Source of the DNA: a virus
Lineage: Duplodnaviria > Caudoviricetes
Virus record (IMG/VR): IMGVR_UViG_3300017747_000960
Span: 1 to 42,493 of that record
Length of the DNA: 42,493 bases
Strand: one strand, 5' to 3'
Under the pieces are notes generated by a model, which was not told where the DNA came from, did no database searches, and saw only the letters and a program-made list of their open reading frames with translations. Made by a program: the position numbers and the translations under genes. Shown here piece by piece: positions 1-42,493 of this stretch (the stretch's first letter is position 1; each line of letters begins with the position of its first letter).

Positions 1-2
1 GT

Positions 3-1238
3 GACGCCAAGAGCGCCAACGCGGGTTGCGTTAGGGCCGACAGCGATGGCTGGCAACAGGACTGCCATCACGGTACGAACGATGCCGTTCGATGAAGTGG
101 CAGGGGTATATGTGCCGCGAACGTCACCAGTAGTGGTTGTAGCAGTATTGGTGTCAGCCGCCACAAACGTACCAGCATCTTGCGCCAAGGTGTTGTTGCT
201 CTTAACGCCAACCACATAAGCCACGTTAGGAACGCGAACTGGAATACCCAACACATTGGTTGTGCCAACAGTCAGAGCAGTACCAGTAGCGCCACTCACG
301 CTTACAGAGGTGATGAGGTAGAAGGCTTTCAAACCATTCACGGCGGTGCTTACAGCGGCGCTGGAAGTAATTGCTTCGCTCATTGCTTGACCGTAAATGT
401 CAAAACCAGACACGGTCACGGTTACAGGAGCCACGCCCAAGGTGTAGGTCAAACCTGTTGGTGTGCCTGCGGTGGTCACAACTGCCGCGCCTGCTGTAGT
501 AGTCAGGGTTGCGGAAGTGGCTGTCACAGCGGTCAGGACGTAGGTTGTTGGGTCTGTGTAGCCAGTGATGGTACCTGTGCCACCCAAAGTGCCAGAGATA
601 GTCAAACGCTGACCAGTTACCAAACCAGATTGCGAAGTAAAGGTAATACCGCCGCTTGTGTTGGCAATCACGACGCTGGACAAAGTGGCAACTGCGGCAG
701 TTGCAGTCGTCACGCGAACACCGCGAGGCATATCAAGTGCCAAAGCAGAAGTGCCAGAGGTCGTAATGACCGACTTCACATTCGTGCCAGCAGTCAACGT
801 CAATGAACCAGCGGCGGCAGGAGTTTGTGAAGCGGCAATGTTGTTCGCCACAGCGGCTTGAGGAACCACATCCCACACATAGATGCGACCCAAGGGGCCA
901 ACACCCAAACTCATAGGAGATGGATTATCAAAGGGCTCTAAATTATGAAGAGTCAACGCAGTAGTGTTTGCCACGTTGATTGCTTGATTCAGCGTGTAAG
1001 TGCCAGTGCCACCAGTACCAGTGCCAAATGCAGTGATGTAAGTGCCATCGGTCACGCTAGTGCCGTCAACAAACATTCCAAGAGTGATTGGTGCGCCAAA
1101 GCCCACAGCAGTCACAGTCAGAGTTGTAGAGGAAGAACCACCTGTGCCACCAGTTGCGGTGGTTGAGTAGTTACGGATGCCAGTACCCATGTAGGTCTGT
1201 GCAGGGCCTAAGAATAGGTCGTCAGAAAATTGAGGCAT
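3..1238 (-). CDS. Virion structural protein (Thr/Gly-rich, beta-rich), truncated at window edge; absent from ORF track
   Basis: ATG at 1238 with AGGAG RBS at ~1246-1250; open frame MPQFSDDLFLGPAQTYMG...RVGALGV runs off the left edge; follows the capsid gene. Confidence 0.85.
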   Translation of the reverse strand, partial: MPQFSDDLFLGPAQTYMGTGIRNYSTTATGGTGGSSSTTLTVTAVGFGAPITLGMFVDGTSVTDGTYITAFGTGTGGTGTYTLNQAINVANTTALTLHNLEPFDNPSPMSLGVGPLGRIYVWDVVPQAAVANNIAASQTPAAAGSLTLTAGTNVKSVITTSGTSALALDMPRGVRVTTATAAVATLSSVVIANTSGGITFTSQSGLVTGQRLTISGTLGGTGTITGYTDPTTYVLTAVTATSATLTTTAGAAVVTTAGTPTGLTYTLGVAPVTVTVSGFDIYGQAMSEAITSSAAVSTAVNGLKAFYLITSVSVSGATGTALTVGTTNVLGIPVRVPNVAYVVGVKSNNTLAQDAGTFVAADTNTATTTTGDVRGTYTPATSSNGIVRTVMAVLLPAIAVGPNATRVGALGV

Positions 1239-1269
1239 TGATCTTCTCCTTGAAAAGCATGATCAGTTT

Positions 1270-1302
1270 AAAAAAAAGGGCTGGCTTTTTACACCAGCCC
1301 CT
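1270..1302 (-). terminator. Rho-independent terminator after major capsid gene
   Basis: Minus strand GGGCTGG-loop-CCAGCCC followed by 8 T. Confidence 0.8.
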
Positions 1303-1308
1303 GTCACT

Positions 1309-2223
1309 TTAGACGCCGGGTGTGCCGAAAGCACAACGTGGGTCTGTAAAGCCGAGGTCATAACGCTCGGTAGCCTTGTAACGCATTGTGTCGGTTTCGA
1401 AGTCACCTTCCATGGTCTTCTCCAAACGACGACGCATCAACAGCTTAAAGCCTTCAGGTGCATCGGTCTGAACCCAGAACGCGCTAGGGTTGGTCAAACG
1501 AGACAGAACAGCGGCACCTTCGTCCAGCAAACCAATAGATTTAACTGGGTTGATGTCGTTGTTTGCGTTGCCTGTGCGGAGCACAGACTTCAACAAAACT
1601 TCAGCTTGGAAAATGTTGCCGGGAGCCACGATCAATTGACGTGGAACCAAACGAATCTTCTTGCCGTTGTTGTCAACTGCTTGACGAATTTGGATCAACA
1701 ATTGTTCCAAAGAGGTCTGTGACAAGTTGGCGGCAGTAGCCAATTGGTTGCTGAAAGTGCCGTTAACGATGGGGTGCGATGTGTTAATCAAAGACACACC
1801 GTCGCCACCGGGGTTGGCGCTGTTGAACGCAGTGTTCAACACGTTTGCGGCCAACAGTTCTTTGGTTTCCACCAAAGACTGAGCCAAGTGACGTGCATAC
1901 ACCTGACCGATACGGATGTGGTCGCCGTCTTCAACCAAGACTTTAGTCAAGGCGAAAGCAAGACCGTACACTTTGTACAGGTAGCGTTTCAAGAAGAGCA
2001 CACCACCTTGTTGATAGGTCACGGGCGTACCGTCAGGTAACTGAGGTGCGGCTCCGAAACCGTACAAGACGGGTTCTTCGTGGTAGTTACGTGGAATGCC
2101 GTCTTCTTCGCGGAACACACGGCTCCACTCGTCGGCACGTTGATCATAGACTCCGTCAAAACACTCGTTGAGAATTGGTTCAACGATGCTTCTAAAGTCC
2201 GTACTGCGCATTGGTGCGGCCAT
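1309..2223 (-). CDS. Major capsid protein (HK97 fold, Mu gpT-like)
   Basis: 304 aa; motifs GGDGVSL..HP, PRQLIVAP, DFETDTMRYKATERY..GFTDPR; last gene of head operon, followed by terminator. Confidence 0.9.
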   Translation of the reverse strand: MAAPMRSTDFRSIVEPILNECFDGVYDQRADEWSRVFREEDGIPRNYHEEPVLYGFGAAPQLPDGTPVTYQQGGVLFLKRYLYKVYGLAFALTKVLVEDGDHIRIGQVYARHLAQSLVETKELLAANVLNTAFNSANPGGDGVSLINTSHPIVNGTFSNQLATAANLSQTSLEQLLIQIRQAVDNNGKKIRLVPRQLIVAPGNIFQAEVLLKSVLRTGNANNDINPVKSIGLLDEGAAVLSRLTNPSAFWVQTDAPEGFKLLMRRRLEKTMEGDFETDTMRYKATERYDLGFTDPRCAFGTPGV

Positions 2224-2241
2224 TTTTTACTCCTTGGCTAG

Positions 2242-2838
2242 TTAAGCAATTGCGGTGACAGCACCGAAGAATTGCGAGTTGGCACATACGACGCGCACGA
2301 TTGTGTAAGCATCGCCCCAGTCATTGCCCGGATAGGGAGCAATGTCAACAACACGCATCTGACCTTGTGAACCATTGCCCACGGCAGTTGCAGAGCCCAA
2401 AGTGGCTTGCGACAAACCTGTGGTTGTGGAACCAGCGGCTACGTTTGTGAAGTTGAACTCATTACCAATTGAGGTTTGAGCCATTGAACCATCGGCTTGA
2501 ATTTCATAAACGATGTTTTGGTCGTTGTAGAAGTAAGCCACGCATGTACCAGTGGTATATGCAGTGTTTGCAGGCCAGTAGTTAGACACACGGGCACGGC
2601 CTGTGGTGTCTGTAAACTCAACGCCAGCAAAAGCACCAACCCAAGCACCAGAAGTGGTGGCGGGGCAGATGGTTCCGAGAGTACCGCCAATGGCAGTAGT
2701 TTGATAGCGTACAGGCTGGCCCTTGAGAATGGCCGTGTTGTATGCAGATGGGATGCCGCCAGCGAGCGCCTGAGCACGATCCAAACCAGAGGGATGGAAC
2801 GCAGGACGCAAGCCAAACGGAGCAGAGGTTGCACTCAT
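2242..2838 (-). CDS. Capsid decoration / minor head protein
   Basis: 198 aa Gly/Ala/Thr-rich, N-terminal APFGLRP motif, directly upstream of capsid gene. Confidence 0.65.
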   Translation of the reverse strand: MSATSAPFGLRPAFHPSGLDRAQALAGGIPSAYNTAILKGQPVRYQTTAIGGTLGTICPATTSGAWVGAFAGVEFTDTTGRARVSNYWPANTAYTTGTCVAYFYNDQNIVYEIQADGSMAQTSIGNEFNFTNVAAGSTTTGLSQATLGSATAVGNGSQGQMRVVDIAPYPGNDWGDAYTIVRVVCANSQFFGAVTAIA

Positions 2839-2852
2839 AATTTACTCCTTAG

Positions 2853-3398
2853 TTAACCCGAAAATACGGGCGTTCGGTTGGGTTGCTGATCAAGAGAGCC
2901 AATACCTTCGCCTTCAACACTCGCAAGTGAACGACCATTGCTGTCACGCTGTCCTTGGAGGCTTTCCACTTGAACACGAATCTTTTCAGCCTCTTCACGA
3001 GGTTGGTCGTGATGGTGATAAGTCATGATCTCTTGGAAAATATCCATGGGCAATTTGAAAAGCAACATCTCGTTACATGAGATATATCCAACATGCTCAC
3101 CTGACTTCACTCGATAGTCTTCATAGCCGGGTAACTCATCCGATTTAACGGGAACGTACCCTAAGCGAATCCGCTTATCAATGCTGTCGTAGCTGTTGGT
3201 TGTCGAAAGCCAGCAAAGGTGCCACCCATCCATGTCGGGCAGTTTTGGCAATGCTGATTGCGTCCATTCCTCGCTCCACATCTTGCGACGTTCCTGCTTT
3301 GAAATGAACTTATCCTCAGGTGCTTTGCGGCTTGCGTCCTCGCTTGCGCGATCATTGCGGCCACCAGCATTGAGAGATTTTTTAAGACGTGATTCCAT
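2853..3398 (-). CDS. Head-module hypothetical protein
   Basis: 181 aa, RBS-like GGGG, between scaffold and decoration genes. Confidence 0.7.
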   Translation of the reverse strand: MESRLKKSLNAGGRNDRASEDASRKAPEDKFISKQERRKMWSEEWTQSALPKLPDMDGWHLCWLSTTNSYDSIDKRIRLGYVPVKSDELPGYEDYRVKSGEHVGYISCNEMLLFKLPMDIFQEIMTYHHHDQPREEAEKIRVQVESLQGQRDSNGRSLASVEGEGIGSLDQQPNRTPVFSG

Positions 3399-3416
3399 GA
3401 TGTTTTCCCCTTAGAT

Positions 3417-4391
3417 TTAGTTGCGGCGACCGTTGACACGATCGAATTCAATGAACTGCTTGACCATTCGTGCTTTGCGCTCAGGATTGTCCCAAGCACC
3501 CACTTCTTTCATCGCCTTGACTCGGTCAGGAGATAAAACAAATTGGGTGCGGTTAGAACCACCATAAGCGGCCGAAGCCTCGCGTCCTGCACTTCCCACA
3601 ACATTCCTTGGTCGTCTGACATCACGGGATTCGTTGTCATTGGAATCATTGTAGCGGTGAGGTAACTCTCTTTGCAAGCGGCTATCTAACTCTTCCCAAT
3701 AATCGGGATCGGTTGGGTTCCAGCCTTGCGTAGACATGACCTCATCAATCTTCTTGGCAATACGGCTATCAGGGTCTGTAGCCGCTGGGTTGTACCATTT
3801 ATTGCGGCGCATCCACTGGGCGGCCAGCTTTTGAACCTGTGGATCAGGCAACTCAGAGTTATCCTGCTGAGGGCGGCGCAATTCTTGGTCAGCCTGCTGG
3901 CGCAGTGACATCAAATTACGTGCTTCCTCTTGCGCGGCCTGCCACATGGTCTGTGCTTCGACCATTGCCTCGCCATCACCGTTCTGAGTAGCCTCAGACA
4001 GCTTCATCTTGGCGTATTCAAGCCTTGTTTGAGCGTCCTCAATGCCTTTATCGATGCGAACCAAGTGCTCTGACTTGGTATTTCGCTCCAATTGGCCCAA
4101 GCGACGCTTGAATTCTTCGTTTTCACGCTGTAGTTGCGTCAGACGGGCGTCTTTTTCCTGATTTGTCTTGCGAATCAGGTCTTTTTTGGCCCTACGGCGG
4201 CCACGTTTAGCCGCACGCAACTCATCATCGTCATCTGGATGGTCTGCATCGTCATCACGGACATTGCCACCATCTGCTTTTTCGTCAAAGTTTTCACCTT
4301 GAAGCATTTTTTCAGGCAAATCGACCACTGCGGAGCCATCTTGCTCCTCCATGATCGCAATATCTTCCTGTTTATCGTTTGGATCAGCCAT
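3417..4391 (-). CDS. Capsid scaffolding protein (putative)
   Basis: 324 aa, acidic N-terminus, long coiled coil, short C-terminal helical domain; head-module position. Confidence 0.7.
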   Translation of the reverse strand: MADPNDKQEDIAIMEEQDGSAVVDLPEKMLQGENFDEKADGGNVRDDDADHPDDDDELRAAKRGRRRAKKDLIRKTNQEKDARLTQLQRENEEFKRRLGQLERNTKSEHLVRIDKGIEDAQTRLEYAKMKLSEATQNGDGEAMVEAQTMWQAAQEEARNLMSLRQQADQELRRPQQDNSELPDPQVQKLAAQWMRRNKWYNPAATDPDSRIAKKIDEVMSTQGWNPTDPDYWEELDSRLQRELPHRYNDSNDNESRDVRRPRNVVGSAGREASAAYGGSNRTQFVLSPDRVKAMKEVGAWDNPERKARMVKQFIEFDRVNGRRN

Positions 4392-4403
4392 TGTTCCCTC
4401 CTG

Positions 4404-4865
4404 TTAGACGTAGGCTTTAAAAGAAAGTGGGTTGCTTGTGACGGTGGCGATCAACTCGTGGTCGTTCAACGTCATAAACAGCACCGGGTCTTCGTCTTGG
4501 TCACCTTCAGGGTTTTTTATTTCCCAACGATCACCGCCCCATTTGGGGACTCGGACGAAATCGCCTACCTGTGCCCACGCGCCCTCAGGCCATGCGGTCA
4601 TGGTGTCACGATTTTTGTACGCCAATGGCCCCAACGCGATGACTTTGCCAATCATGTTGTTCCATTTTTCGTTCTCTTTGGTCTCTTCGACCAGAACGAT
4701 GCGTCCTGTTTTCTTTTTAATGCGCCGCAGTTGAACGATTACTCGTCCTCCAAGCGGTGCCATTCCCGGATTCACATCTGGAAATGCCCACGCCAACTCT
4801 TGCGGGTCAGGCGTGTCGTGCGTGGCCTCGAAGGCCATGATTTTCTCTTTCTCACTCATCATCAA
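4404..4865 (-). CDS. groES: Phage co-chaperonin GroES (Cpn10)
   Basis: PLGGRVIV, KTGRIVLVEETKE mobile-loop region, GKVIALGP, VGDFV, LNDHELIA match the Cpn10 pattern. Confidence 0.85.
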   Translation of the reverse strand: MMMSEKEKIMAFEATHDTPDPQELAWAFPDVNPGMAPLGGRVIVQLRRIKKKTGRIVLVEETKENEKWNNMIGKVIALGPLAYKNRDTMTAWPEGAWAQVGDFVRVPKWGGDRWEIKNPEGDQDEDPVLFMTLNDHELIATVTSNPLSFKAYV

Positions 4866-4898
4866 CTCCTAAACACCATATCTCAGGTGCATCGTTAT

Positions 4899-4913
4899 GC
4901 GCTTAGTCAGCGC
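4899..4913 (-). promoter_or_regulatory. boxB-like RNA hairpin upstream of groES-scaffold-capsid genes
   Basis: GCGCT-GACTA-AGCGC, flanked by two further hairpins in the 4866-4936 intergenic space. Confidence 0.45.
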
Positions 4914-4936
4914 GGTCTCACCCCGGAGTGGGGCTA

Positions 4937-5116
4937 TCAATCTCTATTTTTATCCTCATCCAACATGTTATCGATCATGTCCAAGGTAGCTTGCAGTCCT
5001 TGATATTCACCGACCATGCGTTGGTAGCCATCCCAAGATGCCGGCACCCCTTGTGCAAGGGACACATGAATCTCAGCTTGGCGTATTTTGATTCTGTGAA
5101 TCAGTTGTTCAAGCAT
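4937..5116 (-). CDS. Small helical hypothetical protein
   Basis: MLEQLIHRIK...; start at 5116 overlaps the upstream stop; ORF-track start (5197) probably too long. Confidence 0.65.
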   Translation of the reverse strand: MLEQLIHRIKIRQAEIHVSLAQGVPASWDGYQRMVGEYQGLQATLDMIDNMLDEDKNRD

Positions 5117-5273
5117 TTGACTTCTTGGCACCAGACAAGCCACCGCTACGCTTGGCAGGCTGGCTTTTGCCGCCCTTAGCTTGCATGGATTGGCCATCTA
5201 GCTTCTCACCCATGGCGAGACGCTTGTGCTGAGGTACGAGCACGCTCTTTTGTTCTTGATCAGACGTTGCCAT
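5109..5273 (-). CDS. Small basic protein (54 aa) with AKGG motif; absent from ORF track
   Basis: MATSDQEQKSVLVPQHKRLAMGEKLDGQSMQAKGGKSQ...; AGGAG RBS inside the portal 3' end; overlaps both neighbours. Confidence 0.65.
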   Translation of the reverse strand: MATSDQEQKSVLVPQHKRLAMGEKLDGQSMQAKGGKSQPAKRSGGLSGAKKSNA

Positions 5274-7716
5274 TTGGTTCTCCTTGAGGTGGCATTAGGG
5301 GCGCGGCGGGTGCCGCAGGTGGTTGAGCAGGAGCCATCGGTTGGATAGGCTGATGCATCAATTTCGCGTTCTCAATCGCAATCTTTGTTTGATTGTCATC
5401 GAGGTGTTCTTGCATGTCTTTCTGCAAACGATCTTGGGCCAACTTGATGTCGGCTTGATCCTTGGCAGTCTTACGCTGTGTCTCGGCCATGTTGGTGTCC
5501 TTGACAACTTGTGCGTCAGGTGGCAATGCCGCAGGTGCGTTCTTGCGTTGCTGGGCCATCTGAATGATCTGCGTAATGGCCTGCTGGAACTGACCAAACA
5601 CTTGCTGGGTATCCAGCATGACGTGCGCGCCAATGGTGGTGTATACCTTGTCGATGGTGGCCGTGAGTGCTGGATCGTCGTAGTCATCCACTGGCTTGCC
5701 AACAGAGTCCTGCACGTAACCGTTTGAACGATTGAGGTACCACAACGTCATGTGTTGCTTCAAGTGCTCGATGAGGTTGTTCAGGTAGTTTGGGTCTGCA
5801 AATGGTGACTGGCCCAAGAATGGATTCAAAGCAAATTGCAGGTGATCCTGAATGTGTGCGATGTGATCTTGTTGCAAGTACGCATAGGCTGGTTGGCCAA
5901 TAAGCAATGCGGCGTTCTCGTCAGCCGATGTACGCTGTTCTGGGGCTGGTACGTCCTTCATTAACTCGTTGATGTTTGGCACCTTCATTTGCTTGAGCAT
6001 GCGGCTTAGGACGGCGCTGATGTTAAACTGCTCAGGATGCTTCTCGGCCAGCGCCAGCACGGCTTGGTTCTGTGCCATGCGCTGAGTCTCGGAGAAGATG
6101 TGAGGATCAGACACGGGCACCACGTCGGTGTTCTTGTCAAAGTCTTCGCGGGTGATTTCCAGATCGGCAACAACGTCGCCCTTCTTCATCTCATCAAAGT
6201 GCCAGCGGTTCAAGCGGCACAGAATCTTCAGCACACGGGCTTGCGAGTCGTGCATGCGTGCGTGGATCGATGAGAACACCGCCGCACCTTGCTCAATCAA
6301 AGCCTGTGTCGTGCCTACGGGCGCGTTGCTGGTAACGTCTGCAATCTTTTCTTCGCTTGATGTGACCACGCCTTTGGCGGCCGTATCCAGCCATCCCAAC
6401 AACTCAAACAGCACGGGGCTGGGTGGGTTGAACGGCATAGGCATGGCAATCTGGCGAATGTCTTGCACGCCGGGCGCGCCTTCAATCTCAATGATCTGGG
6501 TGACATCGACCTGCTGAGACTGGCCACTGATCTTCGCGCCCTTCAACTTCAGCATGGTGGCCGAGTTGTTGATGTGCGCAGTGTCCAGCAAGGCACGCAA
6601 AGCGCCCGTCAAGGCCGCGCTGAGGCCTCCGATGAGGTGAGGTAGCCCAATAGCGTATGCGCCGCGCCATGGGATGAATTTGAACTCAACAACCCAGTCC
6701 AGTTTGGTGCGGGTTTTGTCAACTTCTTCCCAGTTGCGATACAGGCCCACCACTTGGTTGTCGAGTTCATCGACCATCAAGATGTAGGGTGCGTACTCGC
6801 CTTTGGTTTTCTTATCGTCTTCCAACTCCAAGTAGCAGTAGATGTGATAGACCTTACGCAGGCCATCCTTATTGTCTTCAAACTGCTTGCCTTCAATTTT
6901 GTTGTTGGCTTGCTCGACTTTGTTTTGATCTAAAGTGCCAGAGGCTTTGACGTAGTTCACGTCGCGGTACATGCCAGTGCGGATGCGGCGCTCAAACTCG
7001 TACTGCGTGATCTCGTGAACTTCAGCGGCGCGCTGGGCTGTGTAGAAGTTGGTTGCCGCAAACGGTAGGATCACCCGGTCGATAGGCAAGAACTCCACGC
7101 ATGGGCGCTTTTTCTGCTCGTCAAACCAGAGTTTGAAGTACTGTGAGCCACCCAATGGCAACTGGGTAAGCAATTGCTCTTGCTCGTCCTTGAACTCTTC
7201 AATCTGGTCAGTGATCTGCCAGTTCAGGTAATCACGTTTGCGCTCTGACTTTGCCGACTTGAGGTCGTCCATCTTGCCAAGAATCTTCGTCTTGACAGGG
7301 CCATCAGGCGGGAACATCTCCTTAATGGCACGGCTGGCAAAGTCCACGCAACCCTCAGCCATGGCAGGGTGAACCACCTTAGATGCGCCCATAAAGGTAG
7401 CGCCACCGGGGGCATCATTGCCCATGCCAGTGCGTCGAATGCCTTCTTCATATTGCTTATCGCGCAGTGACCGCGCTTCTTTGTCCGTCTCAAGTAAATC
7501 AAGGTATCTGAATGCCAGCGTGGTTAGTTCGCTGGGGTCAATAGTGTCTGCAAGGTTGTCGTAGAACTCAGGATTGAATTCCGGGCCGTCTTCAATCGTG
7601 ACAATGGCCGAGCCGTCGTCCTGCTCTTCCATCTCCATCTCAGGCAGATCGACAAGCGCACTGCCGTCTTCTTGCTCTTGAATACCGATTTCGTCTGGAT
7701 TTTGTTCTGACATCAT
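5260..7716 (-). CDS. Portal protein
   Basis: 818 aa; P22-like portal pattern (VHPAM.E, FIPWRGAYAIGLPHL, APVGTT.ALIEQG) with coiled-coil/Pro-rich tail; between terminase and scaffold. Confidence 0.88.
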   Translation of the reverse strand: MMSEQNPDEIGIQEQEDGSALVDLPEMEMEEQDDGSAIVTIEDGPEFNPEFYDNLADTIDPSELTTLAFRYLDLLETDKEARSLRDKQYEEGIRRTGMGNDAPGGATFMGASKVVHPAMAEGCVDFASRAIKEMFPPDGPVKTKILGKMDDLKSAKSERKRDYLNWQITDQIEEFKDEQEQLLTQLPLGGSQYFKLWFDEQKKRPCVEFLPIDRVILPFAATNFYTAQRAAEVHEITQYEFERRIRTGMYRDVNYVKASGTLDQNKVEQANNKIEGKQFEDNKDGLRKVYHIYCYLELEDDKKTKGEYAPYILMVDELDNQVVGLYRNWEEVDKTRTKLDWVVEFKFIPWRGAYAIGLPHLIGGLSAALTGALRALLDTAHINNSATMLKLKGAKISGQSQQVDVTQIIEIEGAPGVQDIRQIAMPMPFNPPSPVLFELLGWLDTAAKGVVTSSEEKIADVTSNAPVGTTQALIEQGAAVFSSIHARMHDSQARVLKILCRLNRWHFDEMKKGDVVADLEITREDFDKNTDVVPVSDPHIFSETQRMAQNQAVLALAEKHPEQFNISAVLSRMLKQMKVPNINELMKDVPAPEQRTSADENAALLIGQPAYAYLQQDHIAHIQDHLQFALNPFLGQSPFADPNYLNNLIEHLKQHMTLWYLNRSNGYVQDSVGKPVDDYDDPALTATIDKVYTTIGAHVMLDTQQVFGQFQQAITQIIQMAQQRKNAPAALPPDAQVVKDTNMAETQRKTAKDQADIKLAQDRLQKDMQEHLDDNQTKIAIENAKLMHQPIQPMAPAQPPAAPAAPLMPPQGEPNGNV

Positions 7717-10292
7717 TTAGCCTTTTTGTTCATTGCCATCTCATACCGCATTGTCCCAGCATTCTTGTGAACAACAACAGCCTTCTTCTGAGCGGCGGGT
7801 TTGTGCTCGTCTTCACCGTGACGCATGGCCATGTGGCGCTGGGCCACAACGTTCTGCTCAGGGAATGCGTGGAAGTCGTCGTGAGCAAAGCCACGGTGAC
7901 GGCCATCAACTGATCCACCCTCAGCATAGAACTTGATTGCCTGCGGTGCAACGTACTCTTTGCCTTTTGCCTTGGCTTGATCTTCTGGCTTGTCAATCTC
8001 GTACTCACCATTGTTTTTCATGGCGTGCTCAATGTGCTTGTCGCTCACGTTGTGAGTGAATGATGTCTGGTGACCAATGTTGCTGGTTGACTCAGTGGGC
8101 GTGGTCATCAAGATGTGGCCAGCTTCTTTGCCGTTCTTGGTCTTGAAGCGATTCTTTGGCAAGAACTCAGTGTCCTTGAACCGTGAGTCGGTTGGGATCA
8201 TGTGTGGCGTGCCGTCTTTGTTCTGGCCAACCTGCACCAGTCGTGGGTGCAGGATGTGCTGGCGCTGGTAGTCGTAGCGCAGGCCTTCGTGGGTTGTGTG
8301 GCCGTAGTGGGCCTTGTCCTCTGAAGTCTTGCGTCCAGAGCCGCTGTAGTGGCCTTCTGGGCCTTCTGCGCGCTCTTCATGGGTCAACTCATTTTCAGGG
8401 CGTCCTGTTGTCCAGTATTTGGCGTGAGTGATGTGCTGTTCCATCTTCTTGGCCATGGGTGAGCCACGCTTCACGTCAGTCACCATGTAAGAGCCCTTGG
8501 GCGGTGTCTTGTTGCCCTGCTCATTAGTGAAGTCGCCCTTGTTATCAGCGGCCAAAATGGTGTTGCGCACACGTGCTTTATCGCGCCCAACGTTCTCGCT
8601 GATCTCTTGGCCCTTCTTGACCTTGGGGCCCACGTTGGAGTGGGTGACGTAGTAACCGTTCTCAGGGTCATGCAACTCATTGGTCTTACCGTATGAGTTG
8701 GCGATGATTGGTGGCTTGTCATCCATCTTGCGCTGTTCGTTCAAATGACGGATGGCGTGACGTGATGACACGTCAGTTTCGTCCACCACATTGGGACGGA
8801 ACAGCAGGCGCTGGTTGCTCTTGTCTGCAAGGCGTGCGGCGTTGCGCAGTGAGCCAGTGTGAGCCAGTATCCAGTCGTTGGTCATCTTGGGGTCGTGCTT
8901 GGCCTGCTCATGTGCGGCGCGGCGTGTGGCGGCACCAGCATATTGCGACTCAGCATTGGGCGCGAAGCATGTGCCCTTCTTGGTGTCAACGATGCCCTCA
9001 GCGTCTTTACCACCACCACATCCCTCGGTTTGGCCGGGGCAGGTGTTGATCACTTGGTACTTGGTGTCTTTGCCTTTGCCCGATGTGTACAGGGCGTGGC
9101 CAGCAACACCTTTAGATGCAAAGCCAATGTGTGTGCGGCCTTCTTCGTCGTGCTCGTGGCGCACGGTGTCCAGCTTCTCTGACTCGTCCAATGTGTTGGC
9201 GTTCTTGCCAATGTGCTTGGCTTCACGCAGACGATTGAGTGCGGCCTCTTCGGCGGCAGTCTGCTCTTCCAATGGCTTGGCAAAGTGCTCTTTCAACGTG
9301 TCGCGGTGTTGCTGGGCAATCTTGTTCAGCGTCAGCGGATCACGGTGCTCGTCACCATAAACCTTGGCGCGTGCCTCGTTCATCTCATGCAGGCCTATCG
9401 CGCCCACTTTGGCGTTGCCTTCCAGCGTATGACGGGGCACCACGATGCCTTTGACGCCACCAGAACCTTCAGCCTTGATGGTGACGCGCTTGTCTTGCGC
9501 TGAGGGCTTTTTGGCCGCCATCTCAGCTTTCATGTCGTCCACGGACGGTTGGCCACCCTTGGCCAGCTTTTGGGCACCAAGAGCGTTCATGGCTTGTCCT
9601 TGGGGCGTCATTGACAGCATGTTACCCATGGGCGGTGTTAGGCCTTGTGGGGCACCCATAGGAGCGCCGGGTGGGCCTCCAGCAGGGCCGCCGGGCGGTG
9701 GGGCACCGGGCGGTTGACCGGGCGCGCCTTGCGGGGGCTGAGGAGGTGTGGGCATCAATTGTTGGCCACCCTGCATCTGGCTCATGTCAACACCACCGAT
9801 GGGCATGCCACGTGTAGTTGCCACGCCGCCGGGGCTGGGGAAACCAATGTCGCTGGTCTCAGGTGGGAAGAAGTGTTTGGGCGACATGTTTGGTGCCTCA
9901 TTCACTCCAACATTTTTTAGGTCAACGCTACTGCTCTTTTGAGCCAGCGCCAGCTTCATTTTGGCCAATGATGGTTGCACATAGCCTCCCTTTGCTTTTT
10001 TGATTGCGTATGAGTCTTTGCCAGTCTTCTCAGCGACGTGGTAGCCATCATGGCCAGCCTGCTTGATGGCGTCTTGAATACGTGGGTCTTCGATGTGCTT
10101 CCAGTTGCCTGTGGCCAGCGTGGTTGCCAAGTGCTTGGCCACATCGGGAATCTTGTTGAAGTCTTTGTGCTTGGCGGCAATCTCTGACACCGTCTCGACG
10201 TGGTCAGCATTCTCGTAGTCAAACGGGTTGCTAATCTCTTTGCCTTTGGAGTAATTCACATGCTCTTCGGCCTTCCACTCGTCAGGTGCCAC
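7713..10292 (-). CDS. Polyvalent protein, C-terminal part (Pro/Gly-rich linker, Gp88-like Cys-containing domain); in frame with 10335..11882
   Basis: 859 aa ORF; frame continues upstream to a TAG at 10335-10337; AxGG motifs between domains. Confidence 0.75.
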   Translation of the reverse strand: MAPDEWKAEEHVNYSKGKEISNPFDYENADHVETVSEIAAKHKDFNKIPDVAKHLATTLATGNWKHIEDPRIQDAIKQAGHDGYHVAEKTGKDSYAIKKAKGGYVQPSLAKMKLALAQKSSSVDLKNVGVNEAPNMSPKHFFPPETSDIGFPSPGGVATTRGMPIGGVDMSQMQGGQQLMPTPPQPPQGAPGQPPGAPPPGGPAGGPPGAPMGAPQGLTPPMGNMLSMTPQGQAMNALGAQKLAKGGQPSVDDMKAEMAAKKPSAQDKRVTIKAEGSGGVKGIVVPRHTLEGNAKVGAIGLHEMNEARAKVYGDEHRDPLTLNKIAQQHRDTLKEHFAKPLEEQTAAEEAALNRLREAKHIGKNANTLDESEKLDTVRHEHDEEGRTHIGFASKGVAGHALYTSGKGKDTKYQVINTCPGQTEGCGGGKDAEGIVDTKKGTCFAPNAESQYAGAATRRAAHEQAKHDPKMTNDWILAHTGSLRNAARLADKSNQRLLFRPNVVDETDVSSRHAIRHLNEQRKMDDKPPIIANSYGKTNELHDPENGYYVTHSNVGPKVKKGQEISENVGRDKARVRNTILAADNKGDFTNEQGNKTPPKGSYMVTDVKRGSPMAKKMEQHITHAKYWTTGRPENELTHEERAEGPEGHYSGSGRKTSEDKAHYGHTTHEGLRYDYQRQHILHPRLVQVGQNKDGTPHMIPTDSRFKDTEFLPKNRFKTKNGKEAGHILMTTPTESTSNIGHQTSFTHNVSDKHIEHAMKNNGEYEIDKPEDQAKAKGKEYVAPQAIKFYAEGGSVDGRHRGFAHDDFHAFPEQNVVAQRHMAMRHGEDEHKPAAQKKAVVVHKNAGTMRYEMAMNKKAK

Positions 10293-10334
10293 GGTGCCGC
10301 CTTTGGCAAAGCCGAAGTCCTTCTTCTTGAAGGG

Positions 10335-11882
10335 CTAGGCGCGGGGCAGGTCTGACGTGCCGGCGGCTTTGTTGATGCGGGACACCTCAGCGTCTGACAG
10401 CACCTTGTTGACCTTCATCGATCCACCGATCAACCAACTGCCGGTCATGTTGGGATTGGTCTTGTATCGGTAATGGCCGCCCTTGGGTATCTGGTCGGTG
10501 ATGTGTGCCTTGACGGGCACCACCTTGCCTTGTGCATTGGTGCCGCGCTTGGTGGCCTCAGCTTGCCAGTCCACGTCATCAGGCATCTCCACCTCAGCCC
10601 ATGCATGGTTGGCAGGACGGCGGTCGGGCGCGGTCAGTTTGGGGTCAGACTTCTCACCGATGTGGGTGGCGATGGGCAGGTCACCAGCGTGCCAGCCGGG
10701 ACGGTAGGCAAGGTCGCCGATCTTGGACTTGACCTTGTTGCCACGCATTTCGCCCTCTTTGGCGTCCACCCACTTGTTCATCTCCACCGGTGTGTTGGCG
10801 TCCACAAACAATGGGAACAGCTTGCCGGGATGATCTGGGTGGACACGGAATAGTTTGTAAGCCTTGACGGTGCTCTTTGGTTCTTTCACTGTGCCCCCCT
10901 TGGCCTTGGTAATGTCGTTCTCATTGGTGTCGTATGTGCCACGGTTGCCAGTAGCCGACTTGATCTTGTTCTGGTGAAAGGGCCTGAATGCGTCAATCGT
11001 ATGCTCGGCGTCGTATCCCTCGCCAATTTTGCTTGGGTCGCCTTTGTAGTACGGCATGCCAGCATCAAACACGTCTTTGTGAATCATGCCGTCATAGCCT
11101 TGCTTTTTGAGTTGCTTGACGACCTCATGCGAGTCTGCCAATGCATATGCATCCACTGATGCCTCTGGCAATAACTCGTCCAGAATTCGACTGACATCTT
11201 TTTTGCCGCCTGCTTCACTTACTTCGTCTGCAAGTTGCGCAAAACTTCTGACTCTGAAGTGGCCGCGCTTGTCGGTAGCATCGATGCTGTGCTTGGCACC
11301 GCCCTTCATGACGTGGTGATCAAGCGTGCTTAAAACGTCTGACAGGTCTTCATATCCAAGTTTGCTTTTGTGACGTGGGACAGTCAAATCATGATCCATC
11401 TGGTTGATAAATTCTTCCAGCGTTACATGCTCACCCAGCTTCCTGACATCGAACGGCTTCTTCATTTGCACATGCACTGGCACGCTGGTCGATCCGGGCC
11501 CGTGCTTGATGTCCCATCCAAGTTGCTGGGAGTACACGTTGGCGACTTCAGGATCGTCCGTGAACGATGGCGTTGACCGGTCTTGCGTGGTGACAAACTT
11601 GTCTACTTTGGGCACCTTGCGCTGGCCCCTGTACAGCCTTTGCTTGATCTCGCTGTCTTGCAGGAACTTAGCCAAGTTGGCGTCGCGTTGTTCACGGGGT
11701 AATACGTCACCACCCTCAGCCTTGCCTTGCTGGCGCTGGGTCAGCCATTCACTGAATGACGGCATGTCACGGGTGTACTTGCTGGCCATCTCTTTGTCGT
11801 ACTGCTTGCTCAACTGCGAACGCATCTCAGCCAACTGCCGTTGCTGTTCAAGTTGCTTGCGGTATTGCTCAGGAATGGGCAT
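10335..11882 (-). CDS. Polyvalent protein, N-terminal part (ART-PolyVal-like ADP-ribosyltransferase domain plus a second domain)
   Basis: LYRG...SFTDDPEVANVY...PVHVQMKKPF...QGYDGMI...IKSATGNRGTYD resembles the ADP-ribosyltransferase domains of phage polyvalent proteins; GAGG RBS. Confidence 0.7.
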   Translation of the reverse strand: MPIPEQYRKQLEQQRQLAEMRSQLSKQYDKEMASKYTRDMPSFSEWLTQRQQGKAEGGDVLPREQRDANLAKFLQDSEIKQRLYRGQRKVPKVDKFVTTQDRSTPSFTDDPEVANVYSQQLGWDIKHGPGSTSVPVHVQMKKPFDVRKLGEHVTLEEFINQMDHDLTVPRHKSKLGYEDLSDVLSTLDHHVMKGGAKHSIDATDKRGHFRVRSFAQLADEVSEAGGKKDVSRILDELLPEASVDAYALADSHEVVKQLKKQGYDGMIHKDVFDAGMPYYKGDPSKIGEGYDAEHTIDAFRPFHQNKIKSATGNRGTYDTNENDITKAKGGTVKEPKSTVKAYKLFRVHPDHPGKLFPLFVDANTPVEMNKWVDAKEGEMRGNKVKSKIGDLAYRPGWHAGDLPIATHIGEKSDPKLTAPDRRPANHAWAEVEMPDDVDWQAEATKRGTNAQGKVVPVKAHITDQIPKGGHYRYKTNPNMTGSWLIGGSMKVNKVLSDAEVSRINKAAGTSDLPRA

Positions 11883-11909
11883 GCGTTACCTCATGATGGA
11901 ATTGCATAG

Positions 11910-11939
11910 ATTATGCCTTGGGGTCATGCGTTTGGGCAA
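11910..11939 (-). promoter_or_regulatory. Possible sigma70-type promoter for the polyprotein/head operon
   Basis: TTGCCC-18 bp-CATAAT just upstream of the ATG at 11882. Confidence 0.35.
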
Positions 11940-11954
11940 TCAGGGCACCGTCGG

Positions 11955-12173
11955 TCACTCTGACACACACCCAACTCCTTGCATGACCTTGGCGTTGCGC
12001 GCTCTAATCCATTCTCGAAACTGTTGGACGGCCTGTTGCTCAGGCACGGCTCCTGTGGGCTGGGCAAGAACTTCGTATCGGTTCTCGCACACAGTAGTGC
12101 GCACACCGTCTTGCTGGATGACTTTTTCGTAGTCGGCTCCAACTTTGATGTGGATGTAGTCTTCATATGCCAT
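11955..12173 (-). CDS. Hypothetical protein
   Basis: 72 aa ORF with AAGGA upstream, on the coding strand. Confidence 0.6.
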   Translation of the reverse strand: MAYEDYIHIKVGADYEKVIQQDGVRTTVCENRYEVLAQPTGAVPEQQAVQQFREWIRARNAKVMQGVGCVSE

Positions 12174-12192
12174 TCTCTTTTCCTTGTAGTAA

Positions 12193-12209
12193 TGCTAATC
12201 TGATTAGTA
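12193..12209. repeat. 17-bp palindrome family P (TACTAATC-N-GATTAGTA), copy 1, one mismatch
   Basis: TGCTAATC-T-GATTAGTA. Confidence 0.8.
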
Positions 12210-12221
12210 CGGGTTTCTACT

Positions 12222-12238
12222 TACTAATCGGATTAGTA
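12222..12238. repeat. 17-bp palindrome family P, copy 2
   Basis: TACTAATC-G-GATTAGTA, perfect dyad. Confidence 0.85.
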
Positions 12239-12241
12239 GGT

Positions 12242-13675
12242 TTATGCTCCATATGGATTCTCCCGGCCCCGGCTGTTGAATATCTCAGCGTCGGTGATGT
12301 CTTCTTCTTCGATCTCGTCCCTGCGGGAGAAGTCGATGCTGATCCACCCGGCGTCGCGCAGGTAGCGCAGGCCTTGGCTGATGCAGTCTACGAACTCGTC
12401 ATGCACGGTGCCCTCTGGGAATGAGCATATCTGGCTGACCATGCCCTCGGCCCAGTCTTTGACGAACCCTTTGCGCACGGACGACTCAGGCACCCATACG
12501 CGCCCGGCTTTGATAATGTTGGCCACGATGGATAGGCGTTGCACCTTGTCGGCTCTGCCGGGGTTGTACGCGATCACGGGCAGGTGGGCCTGCTGTAAGT
12601 CTTGGATCAGGCTGATGCCTGCGCTCTTGTCCTCCACGAGGATCACGTCCACCAGCTTGCGGGTCTTGCCCTCACCGTAGACCGTCTCGAACTCGTCGAT
12701 GACCTTGGGGCGCAGTTGCGGGTACTGGAGGTGGTCTTGCCAGCAGTCGAGGATCATGACGCACATGCCACCGTCCTCAGGCTTGAACACGCCCAGCGTG
12801 ATGCATCCTGTCGGGTCGTTGATGGTCTTGTCGCTGGTGGCGCAGTCGTAGGACTGGAGCACGTACTCCAGCCGGGGGAAGGGCTTGCCGTCTGGCCAGA
12901 GACGGAACCACTCGCGCCTGACGATGCCGCCCTCCTCAGGGTCGATGATCTCAGCGTGAATCTCCTGCCGGCCAAGGTTGGTGCCCTCGTACTGCAAGAT
13001 TTGCTTCTGGAATGACTTGGCCAAGTTGGCGATGTTGCTGTACGTGCTGGCGCGGGTGATCACCACGTCGTCGCCCTCACGGTCAATCAACTCCAGCACC
13101 ACGTCCTTTGGCTTAGGTGTGGTTGAGCAGATCAGCTTGGTGCGCTCACCCAGTCGGATACCGAACTGGATCATGTCCCAAGACTCTCTGAGGTACTCCC
13201 AAGCGGCCAACTCATCGCACCAGCCCCCATGGAACTGTGGCCCCCGGAAACGCTCAGGCTCGGACGCCGGGATGCCCTTAATCAGGGTGCCATTGATCAG
13301 CGTGATCTCATGCAGGCTGGAGTTGTACTTGGCCACCAACTCAGGTGGAATGACTTTGAGCAATCCGGAGTCCCCTTCAAAGCAAACCCCTTTGAGGTCA
13401 CCCGACGTGGGCGCGGAGACCAGCCATCGGGTGTTGGGTTGCTCCCATGCCCACCATGCAAGTGTTTCGGCCGCCGCACGCGATTTTCCGGCACCTCTCC
13501 CCGCTAAGAGAAGCCAGCATGACCAATGGTCGCCCATGGGCTCGATCTGGTGCTTGTGGGCCTCCCTTTGCCATTTCATTTGCCAGTTGACTACCGCCTG
13601 CGCAATAGGGGACAGCTTGACGTATTCCTCGTCGAGATACTCTTGGTCTTCGAGGATAGCGTCTACGGTGCTCAT
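12242..13675 (-). CDS. terL: Terminase large subunit
   Basis: Walker A LAGRGAGKS, Walker B WCDELAAW, TTPKP coupling motif, RNase H-like nuclease with SYD and HDEFVD. Confidence 0.95.
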   Translation of the reverse strand: MSTVDAILEDQEYLDEEYVKLSPIAQAVVNWQMKWQREAHKHQIEPMGDHWSCWLLLAGRGAGKSRAAAETLAWWAWEQPNTRWLVSAPTSGDLKGVCFEGDSGLLKVIPPELVAKYNSSLHEITLINGTLIKGIPASEPERFRGPQFHGGWCDELAAWEYLRESWDMIQFGIRLGERTKLICSTTPKPKDVVLELIDREGDDVVITRASTYSNIANLAKSFQKQILQYEGTNLGRQEIHAEIIDPEEGGIVRREWFRLWPDGKPFPRLEYVLQSYDCATSDKTINDPTGCITLGVFKPEDGGMCVMILDCWQDHLQYPQLRPKVIDEFETVYGEGKTRKLVDVILVEDKSAGISLIQDLQQAHLPVIAYNPGRADKVQRLSIVANIIKAGRVWVPESSVRKGFVKDWAEGMVSQICSFPEGTVHDEFVDCISQGLRYLRDAGWISIDFSRRDEIEEEDITDAEIFNSRGRENPYGA

Positions 13676-14247
13676 GCTTCAGATTGGCGCTGTAGTTTGA
13701 TGGCCTTGAGTAAATCGCCAAACACGTTCAAGTTGTGCTCGACCACCATAGGGCTCTCGTCGTCTCCACCATGGGTGACACGGTCGCCGTACTTCTTTGG
13801 CCGTTGCTTGGCGGCATTCCACTTTCGGGCGTCGATGCGTTGCTTCTGCCACGCGATGTAGGCCGAGTCCAGCTTGATGTCCACTACGTTGCCTTCTTTG
13901 TCCTTCACCTCCAGCAGGGCAGGCGTCTCGTCGGCAATCGCCACAATCTGATCAGCGTGGGTCTCGGCCTGCTCCTCGCGCGCACGTGTGTACGACTCCT
14001 GAAACTCAGGGTGCCTCTGCAACCAGACGTATATCTGGCTTTGTGCTGGCATGTTTGCGTCCTTACAGATCGATGCCAGTCCTTCCCCTAGTGAAAGCCT
14101 TGTGCATATCTCGTCTACGAGTTCTGGGCTGTATTTGGTTGGTCTACCGCCCTTGTTTTTTGGGGCGGCGACTTCCTTGGCGATTGTGGCCAATTCGCGC
14201 TCCAATGACTCTTGGGTCACGGGCTCTTTGGTTTTCTTTTCGGTCAT
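13672..14247 (-). CDS. terS: Terminase small subunit (Sf6 gp1-like)
   Basis: GGRPTKYSPEL..EIC..L..GE.L..IC...MP...WL helix-turn-helix and IDARKW...PKKYGD; ATGA overlap with terL. Confidence 0.9.
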   Translation of the reverse strand: MTEKKTKEPVTQESLERELATIAKEVAAPKNKGGRPTKYSPELVDEICTRLSLGEGLASICKDANMPAQSQIYVWLQRHPEFQESYTRAREEQAETHADQIVAIADETPALLEVKDKEGNVVDIKLDSAYIAWQKQRIDARKWNAAKQRPKKYGDRVTHGGDDESPMVVEHNLNVFGDLLKAIKLQRQSEA

Positions 14248-14301
14248 ATTCCAGTCCTTTGTCGCGCAATAGTTTCAGCGCATAACTGGAAGTTTAACTC
14301 T

Positions 14302-14580
14302 TCACCCGGTGGTTTGTGAAGCCTTACCGTCTTTGAAGCCTTTATCGTATTCGGCTTTTAAGCGCGCTTGGAACTGTTTGCTCACGTGATCCATGAAGGT
14401 GATGGCGCTCAAGTCGGCCACGCCCTCGAACAATAGTCCGGGGCCATTGAAGTCCAGCATGCCTACTTCGTCACCGTCTTGGTTGAAGAACTTGAGCACG
14501 CTGTTGTGCTTGGGCATTTTGAATGACACGTCTTTGGTCGTGTGCTTTTGTTGGCATTCGCCGCCTTCGTATTCACTCAT
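14302..14580 (-). CDS. Hypothetical protein
   Basis: 92 aa, overlaps upstream stop. Confidence 0.65.
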   Translation of the reverse strand: MSEYEGGECQQKHTTKDVSFKMPKHNSVLKFFNQDGDEVGMLDFNGPGLLFEGVADLSAITFMDHVSKQFQARLKAEYDKGFKDGKASQTTG

Positions 14581-14848
14581 AACTCATCCCCTGAATCTTG
14601 TTTGCGGCAAACTTCTTGTACGCCTTCAATTGGACGATCTCCTCCTTCATGGTGGCGATCTGGGTGGCTTGGTGCTTCATCGTGCTGGATGCGCGCTCTA
14701 TCCACTCTTGAACCTCCTTGGGCATGGCAAAGGTACGCTCCTCAGGTTTTGAGGCCGCCACGGGCCGTTTGGGGGCCTTCACGGGTGCTTTCTTGGCTGG
14801 TGCCTTTGCGGCAACCTTCTTGGCTGGTGTTTTCTTGGCTGTTGCCAT
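14573..14848 (-). CDS. Hypothetical protein with Lys/Ala/Pro-rich (histone H1-like) N-terminus and coiled coil
   Basis: GAGGAG RBS before ATG 14848; MATAKKTPAKKVAAKAPAKKAP. Confidence 0.65.
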   Translation of the reverse strand: MATAKKTPAKKVAAKAPAKKAPVKAPKRPVAASKPEERTFAMPKEVQEWIERASSTMKHQATQIATMKEEIVQLKAYKKFAANKIQGMSYE

Positions 14849-15011
14849 GGGTTTTCTCCTCAGTTGGTTGGTAACGGATGTCGGGTGCATAAACGCACAA
14901 AATTAGGAACATGACGAACCACATGCCAATGATGAACTTTTGGGTAGTGGTTTCGGTGGGTTGTTGGCTGGGCAGATGGCGCATCATTTCGTCGATTTCT
15001 AGGCGGTTCAT
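14742..15011 (-). CDS. Small membrane protein
   Basis: GGAGG RBS, MNRLEIDEMM..., hydrophobic stretch FIIGMWFVMFLILCVYA; 3' end overlaps next gene. Confidence 0.5.
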   Translation of the reverse strand: MNRLEIDEMMRHLPSQQPTETTTQKFIIGMWFVMFLILCVYAPDIRYQPTEEKTHGNSQENTSQEGCRKGTSQESTREGPQTARGGLKT

Positions 15012-15127
15012 TTCTGCCTCCAGAATGAGCCGTGAACGAAGCCACCAAGCCATCCTGCCAGTACGCCAAAGCCAAGGGCGCCAAGCATGCCAAAGATGCA
15101 GAAGGATATTTCACACAGTGTGGTCAT
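15008..15127 (-). CDS. Small hydrophobic peptide (39 aa); absent from ORF track
   Basis: MTTLCEISFCIFGMLGALGFGVLAGWLGGFVHGSFWRQK; ATGA overlaps at both ends. Confidence 0.55.
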   Translation of the reverse strand: MTTLCEISFCIFGMLGALGFGVLAGWLGGFVHGSFWRQK

Positions 15128-15381
15128 GCTTCCTCCACTGTGATGCGGTATTGCTTGCCGTAACGGTCGTGAACCATGATGGTCTTTTTGGTGCTGGCAA
15201 ACTTGCCATCGGGTGTCACGTCGTACTTCGGGCTGGTCACCACGGACAGCAGGCTCTCGCTGTCGTGTGTCTTTAGCTTGCCTGAGATGATGTGGGCGAT
15301 GTAGTCGCAGTAGGCCATCAGGCTGTGCGCCTTGGCGGTTGTTTCGATGACCATCTTGGCCATTGCTTTGAAGTCTTCCAT
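15124..15381 (-). CDS. Hypothetical protein
   Basis: AAGGAG RBS before MEDFKAMAK. Confidence 0.7.
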   Translation of the reverse strand: MEDFKAMAKMVIETTAKAHSLMAYCDYIAHIISGKLKTHDSESLLSVVTSPKYDVTPDGKFASTKKTIMVHDRYGKQYRITVEEA

Positions 15382-15391
15382 GTTGTTCTCC

Positions 15392-15649
15392 TTATGCTTC
15401 GTACACACCAAGTTCACCGGGGTTGATCCACTCAGCAAACAATCCACTCTTGCTCAAAACTGCATCAATCTTTGGATTGACACCGAACACCCAATTGGGT
15501 TGCAAGTATCCGTCATAGTAGTCGGCCCACTTGTAAGACTCTGGGTCTTCTGCGCTGATCTGAAACCGGCCGTCCATGTCGTCACGTTCATAAACTGGCA
15601 CACCCAACTTTTTGAGTGCGTTAAATGCTTTGATGTATTTGCGCTTCAT
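15392..15649 (-). CDS. Hypothetical early protein
   Basis: AAGGAG RBS before MKRKYIKAF. Confidence 0.7.
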   Translation of the reverse strand: MKRKYIKAFNALKKLGVPVYERDDMDGRFQISAEDPESYKWADYYDGYLQPNWVFGVNPKIDAVLSKSGLFAEWINPGELGVYEA

Positions 15650-15659
15650 GGTCGTCTCC

Positions 15660-15977
15660 TTACGCATTTGCTTTAGATTCATACATCATCATTTCCCACT
15701 CTGCCTGCTCGTCTTCGAGTATGGCAACAGCATTCAAAAAGTCAGCTTTGATGTCCTTGTAGTAATCGTAACGATCAAAAGCCTTTCCCTTCATTTTTGA
15801 CGCAATCTTGCGGCCAAGCGCAGAGTCAATGTCCACCCTGAACACCCAGCTTTGTGATGGAGAATTTTTATTCGATCCCCAGCCGTGCTTGGTGACGTGC
15901 ATCAAGCCTACAGACTCACCATTGACAAAGACCTCTTTATCGCTCGTTGCCCAAAATTTTCTGAATACTACTTTCAT
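15660..15977 (-). CDS. Hypothetical early protein
   Basis: AGGAG RBS; first gene after promoter A. Confidence 0.7.
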   Translation of the reverse strand: MKVVFRKFWATSDKEVFVNGESVGLMHVTKHGWGSNKNSPSQSWVFRVDIDSALGRKIASKMKGKAFDRYDYYKDIKADFLNAVAILEDEQAEWEMMMYESKANA

Positions 15978-15985
15978 GATTTTTG

Positions 15986-16050
15986 CTCCTAAATAAACCT
16001 GCTCATTGCAGTGATTAAGATTCTAACACGGAATTAGATTGTGGTGTCAA
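15986..16050 (-). promoter_or_regulatory. Promoter A with operator dyad and leader hairpin
   Basis: TTGACA-19 bp-TAGAAT (extended -10 TG); dyad TCTAAC-N5-ATTAGA at 16022-16038; leader CACTGC-AATGA-GCAGGTTTATTTAGGAG. Confidence 0.8.
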
Positions 16051-16395
16051 CACTTTTCCCAAAGCAATTTGTTCAGCCTGCGCCAACAGAATGAATTGAT
16101 CCATCTTGGCGTCGATGGCGTCCTCAGTTGCAGATGACACCAAGAAGTTGTAACCGTAATTCTGCTTGATCTCGCGGGGCACGCCGGGGATGCGGAACAG
16201 GGTACTGAACTCACGCGCCCGATTGCACAGGCCGTTGTTGTACAGGTCGTAGTAGCAGTTCTGAGCGCGTCTGAAGCGTTCCAGATGCTTGTTAGTAGTC
16301 TTACCCTCAGGCACCTCACCAATCGCCGGGATGAGCCTCTGAAGGGCTTCTGCGATGTTTTGGTATGTACCCTGCTCGTTCCAATATTTAGCCAT
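16015..16395 (-). CDS. Hypothetical early protein
   Basis: AAGGAG RBS before MAKYWNEQG; YYDLYNNG motif. Confidence 0.7.
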   Translation of the reverse strand: MAKYWNEQGTYQNIAEALQRLIPAIGEVPEGKTTNKHLERFRRAQNCYYDLYNNGLCNRAREFSTLFRIPGVPREIKQNYGYNFLVSSATEDAIDAKMDQFILLAQAEQIALGKVLTPQSNSVLES

Positions 16396-16456
16396 GATTT
16401 TCTCCTTGATAAACCTGCGTAAGTGCAGTGACTTGGGGGCCGGAGCCCCCGTTGAT

Positions 16457-16849
16457 TTATTGCTTTGCCCAGTACCCGTAGACCATGCGTCCTGTGCAGT
16501 CCCATGCGTCGTTGGCCACACCGTCAATCACTGCCACGAAGTGGTGGGCCTGCTTGGCAATCACCACGCCTGCTGGCATGTCACTGCAACGTGCCTTACG
16601 GCCTGAGAATTGTGGTGCCTTGACCCACACCCAGCCGTAACGCTTGAGCACGTCTGTGTACACGTCTTTCATGATGCCATTGCGTGCTGACTTTGCACGG
16701 CCGTTATCGGCGTTGGCTTGGGCCAGTTCTTTGTAGACTGCTGTGTAGTCAAGGCCCAATGCAATGGCCATTGCACGAGCACCACAGTCACCTGCTGTGC
16801 CCTTGAAACCTGCGGCTTTGCGTCCACCGTCGTTGTATTGATATTTCAT
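16457..16849 (-). CDS. Putative papain-like (C39-like) cysteine peptidase
   Basis: GDCGARAMAIA (Cys22), HHFVAVIDG (His103) and NDAWD (Asp114), in triad order. Confidence 0.55.
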   Translation of the reverse strand: MKYQYNDGGRKAAGFKGTAGDCGARAMAIALGLDYTAVYKELAQANADNGRAKSARNGIMKDVYTDVLKRYGWVWVKAPQFSGRKARCSDMPAGVVIAKQAHHFVAVIDGVANDAWDCTGRMVYGYWAKQ

Positions 16850-16855
16850 GTTGAT

Positions 16856-16921
16856 CTCCTAAATAAACCTGCTGTATTGCAGTGAGAAGAATTCTAACAC
16901 GAAGTTAGAGTCTTGCGTCAA
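16856..16921 (-). promoter_or_regulatory. Promoter C with operator dyad and leader hairpin
   Basis: TTGACG-19 bp-TAGAAT; perfect dyad TCTAAC-ACGAA-GTTAGA at 16893-16909; AT-rich UP-like tract upstream. Confidence 0.8.
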
Positions 16922-16940
16922 CACTTTTTTAAAATTATTT

Positions 16941-17270
16941 TTAATTTTTTTTGGGGGGTGTGGGTTGGCAGGTAAAAACCCCGCCTTTTGGCACCATTGC
17001 CTTGGAAATGGCCATCAGGGACTCGACAGCGGCATGACCCTCATCCACCTTCATTTGCACGATCCTGAAGGCTATGTTCTCGACGTTGTCCCGGTTGCTG
17101 GGGTCGGTCATGATCAGGGCCTTGGCCAGCATGCTGGTGCTCACGTTGATCAGGACGTTAAGGGCCACGCCCTCGTCGTATTGCTCCATTGCGTCATTGA
17201 GGGTTTGGCTAACACGAATCTCAAGTGATTCGCTGATCTTTTGTATCGCGTCGATCTCACGTTTGTCCAT
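16941..17270 (-). CDS. Hypothetical protein
   Basis: MDKREIDAIQ...; start directly after upstream stop. Confidence 0.6.
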   Translation of the reverse strand: MDKREIDAIQKISESLEIRVSQTLNDAMEQYDEGVALNVLINVSTSMLAKALIMTDPSNRDNVENIAFRIVQMKVDEGHAAVESLMAISKAMVPKGGVFTCQPTPPKKN

Positions 17271-17271
17271 G

Positions 17272-17526
17272 TCATTGCCTTTGGCTGGGTATACGGTTGC
17301 GGATGGCTTGGGCCAACTCTTCAAAGCCAGCCTCAAAGGCCAAATCAGCGCAGGCCTGCCGCTCAATGAAGATGGCCTGCTTGCTGGTTTGAATGGCCAC
17401 AGTCATGATCTCGGCCTTGGCAATGGTCATAGCGTCATCAAACTCTTGTTGGGTGTAAAACTTAACGGCACCAGAGTTGCCAAGTATTTGTCGGGCCAAG
17501 CCGCTCAGTTCTTTTTTCTCATTCAT
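17272..17526 (-). CDS. Hypothetical protein
   Basis: AAGGA RBS; ERQACA...AQAIRNR ending resembles 28225..28467. Confidence 0.65.
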   Translation of the reverse strand: MNEKKELSGLARQILGNSGAVKFYTQQEFDDAMTIAKAEIMTVAIQTSKQAIFIERQACADLAFEAGFEELAQAIRNRIPSQRQ

Positions 17527-17527
17527 G

Positions 17528-17605
17528 TCAATCCTTCGCAAGGTAGTAGGCGAGGAGGATCAAAATGATCACTCCCCAAAGTTTTATGGTTGGATGAATG
17601 TTCAT
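17528..17605 (-). CDS. Small single-TM peptide (25 aa); absent from ORF track
   Basis: GAGG RBS; MNIHPTIKLWGVIILILLAYYLAKD fills the gap between two genes. Confidence 0.45.
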   Translation of the reverse strand: MNIHPTIKLWGVIILILLAYYLAKD

Positions 17606-17614
17606 TGTGTCCTC

Positions 17615-17998
17615 TCAGAATGAAAAGTCATAGTAAGACTCACGATGGCCAATGATCAAGCCACCGGTGCCGAACACCAGCCGGCCGTTCTCGTTGTAGT
17701 AACAACGGCGCCACTGGCCCTTTCTGTCCTTACGGTAGTAGTAGCGGTGGCCATCCATCACGGCGGTGTACTTGTACTCTTGCGACTCGCTAATGCCGTT
17801 GTTGTCGAGGCGCACCTTGCTGTCTTCGGTGACGGCGATGTAACGCTTCTTGTTGTTGACTTCAACAATGGTGCCGGCGTCGCGGTCAGTCCACGACAAC
17901 ATGGTCACGCCCATGCCCACAGTGGGCTCAGGTGCGCCGATGGTCATGCGGCTGTACAAATGATTGACCAGACTTCCTGTTTGTGTTCCTGCATTCAT
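17615..17998 (-). CDS. Hypothetical early protein
   Basis: AAGGAG RBS before MNAGTQTG; ends YYDFSF. Confidence 0.7.
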   Translation of the reverse strand: MNAGTQTGSLVNHLYSRMTIGAPEPTVGMGVTMLSWTDRDAGTIVEVNNKKRYIAVTEDSKVRLDNNGISESQEYKYTAVMDGHRYYYRKDRKGQWRRCYYNENGRLVFGTGGLIIGHRESYYDFSF

Positions 17999-18008
17999 GA
18001 TGTTCTCC

Positions 18009-18290
18009 TTATGCGGTATATGTGATGGCTTGCAGTTTGCTGATGCGCTCGTTGATGTCGTCCACAGACTTTTGAAAGTCGGCCATGGCTTTTTGCTTTT
18101 GCGCTTCCAAGGCGGCAATTTGCAGTGCGCGTGGGTCAAAATTTTCCGGCACTTCAACTTCAACCTCTTGAGTTGAGACATACACCATGTTCTCGTTGCC
18201 TTCTATTTTTGCGTAAAACAAAAGGAACTCGCCATTGTTTTCCCATGAGTACTTGCTGAAATAAATGTGTGCTGTGACTTTGATTTTCAT
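18009..18290 (-). CDS. Hypothetical protein with C-terminal coiled coil
   Basis: GGAG RBS, 93 aa. Confidence 0.7.
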   Translation of the reverse strand: MKIKVTAHIYFSKYSWENNGEFLLFYAKIEGNENMVYVSTQEVEVEVPENFDPRALQIAALEAQKQKAMADFQKSVDDINERISKLQAITYTA

Positions 18291-18302
18291 GATGTTCTCC
18301 AG

Positions 18303-18485
18303 TTATACGGTTTCAATTTGAAATACACGGGCTTCATTGCGCTCGTAAAAGTGGCGCAAGATACGCTGTTGAAGCATGAGACGGATGGCCTGCAATTCGG
18401 TGACTGGCTGAGTCTTGGTTTTCCAGTTGCCGTTCTCTTGAATTTGTACTACGAAGCACTTTGTCCACTTGGTAACTTTTTTCAT
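18303..18485 (-). CDS. Hypothetical protein
   Basis: AGGAG RBS, 60 aa. Confidence 0.6.
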   Translation of the reverse strand: MKKVTKWTKCFVVQIQENGNWKTKTQPVTELQAIRLMLQQRILRHFYERNEARVFQIETV

Positions 18486-18522
18486 ATCGTTCTCCTGATG
18501 GGGGCCGAAGCCCCCGGTTGAA

Positions 18523-18867
18523 TTAGGCCGTTGGTGTAACGGTGATACGTGCAGAACCTTCTTTGCGGAAGGAGTCGAGTTGTGCTTCGGTGATGCCGAA
18601 GTGCTTGATCAGCGCGTCGTAATCGACAGTGCCTTTGACGTTGGCGATAACAACAGTAGCGCCGTACTTCTCGCCACGGTGTGGGACTTGTTTGCCGTTG
18701 GCATCTTTAGAAGTCTCGCCGTATGTGTTGGCGATGTTGTCTTTGAGTTCTTTGACCTGAGCGGCCAATACTTTTTGTTGACGATCTAACACGAAGAGTG
18801 TATCGATGTCGTTGCTGAGGCTCTCGATAGTTGCGAGGGCTTGGATGGTTGCTTGAACTGCTGTCAT
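18523..18867 (-). CDS. Hypothetical early protein
   Basis: AAGGAG RBS; first gene after promoter D. Confidence 0.7.
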   Translation of the reverse strand: MTAVQATIQALATIESLSNDIDTLFVLDRQQKVLAAQVKELKDNIANTYGETSKDANGKQVPHRGEKYGATVVIANVKGTVDYDALIKHFGITEAQLDSFRKEGSARITVTPTA

Positions 18868-18873
18868 GTGAAT

Positions 18874-18940
18874 CTCCTTAAATAAACCGATCTCGTTGAC
18901 CGTGAAAGAATTCTAACACGAAGTTAGATTCTATGTGCAA
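18874..18940 (-). promoter_or_regulatory. Promoter D with operator dyad and leader hairpin
   Basis: TTGCAC-19 bp-TAGAAT; dyad TCTAAC-ACGAA-GTTAGA at 18912-18928; A/T tracts upstream (18944-18985). Confidence 0.75.
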
Positions 18941-19027
18941 GCCTTTTTTAAAAAAAAGTTGAAAAAAAGTAAAAAAAGTTTTTTTGGCCGTTGTTTTTGC
19001 ACAAAACAGGCCATTTTTGAAAACAAA

Positions 19028-19300
19028 CTATTTACTAATCAGATTAGTAAAGACGTTGCTTACAGTCACGTTTAGGGCATCGATGGGCTCCATCTTGGCA
19101 ATTGCCCACGCTCTTTTCTCGCCATGCCACCCCATCTTGCTCCCCTGATGGCATGACTTGCACAGGGCCACCACGGTGTAGTGGTTCCCTTGCTTGATGT
19201 GGTGTGCGTCAGAGGGGCCGTCCAACCCGCAGATAGAGCAGGGTTGCTCTTTGACCAACTCCACCCACCTGCGCTCGGCCTTGTTGTAACTACCATTCAT
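19028..19300 (-). CDS. Zn-binding HNH-like (Ref/DUF968-like) nuclease
   Basis: PCSICG...DAHH...ALCKSCHQG...H. Confidence 0.7.
   Translation of the reverse strand: MNGSYNKAERRWVELVKEQPCSICGLDGPSDAHHIKQGNHYTVVALCKSCHQGSKMGWHGEKRAWAIAKMEPIDALNVTVSNVFTNLISK
19033..19049. repeat. 17-bp palindrome family P, copy 3
   Basis: TTTACTAATC-A-GATTAGTAAA, perfect 21-bp dyad at 19031-19051. Confidence 0.85.
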
Positions 19301-19638
19301 GCAACAGCCCGATCAAACGTTCTATTGCTGGCCTCCTGAGAGCGCCACACGTCGATTCTGGACTGTGCGCTTACCAAGCCCCAGCGATATGTCTCCTCGG
19401 CCTCCACGGCCGCTTCTAGGCCCTTTAGCACCTCGATGTAGGCTGGGTCTGCATAAGCCTCAATCTCGGCCACTGCGGCCGATTTAGCGCGCCCGTCAGA
19501 CAGTGCCGCCTTCATGAGCATTGCCTTCTGACTCTTGCGATACTCTTCGAGGTACACCCGGTGTGCCTTTGCCTCTGCATACTTGCGCCCGTGGGTGTAC
19601 AGGTAGTCCACTGCGTCGTTGATGTCCTTCTGGTTCAT
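19297..19638 (-). CDS. All-helical protein, possibly UvsY-like recombination mediator
   Basis: AAGGAG RBS before MNQKDIND; helical pattern EIEAYADPAY; near the resolvase gene. Confidence 0.5.
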   Translation of the reverse strand: MNQKDINDAVDYLYTHGRKYAEAKAHRVYLEEYRKSQKAMLMKAALSDGRAKSAAVAEIEAYADPAYIEVLKGLEAAVEAEETYRWGLVSAQSRIDVWRSQEASNRTFDRAVA

Positions 19639-19874
19639 GTCGTCTCCTTCTTCTCTGCCATGCGCACCTTGATGTGCCCTTTGCCCATGTGGTACATCAA
19701 GCGTTGCACAAAGTCCGATCGCATGTGTTTGGTGTTGATCTCGATGTAGGCTTCTTGGCACACCATGATGCCGTCGGTGATCGTCTTGGGGTTGCGATGC
19801 GTGATAGTGTTCTCTCTTACGACAAAGAACGGTATATCTTCTGCAAGTTCAATTGCCATGGCCATGCCTTGCAA
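19635..19874 (-). CDS. Hypothetical protein (start may be 19865 or 19859)
   Basis: ORF overlaps both neighbours. Confidence 0.55.
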   Translation of the reverse strand: MQGMAMAIELAEDIPFFVVRENTITHRNPKTITDGIMVCQEAYIEINTKHMRSDFVQRLMYHMGKGHIKVRMAEKKETT

Positions 19875-20304
19875 TCAATGCGGCGTCGGCCAGTGCTTGA
19901 CCCTTACCCTTCTTATCCAACTCACGCCACTTGGGCCACAGTTGGATTGCACGTGCTCGTGCGGCGTCCTTATCGGTGCCAATCAAGCCTGCGGTCTTTT
20001 TCCATGCCTGCGGTGTCACCATGGTGTGCGGTATGCACATCGCGCCCAGCACACCCATGACGGTGCCGCATGAGTGGCCAAAGTTGAACATTGATGTCAC
20101 GCCTTGGCCGGGCATTGCATGCACCTGCTCAACGAACACATGGTCACAACAACACGATGCAATGAAGTCGGTCAGAGCCGCCGCATTCACGCGAGTGGCC
20201 GTGCCAATCTTGATGGTGGGCATCGCAGTCCATTCAATGGGCTGGCCATCCTCCAACAACACAATTGCGCCTGTCGCGCCCGGATCAATTCCCAGTGTTC
20301 TCAT
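19849..20304 (-). CDS. RuvC-like Holliday junction resolvase
   Basis: LGIDPG, VFVEQV, TPQAWKK and ADAALIA catalytic motifs. Confidence 0.85.
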   Translation of the reverse strand: MRTLGIDPGATGAIVLLEDGQPIEWTAMPTIKIGTATRVNAAALTDFIASCCCDHVFVEQVHAMPGQGVTSMFNFGHSCGTVMGVLGAMCIPHTMVTPQAWKKTAGLIGTDKDAARARAIQLWPKWRELDKKGKGQALADAALIARHGHGN

Positions 20305-20479
20305 CTTTGGCTTTCGGTGGTAAGTAACGCAAGGTCACGATAGCGGATAGCCAGAACGTGCCACAGATAAATGCAATCGGAACTGCAACCCAAGTTGGTA
20401 AAAATTCAAGCGATGCAGAAAATACAAATGGCAATAAAAGAATTGCCCAAAAAATTTTTTGGCGTGGTGTCTTAATCAT
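20285..20479 (-). CDS. Small two-TM membrane protein
   Basis: Two hydrophobic segments; ATGA overlap. Confidence 0.6.
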   Translation of the reverse strand: MIKTPRQKIFWAILLLPFVFSASLEFLPTWVAVPIAFICGTFWLSAIVTLRYLPPKAKDENTGN

Positions 20480-20832
20480 TCGTCTCTCTCCTGATGTTGG
20501 TTGGATGCATTGATTTGATGGCGCTCTTCGTCGGTCAAAGGTTTCTTGCCTTTGAGAATGAACTTGGGACAGCGTTGCAAAATGAAACGCAACTGCATTG
20601 TTGGTTTGCCAAACTTGTCGGTGTATGCGATGCAGTGTTTGTCAACGTGGTTCTTGCACTCAAAACAAACACGGCGGTCGTCGCCAATGTCTCTGTCGCG
20701 GTCAAACATTTTCTCGGCCAAGTCCCACGCTTGCTCTTCGCACAAGCCCTCTTCAATGAACACCTTGCGCCTGCGTGCATGCACAGTGATGGCGATCTCA
20801 AGTTCTTCTTCTGTCATGGGTGTGAGGTTCAT
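20476..20832 (-). CDS. Hypothetical Zn-finger protein
   Basis: DDRRVCFECKN...C...LQRCPKF. Confidence 0.65.
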   Translation of the reverse strand: MNLTPMTEEELEIAITVHARRRKVFIEEGLCEEQAWDLAEKMFDRDRDIGDDRRVCFECKNHVDKHCIAYTDKFGKPTMQLRFILQRCPKFILKGKKPLTDEERHQINASNQHQERDE

Positions 20833-21218
20833 GCGGCCACCTTGTGCTTTTCAAGGCGCTTCTCGGTCTCTCTATGAGCCGCAATCATGGTGCGTGCCGG
20901 CAGGTTATCCATGACCATCTGGTAGTCCTCCAGAATGCCCTCAAGCATGCGTATCTCAATGTCGTTGGGGTTCTCATGCATCAACGCAATCATTGCGTCT
21001 TCTAAGGCCTTCTCGTTGTCTTCCAAGTGCCCCATGTCGCGCAGGGTTTCCATAAGGTCTACGGCCGTGGACAAAGCCGCAATGTCATGCACAGATGGCT
21101 TGGTCTTGCAGTTCTCCAATGCCTTGAGCATTAGGCCCATTTGATACTGGCGCTTCTTGAGCGGCAAAGGCTCAGTGGGACTTGCCAGCAAAACGTCCCA
21201 GTGTGAGTACGTGGTCAT
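20829..21218 (-). CDS. Hypothetical protein
   Basis: 129 aa, ATGA overlaps at both ends. Confidence 0.7.
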   Translation of the reverse strand: MTTYSHWDVLLASPTEPLPLKKRQYQMGLMLKALENCKTKPSVHDIAALSTAVDLMETLRDMGHLEDNEKALEDAMIALMHENPNDIEIRMLEGILEDYQMVMDNLPARTMIAAHRETEKRLEKHKVAA

Positions 21219-21400
21219 TCGTCGTCCTCCACTGGGTACTCGTCTGTATCAGCACGGTCTTCATCGGTCTCGATGGGCGTGTGCAGTGCTTCGTAGTCAC
21301 GCTTCACTTTGCGGCGGCGCTCTTCCTCCGCTAATTGTTCCGGGGTGATGGCCTGAAACTTTTTGAGCAACTCAGCTTCGTAATCATCAAACATGTTCAC
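21215..21400 (-). CDS. Small acidic hypothetical protein
   Basis: AAGGAG RBS, GTG start. Confidence 0.6.
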   Translation of the reverse strand: MNMFDDYEAELLKKFQAITPEQLAEEERRRKVKRDYEALHTPIETDEDRADTDEYPVEDDE

Positions 21401-21439
21401 TTGATTCTCCTTTTATCCCACTTGCTGTGGTCAGGAGAG

Positions 21440-21456
21440 TCTAACACGCAATTAGA
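21440..21456 (-). promoter_or_regulatory. Operator dyad overlapping an extended -10 (TGT-TAGACT)
   Basis: TCTAAC-ACGCA-ATTAGA, same family as promoters A, C and D. Confidence 0.65.
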
Positions 21457-21687
21457 TTACTCTGCAACAATAATTACTGTTGCTGTCTCTCGGTCAATTT
21501 GTATTTGGCCATCGGCCACCATGTTCCAATCGTCCGAGCAACACTCTTTGTCACTGCGGCATGGAATGGTGAACACAACGTGCTTTGCAAGGTACTCTTT
21601 CTTGCCCACAAACACACGCCATGCATGATCGACTGTGCCCCTTCCTTCTTGGCCACGGGACTTGTTAAAACGCACACGGATTTTCAT
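21457..21687 (-). CDS. Hypothetical protein
   Basis: 76 aa; ATGA overlap with the oxygenase gene. Confidence 0.7.
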   Translation of the reverse strand: MKIRVRFNKSRGQEGRGTVDHAWRVFVGKKEYLAKHVVFTIPCRSDKECCSDDWNMVADGQIQIDRETATVIIVAE

Positions 21688-22319
21688 AAAATCTCCACAG
21701 ACTTTTCTTCTTTGGCCTCTTCGTTGACGGCCACGCTCAGGTTCATGTGAACGAATCTCATCGACTCATTGCCCATGTTTTTGGTGAACGAGTGTGGCAC
21801 CCATGCGTTAATCAAAATCAATGCGCCGGGCTGGGGTGTGAACACGATCTGGTGTGAACCCAGAGTGATGTTGCTTGCGTCCTTTTCAGGCAGGTTGATG
21901 ATCACTTTGCCGGGCCTTGGATCATGCACAACCAGCTTGCAGGCCTTGTCGGGTACATCAATAAAAAAGAACGCGCTGATCTGGCATCCAGCCCCGTGAA
22001 CATGGGTCTCCATGGATGACAAGTGGTTGTGCTCTTGCGTCCACATCTCGGTGAAGTACGTCACCAACTGATCCATGTTGTAGCCCTGCGATGCAAGGAT
22101 GTTCCATGCGGTCTGCGAAACGTACTGCGAGAAGTCTTGCAACTCTGGCTCATGCGAATAACTGCCGGTCATGAGGTTCACGTAGTCAGGATTCTTTTTG
22201 CGCTCACGCGACTTTTCTTCGTAGCGCATAGACACTGTGCGAACCATGTCAATAAATTCAGGCTTATGCACCACATACACGGGCGTGGCAAAGTAGTGCA
22301 TCTCTTCAAGTTGATCCAT
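21684..22319 (-). CDS. 2OG-Fe(II) oxygenase (TIGR02466-like)
   Basis: HVH...ISAFFFI...HDPRP...PQPG.LIL...W.PH...R...N double-stranded beta-helix pattern. Confidence 0.85.
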   Translation of the reverse strand: MDQLEEMHYFATPVYVVHKPEFIDMVRTVSMRYEEKSRERKKNPDYVNLMTGSYSHEPELQDFSQYVSQTAWNILASQGYNMDQLVTYFTEMWTQEHNHLSSMETHVHGAGCQISAFFFIDVPDKACKLVVHDPRPGKVIINLPEKDASNITLGSHQIVFTPQPGALILINAWVPHSFTKNMGNESMRFVHMNLSVAVNEEAKEEKSVEIL

Positions 22320-22344
22320 TTTTCTCTCCGTTAAATTGCGTCAG

Positions 22345-22361
22345 TCTAACATGAGGTTAGA
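22345..22361 (-). promoter_or_regulatory. Operator dyad overlapping an extended -10 upstream of the oxygenase
   Basis: TCTAAC-ATGAG-GTTAGA, perfect dyad. Confidence 0.65.
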
Positions 22362-22364
22362 TTT

Positions 22365-22395
22365 AAAAAACAAAAAAATGGGCCCGGCCCGGCCC
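22365..22395 (-). terminator. Probable intrinsic terminator
   Basis: GGGCC-loop-GGCCC followed by ATTTTTTTGTTTTTT on the minus strand. Confidence 0.5.
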
Positions 22396-22634
22396 TTATG
22401 AATAACTTACTTAACCTTACTCTGTATCCCTTGATACCCAGAGGTGGACAGACTCAGCCCTCCCCAGAGGAGATGAGCCTTCACAGATACCCGTCGGAGT
22501 TACCTGACCCGTCAGTCGTTCAACGCAAGGGCACTCACTTCGCCACCCTTCCCTCTCTCTCAGCGTCTTTCCCGTAGTAGAGGTGTCCCTGATCGCTACC
22601 GCCAGTGCGCGTCCGATTCAGCGAGAACAAAAAC

Positions 22635-22751
22635 AAAAAAAGCTGTTAAGACAGACCCCGGTGGAAACCATCTCTCTTGTGAAGAGACGACACCCCAGTC
22701 GGGGTCGGAGCCTGACTTAACAGCTTTCTCACTGCGGTTTCCAGTCGCAGT
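22635..22751 (-). ncRNA. C4-like antisense RNA with upstream target hairpin
   Basis: 12-bp closing stem AAAGCTGTTAAG/CTTAACAGCTTT plus U tract; inner GACCCCG/CGGGGTC stem; internal GTTTCCA complementary to the TGGAAAC loop of the upstream hairpin at 22731-22751. Confidence 0.6.
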
Positions 22752-22761
22752 ATTTGCAAGG

Positions 22762-22792
22762 ATTTTAAACGGATTTCAACAACCCGTGTCAA
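22762..22792 (-). promoter_or_regulatory. sigma70-type promoter driving the ncRNA region
   Basis: TTGACA-19 bp-TAAAAT. Confidence 0.7.
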
Positions 22793-22797
22793 CCCCC

Positions 22798-23667
22798 TTA
22801 AAAATAAACCATTTCCCTCTGTCGAGCCTCCATCATTTTTGCAACAACTGAGAACAAACTGTCCTTCATGTGCAGATCGTTGGCATCCCAGCCAACTTTG
22901 TCGGCCATCGTCCACGGCAAGCCTGTTTGTATCGCAGACTTCTCACCCGTCTTGCTCTCGTCGTTGTCAGCAAAAATAAACCGCTTGCCCTTGATCTGAT
23001 CGGCCACTTGAATCATGTTGCTGGCGCTAAAGCAGATCACTACTGATGCCGGGATGCCCACACTGCGCAGAGCATGACGCACCGACAGCCCGGTGGCAAA
23101 GCCCTCGACCAGCCACGACTCTTCGTTGTTTCGGTCGCCAAGGTATAGCACCGCATTCTTGGCGCGCATACCGTGAAGCATTTTCTTTTCATACTCGCGC
23201 TTGTCCATATCCCAACGGATCGACTGGTAGCCCTGTAAACGGTTGGTTGACACGTTGCGCATAGGGATCAGCAGTTTGTCGTCTAGCACCAGCCCACGGG
23301 TCTCCTTAAACCCTTTGATCTCAAGGTAGCCATGGTGGTCGTACTTGGCACTGCGCAGGGTGATGTCGGCTTGGAATGCGGCGTTCTGGTACTTCTTCTC
23401 CTGCTCAGTGGCCGCTGAGGCCCTTTTTGCGGCCCATGCGCGCTTTTCGTCGTCAGTCCAAGGCTTGGCATGCGGGTCTTCGTACCAGATCACTCTGGCC
23501 TCTCCTGACCAGTCCATGACCCATCCACGCTGGCCATCCCAGAAGTAGGCACCATTGCCTGAGTTTGGGCGCTCTACCGTGCCACAGCGTTTGATTTTGT
23601 CGGACGCATACAGACGCTGGGGATCGATGGCCACACCGTGCGCCCGTGCAAAGTTGATGAAACTCAT
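22798..23667 (-). CDS. DNA primase (Toprim, COG4643-like)
   Basis: LLIPMRN...YQSI, LVEGFATG, FSASN, IFADND and DAND Toprim motifs. Confidence 0.85.
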   Translation of the reverse strand: MSFINFARAHGVAIDPQRLYASDKIKRCGTVERPNSGNGAYFWDGQRGWVMDWSGEARVIWYEDPHAKPWTDDEKRAWAAKRASAATEQEKKYQNAAFQADITLRSAKYDHHGYLEIKGFKETRGLVLDDKLLIPMRNVSTNRLQGYQSIRWDMDKREYEKKMLHGMRAKNAVLYLGDRNNEESWLVEGFATGLSVRHALRSVGIPASVVICFSASNMIQVADQIKGKRFIFADNDESKTGEKSAIQTGLPWTMADKVGWDANDLHMKDSLFSVVAKMMEARQREMVYF

Positions 23668-25193
23668 TTACGTGCCCCCATTCCTTTTTTGAACGCGATG
23701 TTCATCTGCTGAATCTTGTTGTACACGTTTTTGGTGATCTCAACTGCTGGGGCTTTCGAGAATGCCCACTGTGTCTCTTGGCCGGTGATCTGCTTGAACA
23801 GGTGCCATGCACGTGCTGATTGCTTCTCAGGCTGGCTGTGGTGCTTGGCATACGCCACCACTTGATGCCACAAATGTTCTGCGTTGTCGGCCAACTTCTT
23901 TTTGTTCTTGCCTTCACCAATGAAGATTTCCTTCATGTGGCCGGGCAGTGCTTCGCTCACTTGCGACGACACCTTCTCATAACCGCAGGCCATGCACCGC
24001 TTGCTAAATGGCGTATAGCCACAGCGTGGGCAACCCTTGGGCTCGTAGTCTTCATCCTTGCGAATCGTCTTGTCCAACTTATCGCCAGAGTCAAGCGAAT
24101 CCAAACCGTTGAAGTAAATTTCGTTGAAGTCGTCAAAGAAGCGAATGATGTTGCCGCTGAAGTCCAGCAGGTGGCAATCCACCTTCCCGGTCTCAGGCGA
24201 AGAACGCAGACCACGGCCCCACATTTGGATGGCGGTGGACAGTGACTTGCGCAAAGGGCGCGCATCGCAGATACAACCCACGTCAGGCACGTCAAAACCT
24301 TTTGCCAAGGCCTCGACACTGATCAGCACCTTCAGGTGGCTGTTGGGCTTCCTGTACTCCTTCAGCAGGTCTTCACGCTCTTTCTTGGTGGTGTCGGCAG
24401 TGAACACAGCGGCCATGACGCCTGCGTTGATGAATTGCTTGCACAACTCTTCGCAGTGCTTAATGGTGGCACCAAACACGATGGTTTTGCGGTTGTCGCC
24501 AAAGCGTTGCCAGTCGGCCACCACGTCACCCACAATCTTGAGTTCACGCTCTTCTGCGGCTTTGTCTGTCCACTCACCGCCAGCGGTCTCCGCGCCCGTC
24601 ATGTCAGGCTTGGAGCACGAGAAAATCCGCATGGGCACCAGCACACCGTTCTGTGTCAGGTCGTACATCGTGGTGGCGTTGATCAAGTTCGAAAATATCT
24701 TGCCCAGCCCCGCAGTGAATGGCGTGGCAGACAAACCGATCACGGCCGCCTTGGTGTTCATCGCAAACTCAGTCCACGCCTTGTAGGTCGTGTGGGCCTC
24801 ATCGACCACCAGCACGTCCATTTGTGGCCAAAAGTTGCGTTTGCCAATGGTCTGCACAGAGGCAATCTGAAGCAGTTCATCAGGCCGGCGACGCCAGTGT
24901 TTGGCTTGGATGATGCCGTGGTTGAACAGACCGTAGCGGTCAGCCACTTCAGAGGTCTGGTCAATCAGGGTGGTGCGGTCGCACAGGAACACTGCGCGCT
25001 TGCCTTTTTGCATGGCCTCGTTGCAGATGCGCAGACCAAGGTAGGTCTTACCAGCCCCGGTGGGGGCCATGATGATCTGGTTCTTGTGGCCATCACGAAA
25101 CCCTTGGCGAAGGGCATTGTGGGCAGTAAGTTGGAATTGGCGGGGTGTTGGGAATCCATCATCACGCTCACTCGGCGCTAGGGCTTGGTTCAT
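23664..25193 (-). CDS. Superfamily 2 (DEAH) helicase with C-terminal Zn finger
   Basis: APTGAGKT, VVDEAH, LSATP, GFDVP, QMWGRGLR; CPRCG...CMACG. Confidence 0.92.
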   Translation of the reverse strand: MNQALAPSERDDGFPTPRQFQLTAHNALRQGFRDGHKNQIIMAPTGAGKTYLGLRICNEAMQKGKRAVFLCDRTTLIDQTSEVADRYGLFNHGIIQAKHWRRRPDELLQIASVQTIGKRNFWPQMDVLVVDEAHTTYKAWTEFAMNTKAAVIGLSATPFTAGLGKIFSNLINATTMYDLTQNGVLVPMRIFSCSKPDMTGAETAGGEWTDKAAEERELKIVGDVVADWQRFGDNRKTIVFGATIKHCEELCKQFINAGVMAAVFTADTTKKEREDLLKEYRKPNSHLKVLISVEALAKGFDVPDVGCICDARPLRKSLSTAIQMWGRGLRSSPETGKVDCHLLDFSGNIIRFFDDFNEIYFNGLDSLDSGDKLDKTIRKDEDYEPKGCPRCGYTPFSKRCMACGYEKVSSQVSEALPGHMKEIFIGEGKNKKKLADNAEHLWHQVVAYAKHHSQPEKQSARAWHLFKQITGQETQWAFSKAPAVEITKNVYNKIQQMNIAFKKGMGARK

Positions 25194-25996
25194 TTTTTGG
25201 CTTTCGATTTGTCGATTTGTTTCTGAAGTTCTTTGACCATTTTCACGGCTTGATTGCGCTCGTTCATCAAACCTTTGAAGCGCACGTCCAGTTGGGCGTA
25301 GGCAAGGTTCAGGCGCTTGATTTCCTCGTGCGCAACTGCCAGTGCATCGTCGGCTTCGAGCATTTTGTACATGATGTCCATGTCGGCTTGCAGTGCCAAT
25401 TCGTTGGCTTTCAACTCGTCCTCATCTGGGCCAACTCCAACATTTAAGTCAGTGTTTTCCCTAACTGTTGGTTTTTCGCTACTAATCGGATTAGTAGTCT
25501 CTTGAGCCGTCAACTCTTGGGCTTTCTTCTTGATGCTCTTCTCTTTGGCCTCTTTTTGCTTCTTCTTTTTCTCTGGGTCACGCACACCCGCAACAAAGGG
25601 CTGTGACACCACGCAAATCTTGGCAATCTCGTAGTTGGACTTGTCCTTCAGGTCGGGGTTGGCCAAAGCCTCTTCGACGACCTTCTTCTTGTCCTCATAC
25701 GAGCGGGGCAGACCGTGGCGCGCATTCACCCCGTAGGAGCGGATGACGGCCTCAGCCTGCGTGCCCGGCACGTACTTGATGGTCACGTCCTTGATGCCCA
25801 TCAGCTTGTAGGCGTGGTAGCGGTGGAAGCCATCCACCAGCCAATACGTCACGCCATCAAAGTTGGTGTCGATGGGATCGAATTCGTACCCCTCTTTCAT
25901 CATCTCCACCATGTGATAGACGTGCTGTTGATCGATCACTACACGGCCTTGGGTGCCGCCATCGATCCGGATGTCATTTAGTTTTACTTGTCTCAT
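25190..25996 (-). CDS. parB: ParB-like protein (ParB/Srx domain, HTH, coiled coil)
   Basis: LVDGFHRYHA (GxxR box), N.RHG, SNYEIAKICVVSQPFV helix-turn-helix, C-terminal coiled coil. Confidence 0.8.
   Translation of the reverse strand: MRQVKLNDIRIDGGTQGRVVIDQQHVYHMVEMMKEGYEFDPIDTNFDGVTYWLVDGFHRYHAYKLMGIKDVTIKYVPGTQAEAVIRSYGVNARHGLPRSYEDKKKVVEEALANPDLKDKSNYEIAKICVVSQPFVAGVRDPEKKKKQKEAKEKSIKKKAQELTAQETTNPISSEKPTVRENTDLNVGVGPDEDELKANELALQADMDIMYKMLEADDALAVAHEEIKRLNLAYAQLDVRFKGLMNERNQAVKMVKELQKQIDKSKAKK
25480..25496. repeat. 17-bp palindrome family P, copy 4, inside the parB-like gene
   Basis: CTACTAATC-G-GATTAGTAG, perfect 19-bp dyad at 25479-25497. Confidence 0.85.
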
Positions 25997-26027
25997 TTAA
26001 ATCTCCAGTTAAAAACCCAACGTCGGG

Positions 26028-26228
26028 TCAGTTAAAAATATCGGGCCGCAGTTCTTTTGCACTCACGAGGCCTTGTGTGGCCTTCTCAATTTTCTTTGCC
26101 AGTTCAGGTGACGGTCTTCGTGCTTTTCTGATCAAGAGTCCAAGCCACGTTTGGGTGATGCCAAGGTGGTCTGCCATCTCTTTCTTGGAGCCGTAAGGTT
26201 CGTCCTTGAAATAGTGTTTTAGGTTCAT
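26028..26228 (-). CDS. Cro/YdaS-like HTH transcriptional regulator
   Basis: MADHLGITQTWL...PSPELAKKIEKATQGLVSAKELRPDIF; at the divergence point. Confidence 0.85.
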   Translation of the reverse strand: MNLKHYFKDEPYGSKKEMADHLGITQTWLGLLIRKARRPSPELAKKIEKATQGLVSAKELRPDIFN

Positions 26229-26250
26229 GAAACCTCCTTTCTTTTGCGAG

Positions 26251-26283
26251 AGTCTAACACAACATCTAATTCCGTGTTATAGT
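26251..26283. promoter_or_regulatory. Divergent promoter region with operator sites
   Basis: Half-site TCTAAC at 26253 (minus-strand TGT-TAGACT) and dyad TCTAAT-TCCGT-GTTATA at 26265-26281 (plus-strand TGT-TATAGT). Confidence 0.6.
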
Positions 26284-26344
26284 CTTTCTACGTTCACGAT
26301 GAACGGGTCATTGTCCTACGGGACGTTTTACTAAGGAAAAAATC

Positions 26345-27004
26345 ATGAGTTTTTATGTAGAAGATAAGGGCGGTAATTTTGAGCGTTGCCCCGCTGGTAT
26401 GCACCTCGCACGGTGCTATCGAATCGTTGATCTGGGCACTCAGAAGTCTGAGTATATGGGTCAGGTCAAGTACCTCCACAAGATCATGCTCGGCTGGGAA
26501 ATCCACGGCATGCATGATGACGGCACACCGCTGAAAATGATGGACGGTCGCCCGTTTGGAATCTTTAAAAACTACACGCTGTCTTGGTCTGAAAAAGCCA
26601 ACTTGCGTCTTGACCTTCAGTCATGGCGTGGTAAGCCCTTCACTCAGGAAGAGATGCGCAAGTTTGATTTGAAAAACGTCCTTGGTGCATGGTGCATGCT
26701 CAACATCATTGAGCGCCCCGGCAAGTCCGATGGCAAGTTGTACACCAACGTGGATGGCGTGACCCCTGTGCCTTCAATGATCAAACAGAACGGCTTGCCC
26801 ACAGCAGTCAACCCCAACGAGTTGTTCAAGATCGATGACCCGGACATGGAGATGTTCAACAAATTCAGCGACCACTTGAAGGCCAAGATTGCCGCATCAC
26901 CTGAGTGGCAGAAGTTGCAGGGCAAGGCACCTGCGCCAGCATCTACGCCTCAGAGCGCGCCAGCAAAGCCTGCGTTTGACGAAGACGACGACATCCCTTT
27001 CTAA
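26345..27004 (+). CDS. Single-stranded DNA-binding protein (putative)
   Basis: PAGMHLARCYRIVDLGTQ N-terminus, Pro/Ala linker, acidic SSB-type tail EDDDIPF. Confidence 0.7.
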   Translation: MSFYVEDKGGNFERCPAGMHLARCYRIVDLGTQKSEYMGQVKYLHKIMLGWEIHGMHDDGTPLKMMDGRPFGIFKNYTLSWSEKANLRLDLQSWRGKPFTQEEMRKFDLKNVLGAWCMLNIIERPGKSDGKLYTNVDGVTPVPSMIKQNGLPTAVNPNELFKIDDPDMEMFNKFSDHLKAKIAASPEWQKLQGKAPAPASTPQSAPAKPAFDEDDDIPF

Positions 27005-27013
27005 GGAGACATC

Positions 27014-27229
27014 ATGTTTATTTCAAAAGCAGAAAAAGATGACCTTTTTCACCGCATCAATGTGCTGGAGCAAACGGTTAGTTTTTTAGAAAACAAGTTG
27101 GTAAAACTTTCGGCGCCAAAGCCAGAAGCCCCCGCTCGTAAAGGACGCGACTGGAGCCCGGAACAACGCGCCCAAGCGTCTGAGCAAATGAAGAAAATTT
27201 GGATGAAGAAAAAGGAGCCAAGAAAATGA
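27014..27229 (+). CDS. Hypothetical protein (coiled coil plus NUMOD3-like basic motif)
   Basis: AAGGAG RBS; KGRDWSPEQRAQASEQMKKIW. Confidence 0.6.
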   Translation: MFISKAEKDDLFHRINVLEQTVSFLENKLVKLSAPKPEAPARKGRDWSPEQRAQASEQMKKIWMKKKEPRK

Positions 27230-28014
27230 GCACGATCATCGCTAGATCAGCAGAGTCCGTCCACTGGTACAAACAGGATGGCGGCCCACAGTACACCGTG
27301 AAGGCAAAGGACGGCTCAGACCGCCCTACGACCCTCAGGGACGCACGAAAGATGGATTTGGTACCGTCGGTCACCACCGTCATGAAAATTGCCGCCAAGC
27401 CCGGTTTAGAGCAGTGGAAGCTGGAGCAAATGCTTCTGGCCGCCATGACCTTGCCGCAGTTACCTGATGAGCCAGAAAAGGCCTACATTGCACGCATCGT
27501 GGCCGACTCGAAAGAGACCGGCAAACAAGCCGCTGAGTTGGGCACCCGTATTCATGAATCGATTGAAGGTTGGATGCAAGGTGTGCGCCCTGTTGAGCAC
27601 GAAGAGATGGCCAAGGCGTTTGAAGAGTCCATCTTCAACCACTTCAAGACCCACCCCTTCCAGCCATGGTTGACTGAACGTTCATTCGCCAGCAACTTAG
27701 GCTTTGGAGGCAAGGTGGACTTGTACTGCGTGCCTGATGAGAACGCGCCCGTCGGCATCGTGCTGGACGCCAAATCAAAAGACTTTGGGCCCGATGACAA
27801 GATCGACGCCTACGACGAACACCTCATGCAGTTGGCGGCCTACCGTCATGGCCTAGAGGTACCGCATGCACGTTGTGCAAACGTGTTTGTCTCTCGCACT
27901 CACCCCGGCCTTGTGAAGGTCGTGGAGTGGCCAGAGGACGAACTGGTGAAGGGCTGGGAAATGTTCCAGTCATTGCTTCGTTTTTGGAAATTGAAAAACA
28001 ACTTTGGAGTTTGA
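27226..28014 (+). CDS. PD-(D/E)XK exonuclease
   Basis: PSVTTV, GTRIH, TE, GGKVD, LDAKSK and QLAAY motifs; AAGGAG RBS before MSTIIARS. Confidence 0.85.
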   Translation: MSTIIARSAESVHWYKQDGGPQYTVKAKDGSDRPTTLRDARKMDLVPSVTTVMKIAAKPGLEQWKLEQMLLAAMTLPQLPDEPEKAYIARIVADSKETGKQAAELGTRIHESIEGWMQGVRPVEHEEMAKAFEESIFNHFKTHPFQPWLTERSFASNLGFGGKVDLYCVPDENAPVGIVLDAKSKDFGPDDKIDAYDEHLMQLAAYRHGLEVPHARCANVFVSRTHPGLVKVVEWPEDELVKGWEMFQSLLRFWKLKNNFGV

Positions 28015-28015
28015 A

Positions 28016-28228
28016 ATGGCAGAACGTATTTATGTAGTCGGTGGCCCCACAGGTATCCACCTCGTTAATTCATCCACCAAGCAAGGTGCAATTGCTTACG
28101 TGGCGCACAACGTTTACAAGGCCACCGTGGCCACCCAAAACGACTTGGTTGAACTGGTCGGCAAGGGTGTAAAGGTTGAGCACGCCAAAGCAAACAACAT
28201 GGAGTTGGACTTGGAGAACAAAGAATGA
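28016..28228 (+). CDS. Hypothetical protein
   Basis: GGAG RBS before MAERIYVV. Confidence 0.7.
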   Translation: MAERIYVVGGPTGIHLVNSSTKQGAIAYVAHNVYKATVATQNDLVELVGKGVKVEHAKANNMELDLENKE

Positions 28229-28467
28229 CCATCAAAAAAGATGACATTTTTCAGGCCTTTTTTGGTGCCGGCCTTGAGGGTGATTACAACTTCCTCGAAG
28301 ACGACCTGATCAAGCTATGCACTGTCTTTGGTGAATTACGCGACAACGAACTCAATGAGCGGGTCTACAAAGCCACTCAGCAAGAGCGCGCCCGTTGCGT
28401 GGAGTTTGTGCGCAGTCTTAACCCGGCTGTTGCGCAGGCGCTTGCAGACAAGAAGGGCCCACTGTGA
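28225..28467 (+). CDS. Hypothetical protein
   Basis: ATGA overlap, GGAG RBS. Confidence 0.7.
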   Translation: MTIKKDDIFQAFFGAGLEGDYNFLEDDLIKLCTVFGELRDNELNERVYKATQQERARCVEFVRSLNPAVAQALADKKGPL

Positions 28468-28533
28468 AATACGTCAAGGCGTTTGTTGTTCTTTTTGTGA
28501 TCAGCTTCGCCTTTTACGTGTATCTTGACGTTT

Positions 28534-28572
28534 AAAAAAAGAGCCCCCTCAGGGGGGTATCCGAGGGGGCCC
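28534..28572 (-). terminator. Intrinsic terminator ending the structural/ejection operon
   Basis: Minus strand GGGCCCCCTCGG-loop-CTGAGGGGGCTC-TTTTTTT at the convergence point. Confidence 0.75.
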
Positions 28573-28620
28573 AAAGGGGGCAACTGCAATGCCCTCACGC
28601 CGGGGAGACGGCCAACGTGA

Positions 28621-29967
28621 CTATGGCATCGGATTGCCCATGGGGTCTACATTTATGAGCATCCGATCCGTGTCCTCTCTCGTCGCGTTCTTGCGACGTT
28701 CATTTAATGCCTTCAAGCCCTCATAGGCTTGGTATCCCAACTCAGGTGCCTGCAATACAAGGCCAGCGCCTTGCGTCACGCCAAACGGCAACATGCTTAG
28801 GGCACCACCAACACCACTTGCAAACTGCGCCGCATTACGTGCGGTCGGTACGCGCAAGCCTTTGTTGGGGTAGTCGTACTCTTTGAAAGCATCGTACAAC
28901 TGTGATCCAGCCAGAGCACCACCAAAGGCACCCACACCTACACGGGCAACTGAAGGTAAAGCACCTTTGACAATATCTGCACCATGCGCGGCTTGATCTG
29001 CCGCACGTGTCATGATGGTTGGTGTGTGTTTGTACGCAGACAAATCAACTGGCGCTCTGCCGGGTGTGGTTGTAAAAATTTGTTTTGGCAAACCAGTCTT
29101 TGGATCAATTGATGTTGTCTTGGCAACTCGTTCACTTGGTGTGCCTTTGATGTATGCCAACGCATCTTGCACTTCAGACATGGTGCGAACGGGCTTGCCG
29201 TTGCCAGCAACTTTTTCTAATTCTTTGAGCGGAATGCGCAGGTCTTCTGCAATTTGGCTGTTAAGGTACCTTTGAAGGCTTGCACGGCTCTGTGGGCGGT
29301 GCATGTAAGCAGTACTGCCAGTTTGCTTCTCGTAAAGCGATTGAATGATTGGAAGCACCCTTTTACCGCCTTCAATGCTTCCTGCCAGCTTGGCCCCAGT
29401 CGCACCTCCAACAACGCCCATGATGGTGTTGTCCTCGGCTCCTGCGGCCGATGATGCAGGCACGGTCTCGCCAGCGCCTTCAACGGCCTCAGGAGTTTCT
29501 GCTTTGGCTGGTTCTTCGGTGGCTTCACCAATCTGAACTTTAGGCAATGCGCCACCGTAATAGGTGGACACTTTGTCCATGTGGTTAATGGTCTCGTCTG
29601 GAAGTACTGCTAGATCACCAGTTTCATAAAACTTGTTGCGAGTCTCAGTACTGGCGTTGTAGCCAGCCAAAACTCTGTATGGATCGTTGCCAATTTTTTT
29701 ATTTGAAATCAATTCTTTTAAAAGATTCAAACCACCCTCAATGTTTTCATCCATGTCATGAGGATTGACACGCAAACCTTTGGCTGTGTCGGGCATAAGT
29801 TGCATCACACCAATTGCGCCTTTTTTTGACTCAGCTTTTGGATTGAATCCACTTTCGGCCATGACCATGGGAAGCACAAAGTCAGGATTCAAACCCTTGG
29901 CTTTTGCTTTCTTCGCAATTTTGTCTGCGATCTCAAGTTGCTCGTCAGTTAGTTTGGATAAATCCAT
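28621..29967 (-). CDS. Virion-associated lytic transglycosylase (ejection protein)
   Basis: SLT motifs AESGFNPKAES, GAIGVMQLMPDTA, LAGYNA; Gly/Ala hydrophobic helices in the C-terminal half. Confidence 0.88.
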   Translation of the reverse strand: MDLSKLTDEQLEIADKIAKKAKAKGLNPDFVLPMVMAESGFNPKAESKKGAIGVMQLMPDTAKGLRVNPHDMDENIEGGLNLLKELISNKKIGNDPYRVLAGYNASTETRNKFYETGDLAVLPDETINHMDKVSTYYGGALPKVQIGEATEEPAKAETPEAVEGAGETVPASSAAGAEDNTIMGVVGGATGAKLAGSIEGGKRVLPIIQSLYEKQTGSTAYMHRPQSRASLQRYLNSQIAEDLRIPLKELEKVAGNGKPVRTMSEVQDALAYIKGTPSERVAKTTSIDPKTGLPKQIFTTTPGRAPVDLSAYKHTPTIMTRAADQAAHGADIVKGALPSVARVGVGAFGGALAGSQLYDAFKEYDYPNKGLRVPTARNAAQFASGVGGALSMLPFGVTQGAGLVLQAPELGYQAYEGLKALNERRKNATREDTDRMLINVDPMGNPMP

Positions 29968-29975
29968 GCTTCACC

Positions 29976-31469
29976 TCAAGGGTTCTGTTTTTTTGCGGCA
30001 TCACGTTTTGCTTTTTCTGCCTTAACAGCGTCATAGGTCACACCAGAAGTGCTTTGTGCTGGTGCTGTGGCAGGCTTGTTAGACACATTGCCACCCGCAG
30101 GGTTGTAAGTAGTCTCAGACGGCTTCACCAGTGGGTTTGCTGTGGCAATCTCGCGGTACTTCTTTGCCTGCTCTTGACGCATCTGAAGGTACTCTTCGTT
30201 GTCTTCCAAACGGCCGTAGGGAATCTTTTTCTCTTTGGCAAATTTGTAGCGTTCTTGAGTAGCCTTCTCGGTGTGTGCCATCAAGTCCATCAATGTCACC
30301 AACGCAGACTGGCTGTTGCCAATGTTGCCTGTTGATGTCTGTTGCAACTGCATGTATGCATCTGTTGGATTGAGTGCCGCGCCCCGCAAGGCGACTTGGT
30401 TTTCAGCCAACAACTTGACCAACACTTGGAACTTGTTTTTGGCCTCTTCGGACATACCGATCTGGCGTGCATACACGTCAATGTCTCTGAGCGTATCGCC
30501 CAATTTTCCGTCGGCCGCCGCACGAGCAAATACTTCCATTGGGTTGTTGCCACCGAACTTGTTGAGCAAAGCACCAATCTGTTCTTGGCCGCTGATCTTC
30601 TTGCCATCTGGTGTTGTGGAATCTGCAAGACCCACACCCAAAGACAAGTCTCGGATTGAGCCCAACAACTTCAAACGATCTGGTGCGCTGTCTGCGCGTT
30701 GACGCATGACTTCCTCTACGCTCATGCCCTTCTCGCGCTGTTCACGTGCATAAATGGCCGCCTGCTCCATCTTCTCGTAACGACCCATGGTTGCCCACTG
30801 TGCTGGATCGATTTGTGGAGGACGGCCTGCTTCAAGTGCTTTCTCAAATTGAACTTTTTTGGCTTCAGCAGTCTTAGGGTCTGCGTTTGGATTCAATTGA
30901 AACTTGGTGTAGTCCTCCAAAGGCATCAATGGGTCTTTGCCCATTGCAGAAGTTGCCGCAGTAGTGATCTCCAAACCAGCCTTCGCACCTGTGTAGTACT
31001 CAGCGGCCGCCTTAGCCACGGGAGTGCTGTCACCCAGTGATGTGATGCGGCTGTAAGTTGTCGCATCCATAGGCGTCACGGTGCCATCGGGGTTTTTGTT
31101 TTTGGCCAACCACTCTTGATAGATTTCGTTCTGCTTTTGTTTTTGGGACAACAACATGTTGGCCTGCTCCATCTGCACCTTCATTTGTGCAAGAGGAAGT
31201 TGCTGTTCACGTTGTCTTTCAACGTTCTCACCCATGGCTTCTGCCGCGCTACCAAGAGACGCAAGGAAACCACCGAGTTGCGGCTTCGCAAACCCAGCGG
31301 CCACCTTCCAATAGTTTGGCTCTTCGTAGCGTTTTTGCAGTGCTTGAATTTGCTCATCCAGAGTCGTTCTGTATTTCTCAATTGACTCTGGTGGCATCTC
31401 AGCAGGGTTGATGTTTCCAAGACCACCAGCAAAGCTGTAGTCTTGTGGTCTGCGTTCTGTAGTAGCCAT
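29976..31469 (-). CDS. Putative ejection (internal virion) protein
   Basis: 497 aa, helical, no Cys; between pilot-like proteins and the transglycosylase. Confidence 0.65.
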   Translation of the reverse strand: MATTERRPQDYSFAGGLGNINPAEMPPESIEKYRTTLDEQIQALQKRYEEPNYWKVAAGFAKPQLGGFLASLGSAAEAMGENVERQREQQLPLAQMKVQMEQANMLLSQKQKQNEIYQEWLAKNKNPDGTVTPMDATTYSRITSLGDSTPVAKAAAEYYTGAKAGLEITTAATSAMGKDPLMPLEDYTKFQLNPNADPKTAEAKKVQFEKALEAGRPPQIDPAQWATMGRYEKMEQAAIYAREQREKGMSVEEVMRQRADSAPDRLKLLGSIRDLSLGVGLADSTTPDGKKISGQEQIGALLNKFGGNNPMEVFARAAADGKLGDTLRDIDVYARQIGMSEEAKNKFQVLVKLLAENQVALRGAALNPTDAYMQLQQTSTGNIGNSQSALVTLMDLMAHTEKATQERYKFAKEKKIPYGRLEDNEEYLQMRQEQAKKYREIATANPLVKPSETTYNPAGGNVSNKPATAPAQSTSGVTYDAVKAEKAKRDAAKKQNP

Positions 31470-31472
31470 GAA

Positions 31473-33224
31473 TTAACCTTTCTTGGATGGCATAGCGCCA
31501 CGTGAAGAAGTAGAGGCGCAACCTTTGAAGCCACGTGCTTTGGACTTGATGAGGCCGCCGTCAGCCGCGCACTCAAAGCAACAGCAACAGTAACATTCAC
31601 AGCAACAGCATTCACACGAGCAACAGTCACCGCAATCACCGCAATCACCGCAATCACCGCAATCACCGCAATCAGAACCGCCTCCACCACCAATACCTTT
31701 GAAGATGTCTCCGAGGCCTGATTTGATGCCGGGGAAACATTTGACAAGTGCTTTGCCTGCGGTGCCCAATGCGGCCGCGCCAGACAGCGGAGACATGCAC
31801 AAAGTAGTCTTCGTGCCAGTTGGGATGCTGTAGCCCTGAAGCAGGGTTCCAAGCGATTGCAACTTGGTGAGCGGATAGTTCTGCTCGTTCTGTGCAATGG
31901 TCTGTTGCTGGCCACCAAGGGTAGACAGCGCGTTGATACAGGCCAAGTTCATGTTGGCACCAGTCTGTGCCAAGTTTCCCATGTTGACGCCTGCTTGGTT
32001 CAACAAGTTGCCTTGGTTTGCCGCCGCCTGTGCGGCAGTTTGTGCCGCAGTGAGGTTGGCTTGATTCTGTGCAGTCTGGGCCTGCGATGCAGTTGAACCC
32101 AAGCCTGCCGCAATCTGGTTTGCGCCTTGTTGCAAATTGCCAAGGTTTGATCCTGCGTTGATCCTGTTTTGTGCTTCCTGATTTGTTAGTGAACCAGCAG
32201 TCGATCCCAACTGTGCAAGTGTGTTGGCCTTCTGCTGAGTCAACGTGCCTTGGATGTTGCCGGCATTGATCAGGTTCTGCATTTGCTGGCCAGTCAGTTG
32301 ACCAGATGTCTGACCTAATTGGCCAAGCAAAGAGGCCTGCTGTTGCGCCAATGTGCCTGCGGTGTTACCTGCATTGGCCACCAGTGCGTTTTGCTTGCCA
32401 GCGGCGCACAAAGCCTGTCCATAGCCCTGAGACATCATCTGGGCAATCTGGTTGTTTAGGTCTTGTTGTGCTTGGGCAGTAATCTGACCTTGAACCTGAG
32501 CACCACGCTGTGATCCAAACTGGCCAGAGCCCACTGCGGCGGCGGCGGCCATAGGTGACAAATTCTGACGGATGTTTCTCTGTGCAATGTCCGACATCGA
32601 CTGCACCGCAGTCTTGAGGTACGGGTTCATGTACGAAGCGGCCAAGTCAGCAGGGCTGGTGCCAGTGGCTTGTTGGAGGTAAGGCTGTGCCGCACTCAAT
32701 CCACCGCTTGTGGCGGCTTCCTGAAGATACGGTTGGGCCGCGCCAGTCATGTTCAGCTTGGTAGCTTGGTTGACGTACTGGCCAGACACGCATGCACCGC
32801 ATGTGCCTGCCGCACTTCCCAAGTATTGGTTGGCAGAAGCCAAACCAGACATGTTTGCACCCCTGCAAATCAAAGGCTGTCCAGCCTCGTAGCCAGTCGT
32901 ACACATGGCAGTCTTGGCGTAAGGCTCCATGGCGCTCAGAGGGCTAGAACCGGTGCCGGCTTTAAGGTAAGGAGATGCCGCGCCCGTAATGTCTTGCCCA
33001 GCCGCTTGGCCCACCAAATTCTTGCCGGCAGTGATGCCTGCTTGCTGGGCTCCAAAGTTTTGACAGGCCTGTGCAAATGCCTTCTCTTGCAAAGGCTGGG
33101 CTCCTGCAAATTGCGCCTGATCAGCGGCCGTTTGACCCTTGCTTGCAAGGTTACTCAGGTAGTCGGTGTAATAACCCGGCGCATTCGTTTGTTTATTTTG
33201 CGAGGATTGCAGTAAGTTTGCCAT
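31473..33224 (-). CDS. Putative ejection/DNA-pilot protein, Gln/Ala/Gly repeats, Cys-rich C-terminus
   Basis: 583 aa; GQFGSQRG pilot-like motif; 16- and 18-residue repeats; about 28 Cys. Confidence 0.7.
   Translation of the reverse strand: MANLLQSSQNKQTNAPGYYTDYLSNLASKGQTAADQAQFAGAQPLQEKAFAQACQNFGAQQAGITAGKNLVGQAAGQDITGAASPYLKAGTGSSPLSAMEPYAKTAMCTTGYEAGQPLICRGANMSGLASANQYLGSAAGTCGACVSGQYVNQATKLNMTGAAQPYLQEAATSGGLSAAQPYLQQATGTSPADLAASYMNPYLKTAVQSMSDIAQRNIRQNLSPMAAAAAVGSGQFGSQRGAQVQGQITAQAQQDLNNQIAQMMSQGYGQALCAAGKQNALVANAGNTAGTLAQQQASLLGQLGQTSGQLTGQQMQNLINAGNIQGTLTQQKANTLAQLGSTAGSLTNQEAQNRINAGSNLGNLQQGANQIAAGLGSTASQAQTAQNQANLTAAQTAAQAAANQGNLLNQAGVNMGNLAQTGANMNLACINALSTLGGQQQTIAQNEQNYPLTKLQSLGTLLQGYSIPTGTKTTLCMSPLSGAAALGTAGKALVKCFPGIKSGLGDIFKGIGGGGGSDCGDCGDCGDCGDCGDCCSCECCCCECYCCCCFECAADGGLIKSKARGFKGCASTSSRGAMPSKKG
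31627..31671. repeat. Coding tandem repeat, 5 x TCACCGCAA (Cys-Gly-Asp)
   Basis: Five perfect 9-bp units. Confidence 0.95.
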
Positions 33225-33226
33225 TT

Positions 33227-35377
33227 TTAACCTTTCGTCTGCTTGATGTAGTCAAGGGGAGACTTCGCCTTAGGTGGTATTTTACTTGTGGGTGCCGATC
33301 TTTTGTGTGCGCGCAACTTCTCACGCAGACCATCAAGAATCTTTGCACCCGCCTTGTTGTCGCCACCACCGAGGGCTGAAACAAAACCTGCTGGGAAAAC
33401 GTACTCGCCGTCTGCAATCTTGGCTGGTACGGGTTTGCCTTTTGCTTTTTCATCGTGACGAATCTGACTGCGGAAGCCTTCAAGGACTTCACGGCCAGCC
33501 TTGCTGGAGCCGTCACCCAAAGCCGCCACCACGTCAGCGTCCATCACGTAGTCGCCATCGTGAAGCATTGCTGGGATGTCGTCTGATTGACCTGTGCCAC
33601 CGCCGCAAGCGTAGTAGCCAGTCATGCCCGTCACAAACTCTGGGTTGTGGTTGTCAGGCATGGCGTCTTGATACTTCTTAGGCAGGCCACCAGCGGCCAA
33701 GCCACCCATATTGCCATGCTGGGAGATACGCTGTTGCAAGTGAGTCAACTGCTTGAGAGTCAAAGGCTGGCGTTTGCTTGATGCGGAGTTGACCAACATG
33801 TCCGAGCCGCAATTTACAAACTTGGGCATGTACTTGGCGTCTTGGTTGTAGCAATAGGTCATTGAGCCTTCAACGTTGCCGCCCTCCGCAAAACTGCCAC
33901 CGTGCGCAAGTCCACCCGTAGGTTCGCCAAACGGGTTGAGTTTGATCTGAGGCACACCTCCAAAACGGTCTTGCATTTCTTTAGCCAAGCAACCATCCAT
34001 GCGGCCATAAATGTCCTGCAACTTAGTTTGACTGGGCGTTTCAGGATTAGTTTTGTCAAAAACAATTTGATTGCGCAACAACGAGTCGCGTGTGTCAAGC
34101 CATGGGATAGCACCGCAACCAAGAGTACCAAGCGTTCCCACAGTTTGCACTGTTTTTGTTTTTGGAATCTTGATCTTTGGAATCTTGATTTTTGGCGGCT
34201 TGACTACGGGCGGTTTGACCACGGGTGGCTCATCTTCGCAATCACATACGCAAGTTACTTCACATGCATCTCTCTTAGCTGTAACCGTAACTGTCGGGAG
34301 GGAGGGAACTGATGGGACGTTGGTGCAACCAACTTCACACGCATCTTTTGTTCCAGTAACCGTAACTGTTGGAAGTGTTGGAGTAGTACATGTATCACGT
34401 GTGCCAGTCACATTGACTGTTGGCAAACAAGTTACTTCACAAGCATCCCTTTTTGCGGTCACTGTGACTGGTGGAAGTTCTGTAATAGGCGTGTTTACGG
34501 TATCTGTGGTTGTTGGCAAGCCACCAGTAACAGTTGTATTTGATGTGCAAGTCAAGTCAGTACAAGTTGGTCTTGTGCCAGTGACGGTGACGGTATCAAG
34601 AGCACCAGTGCCCGTTGTGGCTCCGGTGCCTGTTGTATCGGCCGATCCGATGGTACCAAGGCTACGGGTCAAACCAGTAGAAGTGCCAGAAACATCTGTG
34701 CAAAAGTCACGGTTACCAGTGACAGTGACCGTGTTGTCAGTGTTTTCGCCAATCTGAGTTGTGGCGCCGCCCGGCAATGCGCCAAGGTTTGTTGTCGATG
34801 CACAGCCTTGTGCGCAATCATCGCCTGCGGCAACAGCAGTAACTGGAAGGCCACCCGATGATGTACAAATATTACTGAGACTTCTGGTAAGGTCTTTAGT
34901 ACCAGTGTTGATCAAGTTGTTGGCCATGGCACCAACAGCACCACACACAATGTTCTGACCTTTAAGGCCAGATGCCACAGCACCCTTGGCACCTGCGGTC
35001 ACCACGTTACTGGCGGCGCAACTTAAATCAAATGCGCATGTAATTTGATTGCCAGCAAAAGTTCCAATCTCAGCACCAATCATGTTTAGACCAGTGTTGA
35101 GTAAAGCCTTCTCAAGTGGGACACCAGTAGCAACGCTGTAGCCAAAGTTGAACGCAGGCAGTAGGCTGGGCGCGTAGATGGCAACACCAATCTTGGCCAT
35201 CGTGCCAAGAGGGTCGTCCATGGCCGCTTGAATTGTGTTGCCTACTGCTTTAACGACAGGCTCAACAACCTCTTCAACTACGGTCTCAACGATGTCGCCA
35301 ATGCCCTCGACAACGGCACCAACGGCGTCGCCAACTGCTTCAAAAACGTCGCCAATTGCACTGACTACTGCTGACAT
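33227..35377 (-). CDS. Putative ejection protein with TonB-box-like repeats and duplicated tape-measure-like C-terminal domain
   Basis: 716 aa; amphipathic N-terminus, Thr/Cys-rich repeats, PPVVK/PKIKI segment, two (SDD)IPAxLxDG(D/E)YV domains; AGGAG RBS. Confidence 0.7.
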   Translation of the reverse strand: MSAVVSAIGDVFEAVGDAVGAVVEGIGDIVETVVEEVVEPVVKAVGNTIQAAMDDPLGTMAKIGVAIYAPSLLPAFNFGYSVATGVPLEKALLNTGLNMIGAEIGTFAGNQITCAFDLSCAASNVVTAGAKGAVASGLKGQNIVCGAVGAMANNLINTGTKDLTRSLSNICTSSGGLPVTAVAAGDDCAQGCASTTNLGALPGGATTQIGENTDNTVTVTGNRDFCTDVSGTSTGLTRSLGTIGSADTTGTGATTGTGALDTVTVTGTRPTCTDLTCTSNTTVTGGLPTTTDTVNTPITELPPVTVTAKRDACEVTCLPTVNVTGTRDTCTTPTLPTVTVTGTKDACEVGCTNVPSVPSLPTVTVTAKRDACEVTCVCDCEDEPPVVKPPVVKPPKIKIPKIKIPKTKTVQTVGTLGTLGCGAIPWLDTRDSLLRNQIVFDKTNPETPSQTKLQDIYGRMDGCLAKEMQDRFGGVPQIKLNPFGEPTGGLAHGGSFAEGGNVEGSMTYCYNQDAKYMPKFVNCGSDMLVNSASSKRQPLTLKQLTHLQQRISQHGNMGGLAAGGLPKKYQDAMPDNHNPEFVTGMTGYYACGGGTGQSDDIPAMLHDGDYVMDADVVAALGDGSSKAGREVLEGFRSQIRHDEKAKGKPVPAKIADGEYVFPAGFVSALGGGDNKAGAKILDGLREKLRAHKRSAPTSKIPPKAKSPLDYIKQTKG
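34271..34738 (-). repeat. Six TonB-box-like peptide repeats
   Basis: DNTVTVTGNR, LDTVTVTGTR, LPPVTVTAKR, LPTVNVTGTR, LPTVTVTGTK, LPTVTVTAKR. Confidence 0.8.
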
Positions 35378-35378
35378 A

Positions 35379-35810
35379 TTACTCTCCTAAATTCAAGCCA
35401 ATGCGAGTTTTCCCGTCTTTTGCTCGAAAGACTTGATAGCCCATTCCGGGCATCGGTGGGTTCATCGCAATAATTTTGAACAATCGCTCAAGAGAGGGAT
35501 CGGTAAATTCTGTGACCAATACTTTGATTCCAAAAACTTTTTTAGCCCACACGGTAAACAGTTTGCTGTTTTCCACAAAGTTGGGGCCTGTGTCTGCATT
35601 AAATGCTTTGAAAAAACCTTGGCCGTCTTTGCCTTTGTGAAGTTCAAACAAAGTGTTGCCAAATTGTTTGACTTCAGTATTGGGCTGACTTAGTTCGTCA
35701 AGGATGGCAGGCATCATCACCTGAGGTGAGTGAGGCTGTTTATTGTTCTCAAGAAAAATGCCGATGATCTGGCCTGTATCTAGTTTCTGCTTTTTTGAAT
35801 CTATTTGCAT
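35379..35810 (-). CDS. Hypothetical protein, possibly a degenerate GNAT fold
   Basis: 143 aa alpha/beta pattern at the position before the ejection genes where podophages often carry a GNAT-like gene; fold not confirmed. Confidence 0.5.
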   Translation of the reverse strand: MQIDSKKQKLDTGQIIGIFLENNKQPHSPQVMMPAILDELSQPNTEVKQFGNTLFELHKGKDGQGFFKAFNADTGPNFVENSKLFTVWAKKVFGIKVLVTEFTDPSLERLFKIIAMNPPMPGMGYQVFRAKDGKTRIGLNLGE

Positions 35811-35811
35811 T

Positions 35812-36927
35812 TCATAACTCCGTTGTCATTACTGCGGCTGAATAAACGTTACCCATACCAGCCGCTAATGACAAAATGGCCCCTTTCGGAGCCTCAATGT
35901 CGTGCGACAAGAATACGTCGTCTTCTTGCGTTCTGTTTGGAATGCTCGGCACAAACCCGTTGGTCATATTGTCGATCAACATGCATGTTTCAAGCAAGCC
36001 GCTTACGCCCATCGTGTGACCAATTACCTGCTTGTACGAGGTGGCCACAAAGTCCGTGAAGGTCGATTCAATGGCCGCTCTTTCAGCCCGGTTGTTGGAT
36101 TTGGTGCCCGTGCCATGGGTTTTGATTACCGAAATGCATGCCGGGGTCAATTCAGCCATCTTCAGCGCGCCCTTTGAGGCCTTCACAAAGCCTTCGCCGT
36201 CATCAGTCTGGCCGATGGCATTGGCGCAGTTCTCTGAGGCCGTATAGGCCCCTAAAAGACGGCCCTTGGGGGTGATTCCACGGCGCTTGACCGTGGCTTC
36301 GTCCTCAAACACCGCCAAACAGGCCCCCTGACCCACGTGGAAGCCGCCGTTTACGCTGTCGAAGGCCGAGGGTAGGACACCCTCTTTTTCGTCCTTCCAA
36401 GCCAGCGATGCCTGTGCTTCACCGAAAAAGTTCAAAGTCAGGTTGCTTACTTGATCTTCCACGGCCAACACAATCACCCGGTTGAAACCGTAGAAGCGCA
36501 TTAGGGTTTGTACGTCCATGAGCACTTTCATGCTGGAAGCGCAGGCGGTGGAGTCGGTCACTATGTGGTCTACCGCACCAAAAATCTGAGCGGTACGGCC
36601 AGCGTATACCTGAGTCAGCGTCAGCGGCAGGAACTTGTATTCGTAGGTCAGGCTGTTGGGCTCTTGTTTGACGGCGTTGATGCCAGCAAAGTGGCCGTTG
36701 CCACCAGCCAGAATGAATGCTGTCTTGGCCTCAGTGTCTTCACGCAAAGTCTTGGCCAACTTCTGATCAATTACCTTGTCGGCAACCCGGTGCGGAGGGT
36801 AGAACAAGCCAGTCTTGACCTTGTCGTAGGATTCTGGAAACCAGTTCACCACCTGAGGGAAGCGGATGTCTTCAAACAGTTTGGTCTGGGTGCATGACGC
36901 AAGTCGGTAGTCGCTGAGGTAAATCAT
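35812..36927 (-). CDS. Beta-ketoacyl-ACP synthase (FabB/FabF-like ketosynthase)
   Basis: STACASS (Cys129), PSAFD...GFHVGQGA, KTHGTGT (His271), SYKQVIGH (Lys299, His304). Confidence 0.92.
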   Translation of the reverse strand: MIYLSDYRLASCTQTKLFEDIRFPQVVNWFPESYDKVKTGLFYPPHRVADKVIDQKLAKTLREDTEAKTAFILAGGNGHFAGINAVKQEPNSLTYEYKFLPLTLTQVYAGRTAQIFGAVDHIVTDSTACASSMKVLMDVQTLMRFYGFNRVIVLAVEDQVSNLTLNFFGEAQASLAWKDEKEGVLPSAFDSVNGGFHVGQGACLAVFEDEATVKRRGITPKGRLLGAYTASENCANAIGQTDDGEGFVKASKGALKMAELTPACISVIKTHGTGTKSNNRAERAAIESTFTDFVATSYKQVIGHTMGVSGLLETCMLIDNMTNGFVPSIPNRTQEDDVFLSHDIEAPKGAILSLAAGMGNVYSAAVMTTEL

Positions 36928-37205
36928 TTGATCAACTCCTGCGCCTCTTCAACCGACGCAGGGTCTCGTTTTTTGTGCTCTTCTAAGAAGTCAAACAATT
37001 GCTGTGGAGTCTCAGGGTGAAACTCTTTCACCAAGTCGTCTTCAATGTCGTAAATGATGGCCATGTACATGACGATCATTAGGCCATCAAGAGAGTCAAG
37101 TTCAGTCTCTTTAAATGGCGTCTCCATGCTCTCAAGCGGAGCAAGGTCTCGAAACGAAGGGCGCGCCTCCCGCGCCACCATGTTCAGTAAATCTAAAAAG
37201 TTCAT
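36924..37205 (-). CDS. Acyl carrier protein-like
   Basis: 93 aa, acidic, helical; LDSLD phosphopantetheine motif (Ser38); ATGA overlaps with the KS gene and the upstream gene. Confidence 0.82.
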   Translation of the reverse strand: MNFLDLLNMVAREARPSFRDLAPLESMETPFKETELDSLDGLMIVMYMAIIYDIEDDLVKEFHPETPQQLFDFLEEHKKRDPASVEEAQELIK

Positions 37206-37438
37206 TGTGCCCCCACATTTAAAATGCCGACAGCTTGCTCGGCCCACTCTTCCCAGTTATGAAATGCCCTCGAATCTGGAAGCCCTGATTGCTCAAGACC
37301 ACCAAACGTCGAGAACCCATCAACCCATTCCCGCCAATGCTCTTGAGGTACAACAGCAAGTTGCCGGGAAGCGAATAACTCAACCATCAGTTTGCAGTAC
37401 TGATCCCAAGTCATTCCGCGAGGGTCATAGGCAGTCAT
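37202..37438 (-). CDS. Small Trp-rich tail-associated protein
   Basis: 78 aa; DPRGMTW...WREW...WEEWAE; coupled to the nozzle gene. Confidence 0.7.
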   Translation of the reverse strand: MTAYDPRGMTWDQYCKLMVELFASRQLAVVPQEHWREWVDGFSTFGGLEQSGLPDSRAFHNWEEWAEQAVGILNVGAQ

Positions 37439-39711
37439 TATGGATTACCTGTGCCACGTACATCGCCAGTGTCTATGCTCAAAAGCACCCGGCCCATGAA
37501 ATAGTCTCCGTTTTGTGTATTACTCCTAAAGCGCATGCGCATCTCACGATACTGCTCACGCATATCAACCTTCAGCGTGTCTGGGGCAAACGTATACGGT
37601 TCTGATTCTTGCGTGGTGTCTTCGGCGTAGCCTTTACCCAGCACAACAACTTCCATGTTGCCGTTCTGCACGAAGTCAGGTTCAATGCGCTCACAGCGAG
37701 TCCAGACGTTGTCGCCGGGCTGTTCTACGGTACCCACAAGGCCCATGCGTGTGCCAAGAATGTTGGTCTCAAAGAACGAGTCAATTGCGTTCACCTGATT
37801 GGTGTACACCTCATTCGTTCCGGTCTCGTGTTGCCACAGTGTGTACTTGCCGGCCGTGTTTTGAACGTTGCCTGCCCAGATAGGACGACGGAACACTTCG
37901 GTGAACACACCAGCAGAGCGGCGCGCACCCAAGGCTTGGCCAGCGTCGTACCACACCTTCTCACGCACGTTGTAGATGATGGCGTCGTTGCACTCTTCTG
38001 AATCACCAGAAGGAAAGAACCACCAGATTTCACCCCAACGAGGCACCTTGCTCACCCAGACCTTTTGGCGCTGGACGTAGTTCAGGTTGTCAAAAAAGTA
38101 GTTGTTGTTTTGCTTGTTCTCGACCTCTTGCACAACACCGTTGTACATGAGGAAACGATCAGAACCCACCCAGTAAAAGATGCCGTCGTACTCAATTACG
38201 CACTGGCTTGAAAGAATAGAAGACTGCTGTGTGATCAAGTCATAACGCCAATACAGCGTCTGGTTTCCTACGGTGGTGGGTGAATAGGTGACCCGCACTA
38301 CAGAATCCAACGTCCAGAACAGGCCGGCAGGTGATGTTGTACCGCCCCGAACTGGCAGGCCCTTCACCACTTTGGTGGAAGAGATGTTGTTGCGGTTCGA
38401 GTCGGCCGATGTCCAGTTGTTGAAGTCACCAGCCGCACAGTTTCCAATGAAACCGTTGTTGCCATAGGTAAAAAGGTAAGGGAACAACATGACGATGCCG
38501 CCAGACACAGAGATGTTGTTGTCAAAAGTCAGAGTCGAGTAAGCGCCAAACGTAAGCCCGGTTGTTGACCCTGCCGTGGTGGTGATTGCCGCACCGCCAG
38601 ATGTGGCAGACAAGGTAAATGTGCTTGTTGTGTTGGTGGCAATAACGTAATACGTTCCAGCGGCAATACCTGTGGCGGTTCCAGTCAATGTTCCTGTTAC
38701 GACAACTGCTTGGCCAACTGCAATGTTGGTTGTGGCCGTGCAAGAAAATTGTCCAGCAGTGCCAGTTACCGCAACGCCAGCCAGCAAAGCACTTGGTGTT
38801 GATGCTGATGCATTTGCGCTCAATATGGCAGTCCACACTCCAGAAACTTCTTGTGCGCTTACCACCGTGGTGCCTGAGGGGATGCCAGTGCCTGTTACGG
38901 ACACGCCAGCACCAATACCCACGTTGGTGTTTGGAAAGGTTATTGTGGAAGAACCTGTGGTCGTTGTTGCTGTGTCCGTGAACACACCGACGGGTTGCAA
39001 TGTAGTCCCAGTGAACGGGCCAAACATGGGGCGCGTGTTCACCGAAGATGAGATGTCGGCCAAGTTCTGGCCGGGGTGTGCAATCAGGTTGTTCTGACCG
39101 TTACCGTAAGCGTCGTAACCAATGTCAAATTGCCACAGCGTGTTTGCGCTTGGAGCATAGGTTGTGAGGGCATCAATGTACCCAGTAAAGCCTGATCCTG
39201 TGCCGCCAATGCTTGCCGCAGAGATTGTGACCGCCGCATTGTGAACATAATTCACACCGCCACTGGTGACGACCACGCTAAACACCAAGTTGCTGGATAC
39301 CGTCACAGTAACTGTGCATCCAGTTCCAGCGGCTGTGGTAATAGACACGCCAGTGTATGTGCCGTTGGTGTATGCCGAGCCTTGGGTGGTGATACCAATT
39401 GATGCTACGGAGCCAACTGGCTCCACAGGTGTTGGGCCAAAACCCACACCATTGTCGTTGTCAGTCGTCCATTGCTCGATGCCGTTGTTGTATCCAGAGA
39501 TCACGTAGTTGAGCCCATTCTCTGCGCTCATGATCATCCCGCGACTGATCCCTGTGGCGTTCAAAAACGCTCCGTTGTATCCAGCAATTTTCCGAGGGCG
39601 TCCGTATTGGAAGCGAACCCACTTCCCGTCCACATAACTCACCGACGAAAAGATTGTCCCGTCCCGCTGTATGCCGGGGCCTACTTGAAGCGTGACGACC
39701 TTTGCTGTCAT
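37438..39711 (-). CDS. Tail nozzle / stabilisation protein (P22 gp10 or T7 gp12-like) with inserted beta domains
   Basis: 757 aa; DGKWVRF, FYWVG..FLMYNG and EIWWFFPS beta-propeller pattern; Thr/Gly-rich inserts. Confidence 0.75.
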   Translation of the reverse strand: MTAKVVTLQVGPGIQRDGTIFSSVSYVDGKWVRFQYGRPRKIAGYNGAFLNATGISRGMIMSAENGLNYVISGYNNGIEQWTTDNDNGVGFGPTPVEPVGSVASIGITTQGSAYTNGTYTGVSITTAAGTGCTVTVTVSSNLVFSVVVTSGGVNYVHNAAVTISAASIGGTGSGFTGYIDALTTYAPSANTLWQFDIGYDAYGNGQNNLIAHPGQNLADISSSVNTRPMFGPFTGTTLQPVGVFTDTATTTTGSSTITFPNTNVGIGAGVSVTGTGIPSGTTVVSAQEVSGVWTAILSANASASTPSALLAGVAVTGTAGQFSCTATTNIAVGQAVVVTGTLTGTATGIAAGTYYVIATNTTSTFTLSATSGGAAITTTAGSTTGLTFGAYSTLTFDNNISVSGGIVMLFPYLFTYGNNGFIGNCAAGDFNNWTSADSNRNNISSTKVVKGLPVRGGTTSPAGLFWTLDSVVRVTYSPTTVGNQTLYWRYDLITQQSSILSSQCVIEYDGIFYWVGSDRFLMYNGVVQEVENKQNNNYFFDNLNYVQRQKVWVSKVPRWGEIWWFFPSGDSEECNDAIIYNVREKVWYDAGQALGARRSAGVFTEVFRRPIWAGNVQNTAGKYTLWQHETGTNEVYTNQVNAIDSFFETNILGTRMGLVGTVEQPGDNVWTRCERIEPDFVQNGNMEVVVLGKGYAEDTTQESEPYTFAPDTLKVDMREQYREMRMRFRSNTQNGDYFMGRVLLSIDTGDVRGTGNP

Positions 39712-40928
39712 TAGAACGCTCCACCAATGATCCCTACAGGAAGGCGCAATCCAGTTGCGGCTAAGGTGCCTGCGTTAACGCCAGCAATTGCAAAGCCCAA
39801 CTGGTTTGAAGCGGCAAGATACAAACCAGTCGTTGAACTACCAGTGAATGACAGAGATGGAGCGGCCGCAGAACCGTTACCCAATGTCAATGCATTGATG
39901 AATGATGAAGTTGAGGTCTGTGCGTTGTAAACGTTTGTGCCATCACAAATTGCAAGAATTGTTTGATTCTGAGGCAAGCTGACTGTCAACGCTCCACCAA
40001 CACCAGTTGAGAACGTTAAAGTAAATGCGCCAGACGTGTTGTTGCGGAACGAATACAACTGCACCGTTGGGGGAAGAATGACCGTGCAATTTGATGTCAA
40101 AGTGCCTGTGTATTCTTGAATGATGCTGGCCGCCTCAGCAGAGGTCAACGTCACAGTTCCACCAGTGACATTCTTGGTCAACTGAGTGAAGAAGAACGTT
40201 GCAGACTGGCCGTATTCGTAGCTGTAGAAGGTTGTCCCGTCAGTCACAAGAACAAACGACTCAGCAATTTGCAATTGCTTGCTGACTTCACCGTCAATAG
40301 TGTTTGCTCCACTTGGAACAACGTTCAGAATACCAGTGCCATCGTTTTTGATGATGGCGTACCAACTTGCACCAGCAGATGCCGCCGCTGGCAAAGTAAC
40401 AGTACCAGCACCGCCAGTCCAAACGTACAAAGACGATTGGTCTTCTGGGAGCATTTGATAGTCAGATGAAAACGTCGTGACGGGAGTCACTGTGTTCAGC
40501 GTGGTGCTTACGGCATTAAGGCCGTAGCCTGCCAGTGTGGCCGCATTTGCCGCAGAAGTTCCTGCGCCAAACGTCACCGTGCCCCATGTGCCATTGATGG
40601 TGGCGTTGTTGGTAACGTAGATATATTGAGCGATACCTGAAGCAATCGACACAATCGTGGTGCCGCTTGTGTTTACCACCGTAAAAGAATTGGCTCCGAT
40701 ATTGCGAATCAATGCACTCTGTCCAGTAGACACAGAAGTGGCTGGAGGCATGTACAACTTCAAGCCTGCGGTTGAGGCAGTTACCTCAATGATGTTGGCA
40801 ACAACACTGTCCGTATTGCCATTGATTGGCCACTGAAGGATTGTGTCGGTTGTAATGGTCAGTTGTTCGTAGCCCACTTGTGATGGGCTGATCGTCTGAC
40901 CTGTGTATGGGTTTATGTAACTTGTCAT
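39711..40928 (-). CDS. Tail protein (fibre/spike-associated)
   Basis: 405 aa Thr/Gly-rich, repeated xLPxA...I(R/K)N.G beta modules, C-terminal GSAAAPSLSF...TGLY. Confidence 0.65.
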   Translation of the reverse strand: MTSYINPYTGQTISPSQVGYEQLTITTDTILQWPINGNTDSVVANIIEVTASTAGLKLYMPPATSVSTGQSALIRNIGANSFTVVNTSGTTIVSIASGIAQYIYVTNNATINGTWGTVTFGAGTSAANAATLAGYGLNAVSTTLNTVTPVTTFSSDYQMLPEDQSSLYVWTGGAGTVTLPAAASAGASWYAIIKNDGTGILNVVPSGANTIDGEVSKQLQIAESFVLVTDGTTFYSYEYGQSATFFFTQLTKNVTGGTVTLTSAEAASIIQEYTGTLTSNCTVILPPTVQLYSFRNNTSGAFTLTFSTGVGGALTVSLPQNQTILAICDGTNVYNAQTSTSSFINALTLGNGSAAAPSLSFTGSSTTGLYLAASNQLGFAIAGVNAGTLAATGLRLPVGIIGGAF

Positions 40929-40930
40929 TT

Positions 40931-41569
40931 TTAGGAATCCACGGCAACGGCTTGACGATCACCAACTCGCGCCACATCCTCAGACTTGAGTGATTGGAGT
41001 GATTCGGTGTACTTCTGTTGGAAGATCACACGCTGGTCGTTTTTCAAGAACTGCATGGCTTGCAACAGGGTTCCAAACAGCATAGCGTTCGGGGCGTTTT
41101 GAGTCAGCCAGTTTGTCTGGTTGGTAGAACTCAATGGTGCAATGCGCTCGTAGTAGAGAACCTCAAAGGCATAAGCCAAATCAGGTGTTGGGGCAATGTA
41201 CCAGTGCTCCCAATCGGTGTCGGCATAGTACAAGGGCACATTGGTCTCATCGGCATCTGGCCAATAGTTCTTCAAATACTCATACTTGCGCAGATAGACG
41301 GGTTGCTTTTTACCACCCACGGTCACGCTCATTGATACCGTCTTACGCCAGCGTGCTGGTTTTTGCAAAATGGCATTGCTTGCAGTCATGGTTGACTCAA
41401 CAATTTGCAATTGGCCAAGGGTTTTAATTGCTTGGGCAATCTCAAACTCGGCCAGCGAGATAAATGTGGGAATCGCATTGACAACAGCGGTGTCACTTCG
41501 CTCCAAATACTGAAGTACCGTGGAGGTCAAACTGTCATACGTCATCACCCATGATGGGATTGTTGTCAT
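40931..41569 (-). CDS. Tail adaptor / tubular protein A-like
   Basis: MTYDSL...YLER...FISLAE, IAPTPD, TNWL...PNAMLFGTL pattern. Confidence 0.7.
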   Translation of the reverse strand: MTTIPSWVMTYDSLTSTVLQYLERSDTAVVNAIPTFISLAEFEIAQAIKTLGQLQIVESTMTASNAILQKPARWRKTVSMSVTVGGKKQPVYLRKYEYLKNYWPDADETNVPLYYADTDWEHWYIAPTPDLAYAFEVLYYERIAPLSSTNQTNWLTQNAPNAMLFGTLLQAMQFLKNDQRVIFQQKYTESLQSLKSEDVARVGDRQAVAVDS

Positions 41570-41581
41570 CGCATCGTCCCT

Positions 41582-41923
41582 TTATCCTACGTTGCGCTCA
41601 AAATGAGGGCAATCTACGAGTGATTTGAAGTTGCCGCCCCAGCGATTCTTTGGGTGTAAGGACTCCCAGTATGCGCCCAATGGAGCAAGCGTCTCCTTGT
41701 CCCAAATTATCGCGCCACCCTTGAAGAAGTTCAAGTCGATAGCGCATCGTTTAAGGTGAATCGAATTCATGGTCTTCGAGCGGCCTGCTTTGACGTGCAG
41801 GGCCTGTTGTTCAGGGGTGCGTGCCAACTCCCCGCCAGTGACCATAAAGCCCTGATCTGTGGCGTATTTAATGAGGGAGCAGGCATCCAGCAGGAATGCG
41901 GCTTGTTCTTGACTCAGGCTCAT
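41582..41923 (-). CDS. Endolysin, M15-family (L-Ala-D-Glu) peptidase
   Basis: RTPEQQ, SIHLKRCAID, WGG and DCPHFE Zn-peptidase motifs. Confidence 0.88.
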   Translation of the reverse strand: MSLSQEQAAFLLDACSLIKYATDQGFMVTGGELARTPEQQALHVKAGRSKTMNSIHLKRCAIDLNFFKGGAIIWDKETLAPLGAYWESLHPKNRWGGNFKSLVDCPHFERNVG

Positions 41924-42438
41924 TCTTTGTCCTTTCTGCGCATCTCCATGACCTTCTCAACGGTGCGGCCACCAAAGTAGGCTGTCATGACCAACATACC
42001 CCACTGACCTAGCAGGTTGACGTAAGCCTCATTGACCTCAATACCTGCGGCACTTAGACCTGCAAACAGCAGATAGGCAGTCAGGATATAAACCAAAGTG
42101 CCGGGGCGAATGTTCTTTGACATCCAAGAGTCCGAAGACATATCAGCCTGCCAGCGTTTGCTGACGTTGTCTTCTTGATTTGCCTGCGCCTTGAGTAGTG
42201 CTTGCAACTCTTCTTGCTCAATTCGAGCCTTCTCAATGCCAAGTTCAAGCAGGCGCTCTTCGTGGTCAAACTGAAGCTGGCGCAATTTGGCAACTTCAGC
42301 ATCAGATGGGTTGTCGGAAATCTTCACGCCCAGCGCGTTCTCAACAACTTCTTTGCCCTTTGCTTGAATCGCAGAAGACAAAAGGCCCAGACCGTTCTGA
42401 GCCAATGTACCAAGCAGTGATGCAACGATTGGAATCAT
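41920..42438 (-). CDS. Holin-like membrane protein
   Basis: RWQADM.SDSWMSKNIRP, two hydrophobic helices, AYFGGR; coupled to the endolysin; start may be GTG 42444. Confidence 0.7.
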   Translation of the reverse strand: MIPIVASLLGTLAQNGLGLLSSAIQAKGKEVVENALGVKISDNPSDAEVAKLRQLQFDHEERLLELGIEKARIEQEELQALLKAQANQEDNVSKRWQADMSSDSWMSKNIRPGTLVYILTAYLLFAGLSAAGIEVNEAYVNLLGQWGMLVMTAYFGGRTVEKVMEMRRKDKE

Positions 42439-42493
42439 GGTCACCCTTTCAATTCAAAACTTAGATTTTTATGACGGGGGTACTGCACGACAC

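Follow-up and report, generated by a model that had tools for sequence, protein, structure and literature searches.

The requirement of phages T1 and phi80 for TonB runs through the TonB box of their receptor, FhuA. TonB binds such a box as an added strand on its C-terminal sheet, and the bacteriocins colicin M and klebicin C carry boxes of their own by which they are pulled in, klebicin C passing through a channel that has no box (PMC11658791, PMC12927319). When it acts on a transporter TonB displaces about 50-60 plug residues, and bacteriocins over ten times as long are described as needing no more than a single N-terminal box (PMC12927319). Among phage proteins, T7 gp14 is the first to be expelled and reaches across the outer membrane (PMC11784390, PMC8954989), and ejection proteins in general are described as mosaically conserved (PMC8954989). 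Two questions stand open: what force carries ejection proteins across the periplasm, and in what way phage entry draws on host membrane energy. We found no description of a phage-encoded TonB box in the literature searched, outside which most subscription journals lay, and the word TonB does not occur in a review of ejection proteins.

Here we describe a 716-residue podovirus protein with six internal repeats that resemble TonB boxes. The entry step of T1 is linked to TonB and to energy (PMC11658791), as is proposed here; however, in T1 and phi80 the box belongs to the receptor, whereas these putative boxes are encoded by the phage. What would be new is a bacteriocin-style box carried by a virion protein.

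Genome context

The window, by which we mean the whole stretch of DNA analysed (42,493 nucleotides, IMGVR_UViG_3300017747_000960), is a linear virus record estimated to be 76% complete. It contains portal, terminase and capsid genes which, together with an SU10-type adaptor and a nozzle like that of PDB 8zkk, mark it as a podovirus; no TonB gene was found in it. The relevant genes are as follows:

40931..41569, minus strand: podovirus adaptor (PF24175 SU10_adaptor, E 8e-24)
37438..39711, minus strand: podovirus nozzle protein (PDB 8zkk nozzle gp16, E 6e-8; phrog_3287)
35379..35810, minus strand: 143-aa protein directly upstream of the 716-aa gene (nearest named Atlas clusters DUF2824 and Acetyltransf_3, scores 0.93 and 0.91; a lead only)
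33227..35377, minus strand: 716-aa protein encoded by the first gene of the ejection cluster, a putative first ejection protein (by gene order; helical N-terminal region, variable linker, conserved C-terminal domain)
31473..33224, minus strand: 583-aa second ejection-cluster protein (phrog_4287 DNA ejection protein, E 4.5e-5, weak)
29976..31469, minus strand: 497-aa third ejection-cluster protein (by position; homologs found have neither motif nor Cys)
28621..29967, minus strand: 448-aa protein with an N-terminal lytic transglycosylase domain, internal-virion-protein-like (PF01464, E 9e-18; phrog_342)

Past the nozzle the order is a 93-aa protein, a FabF-like ketosynthase, the 143-aa protein, the 716-aa protein, the 583- and 497-aa proteins and the transglycosylase protein. 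The 93-aa protein has no family match but contains a carrier-protein-like DSLD motif, and DUF2824 is presumably the family of P22 gp14. The 716-aa gene sits at the position of T7 gp14 and P22 gp7: like these, and like cargo protein 1 of crAss001, it is the first ejection-cluster gene past the nozzle and a gp14-like small gene, and two more genes and the transglycosylase follow it. The order nozzle-716-583-497 is repeated in the majority of 85 related loci, provided that the contig extends far enough. In contrast, the 716-aa protein has no sequence or structural match to gp14, gp7 or crAss001 cargo protein 1, is three times longer than gp14 and gp7 (196-230 aa) and has a long variable linker. 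Its PHROG matches involve the C-terminal part only (phrog_6090, E 4e-6), and PDB sequence searches with the family profile and with the 583-aa protein gave no match. A fold search with the C-terminal domain found no PDB match at E<=0.001 and five viral matches at that threshold, all to uncharacterised proteins. Since neither sequence nor fold searches found a characterised relative, the role in ejection is taken from gene position; gene order and the one weak PHROG match to a neighbour suggest that this is probably an ejection protein.

The six repeats

The regions of the protein, and the repeats that lie in its linker, are:

34877..35377, minus strand: N-terminal helical Gly/Ala-rich region, aa 1-167 (from model and composition)
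34118..34876, minus strand: low-complexity linker, aa 168-420, acidic and rich in Thr, Gly and Cys, followed by a stretch rich in Pro and Lys; length differs among relatives
34709..34738, minus strand: motif 1, DNTVTVTGNR, aa 214-223, 14.3 bits
34571..34600, minus strand: motif 2, LDTVTVTGTR, aa 260-269, 22.0 bits
34448..34477, minus strand: motif 3, LPPVTVTAKR, aa 301-310, 23.4 bits
34397..34426, minus strand: motif 4, LPTVNVTGTR, aa 318-327, 17.5 bits
34346..34375, minus strand: motif 5, LPTVTVTGTK, aa 335-344, 19.3 bits
34271..34300, minus strand: motif 6, LPTVTVTAKR, aa 360-369, 22.2 bits
33227..33700, minus strand: conserved C-terminal domain, aa 560-716, with no fold match in the PDB, used as the seed for motif-independent collection of the family

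The sequence-only reading had placed six motifs at 34709, 34571, 34448, 34397, 34346 and 34271, which are the ends of their last codons, and had three of them exactly 17 residues apart, as the computed spacings bear out (aa 301, 318 and 335, within a start-to-start series of 46, 41, 17, 17 and 25); the Cys that it saw three residues past the R or K is indeed present after all six copies. The array covers aa 214-369 of 716, or 22% of the chain. Within aa 196-385 the pattern V-x-V-T-[AG], which was chosen post hoc, occurs six times; 20,000 shuffles of that region gave 0.10 on average and three at most.

The part of the linker that holds the repeats (aa 168-385) has a net charge of -13 and one aromatic residue. 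In the full-length AlphaFold model, whose mean pLDDT is 30 and which carries little weight, aa 168-424 are without structure, while the C-terminal domain was modelled at pLDDT 63. The first 167 residues, a candidate membrane or nozzle-extension part, have a maximum hydropathy of 1.43 and no strong transmembrane segment. Pfam and NCBIfam searches assigned the protein to no family, plugs and barrels included, and no signal peptide was seen; with the repeat region as query, an Atlas search gave no usable match and tblastn against annotated phages gave none.

The copies are alike as protein and not as DNA. Tandem Repeats Finder reported no DNA array across the six motifs, and where two copies have the same residue the codons differ in 70 of 102 pairs, against 70.8 expected for unrelated codons. 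Codons thus differ between copies as if at random, which makes the protein-level pattern the thing that is kept, and both results rule out recent DNA slippage as the origin of the copies.

Comparison with genuine TonB boxes

Reference boxes were taken from 48 Plug-domain proteins, encoded in four Betaproteobacteria bins that hold relatives of the gene and in genomes of the same order; three loci at contig ends or from the unpublished genome G031 were left out of the transporter set, and no claim about the profile or the alignment uses G031. Unsupervised Gibbs sampling of the 45 residues preceding the plug (n=48 transporters) yielded the profile L-[DPE]-[EPTD]-[VI]-x-V-T-[AG]-x-R, mostly 13-17 residues ahead of the plug. 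This profile is short and degenerate.

Scored leave-one-out, the genuine boxes have a median of 13.6 bits, with at least 12 bits in 29 of 48 and at least 22 in 6 of 48. The six phage motifs score 14.3-23.4 bits against that median. A six-frame scan of the window at 12 bits gave only three further matches, all on the strand opposite the local genes. Transporters, including FhuA, BtuB and the 48 Plug-domain proteins, share the ten-column profile and score range with the phage copies, and tolerate proline at columns 2-3 but not inside the strand. Proline is likewise absent from columns 4-8 in all six phage copies, and from columns 5 and 7 in the 29 family sites that have both flank residues; proline within the strand is reported to inactivate real TonB boxes (PMC11658791).

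The arrangement of the phage repeats is a different one. Transporters have one box just ahead of the plug, whereas the phage protein has six internal copies in a linker, and the plug and 22-strand barrel that follow the single N-terminal box of a TonB-dependent transporter were not found in the 716-aa protein. A scan for the PROSITE TonB-box signature had been put forward as a check; the repeats do not fit that signature, which begins with D/E/N/F then S/T and lies within about the first 115 residues, all copies lying beyond aa 200 and only motifs 1 and 2 fitting the core by inspection. Genuine boxes often have proline at these two core positions (11 and 9 of 48).

Another analogy is with the Ton-dependent bacteriocins (colicin M, colicins 5 and 10, klebicin C and pyocin S2). 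These are foreign proteins whose box lies in a disordered segment of their own chain, and TonB-ExbBD draws them into the periplasm, as described in the sources cited (PMC11658791, PMC12927319). The bacteriocin box is, however, a single one near the N-terminus of a toxin and is proven by mutation, while the phage copies lie mid-chain on a virion protein and their function is predicted. Neither receptor-binding and cytotoxic domains nor an immunity gene, as bacteriocins have, were found as families on the 716-aa protein or its neighbours. The likeness to TonB boxes first proposed from the sequence alone has held up, in the column-by-column match to genuine boxes, in the position within a variable linker and in recurrence among unrelated phage entry proteins (see below), and the six repeats are likely to be TonB-box mimics on a phage protein that is itself likely to be ejected.

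The motif within the protein family

Homologs were gathered through the C-terminal region only, as the best 120 of 2513 and the best 150 of 5438 (E<=0.001), with further homologs from 80 of 141 viral loci and from five genome-bin loci. The 330 sequences were reduced to 307 of at least 400 aa and these to 122 clusters, here called lineages, whose representatives were scored. At 12 bits there were 59 matches in 30 of the 122 lineages, compared with a mean of 4.9 and a maximum of 10 in 30 rounds of local shuffling, and at 15 bits 38 matches in 22 lineages, compared with a mean of 0.8 and a maximum of 3. Homologs of the neighbouring 583-, 497- and 448-aa proteins gave no match in 76, 60 and 24 sequences, respectively. 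The beta-rich nozzles had 0.37 matches per 1000 aa against 0.53 in the family at 12 bits, and 0.04 against 0.34 at 15 bits, so that only the higher threshold tells the two apart; since nozzles also match at 12 bits, single weak matches mean little.

To lessen circularity, sites were also picked by the core V/I-x-V/I-x-A/G only. This core by itself is not enriched in the family (168 sites vs 232 when shuffled). Of the 168 core-picked sites, 38% begin with L/M/I at column 1 and 29% end with R/K at column 10; the corresponding figures are 15% and 1% for strands of nozzles and fibres (n=439) and 62% and 68% for genuine boxes. Both flanks occur together at 29 family core sites against 1.5 when shuffled. 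Motif 6 aligns with LPEVVVTGKR or LGEIEIVGER in close relatives, the latter read at the aligned positions of a Cys-poor one (P0016), and in distant relatives LEEVQVTAQK and IPEIVVTADR are flanked by Pro- or Asp-rich sequence. Relatives that keep the pattern with other residues show that it is not a Thr-rich artefact, and that neither Thr richness nor Cys is needed.

These comparisons bear on the view that the repeats have no host partner, and form a Thr/Val/Cys-rich spacer or a self-assembling beta structure, such as disulfide-stapled strands, that is box-like by composition. Threonine does reach 42% in one 50-residue block of the repeat region, alternating V-x-V-T is common in beta strands, as the nozzle matches at 12 bits illustrate, a Cys follows each copy in the window and most family members lack the motif. 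Composition-matched shuffles nevertheless fail to yield the motif, the pattern is retained in Thr-poor and Cys-poor relatives, spacing and copy number vary freely, synonymous sites are saturated and the model, at pLDDT 30, places no strands in the repeat region; we consider this explanation distinctly unlikely.

As 92 of the 122 lineages have no match at 12 bits, the motif cannot be the core entry mechanism of the family. On a FastTree tree of 159 rows, with branch support that is local only, the label of presence or absence switches 26 times and sister rows often disagree, and in the window's own clade the motif is found in 23 of 23 rows. Judged by this distribution, the motif is an optional trait within the family. 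It is missing from L081, the closest relative binned with a Betaproteobacteria genome. Among cultured relatives, the MinM2 homolog also has none; the homolog in Caulobacter phage RW has repeats of the type VDEIVVTPSQ, peaking at 11.6 bits. Four of the five genome-bin matches are to Betaproteobacteria, possibly as co-binned phage contigs, and TonB is encoded in all five genome bins that hold relatives, where the binning may be contamination.

Copy number and spacing speak to the stepwise mechanism advanced in the sequence-only reading, a serial ratchet in which TonB takes the boxes in turn and hauls the protein across the envelope. Its attractions are the several same-direction copies in a putatively unstructured linker, three of them at 17-residue spacing, a relative with up to 10 copies (L011), and the statement that the movement of long chains by TonB is unexplained (PMC12927319). 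The array is, however, confined to less than a quarter of the chain, spacing in the family ranges from 11 to 162 residues, 13 of the 30 positive lineages have a single copy and one box is described as enough for long bacteriocins (PMC12927319), so that stepwise hauling through the envelope is not supported and we rate it as very unlikely.

The motif in other viral proteins

Viral contigs were scanned at the codon level for exact L-P-E-V-[IMTVA]-V-T-A-x-R, with two reordered patterns of equal specificity as controls. The scan returned 53 loci, of which 52 encode Leu rather than Phe at the degenerate first codon, in 25 protein clusters; the controls gave 14 loci in 4 clusters and 10 loci in 3 clusters. 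No transporter family is present among the 31 representatives, of which 16 are named in PHROGs or Pfam and 15 are not. The named carriers are baseplate hubs (3), a spike N-terminal domain, virion structural proteins, a tail lysozyme, a DNA transfer protein, a transglycosylase internal-virion protein and cell-wall hydrolase or peptidoglycan-binding proteins; by these annotations, most named carriers are entry proteins. One unnamed representative, with three matches, is homologous to crAss001 cargo protein 1, but the motif is absent from the cargo-1 homologs of crAss002 and prototype crAssphage. Of the 43 long proteins in the scan only 5 have a second match, a number that shuffles also reach (mean 1.35, maximum 5), so that arrays are the exception outside the 716-aa family; this too counts against a serial ratchet. 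The Thr form found in the window, LPTVxVTAxR, gave 33 loci, 14 of them with Phe for Leu and most in short frames, and its enrichment in viral contigs is not clear; two clusters are convincing, in which the motif opens a tail tube or tail protein.

The identity of the carriers bears on two further explanations. In the first, the boxes would be decoys that titrate TonB, with no pulling, and so block superinfecting phages or bacteriocins that depend on transporters, or alter nutrient uptake. Free box peptides cut colicin killing and phi80 infection, and delivered peptides inhibit growth, but the peptide effect required more than 100 uM according to the same source (PMC9841981). Several copies per chain and several chains per virion might provide many sites, some scan carriers are short ORFs (94-160 aa) that bear no structural annotation, and a patchy distribution suits an accessory conflict trait. 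The named carriers are, however, mostly entry proteins, which are delivered in few copies, and a decoy role seems improbable to us.

In the second, the strand would be accepted by another partner, either a periplasmic host protein (a TolA-type motor, a chaperone or a BAM component) or a phage protein (nozzle, portal, or a packaging or protease site). Selection on the motif is clear yet names no partner, box activity is reported to depend on local structure more than on side chains (PMC11658791), and the phage RW repeats fall below 12 bits. The agreement with transporter boxes nonetheless extends to flanking columns 1-3 and 10, and the carriers are head-internal, tail tube, hub and spike proteins, which have no obvious phage partner in common whereas envelope crossing is common to them; we regard a different partner as unlikely. 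Under all readings together, TonB is probably the partner of the motif.

A proposed model for TonB-assisted entry

The mechanism that we favour is an accessory TonB handle, in which host TonB would grip the ejected protein in the periplasm and, by pulling, aid entry; we propose it tentatively, at slightly under an even chance, and all of its steps past the sequence match are ones that we infer. The 716-aa protein would be packed in the head and exit first through the nozzle, like T7 gp14. Its N-terminal helices would remain behind, at the nozzle or the outer membrane, as the putatively unstructured linker reaches the periplasm, where TonB's C-terminal domain could capture whichever box is exposed, by beta-strand addition. 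A pull driven by ExbBD would then draw in the remaining chain and hold the injection site near the inner-membrane motor complex. TonB-ExbBD acts across the periplasm, and no transport of cargo through the inner membrane is known for it. Extra copies would serve chiefly to make capture likelier and more avid, and would not be the ordered teeth of a ratchet.

More broadly, unrelated phages may have convergently gained TonB boxes of their own, on podovirus ejection proteins and on the hub, spike and tube of contractile tails, such that TonB-ExbBD pulls on virion proteins and powers envelope crossing with no need of a TonB-dependent receptor, as with bacteriocins; on the present comparisons this seems possible but somewhat less than even. 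If true, a phage-borne TonB box would link entry mechanically and directly to host membrane energy and extend the bacteriocin strategy to viruses. TonB dependence would be predicted even for phages whose receptor is not a TonB-dependent transporter, and the motif could flag diderm, transporter-rich hosts of uncultured phages.

The trailing cysteine

Reassignment of the Cys codon is ruled out, as the ketosynthase's catalytic Cys motif is normal under table 11. A tie between Cys richness and adjacent ketosynthase genes was rejected on comparison of related loci. Across the family, Cys stands at +3 in 6 of 12 matches from Cys-rich lineages, the window supplying six of those twelve, and in 2 of 47 matches from Cys-poor lineages. 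These counts rule out the Cys as part of the motif, and by the same sequence comparison it is a lineage overlay, separate from the motif.

Similar motifs in other phage proteins

The C-terminal domain of the 716-aa putative first ejection protein also occurs in proteins annotated as tape measures, and no solved fold was found for it; within it lies an internal duplication (PAMLHDGDYV and PAKIADGEYV). A cultured homolog with the same domain is gp066c of Caulobacter phage RW, whose linker carries five V-x-x-[IV/L]-V-[VI/T]-x-P/A repeats, for example VDEIVVTPSQ, with a top score of 11.6 bits on a profile that is betaproteobacterial. Phage RW offers a testable lead.

TonB-box-like motifs also occur elsewhere. 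In contractile-tailed phages, some baseplate hub, spike, tail tube and tail proteins begin with a single copy at their extreme N-terminus, a placement similar to that of the colicin box; alignment to the best cultured hub relatives begins only at about residue 38. Some Crassvirales homologs of cargo protein 1 have one to three strong motifs, which crAss002 gp30 and prototype crAssphage gp47 lack.

Loci from the window and from other contigs or genomes
Window 33227-33700: C-terminal domain of the 716-aa protein
L179:10531-12273: Caulobacter phage RW gp066c
L192:3980-4951, L184, L232, L272:3989-4645, L265: proteins with an N-terminal motif
L203:2659-6654, L210, L212: Crassvirales cargo-protein-1 homologs with the motif
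Window 31473-35377; L004, L048, L064, L066, L072: Cys-rich ejection-cluster proteins
Window 35379-37205: carrier-protein-like, ketosynthase and gp14-like genes
Window 10335-11882: ART-PolyVal match
Window 4404-4865: GroES-like gene
Window 21684-22319: 2OG-Fe(II) oxygenase

Cysteine richness and neighbouring genes

In some lineages Cys is extremely abundant in proteins one and two of the ejection cluster, its content ranging from 0 to 22% across the 716-aa family, while no homolog found of the third protein contains any Cys. Cys stands opposite Asp of Cys-free relatives at a frequency higher than expected, 4.7-fold in the 583-aa family. The richness might reflect disulfide cross-linking, metal binding or modification of the Cys residues. 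The Cys/Asp/Gly run that ends the 583-aa protein is encoded by short DNA tandem repeats (window 31577-31674; 9 bp x 5.3 and 6 bp x 5.7).

The nozzle and gp14-like genes are separated by a gene that resembles those of carrier proteins and by one for a FabF-like ketosynthase. Of 85 related loci, 11 show this arrangement, as does GenBank MW202545. Virion proteins may be acylated by way of these genes, and the gp14-like gene beside the ketosynthase is possibly an acyltransferase; the pair showed no tie to Cys richness.

The window also encodes a 2OG-Fe(II) oxygenase, its head module includes a GroES-like gene, and adjoining the terminase is a match to the ADP-ribosyltransferase ART-PolyVal that is weak, lying just under the cut-off.

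Follow-up and report, generated by a model that had tools for sequence, protein, structure and literature searches.

The window, which is the whole of a 42,493-base virus record, comes from an uncultured phage; among sequencing runs, a freshwater metagenome matches it best. Its gene content is that of a short-tailed phage, with a terminase, portal, capsid, SU10-type adaptor, nozzle and lytic transglycosylase recognized by Pfam or PHROG profiles. The record is probably incomplete, since complete relatives are 55–68 kb long. On the minus strand, the genes from holin to transglycosylase form a single run of abutting genes that ends at a hairpin (Table 1). The nozzle gene overlaps the 78-aa gene by 1 bp, 4-bp overlaps join the 78-aa gene to that of the acyl carrier protein (ACP) and the latter to the ketosynthase (KS) gene, and 1-bp gaps separate the KS gene from the 143-aa gene and this gene from that of the putative first ejection protein (EJ1). 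The unbroken joining from nozzle to EJ1 reported in the preliminary description is therefore confirmed, with all genes on the minus strand. A promoter scan gave 3 sites against 8.9 in shuffled sequence, fewer than after shuffling. INPHARED holds one full-length relative, MW202545, and its gene order is identical.

Table 1. Features of the tail and ejection operon in the window
Feature	Coordinates	Strand	Remarks
Tail nozzle (context)	37438..39711	-	phrog_3287, E 1.8e-28; relative annotated 'phage stabilization protein'
Conserved 78-aa gene	37202..37438	-	between nozzle and cassette; found with or without the cassette
Acyl carrier protein (ACP), 93 aa	36924..37205	-	phosphopantetheine site Ser38 (DSL)
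Ketosynthase (KS), 371 aa	35812..36927	-	Cys129/His271/Lys299/His304; family apart from FabF/FabB
143-aa protein, 'long' GNAT type	35379..35810	-	predicted GNAT acyltransferase fold; IVP-A (T7 gp13 / P22 gp14) slot
Putative first ejection protein EJ1, 716 aa	33227..35377	-	N-terminus M-S-A-V-V, then amphipathic helix; proposed acyl acceptor
Putative second ejection protein EJ2	31473..33224	-	phrog_4287 DNA ejection protein, E 4.5e-5; Cys-rich tail
Terminator-like hairpin	28541..28572	-	12 pairs, then T-run; strong; closes the tail/ejection operon; consensus match only

The ACP has the serine of its DSL motif at position 38, as first described, and Asp37 and Ser38 are invariant in 62 homologues. 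The single sequence has no Pfam match; a profile of the family matches ACPs in the PDB with a best E value of 1.4e-4. The predicted structure (pLDDT 84.6) is a helical bundle whose best fold match is an ACP, 1vku (Z 8.6, rmsd 2.5, 75 residues aligned), with a predicted helix at 38–51 that places the conserved Ser38 at the start of helix II.

The KS is matched by PF02801 (E 9.5e-16) and PF00109 (E 5.8e-6). Cys129, His271 and His304 are found where the preliminary description placed them, and these residues and Lys299 align with FabF structures and are invariant in 63 KS sequences. The overall scores are nevertheless far below the equivalog cut-offs for FabF and FabB (108.3 vs 493.75 for TIGR03150 and 45.7 vs 630 for PRK07967), and identification of the KS as FabF is rejected on this score and because the protein has its own family in the profile search. 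The top matches in that search are a separate set of 340–390-aa proteins, 28–45% identical, which keep the triad and share a G-M-G-N loop at the C-terminus. FabF carries a Phe-gate motif near its C-terminal end, and in the phage enzymes G-M-G-N stands where FabF has this gate. By sequence, the KS belongs to a family of its own that is found mainly in phages, with matches in about 630 IMG/VR stretches; among 185,579 genomes in GTDB there are 14 loci, all on MAG contigs, several of them phage.

Like AcpP and FabF/FabB of type II fatty-acid synthesis, the pair combines an ACP fold bearing DSL with a Cys-His-His-Lys condensing site. It differs in that no further fab gene accompanies the cassette (three families, five of five complete relatives). 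The window has 281 ORFs of at least 50 aa, mostly shadow frames, and among the 64 that went into the Pfam scan (31 + 33) no FabD, FabG, FabZ, FabI, thioesterase or PPTase family was found, in agreement with the earlier account. The PPTase, FabD and FabG families are likewise absent from all five complete KS-bearing relatives, in which positive controls were detected; with no PPTase family there, a host PPTase would phosphopantetheinylate the phage ACP. Against five relatives (three for the 143-aa gene), dN/dS is 0.05–0.19 for the ACP, KS and 143-aa genes, similar to the adaptor, and all three are under purifying selection.

For the 143-aa protein, Pfam (at E 0.1), PHROG and NCBIfam all give no match. 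Its AlphaFold2 model (pLDDT 93.9) has a predicted GNAT fold, which bears out what had been a guess in the label 'GNAT-like'. The best fold match is RimI (Z 11.3, rmsd 2.7, 121 residues aligned; matches within 1 Z are counted as tied), 137 chains reach a Z of at least 8, and the 50 matches listed are all of the acyl- or acetyltransferase type. Viral matches include DUF2824, internal virion protein A (IVP-A), and the nearest named Atlas cluster is DUF2824 (0.93, 150 features); this likeness is one of Atlas similarity only, as the sequence does not match PF11039 or PF11090. Nor does it match PF02794 (HlyC), whereas genes neighbouring bacterial relatives of the KS do. By the tests run, the cassette falls outside FabF, HlyC and PF11039.

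The gene nevertheless occupies the IVP-A slot, between the nozzle and the first internal virion protein. In podoviruses, IVP-A (T7 gp13, P22 gp14, which is DUF2824/PF11039, and cobavirus pc40) is a small GNAT-family gene at this place (PMC4819975, PMC6775973). It is needed for morphogenesis (PMC4819975), and the accessible parts of PMC4819975 and PMC6775973 state neither a substrate nor a donor for it. The 143-aa protein shares its slot, fold and Atlas neighbours; it differs in having no Pfam or PHROG match and in travelling with a private ACP and KS. In relatives fetched with the adaptor, the slot before EJ1 has three states: it holds ACP, KS and long GNAT, or a short homologue of 120–140 aa alone, or it is empty. 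Four of these records, 89–100% complete, have no KS anywhere, and one 5.6-kb locus (L213) has a long GNAT without an adjacent KS. The CoA diphosphate loop, Q/R-x-x-G-x-G/A, is found in 0/62 GNATs within residues 64–86 and in 4/62 elsewhere in the chain; its absence is not specific to the long type, because the loop also seems, by eye and without a count, to be missing from the short GNATs of KS-less phages. Asn71 and Asp73 of the long GNAT are invariant. A complex prediction for GNAT and ACP scored 0.02 and counts neither for nor against their pairing.

The order of the three genes is well kept. The KS is followed by a long GNAT in 76 of 80 viral loci (three others lie in the replication region and one is cut off), and the ACP is directly upstream of the KS in 101 of 105 distinct matches to the KS profile, two of the remainder being uninformative and two ordinary FabF; these frequencies are biased because loci were ranked by likeness to the queries. 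A marine TARA contig whose KS is 45% identical retains both the ACP-KS-GNAT order and the N-terminal motif of EJ1 described below.

EJ1 is a putative ejection protein by its position, which by synteny would be that of T7 gp14 and P22 gp7; it is three times longer than T7 gp14, and its PHROG matches are weak and confined to the C-terminal part. Its distinctive feature is at the other end. After de-duplication on the first 40 residues (173 rows reduced to 119) and omission of two loci, L035 and L040, in which the gene after the slot is not identifiable as EJ1, the motif M[GSACP][AGSV][AVIL] opens EJ1 in 73/74 distinct loci with an adjacent KS and in all 11 with a long GNAT but no adjacent KS, as against 3/13 with a short GNAT and 0/19 with none, a descriptive contrast because the pattern was set after the sequences had been inspected. 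Counted together with the amphipathic helix, a start of M-[G/S/A]-[A/G]-V is present in 73/74 KS loci vs 3/32 without KS. The helix after the motif is amphipathic in the KS and long-GNAT-only groups, and the median hydrophobic moment of the EJ1 start falls from 0.44 (KS) and 0.40 (long GNAT only) to 0.27 (short GNAT) and 0.19 (no GNAT). The single exception to the motif starts with a leader that ends in a run of Gly, and the same helix follows; such leaders, 26–37 residues long, occur in this protein and in four EJ1 of the short-GNAT group. They recall the N-terminal processing of P22 gp7, from which a host protease removes 20 residues (PMC4992974).

The composition of this N-terminus bears on which group could be acylated. 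Residue 2 varies in the KS loci (37 Gly, 27 Ser, 8 Ala, 1 Pro, 1 Lys). Lys, one of the acceptors first proposed, is missing from residues 2–30 in 48/74 KS loci, which makes a Lys near the tip unlikely as a general target. In 9/74 there is no Lys, Ser, Thr or Cys in residues 3–30, so the α-amine is the sole nucleophile common to all EJ1. These features point to the reading preferred here, in which ACP, KS and GNAT are one unit that carries out ACP-dependent acylation of the N-terminus of the putative EJ1; judged from the sequences, this is somewhat more probable than its competitors taken together.

The leading variant of the preliminary description was that the KS relays acyl chains to ejection-protein cysteines, by S-acylation. 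KS enzymes do hold acyl groups as Cys thioesters, and the EJ1 and EJ2 of the window have 23 and 28 Cys. However, 42 of the 57 full-length EJ1 from KS loci are free of Cys, while EJ1 of KS-less phages reach 61, 99 and 102. At least 10 Cys are present in 10/57 EJ1 from KS loci vs 4/14 from KS-less ones (p=0.45), and Cys-rich EJ2 are similarly independent of the cassette (11/14 with KS vs 9/13 without). A survey of the KS loci against the Cys content of neighbouring proteins thus shows no association, Cys is rejected as the acyl target, and the relay, already largely refuted as a general function by these counts, is highly improbable.

It is fairly unlikely that the three genes form a single acyl-transfer unit whose acceptor lies elsewhere, whether at an internal Lys or Ser of EJ1, on a different virion protein, on lipid A or O-antigen of the host, or on a small amine. 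In favour of this alternative, many amines can serve as acceptors for GNAT folds, internal Lys residues are what HlyC and CdiC acylate (PMC8510554), and residue 2 of EJ1 is not fixed. Yet it is the extreme N-terminal motif, and not the other features tested, that follows the long GNAT both in cis and in trans, and the GNAT lies in the IVP-A slot, which is tied to ejection-protein morphogenesis (PMC4819975).

Co-occurrence in cis is inflated because adjacent genes move as blocks. On a tree of the nozzle, KS status changes 12 times, with only four independent pairs on starred branches; in the pair test, based on a quick tree from a short 170-aa nozzle region, nearly all pairs go in the same direction, but with 4 and 5 pairs (p=0.125 and 0.06) it is underpowered. 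A second phage lineage allows a comparison at a distance. Of its 79 informative loci, 11 have ACP-KS inserted after an SNF2 helicase, so that confinement of the cassette to the ejection operon is rejected. In three records (G002, G004 and G065), the only positives of this comparison and two of them close kin, ACP-KS follows the helicase and a long GNAT with an EJ1 beginning M-[G/S]-[G/A]-V is encoded about 20 kb away; the KS of G002 and those of G004 and G065 fall in different starred clades. Among 11 KS-less relatives of the same lineage that span both sites (7 distinct, four at least 90% complete), neither a long GNAT (0/11) nor the motif (0/11) is found, ten having no GNAT and one a short one. 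KS-less holds genome-wide for eight records only (G011, G019, G020, G036, G037, G041 and G044, at least 90% complete, and G006, 89%), and for all others means no KS within the locus. Two records with a KS (G001 and G047) include no nozzle, and 23 of the 24 fragment records with a long GNAT stop short of the helicase site, where the absence of a KS is uninformative.

Co-occurrence at such a distance is predicted by a functional unit and not by a metabolic passenger. That ACP-KS is an auxiliary metabolic pair feeding or retuning host fatty-acid synthesis, next to a GNAT that is an independent, ordinary IVP-A, would agree with the intact Cys-His-His-Lys site, with the mobility of the two-gene unit, both after the helicase (11/79 loci) and on bacterial contigs without a GNAT, with a Sulfurovum copy among fatty-acid-type genes, and with the fabF among the lipid genes of freshwater pelagimyophages (PMC7029224), which may be of the same family. 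It gives no account of a long GNAT and motif that follow a KS 20 kb off (3/3 vs 0/11), and it sits poorly with a KS far under the FabF cut-off and in its own family, an ACP too divergent for Pfam, and a late-operon position in most loci; it is distinctly unlikely.

The same comparison weighs on the idea of a long GNAT that acts on EJ1 as a chaperone without catalysis or as a simple N-acetylase, with ACP-KS hitch-hiking or serving assembly in some other way. RimI and Ard1, both N-terminal acetyltransferases, are indeed among the best fold matches, morphogenesis of T7 requires IVP-A although the protein is not kept in the virion (PMC4819975), and short GNATs fill the same slot in KS-less phages. 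Against this, the CoA P-loop is absent, hitch-hiking fails for the trans cases, and both ACP and KS are under purifying selection, so that this explanation is improbable.

Outside phages, the pair is found in a few bacterial loci. In a Burkholderiales MAG, ACP-KS has a PF02794 HlyC gene on either side, with a TolC-like gene preceding and a gene with RTX repeats following; the KS is 45% identical to the phage KS over 370 residues, its full length, and this HlyC-flanked KS has no plasmid match. Two metagenome contigs of the Burkholderiales lineage have an HlyC-like gene followed by ACP-KS, the HlyC matches being under cut-off. This arrangement ties the KS family to protein acylation outside phages, in one lineage. 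Elsewhere ACP-KS adjoins neither GNAT nor HlyC, as in the bacterial MAG contigs L158, L160 and L167/L168 (Sulfurovum, among fatty-acid-type genes) and in phage L165, which has different genes after the pair, including a 151-aa gene without a Pfam or NCBIfam match. No long GNAT was found in eight incomplete genomes carrying the lone pair, in a search that had no positive control. The preliminary proposal of a private acyl donor for ejection proteins is partly supported, by the GNAT fold, the co-occurrence in cis and trans and the HlyC-flanked relatives, and gives way on the Cys target and the confinement to the ejection operon.

An acetyltransferase-family gene in the IVP-A slot and carrier-dependent GNATs are both already known. 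Carrier-protein-dependent GNATs have no CoA P-loop and use a dedicated carrier (PMC11685415). GdvG (goadvionin), FeeM/FeeL and SbzI/SbzG resemble the phage GNAT in lacking this loop and having the carrier alongside, and an ACP is indeed encoded along with the long GNAT, both next to it and at a distance. GdvG reportedly acylates the N-terminus of a ribosomal peptide from a dedicated fatty-acid pathway. These systems differ in that they make bacterial small natural products, while the proposed phage acceptor is a virion protein of 460–2000 aa and only ACP and KS are supplied. Rhizobial NodF, NodE and NodA are a dedicated ACP, a dedicated KS and an N-acyltransferase, with the other steps carried out by host fatty-acid synthesis and a chitin oligomer as the acceptor; the likeness to the phage cassette is one of gene roles, with a different acceptor. 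HlyC and CdiC share with the proposal an acyl-ACP-type lipidation that aids engagement with the target membrane, and HlyC genes flank a member of the ACP-KS family in one bacterial lineage; both enzymes differ in acylating an internal Lys, the proposed phage site being the α-amine, and in their PF02794 match. By analogy, the odds moderately favour a private acylation system of the GdvG or NodFEA type.

From type II chemistry, a host PPTase would prime Ser38 of the ACP and host FabD would load malonyl. Cys129 of the KS would then accept an acyl chain from the acyl-ACP of the host, and the KS would condense it, condensation being favoured over pure relay because the KS retains His-His-Lys. The product may be a 3-oxo chain because no reductase is present; this chain, or a host-reduced form, would stay on the phage ACP and out of the host pool. 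Removal of Met by the methionine aminopeptidase of the host would expose Gly, Ser or Ala at position 2 of EJ1, and the GNAT would move the chain to the α-amine of this residue before packaging. On ejection, lipid and amphipathic helix together would seat EJ1 in the outer membrane. The T7 protein in the position of EJ1 exits first and reaches the outer membrane (PMC8954989), where a lipid anchor would help EJ1 as the 3-hydroxydecanoate added by CdiC helps CdiA to bind LPS (PMC8510554).

No published account of an ACP-KS-GNAT unit with which a phage would act on an ejection protein was found in a literature consisting mainly of open-access main texts, and supplementary tables of auxiliary metabolic genes may list the genes. 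Nor did the literature searched contain any phage-encoded pathway for the lipidation of a virion protein, and the words 'acyl' and 'acetyl' are absent from the main text of two recent papers on ejection-protein structures. N-terminal fatty acylation of EJ1, if it occurs, would be an undescribed route into the host membrane.

A wider proposal, for which the chances fall a little short of even, is that aquatic short-tailed phages in their hundreds attach to the tip of EJ1 a custom fatty chain made on a phage-owned ACP and KS, that N-terminal acylation of the pilot protein is the general role of podoviral IVP-A GNATs (T7 gp13, P22 gp14), and that ACP-KS is an optional addition by which the chain is set. 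If acylation of EJ1 is true, these phages would encode a protein-lipidation pathway acting on a virion protein, and the acetyltransferase-family gene of podoviral IVP-A would have a concrete function that is cheap to test. The commitment of a soluble packaged protein to the outer membrane would be explained, and the three genes would offer an N-terminal acylation tool with a short tag. Some of the 'fabF/acpP auxiliary metabolic genes' of aquatic viromes would then be genes of virion maturation.

The Cys-richness of the ejection proteins is a separate trait of one lineage, independent of the cassette of acyl carrier protein (ACP), ketosynthase (KS) and long GNAT. Positions 429, 476, 546 and 569 of the putative second ejection protein, EJ2, are conserved Cys residues in this lineage and Asp, Gln or Asn in Cys-free relatives. 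Ejection proteins of the Cys-rich lineage also carry a poly-Cys tail; their highest Cys count is 102 in 668 aa.

The N terminus of the putative first ejection protein, EJ1, varies. At five loci (L017, L060, L075, L085 and L136), EJ1 starts with a leader of 26-37 residues that ends in a Gly run, followed by the amphipathic helix. The arrangement suggests that proteolysis may expose an N-terminal Gly, by analogy with P22 gp7. In the GNAT-less phages of the second lineage (L319-L327), EJ1 starts with a common R-A-P-D-x-x-G motif domain, possibly an alternative surface anchor, and the amphipathic helix is absent.

The two large proteins encoded between terminase and portal are polyvalent-protein-like: the 859-aa protein has a weak GP88 match, and the 515-aa protein an ADP-ribosyltransferase (ART-PolyVal) domain scoring just below the cut-off.

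Features of the window and of compared loci
Feature	Location	Remarks
Cys-rich ejection proteins	window 31473-35377	also L031, L060, L075, L008, L034
Two large genes	window 7713-11882	terminase-portal interval; 859 aa + 515 aa
GroES-like co-chaperonin	window 4404-4865	within head module
2OG-Fe(II) oxygenase	window 21684-22319	
ACP-KS region, different phage	L165:7645-17029	
Burkholderiales MAG cluster	L164:1229-7550	in order: TolC-like, LuxR, HlyC, ACP, KS, HlyC, RTX-repeat protein
Sulfurovum contigs with ACP + KS	L168:6806-10903; L167	
ACP-KS in bacterial-looking surroundings	L158:7657-9128; L160:441-1843	Rhodocyclaceae, Nitrosomonadaceae MAGs

In the other phage, L165, the genes after ACP-KS are an outer-membrane beta-barrel gene, one for a 151-aa protein with an Asp-rich motif, and those for proteins with an M-G-S start and Gly runs. 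No long GNAT was found in L165, in a search of an incomplete genome without a positive control.

Among the bacterial contigs, the Burkholderiales cluster is an RTX system that owns an ACP and a KS. The Sulfurovum KS shows 34-35% identity, and its ACP-KS pair is flanked by a ferritin/desaturase-like gene on one side and by metallo-beta-lactamase-fold, SDR-like and thioesterase-like genes on the other, the last two labels being assigned by sight. Despite their bacterial-looking gene surroundings, the ACP-KS pairs of L158 and L160 are placed within the phage clade, and transfer, in either direction, is possible.
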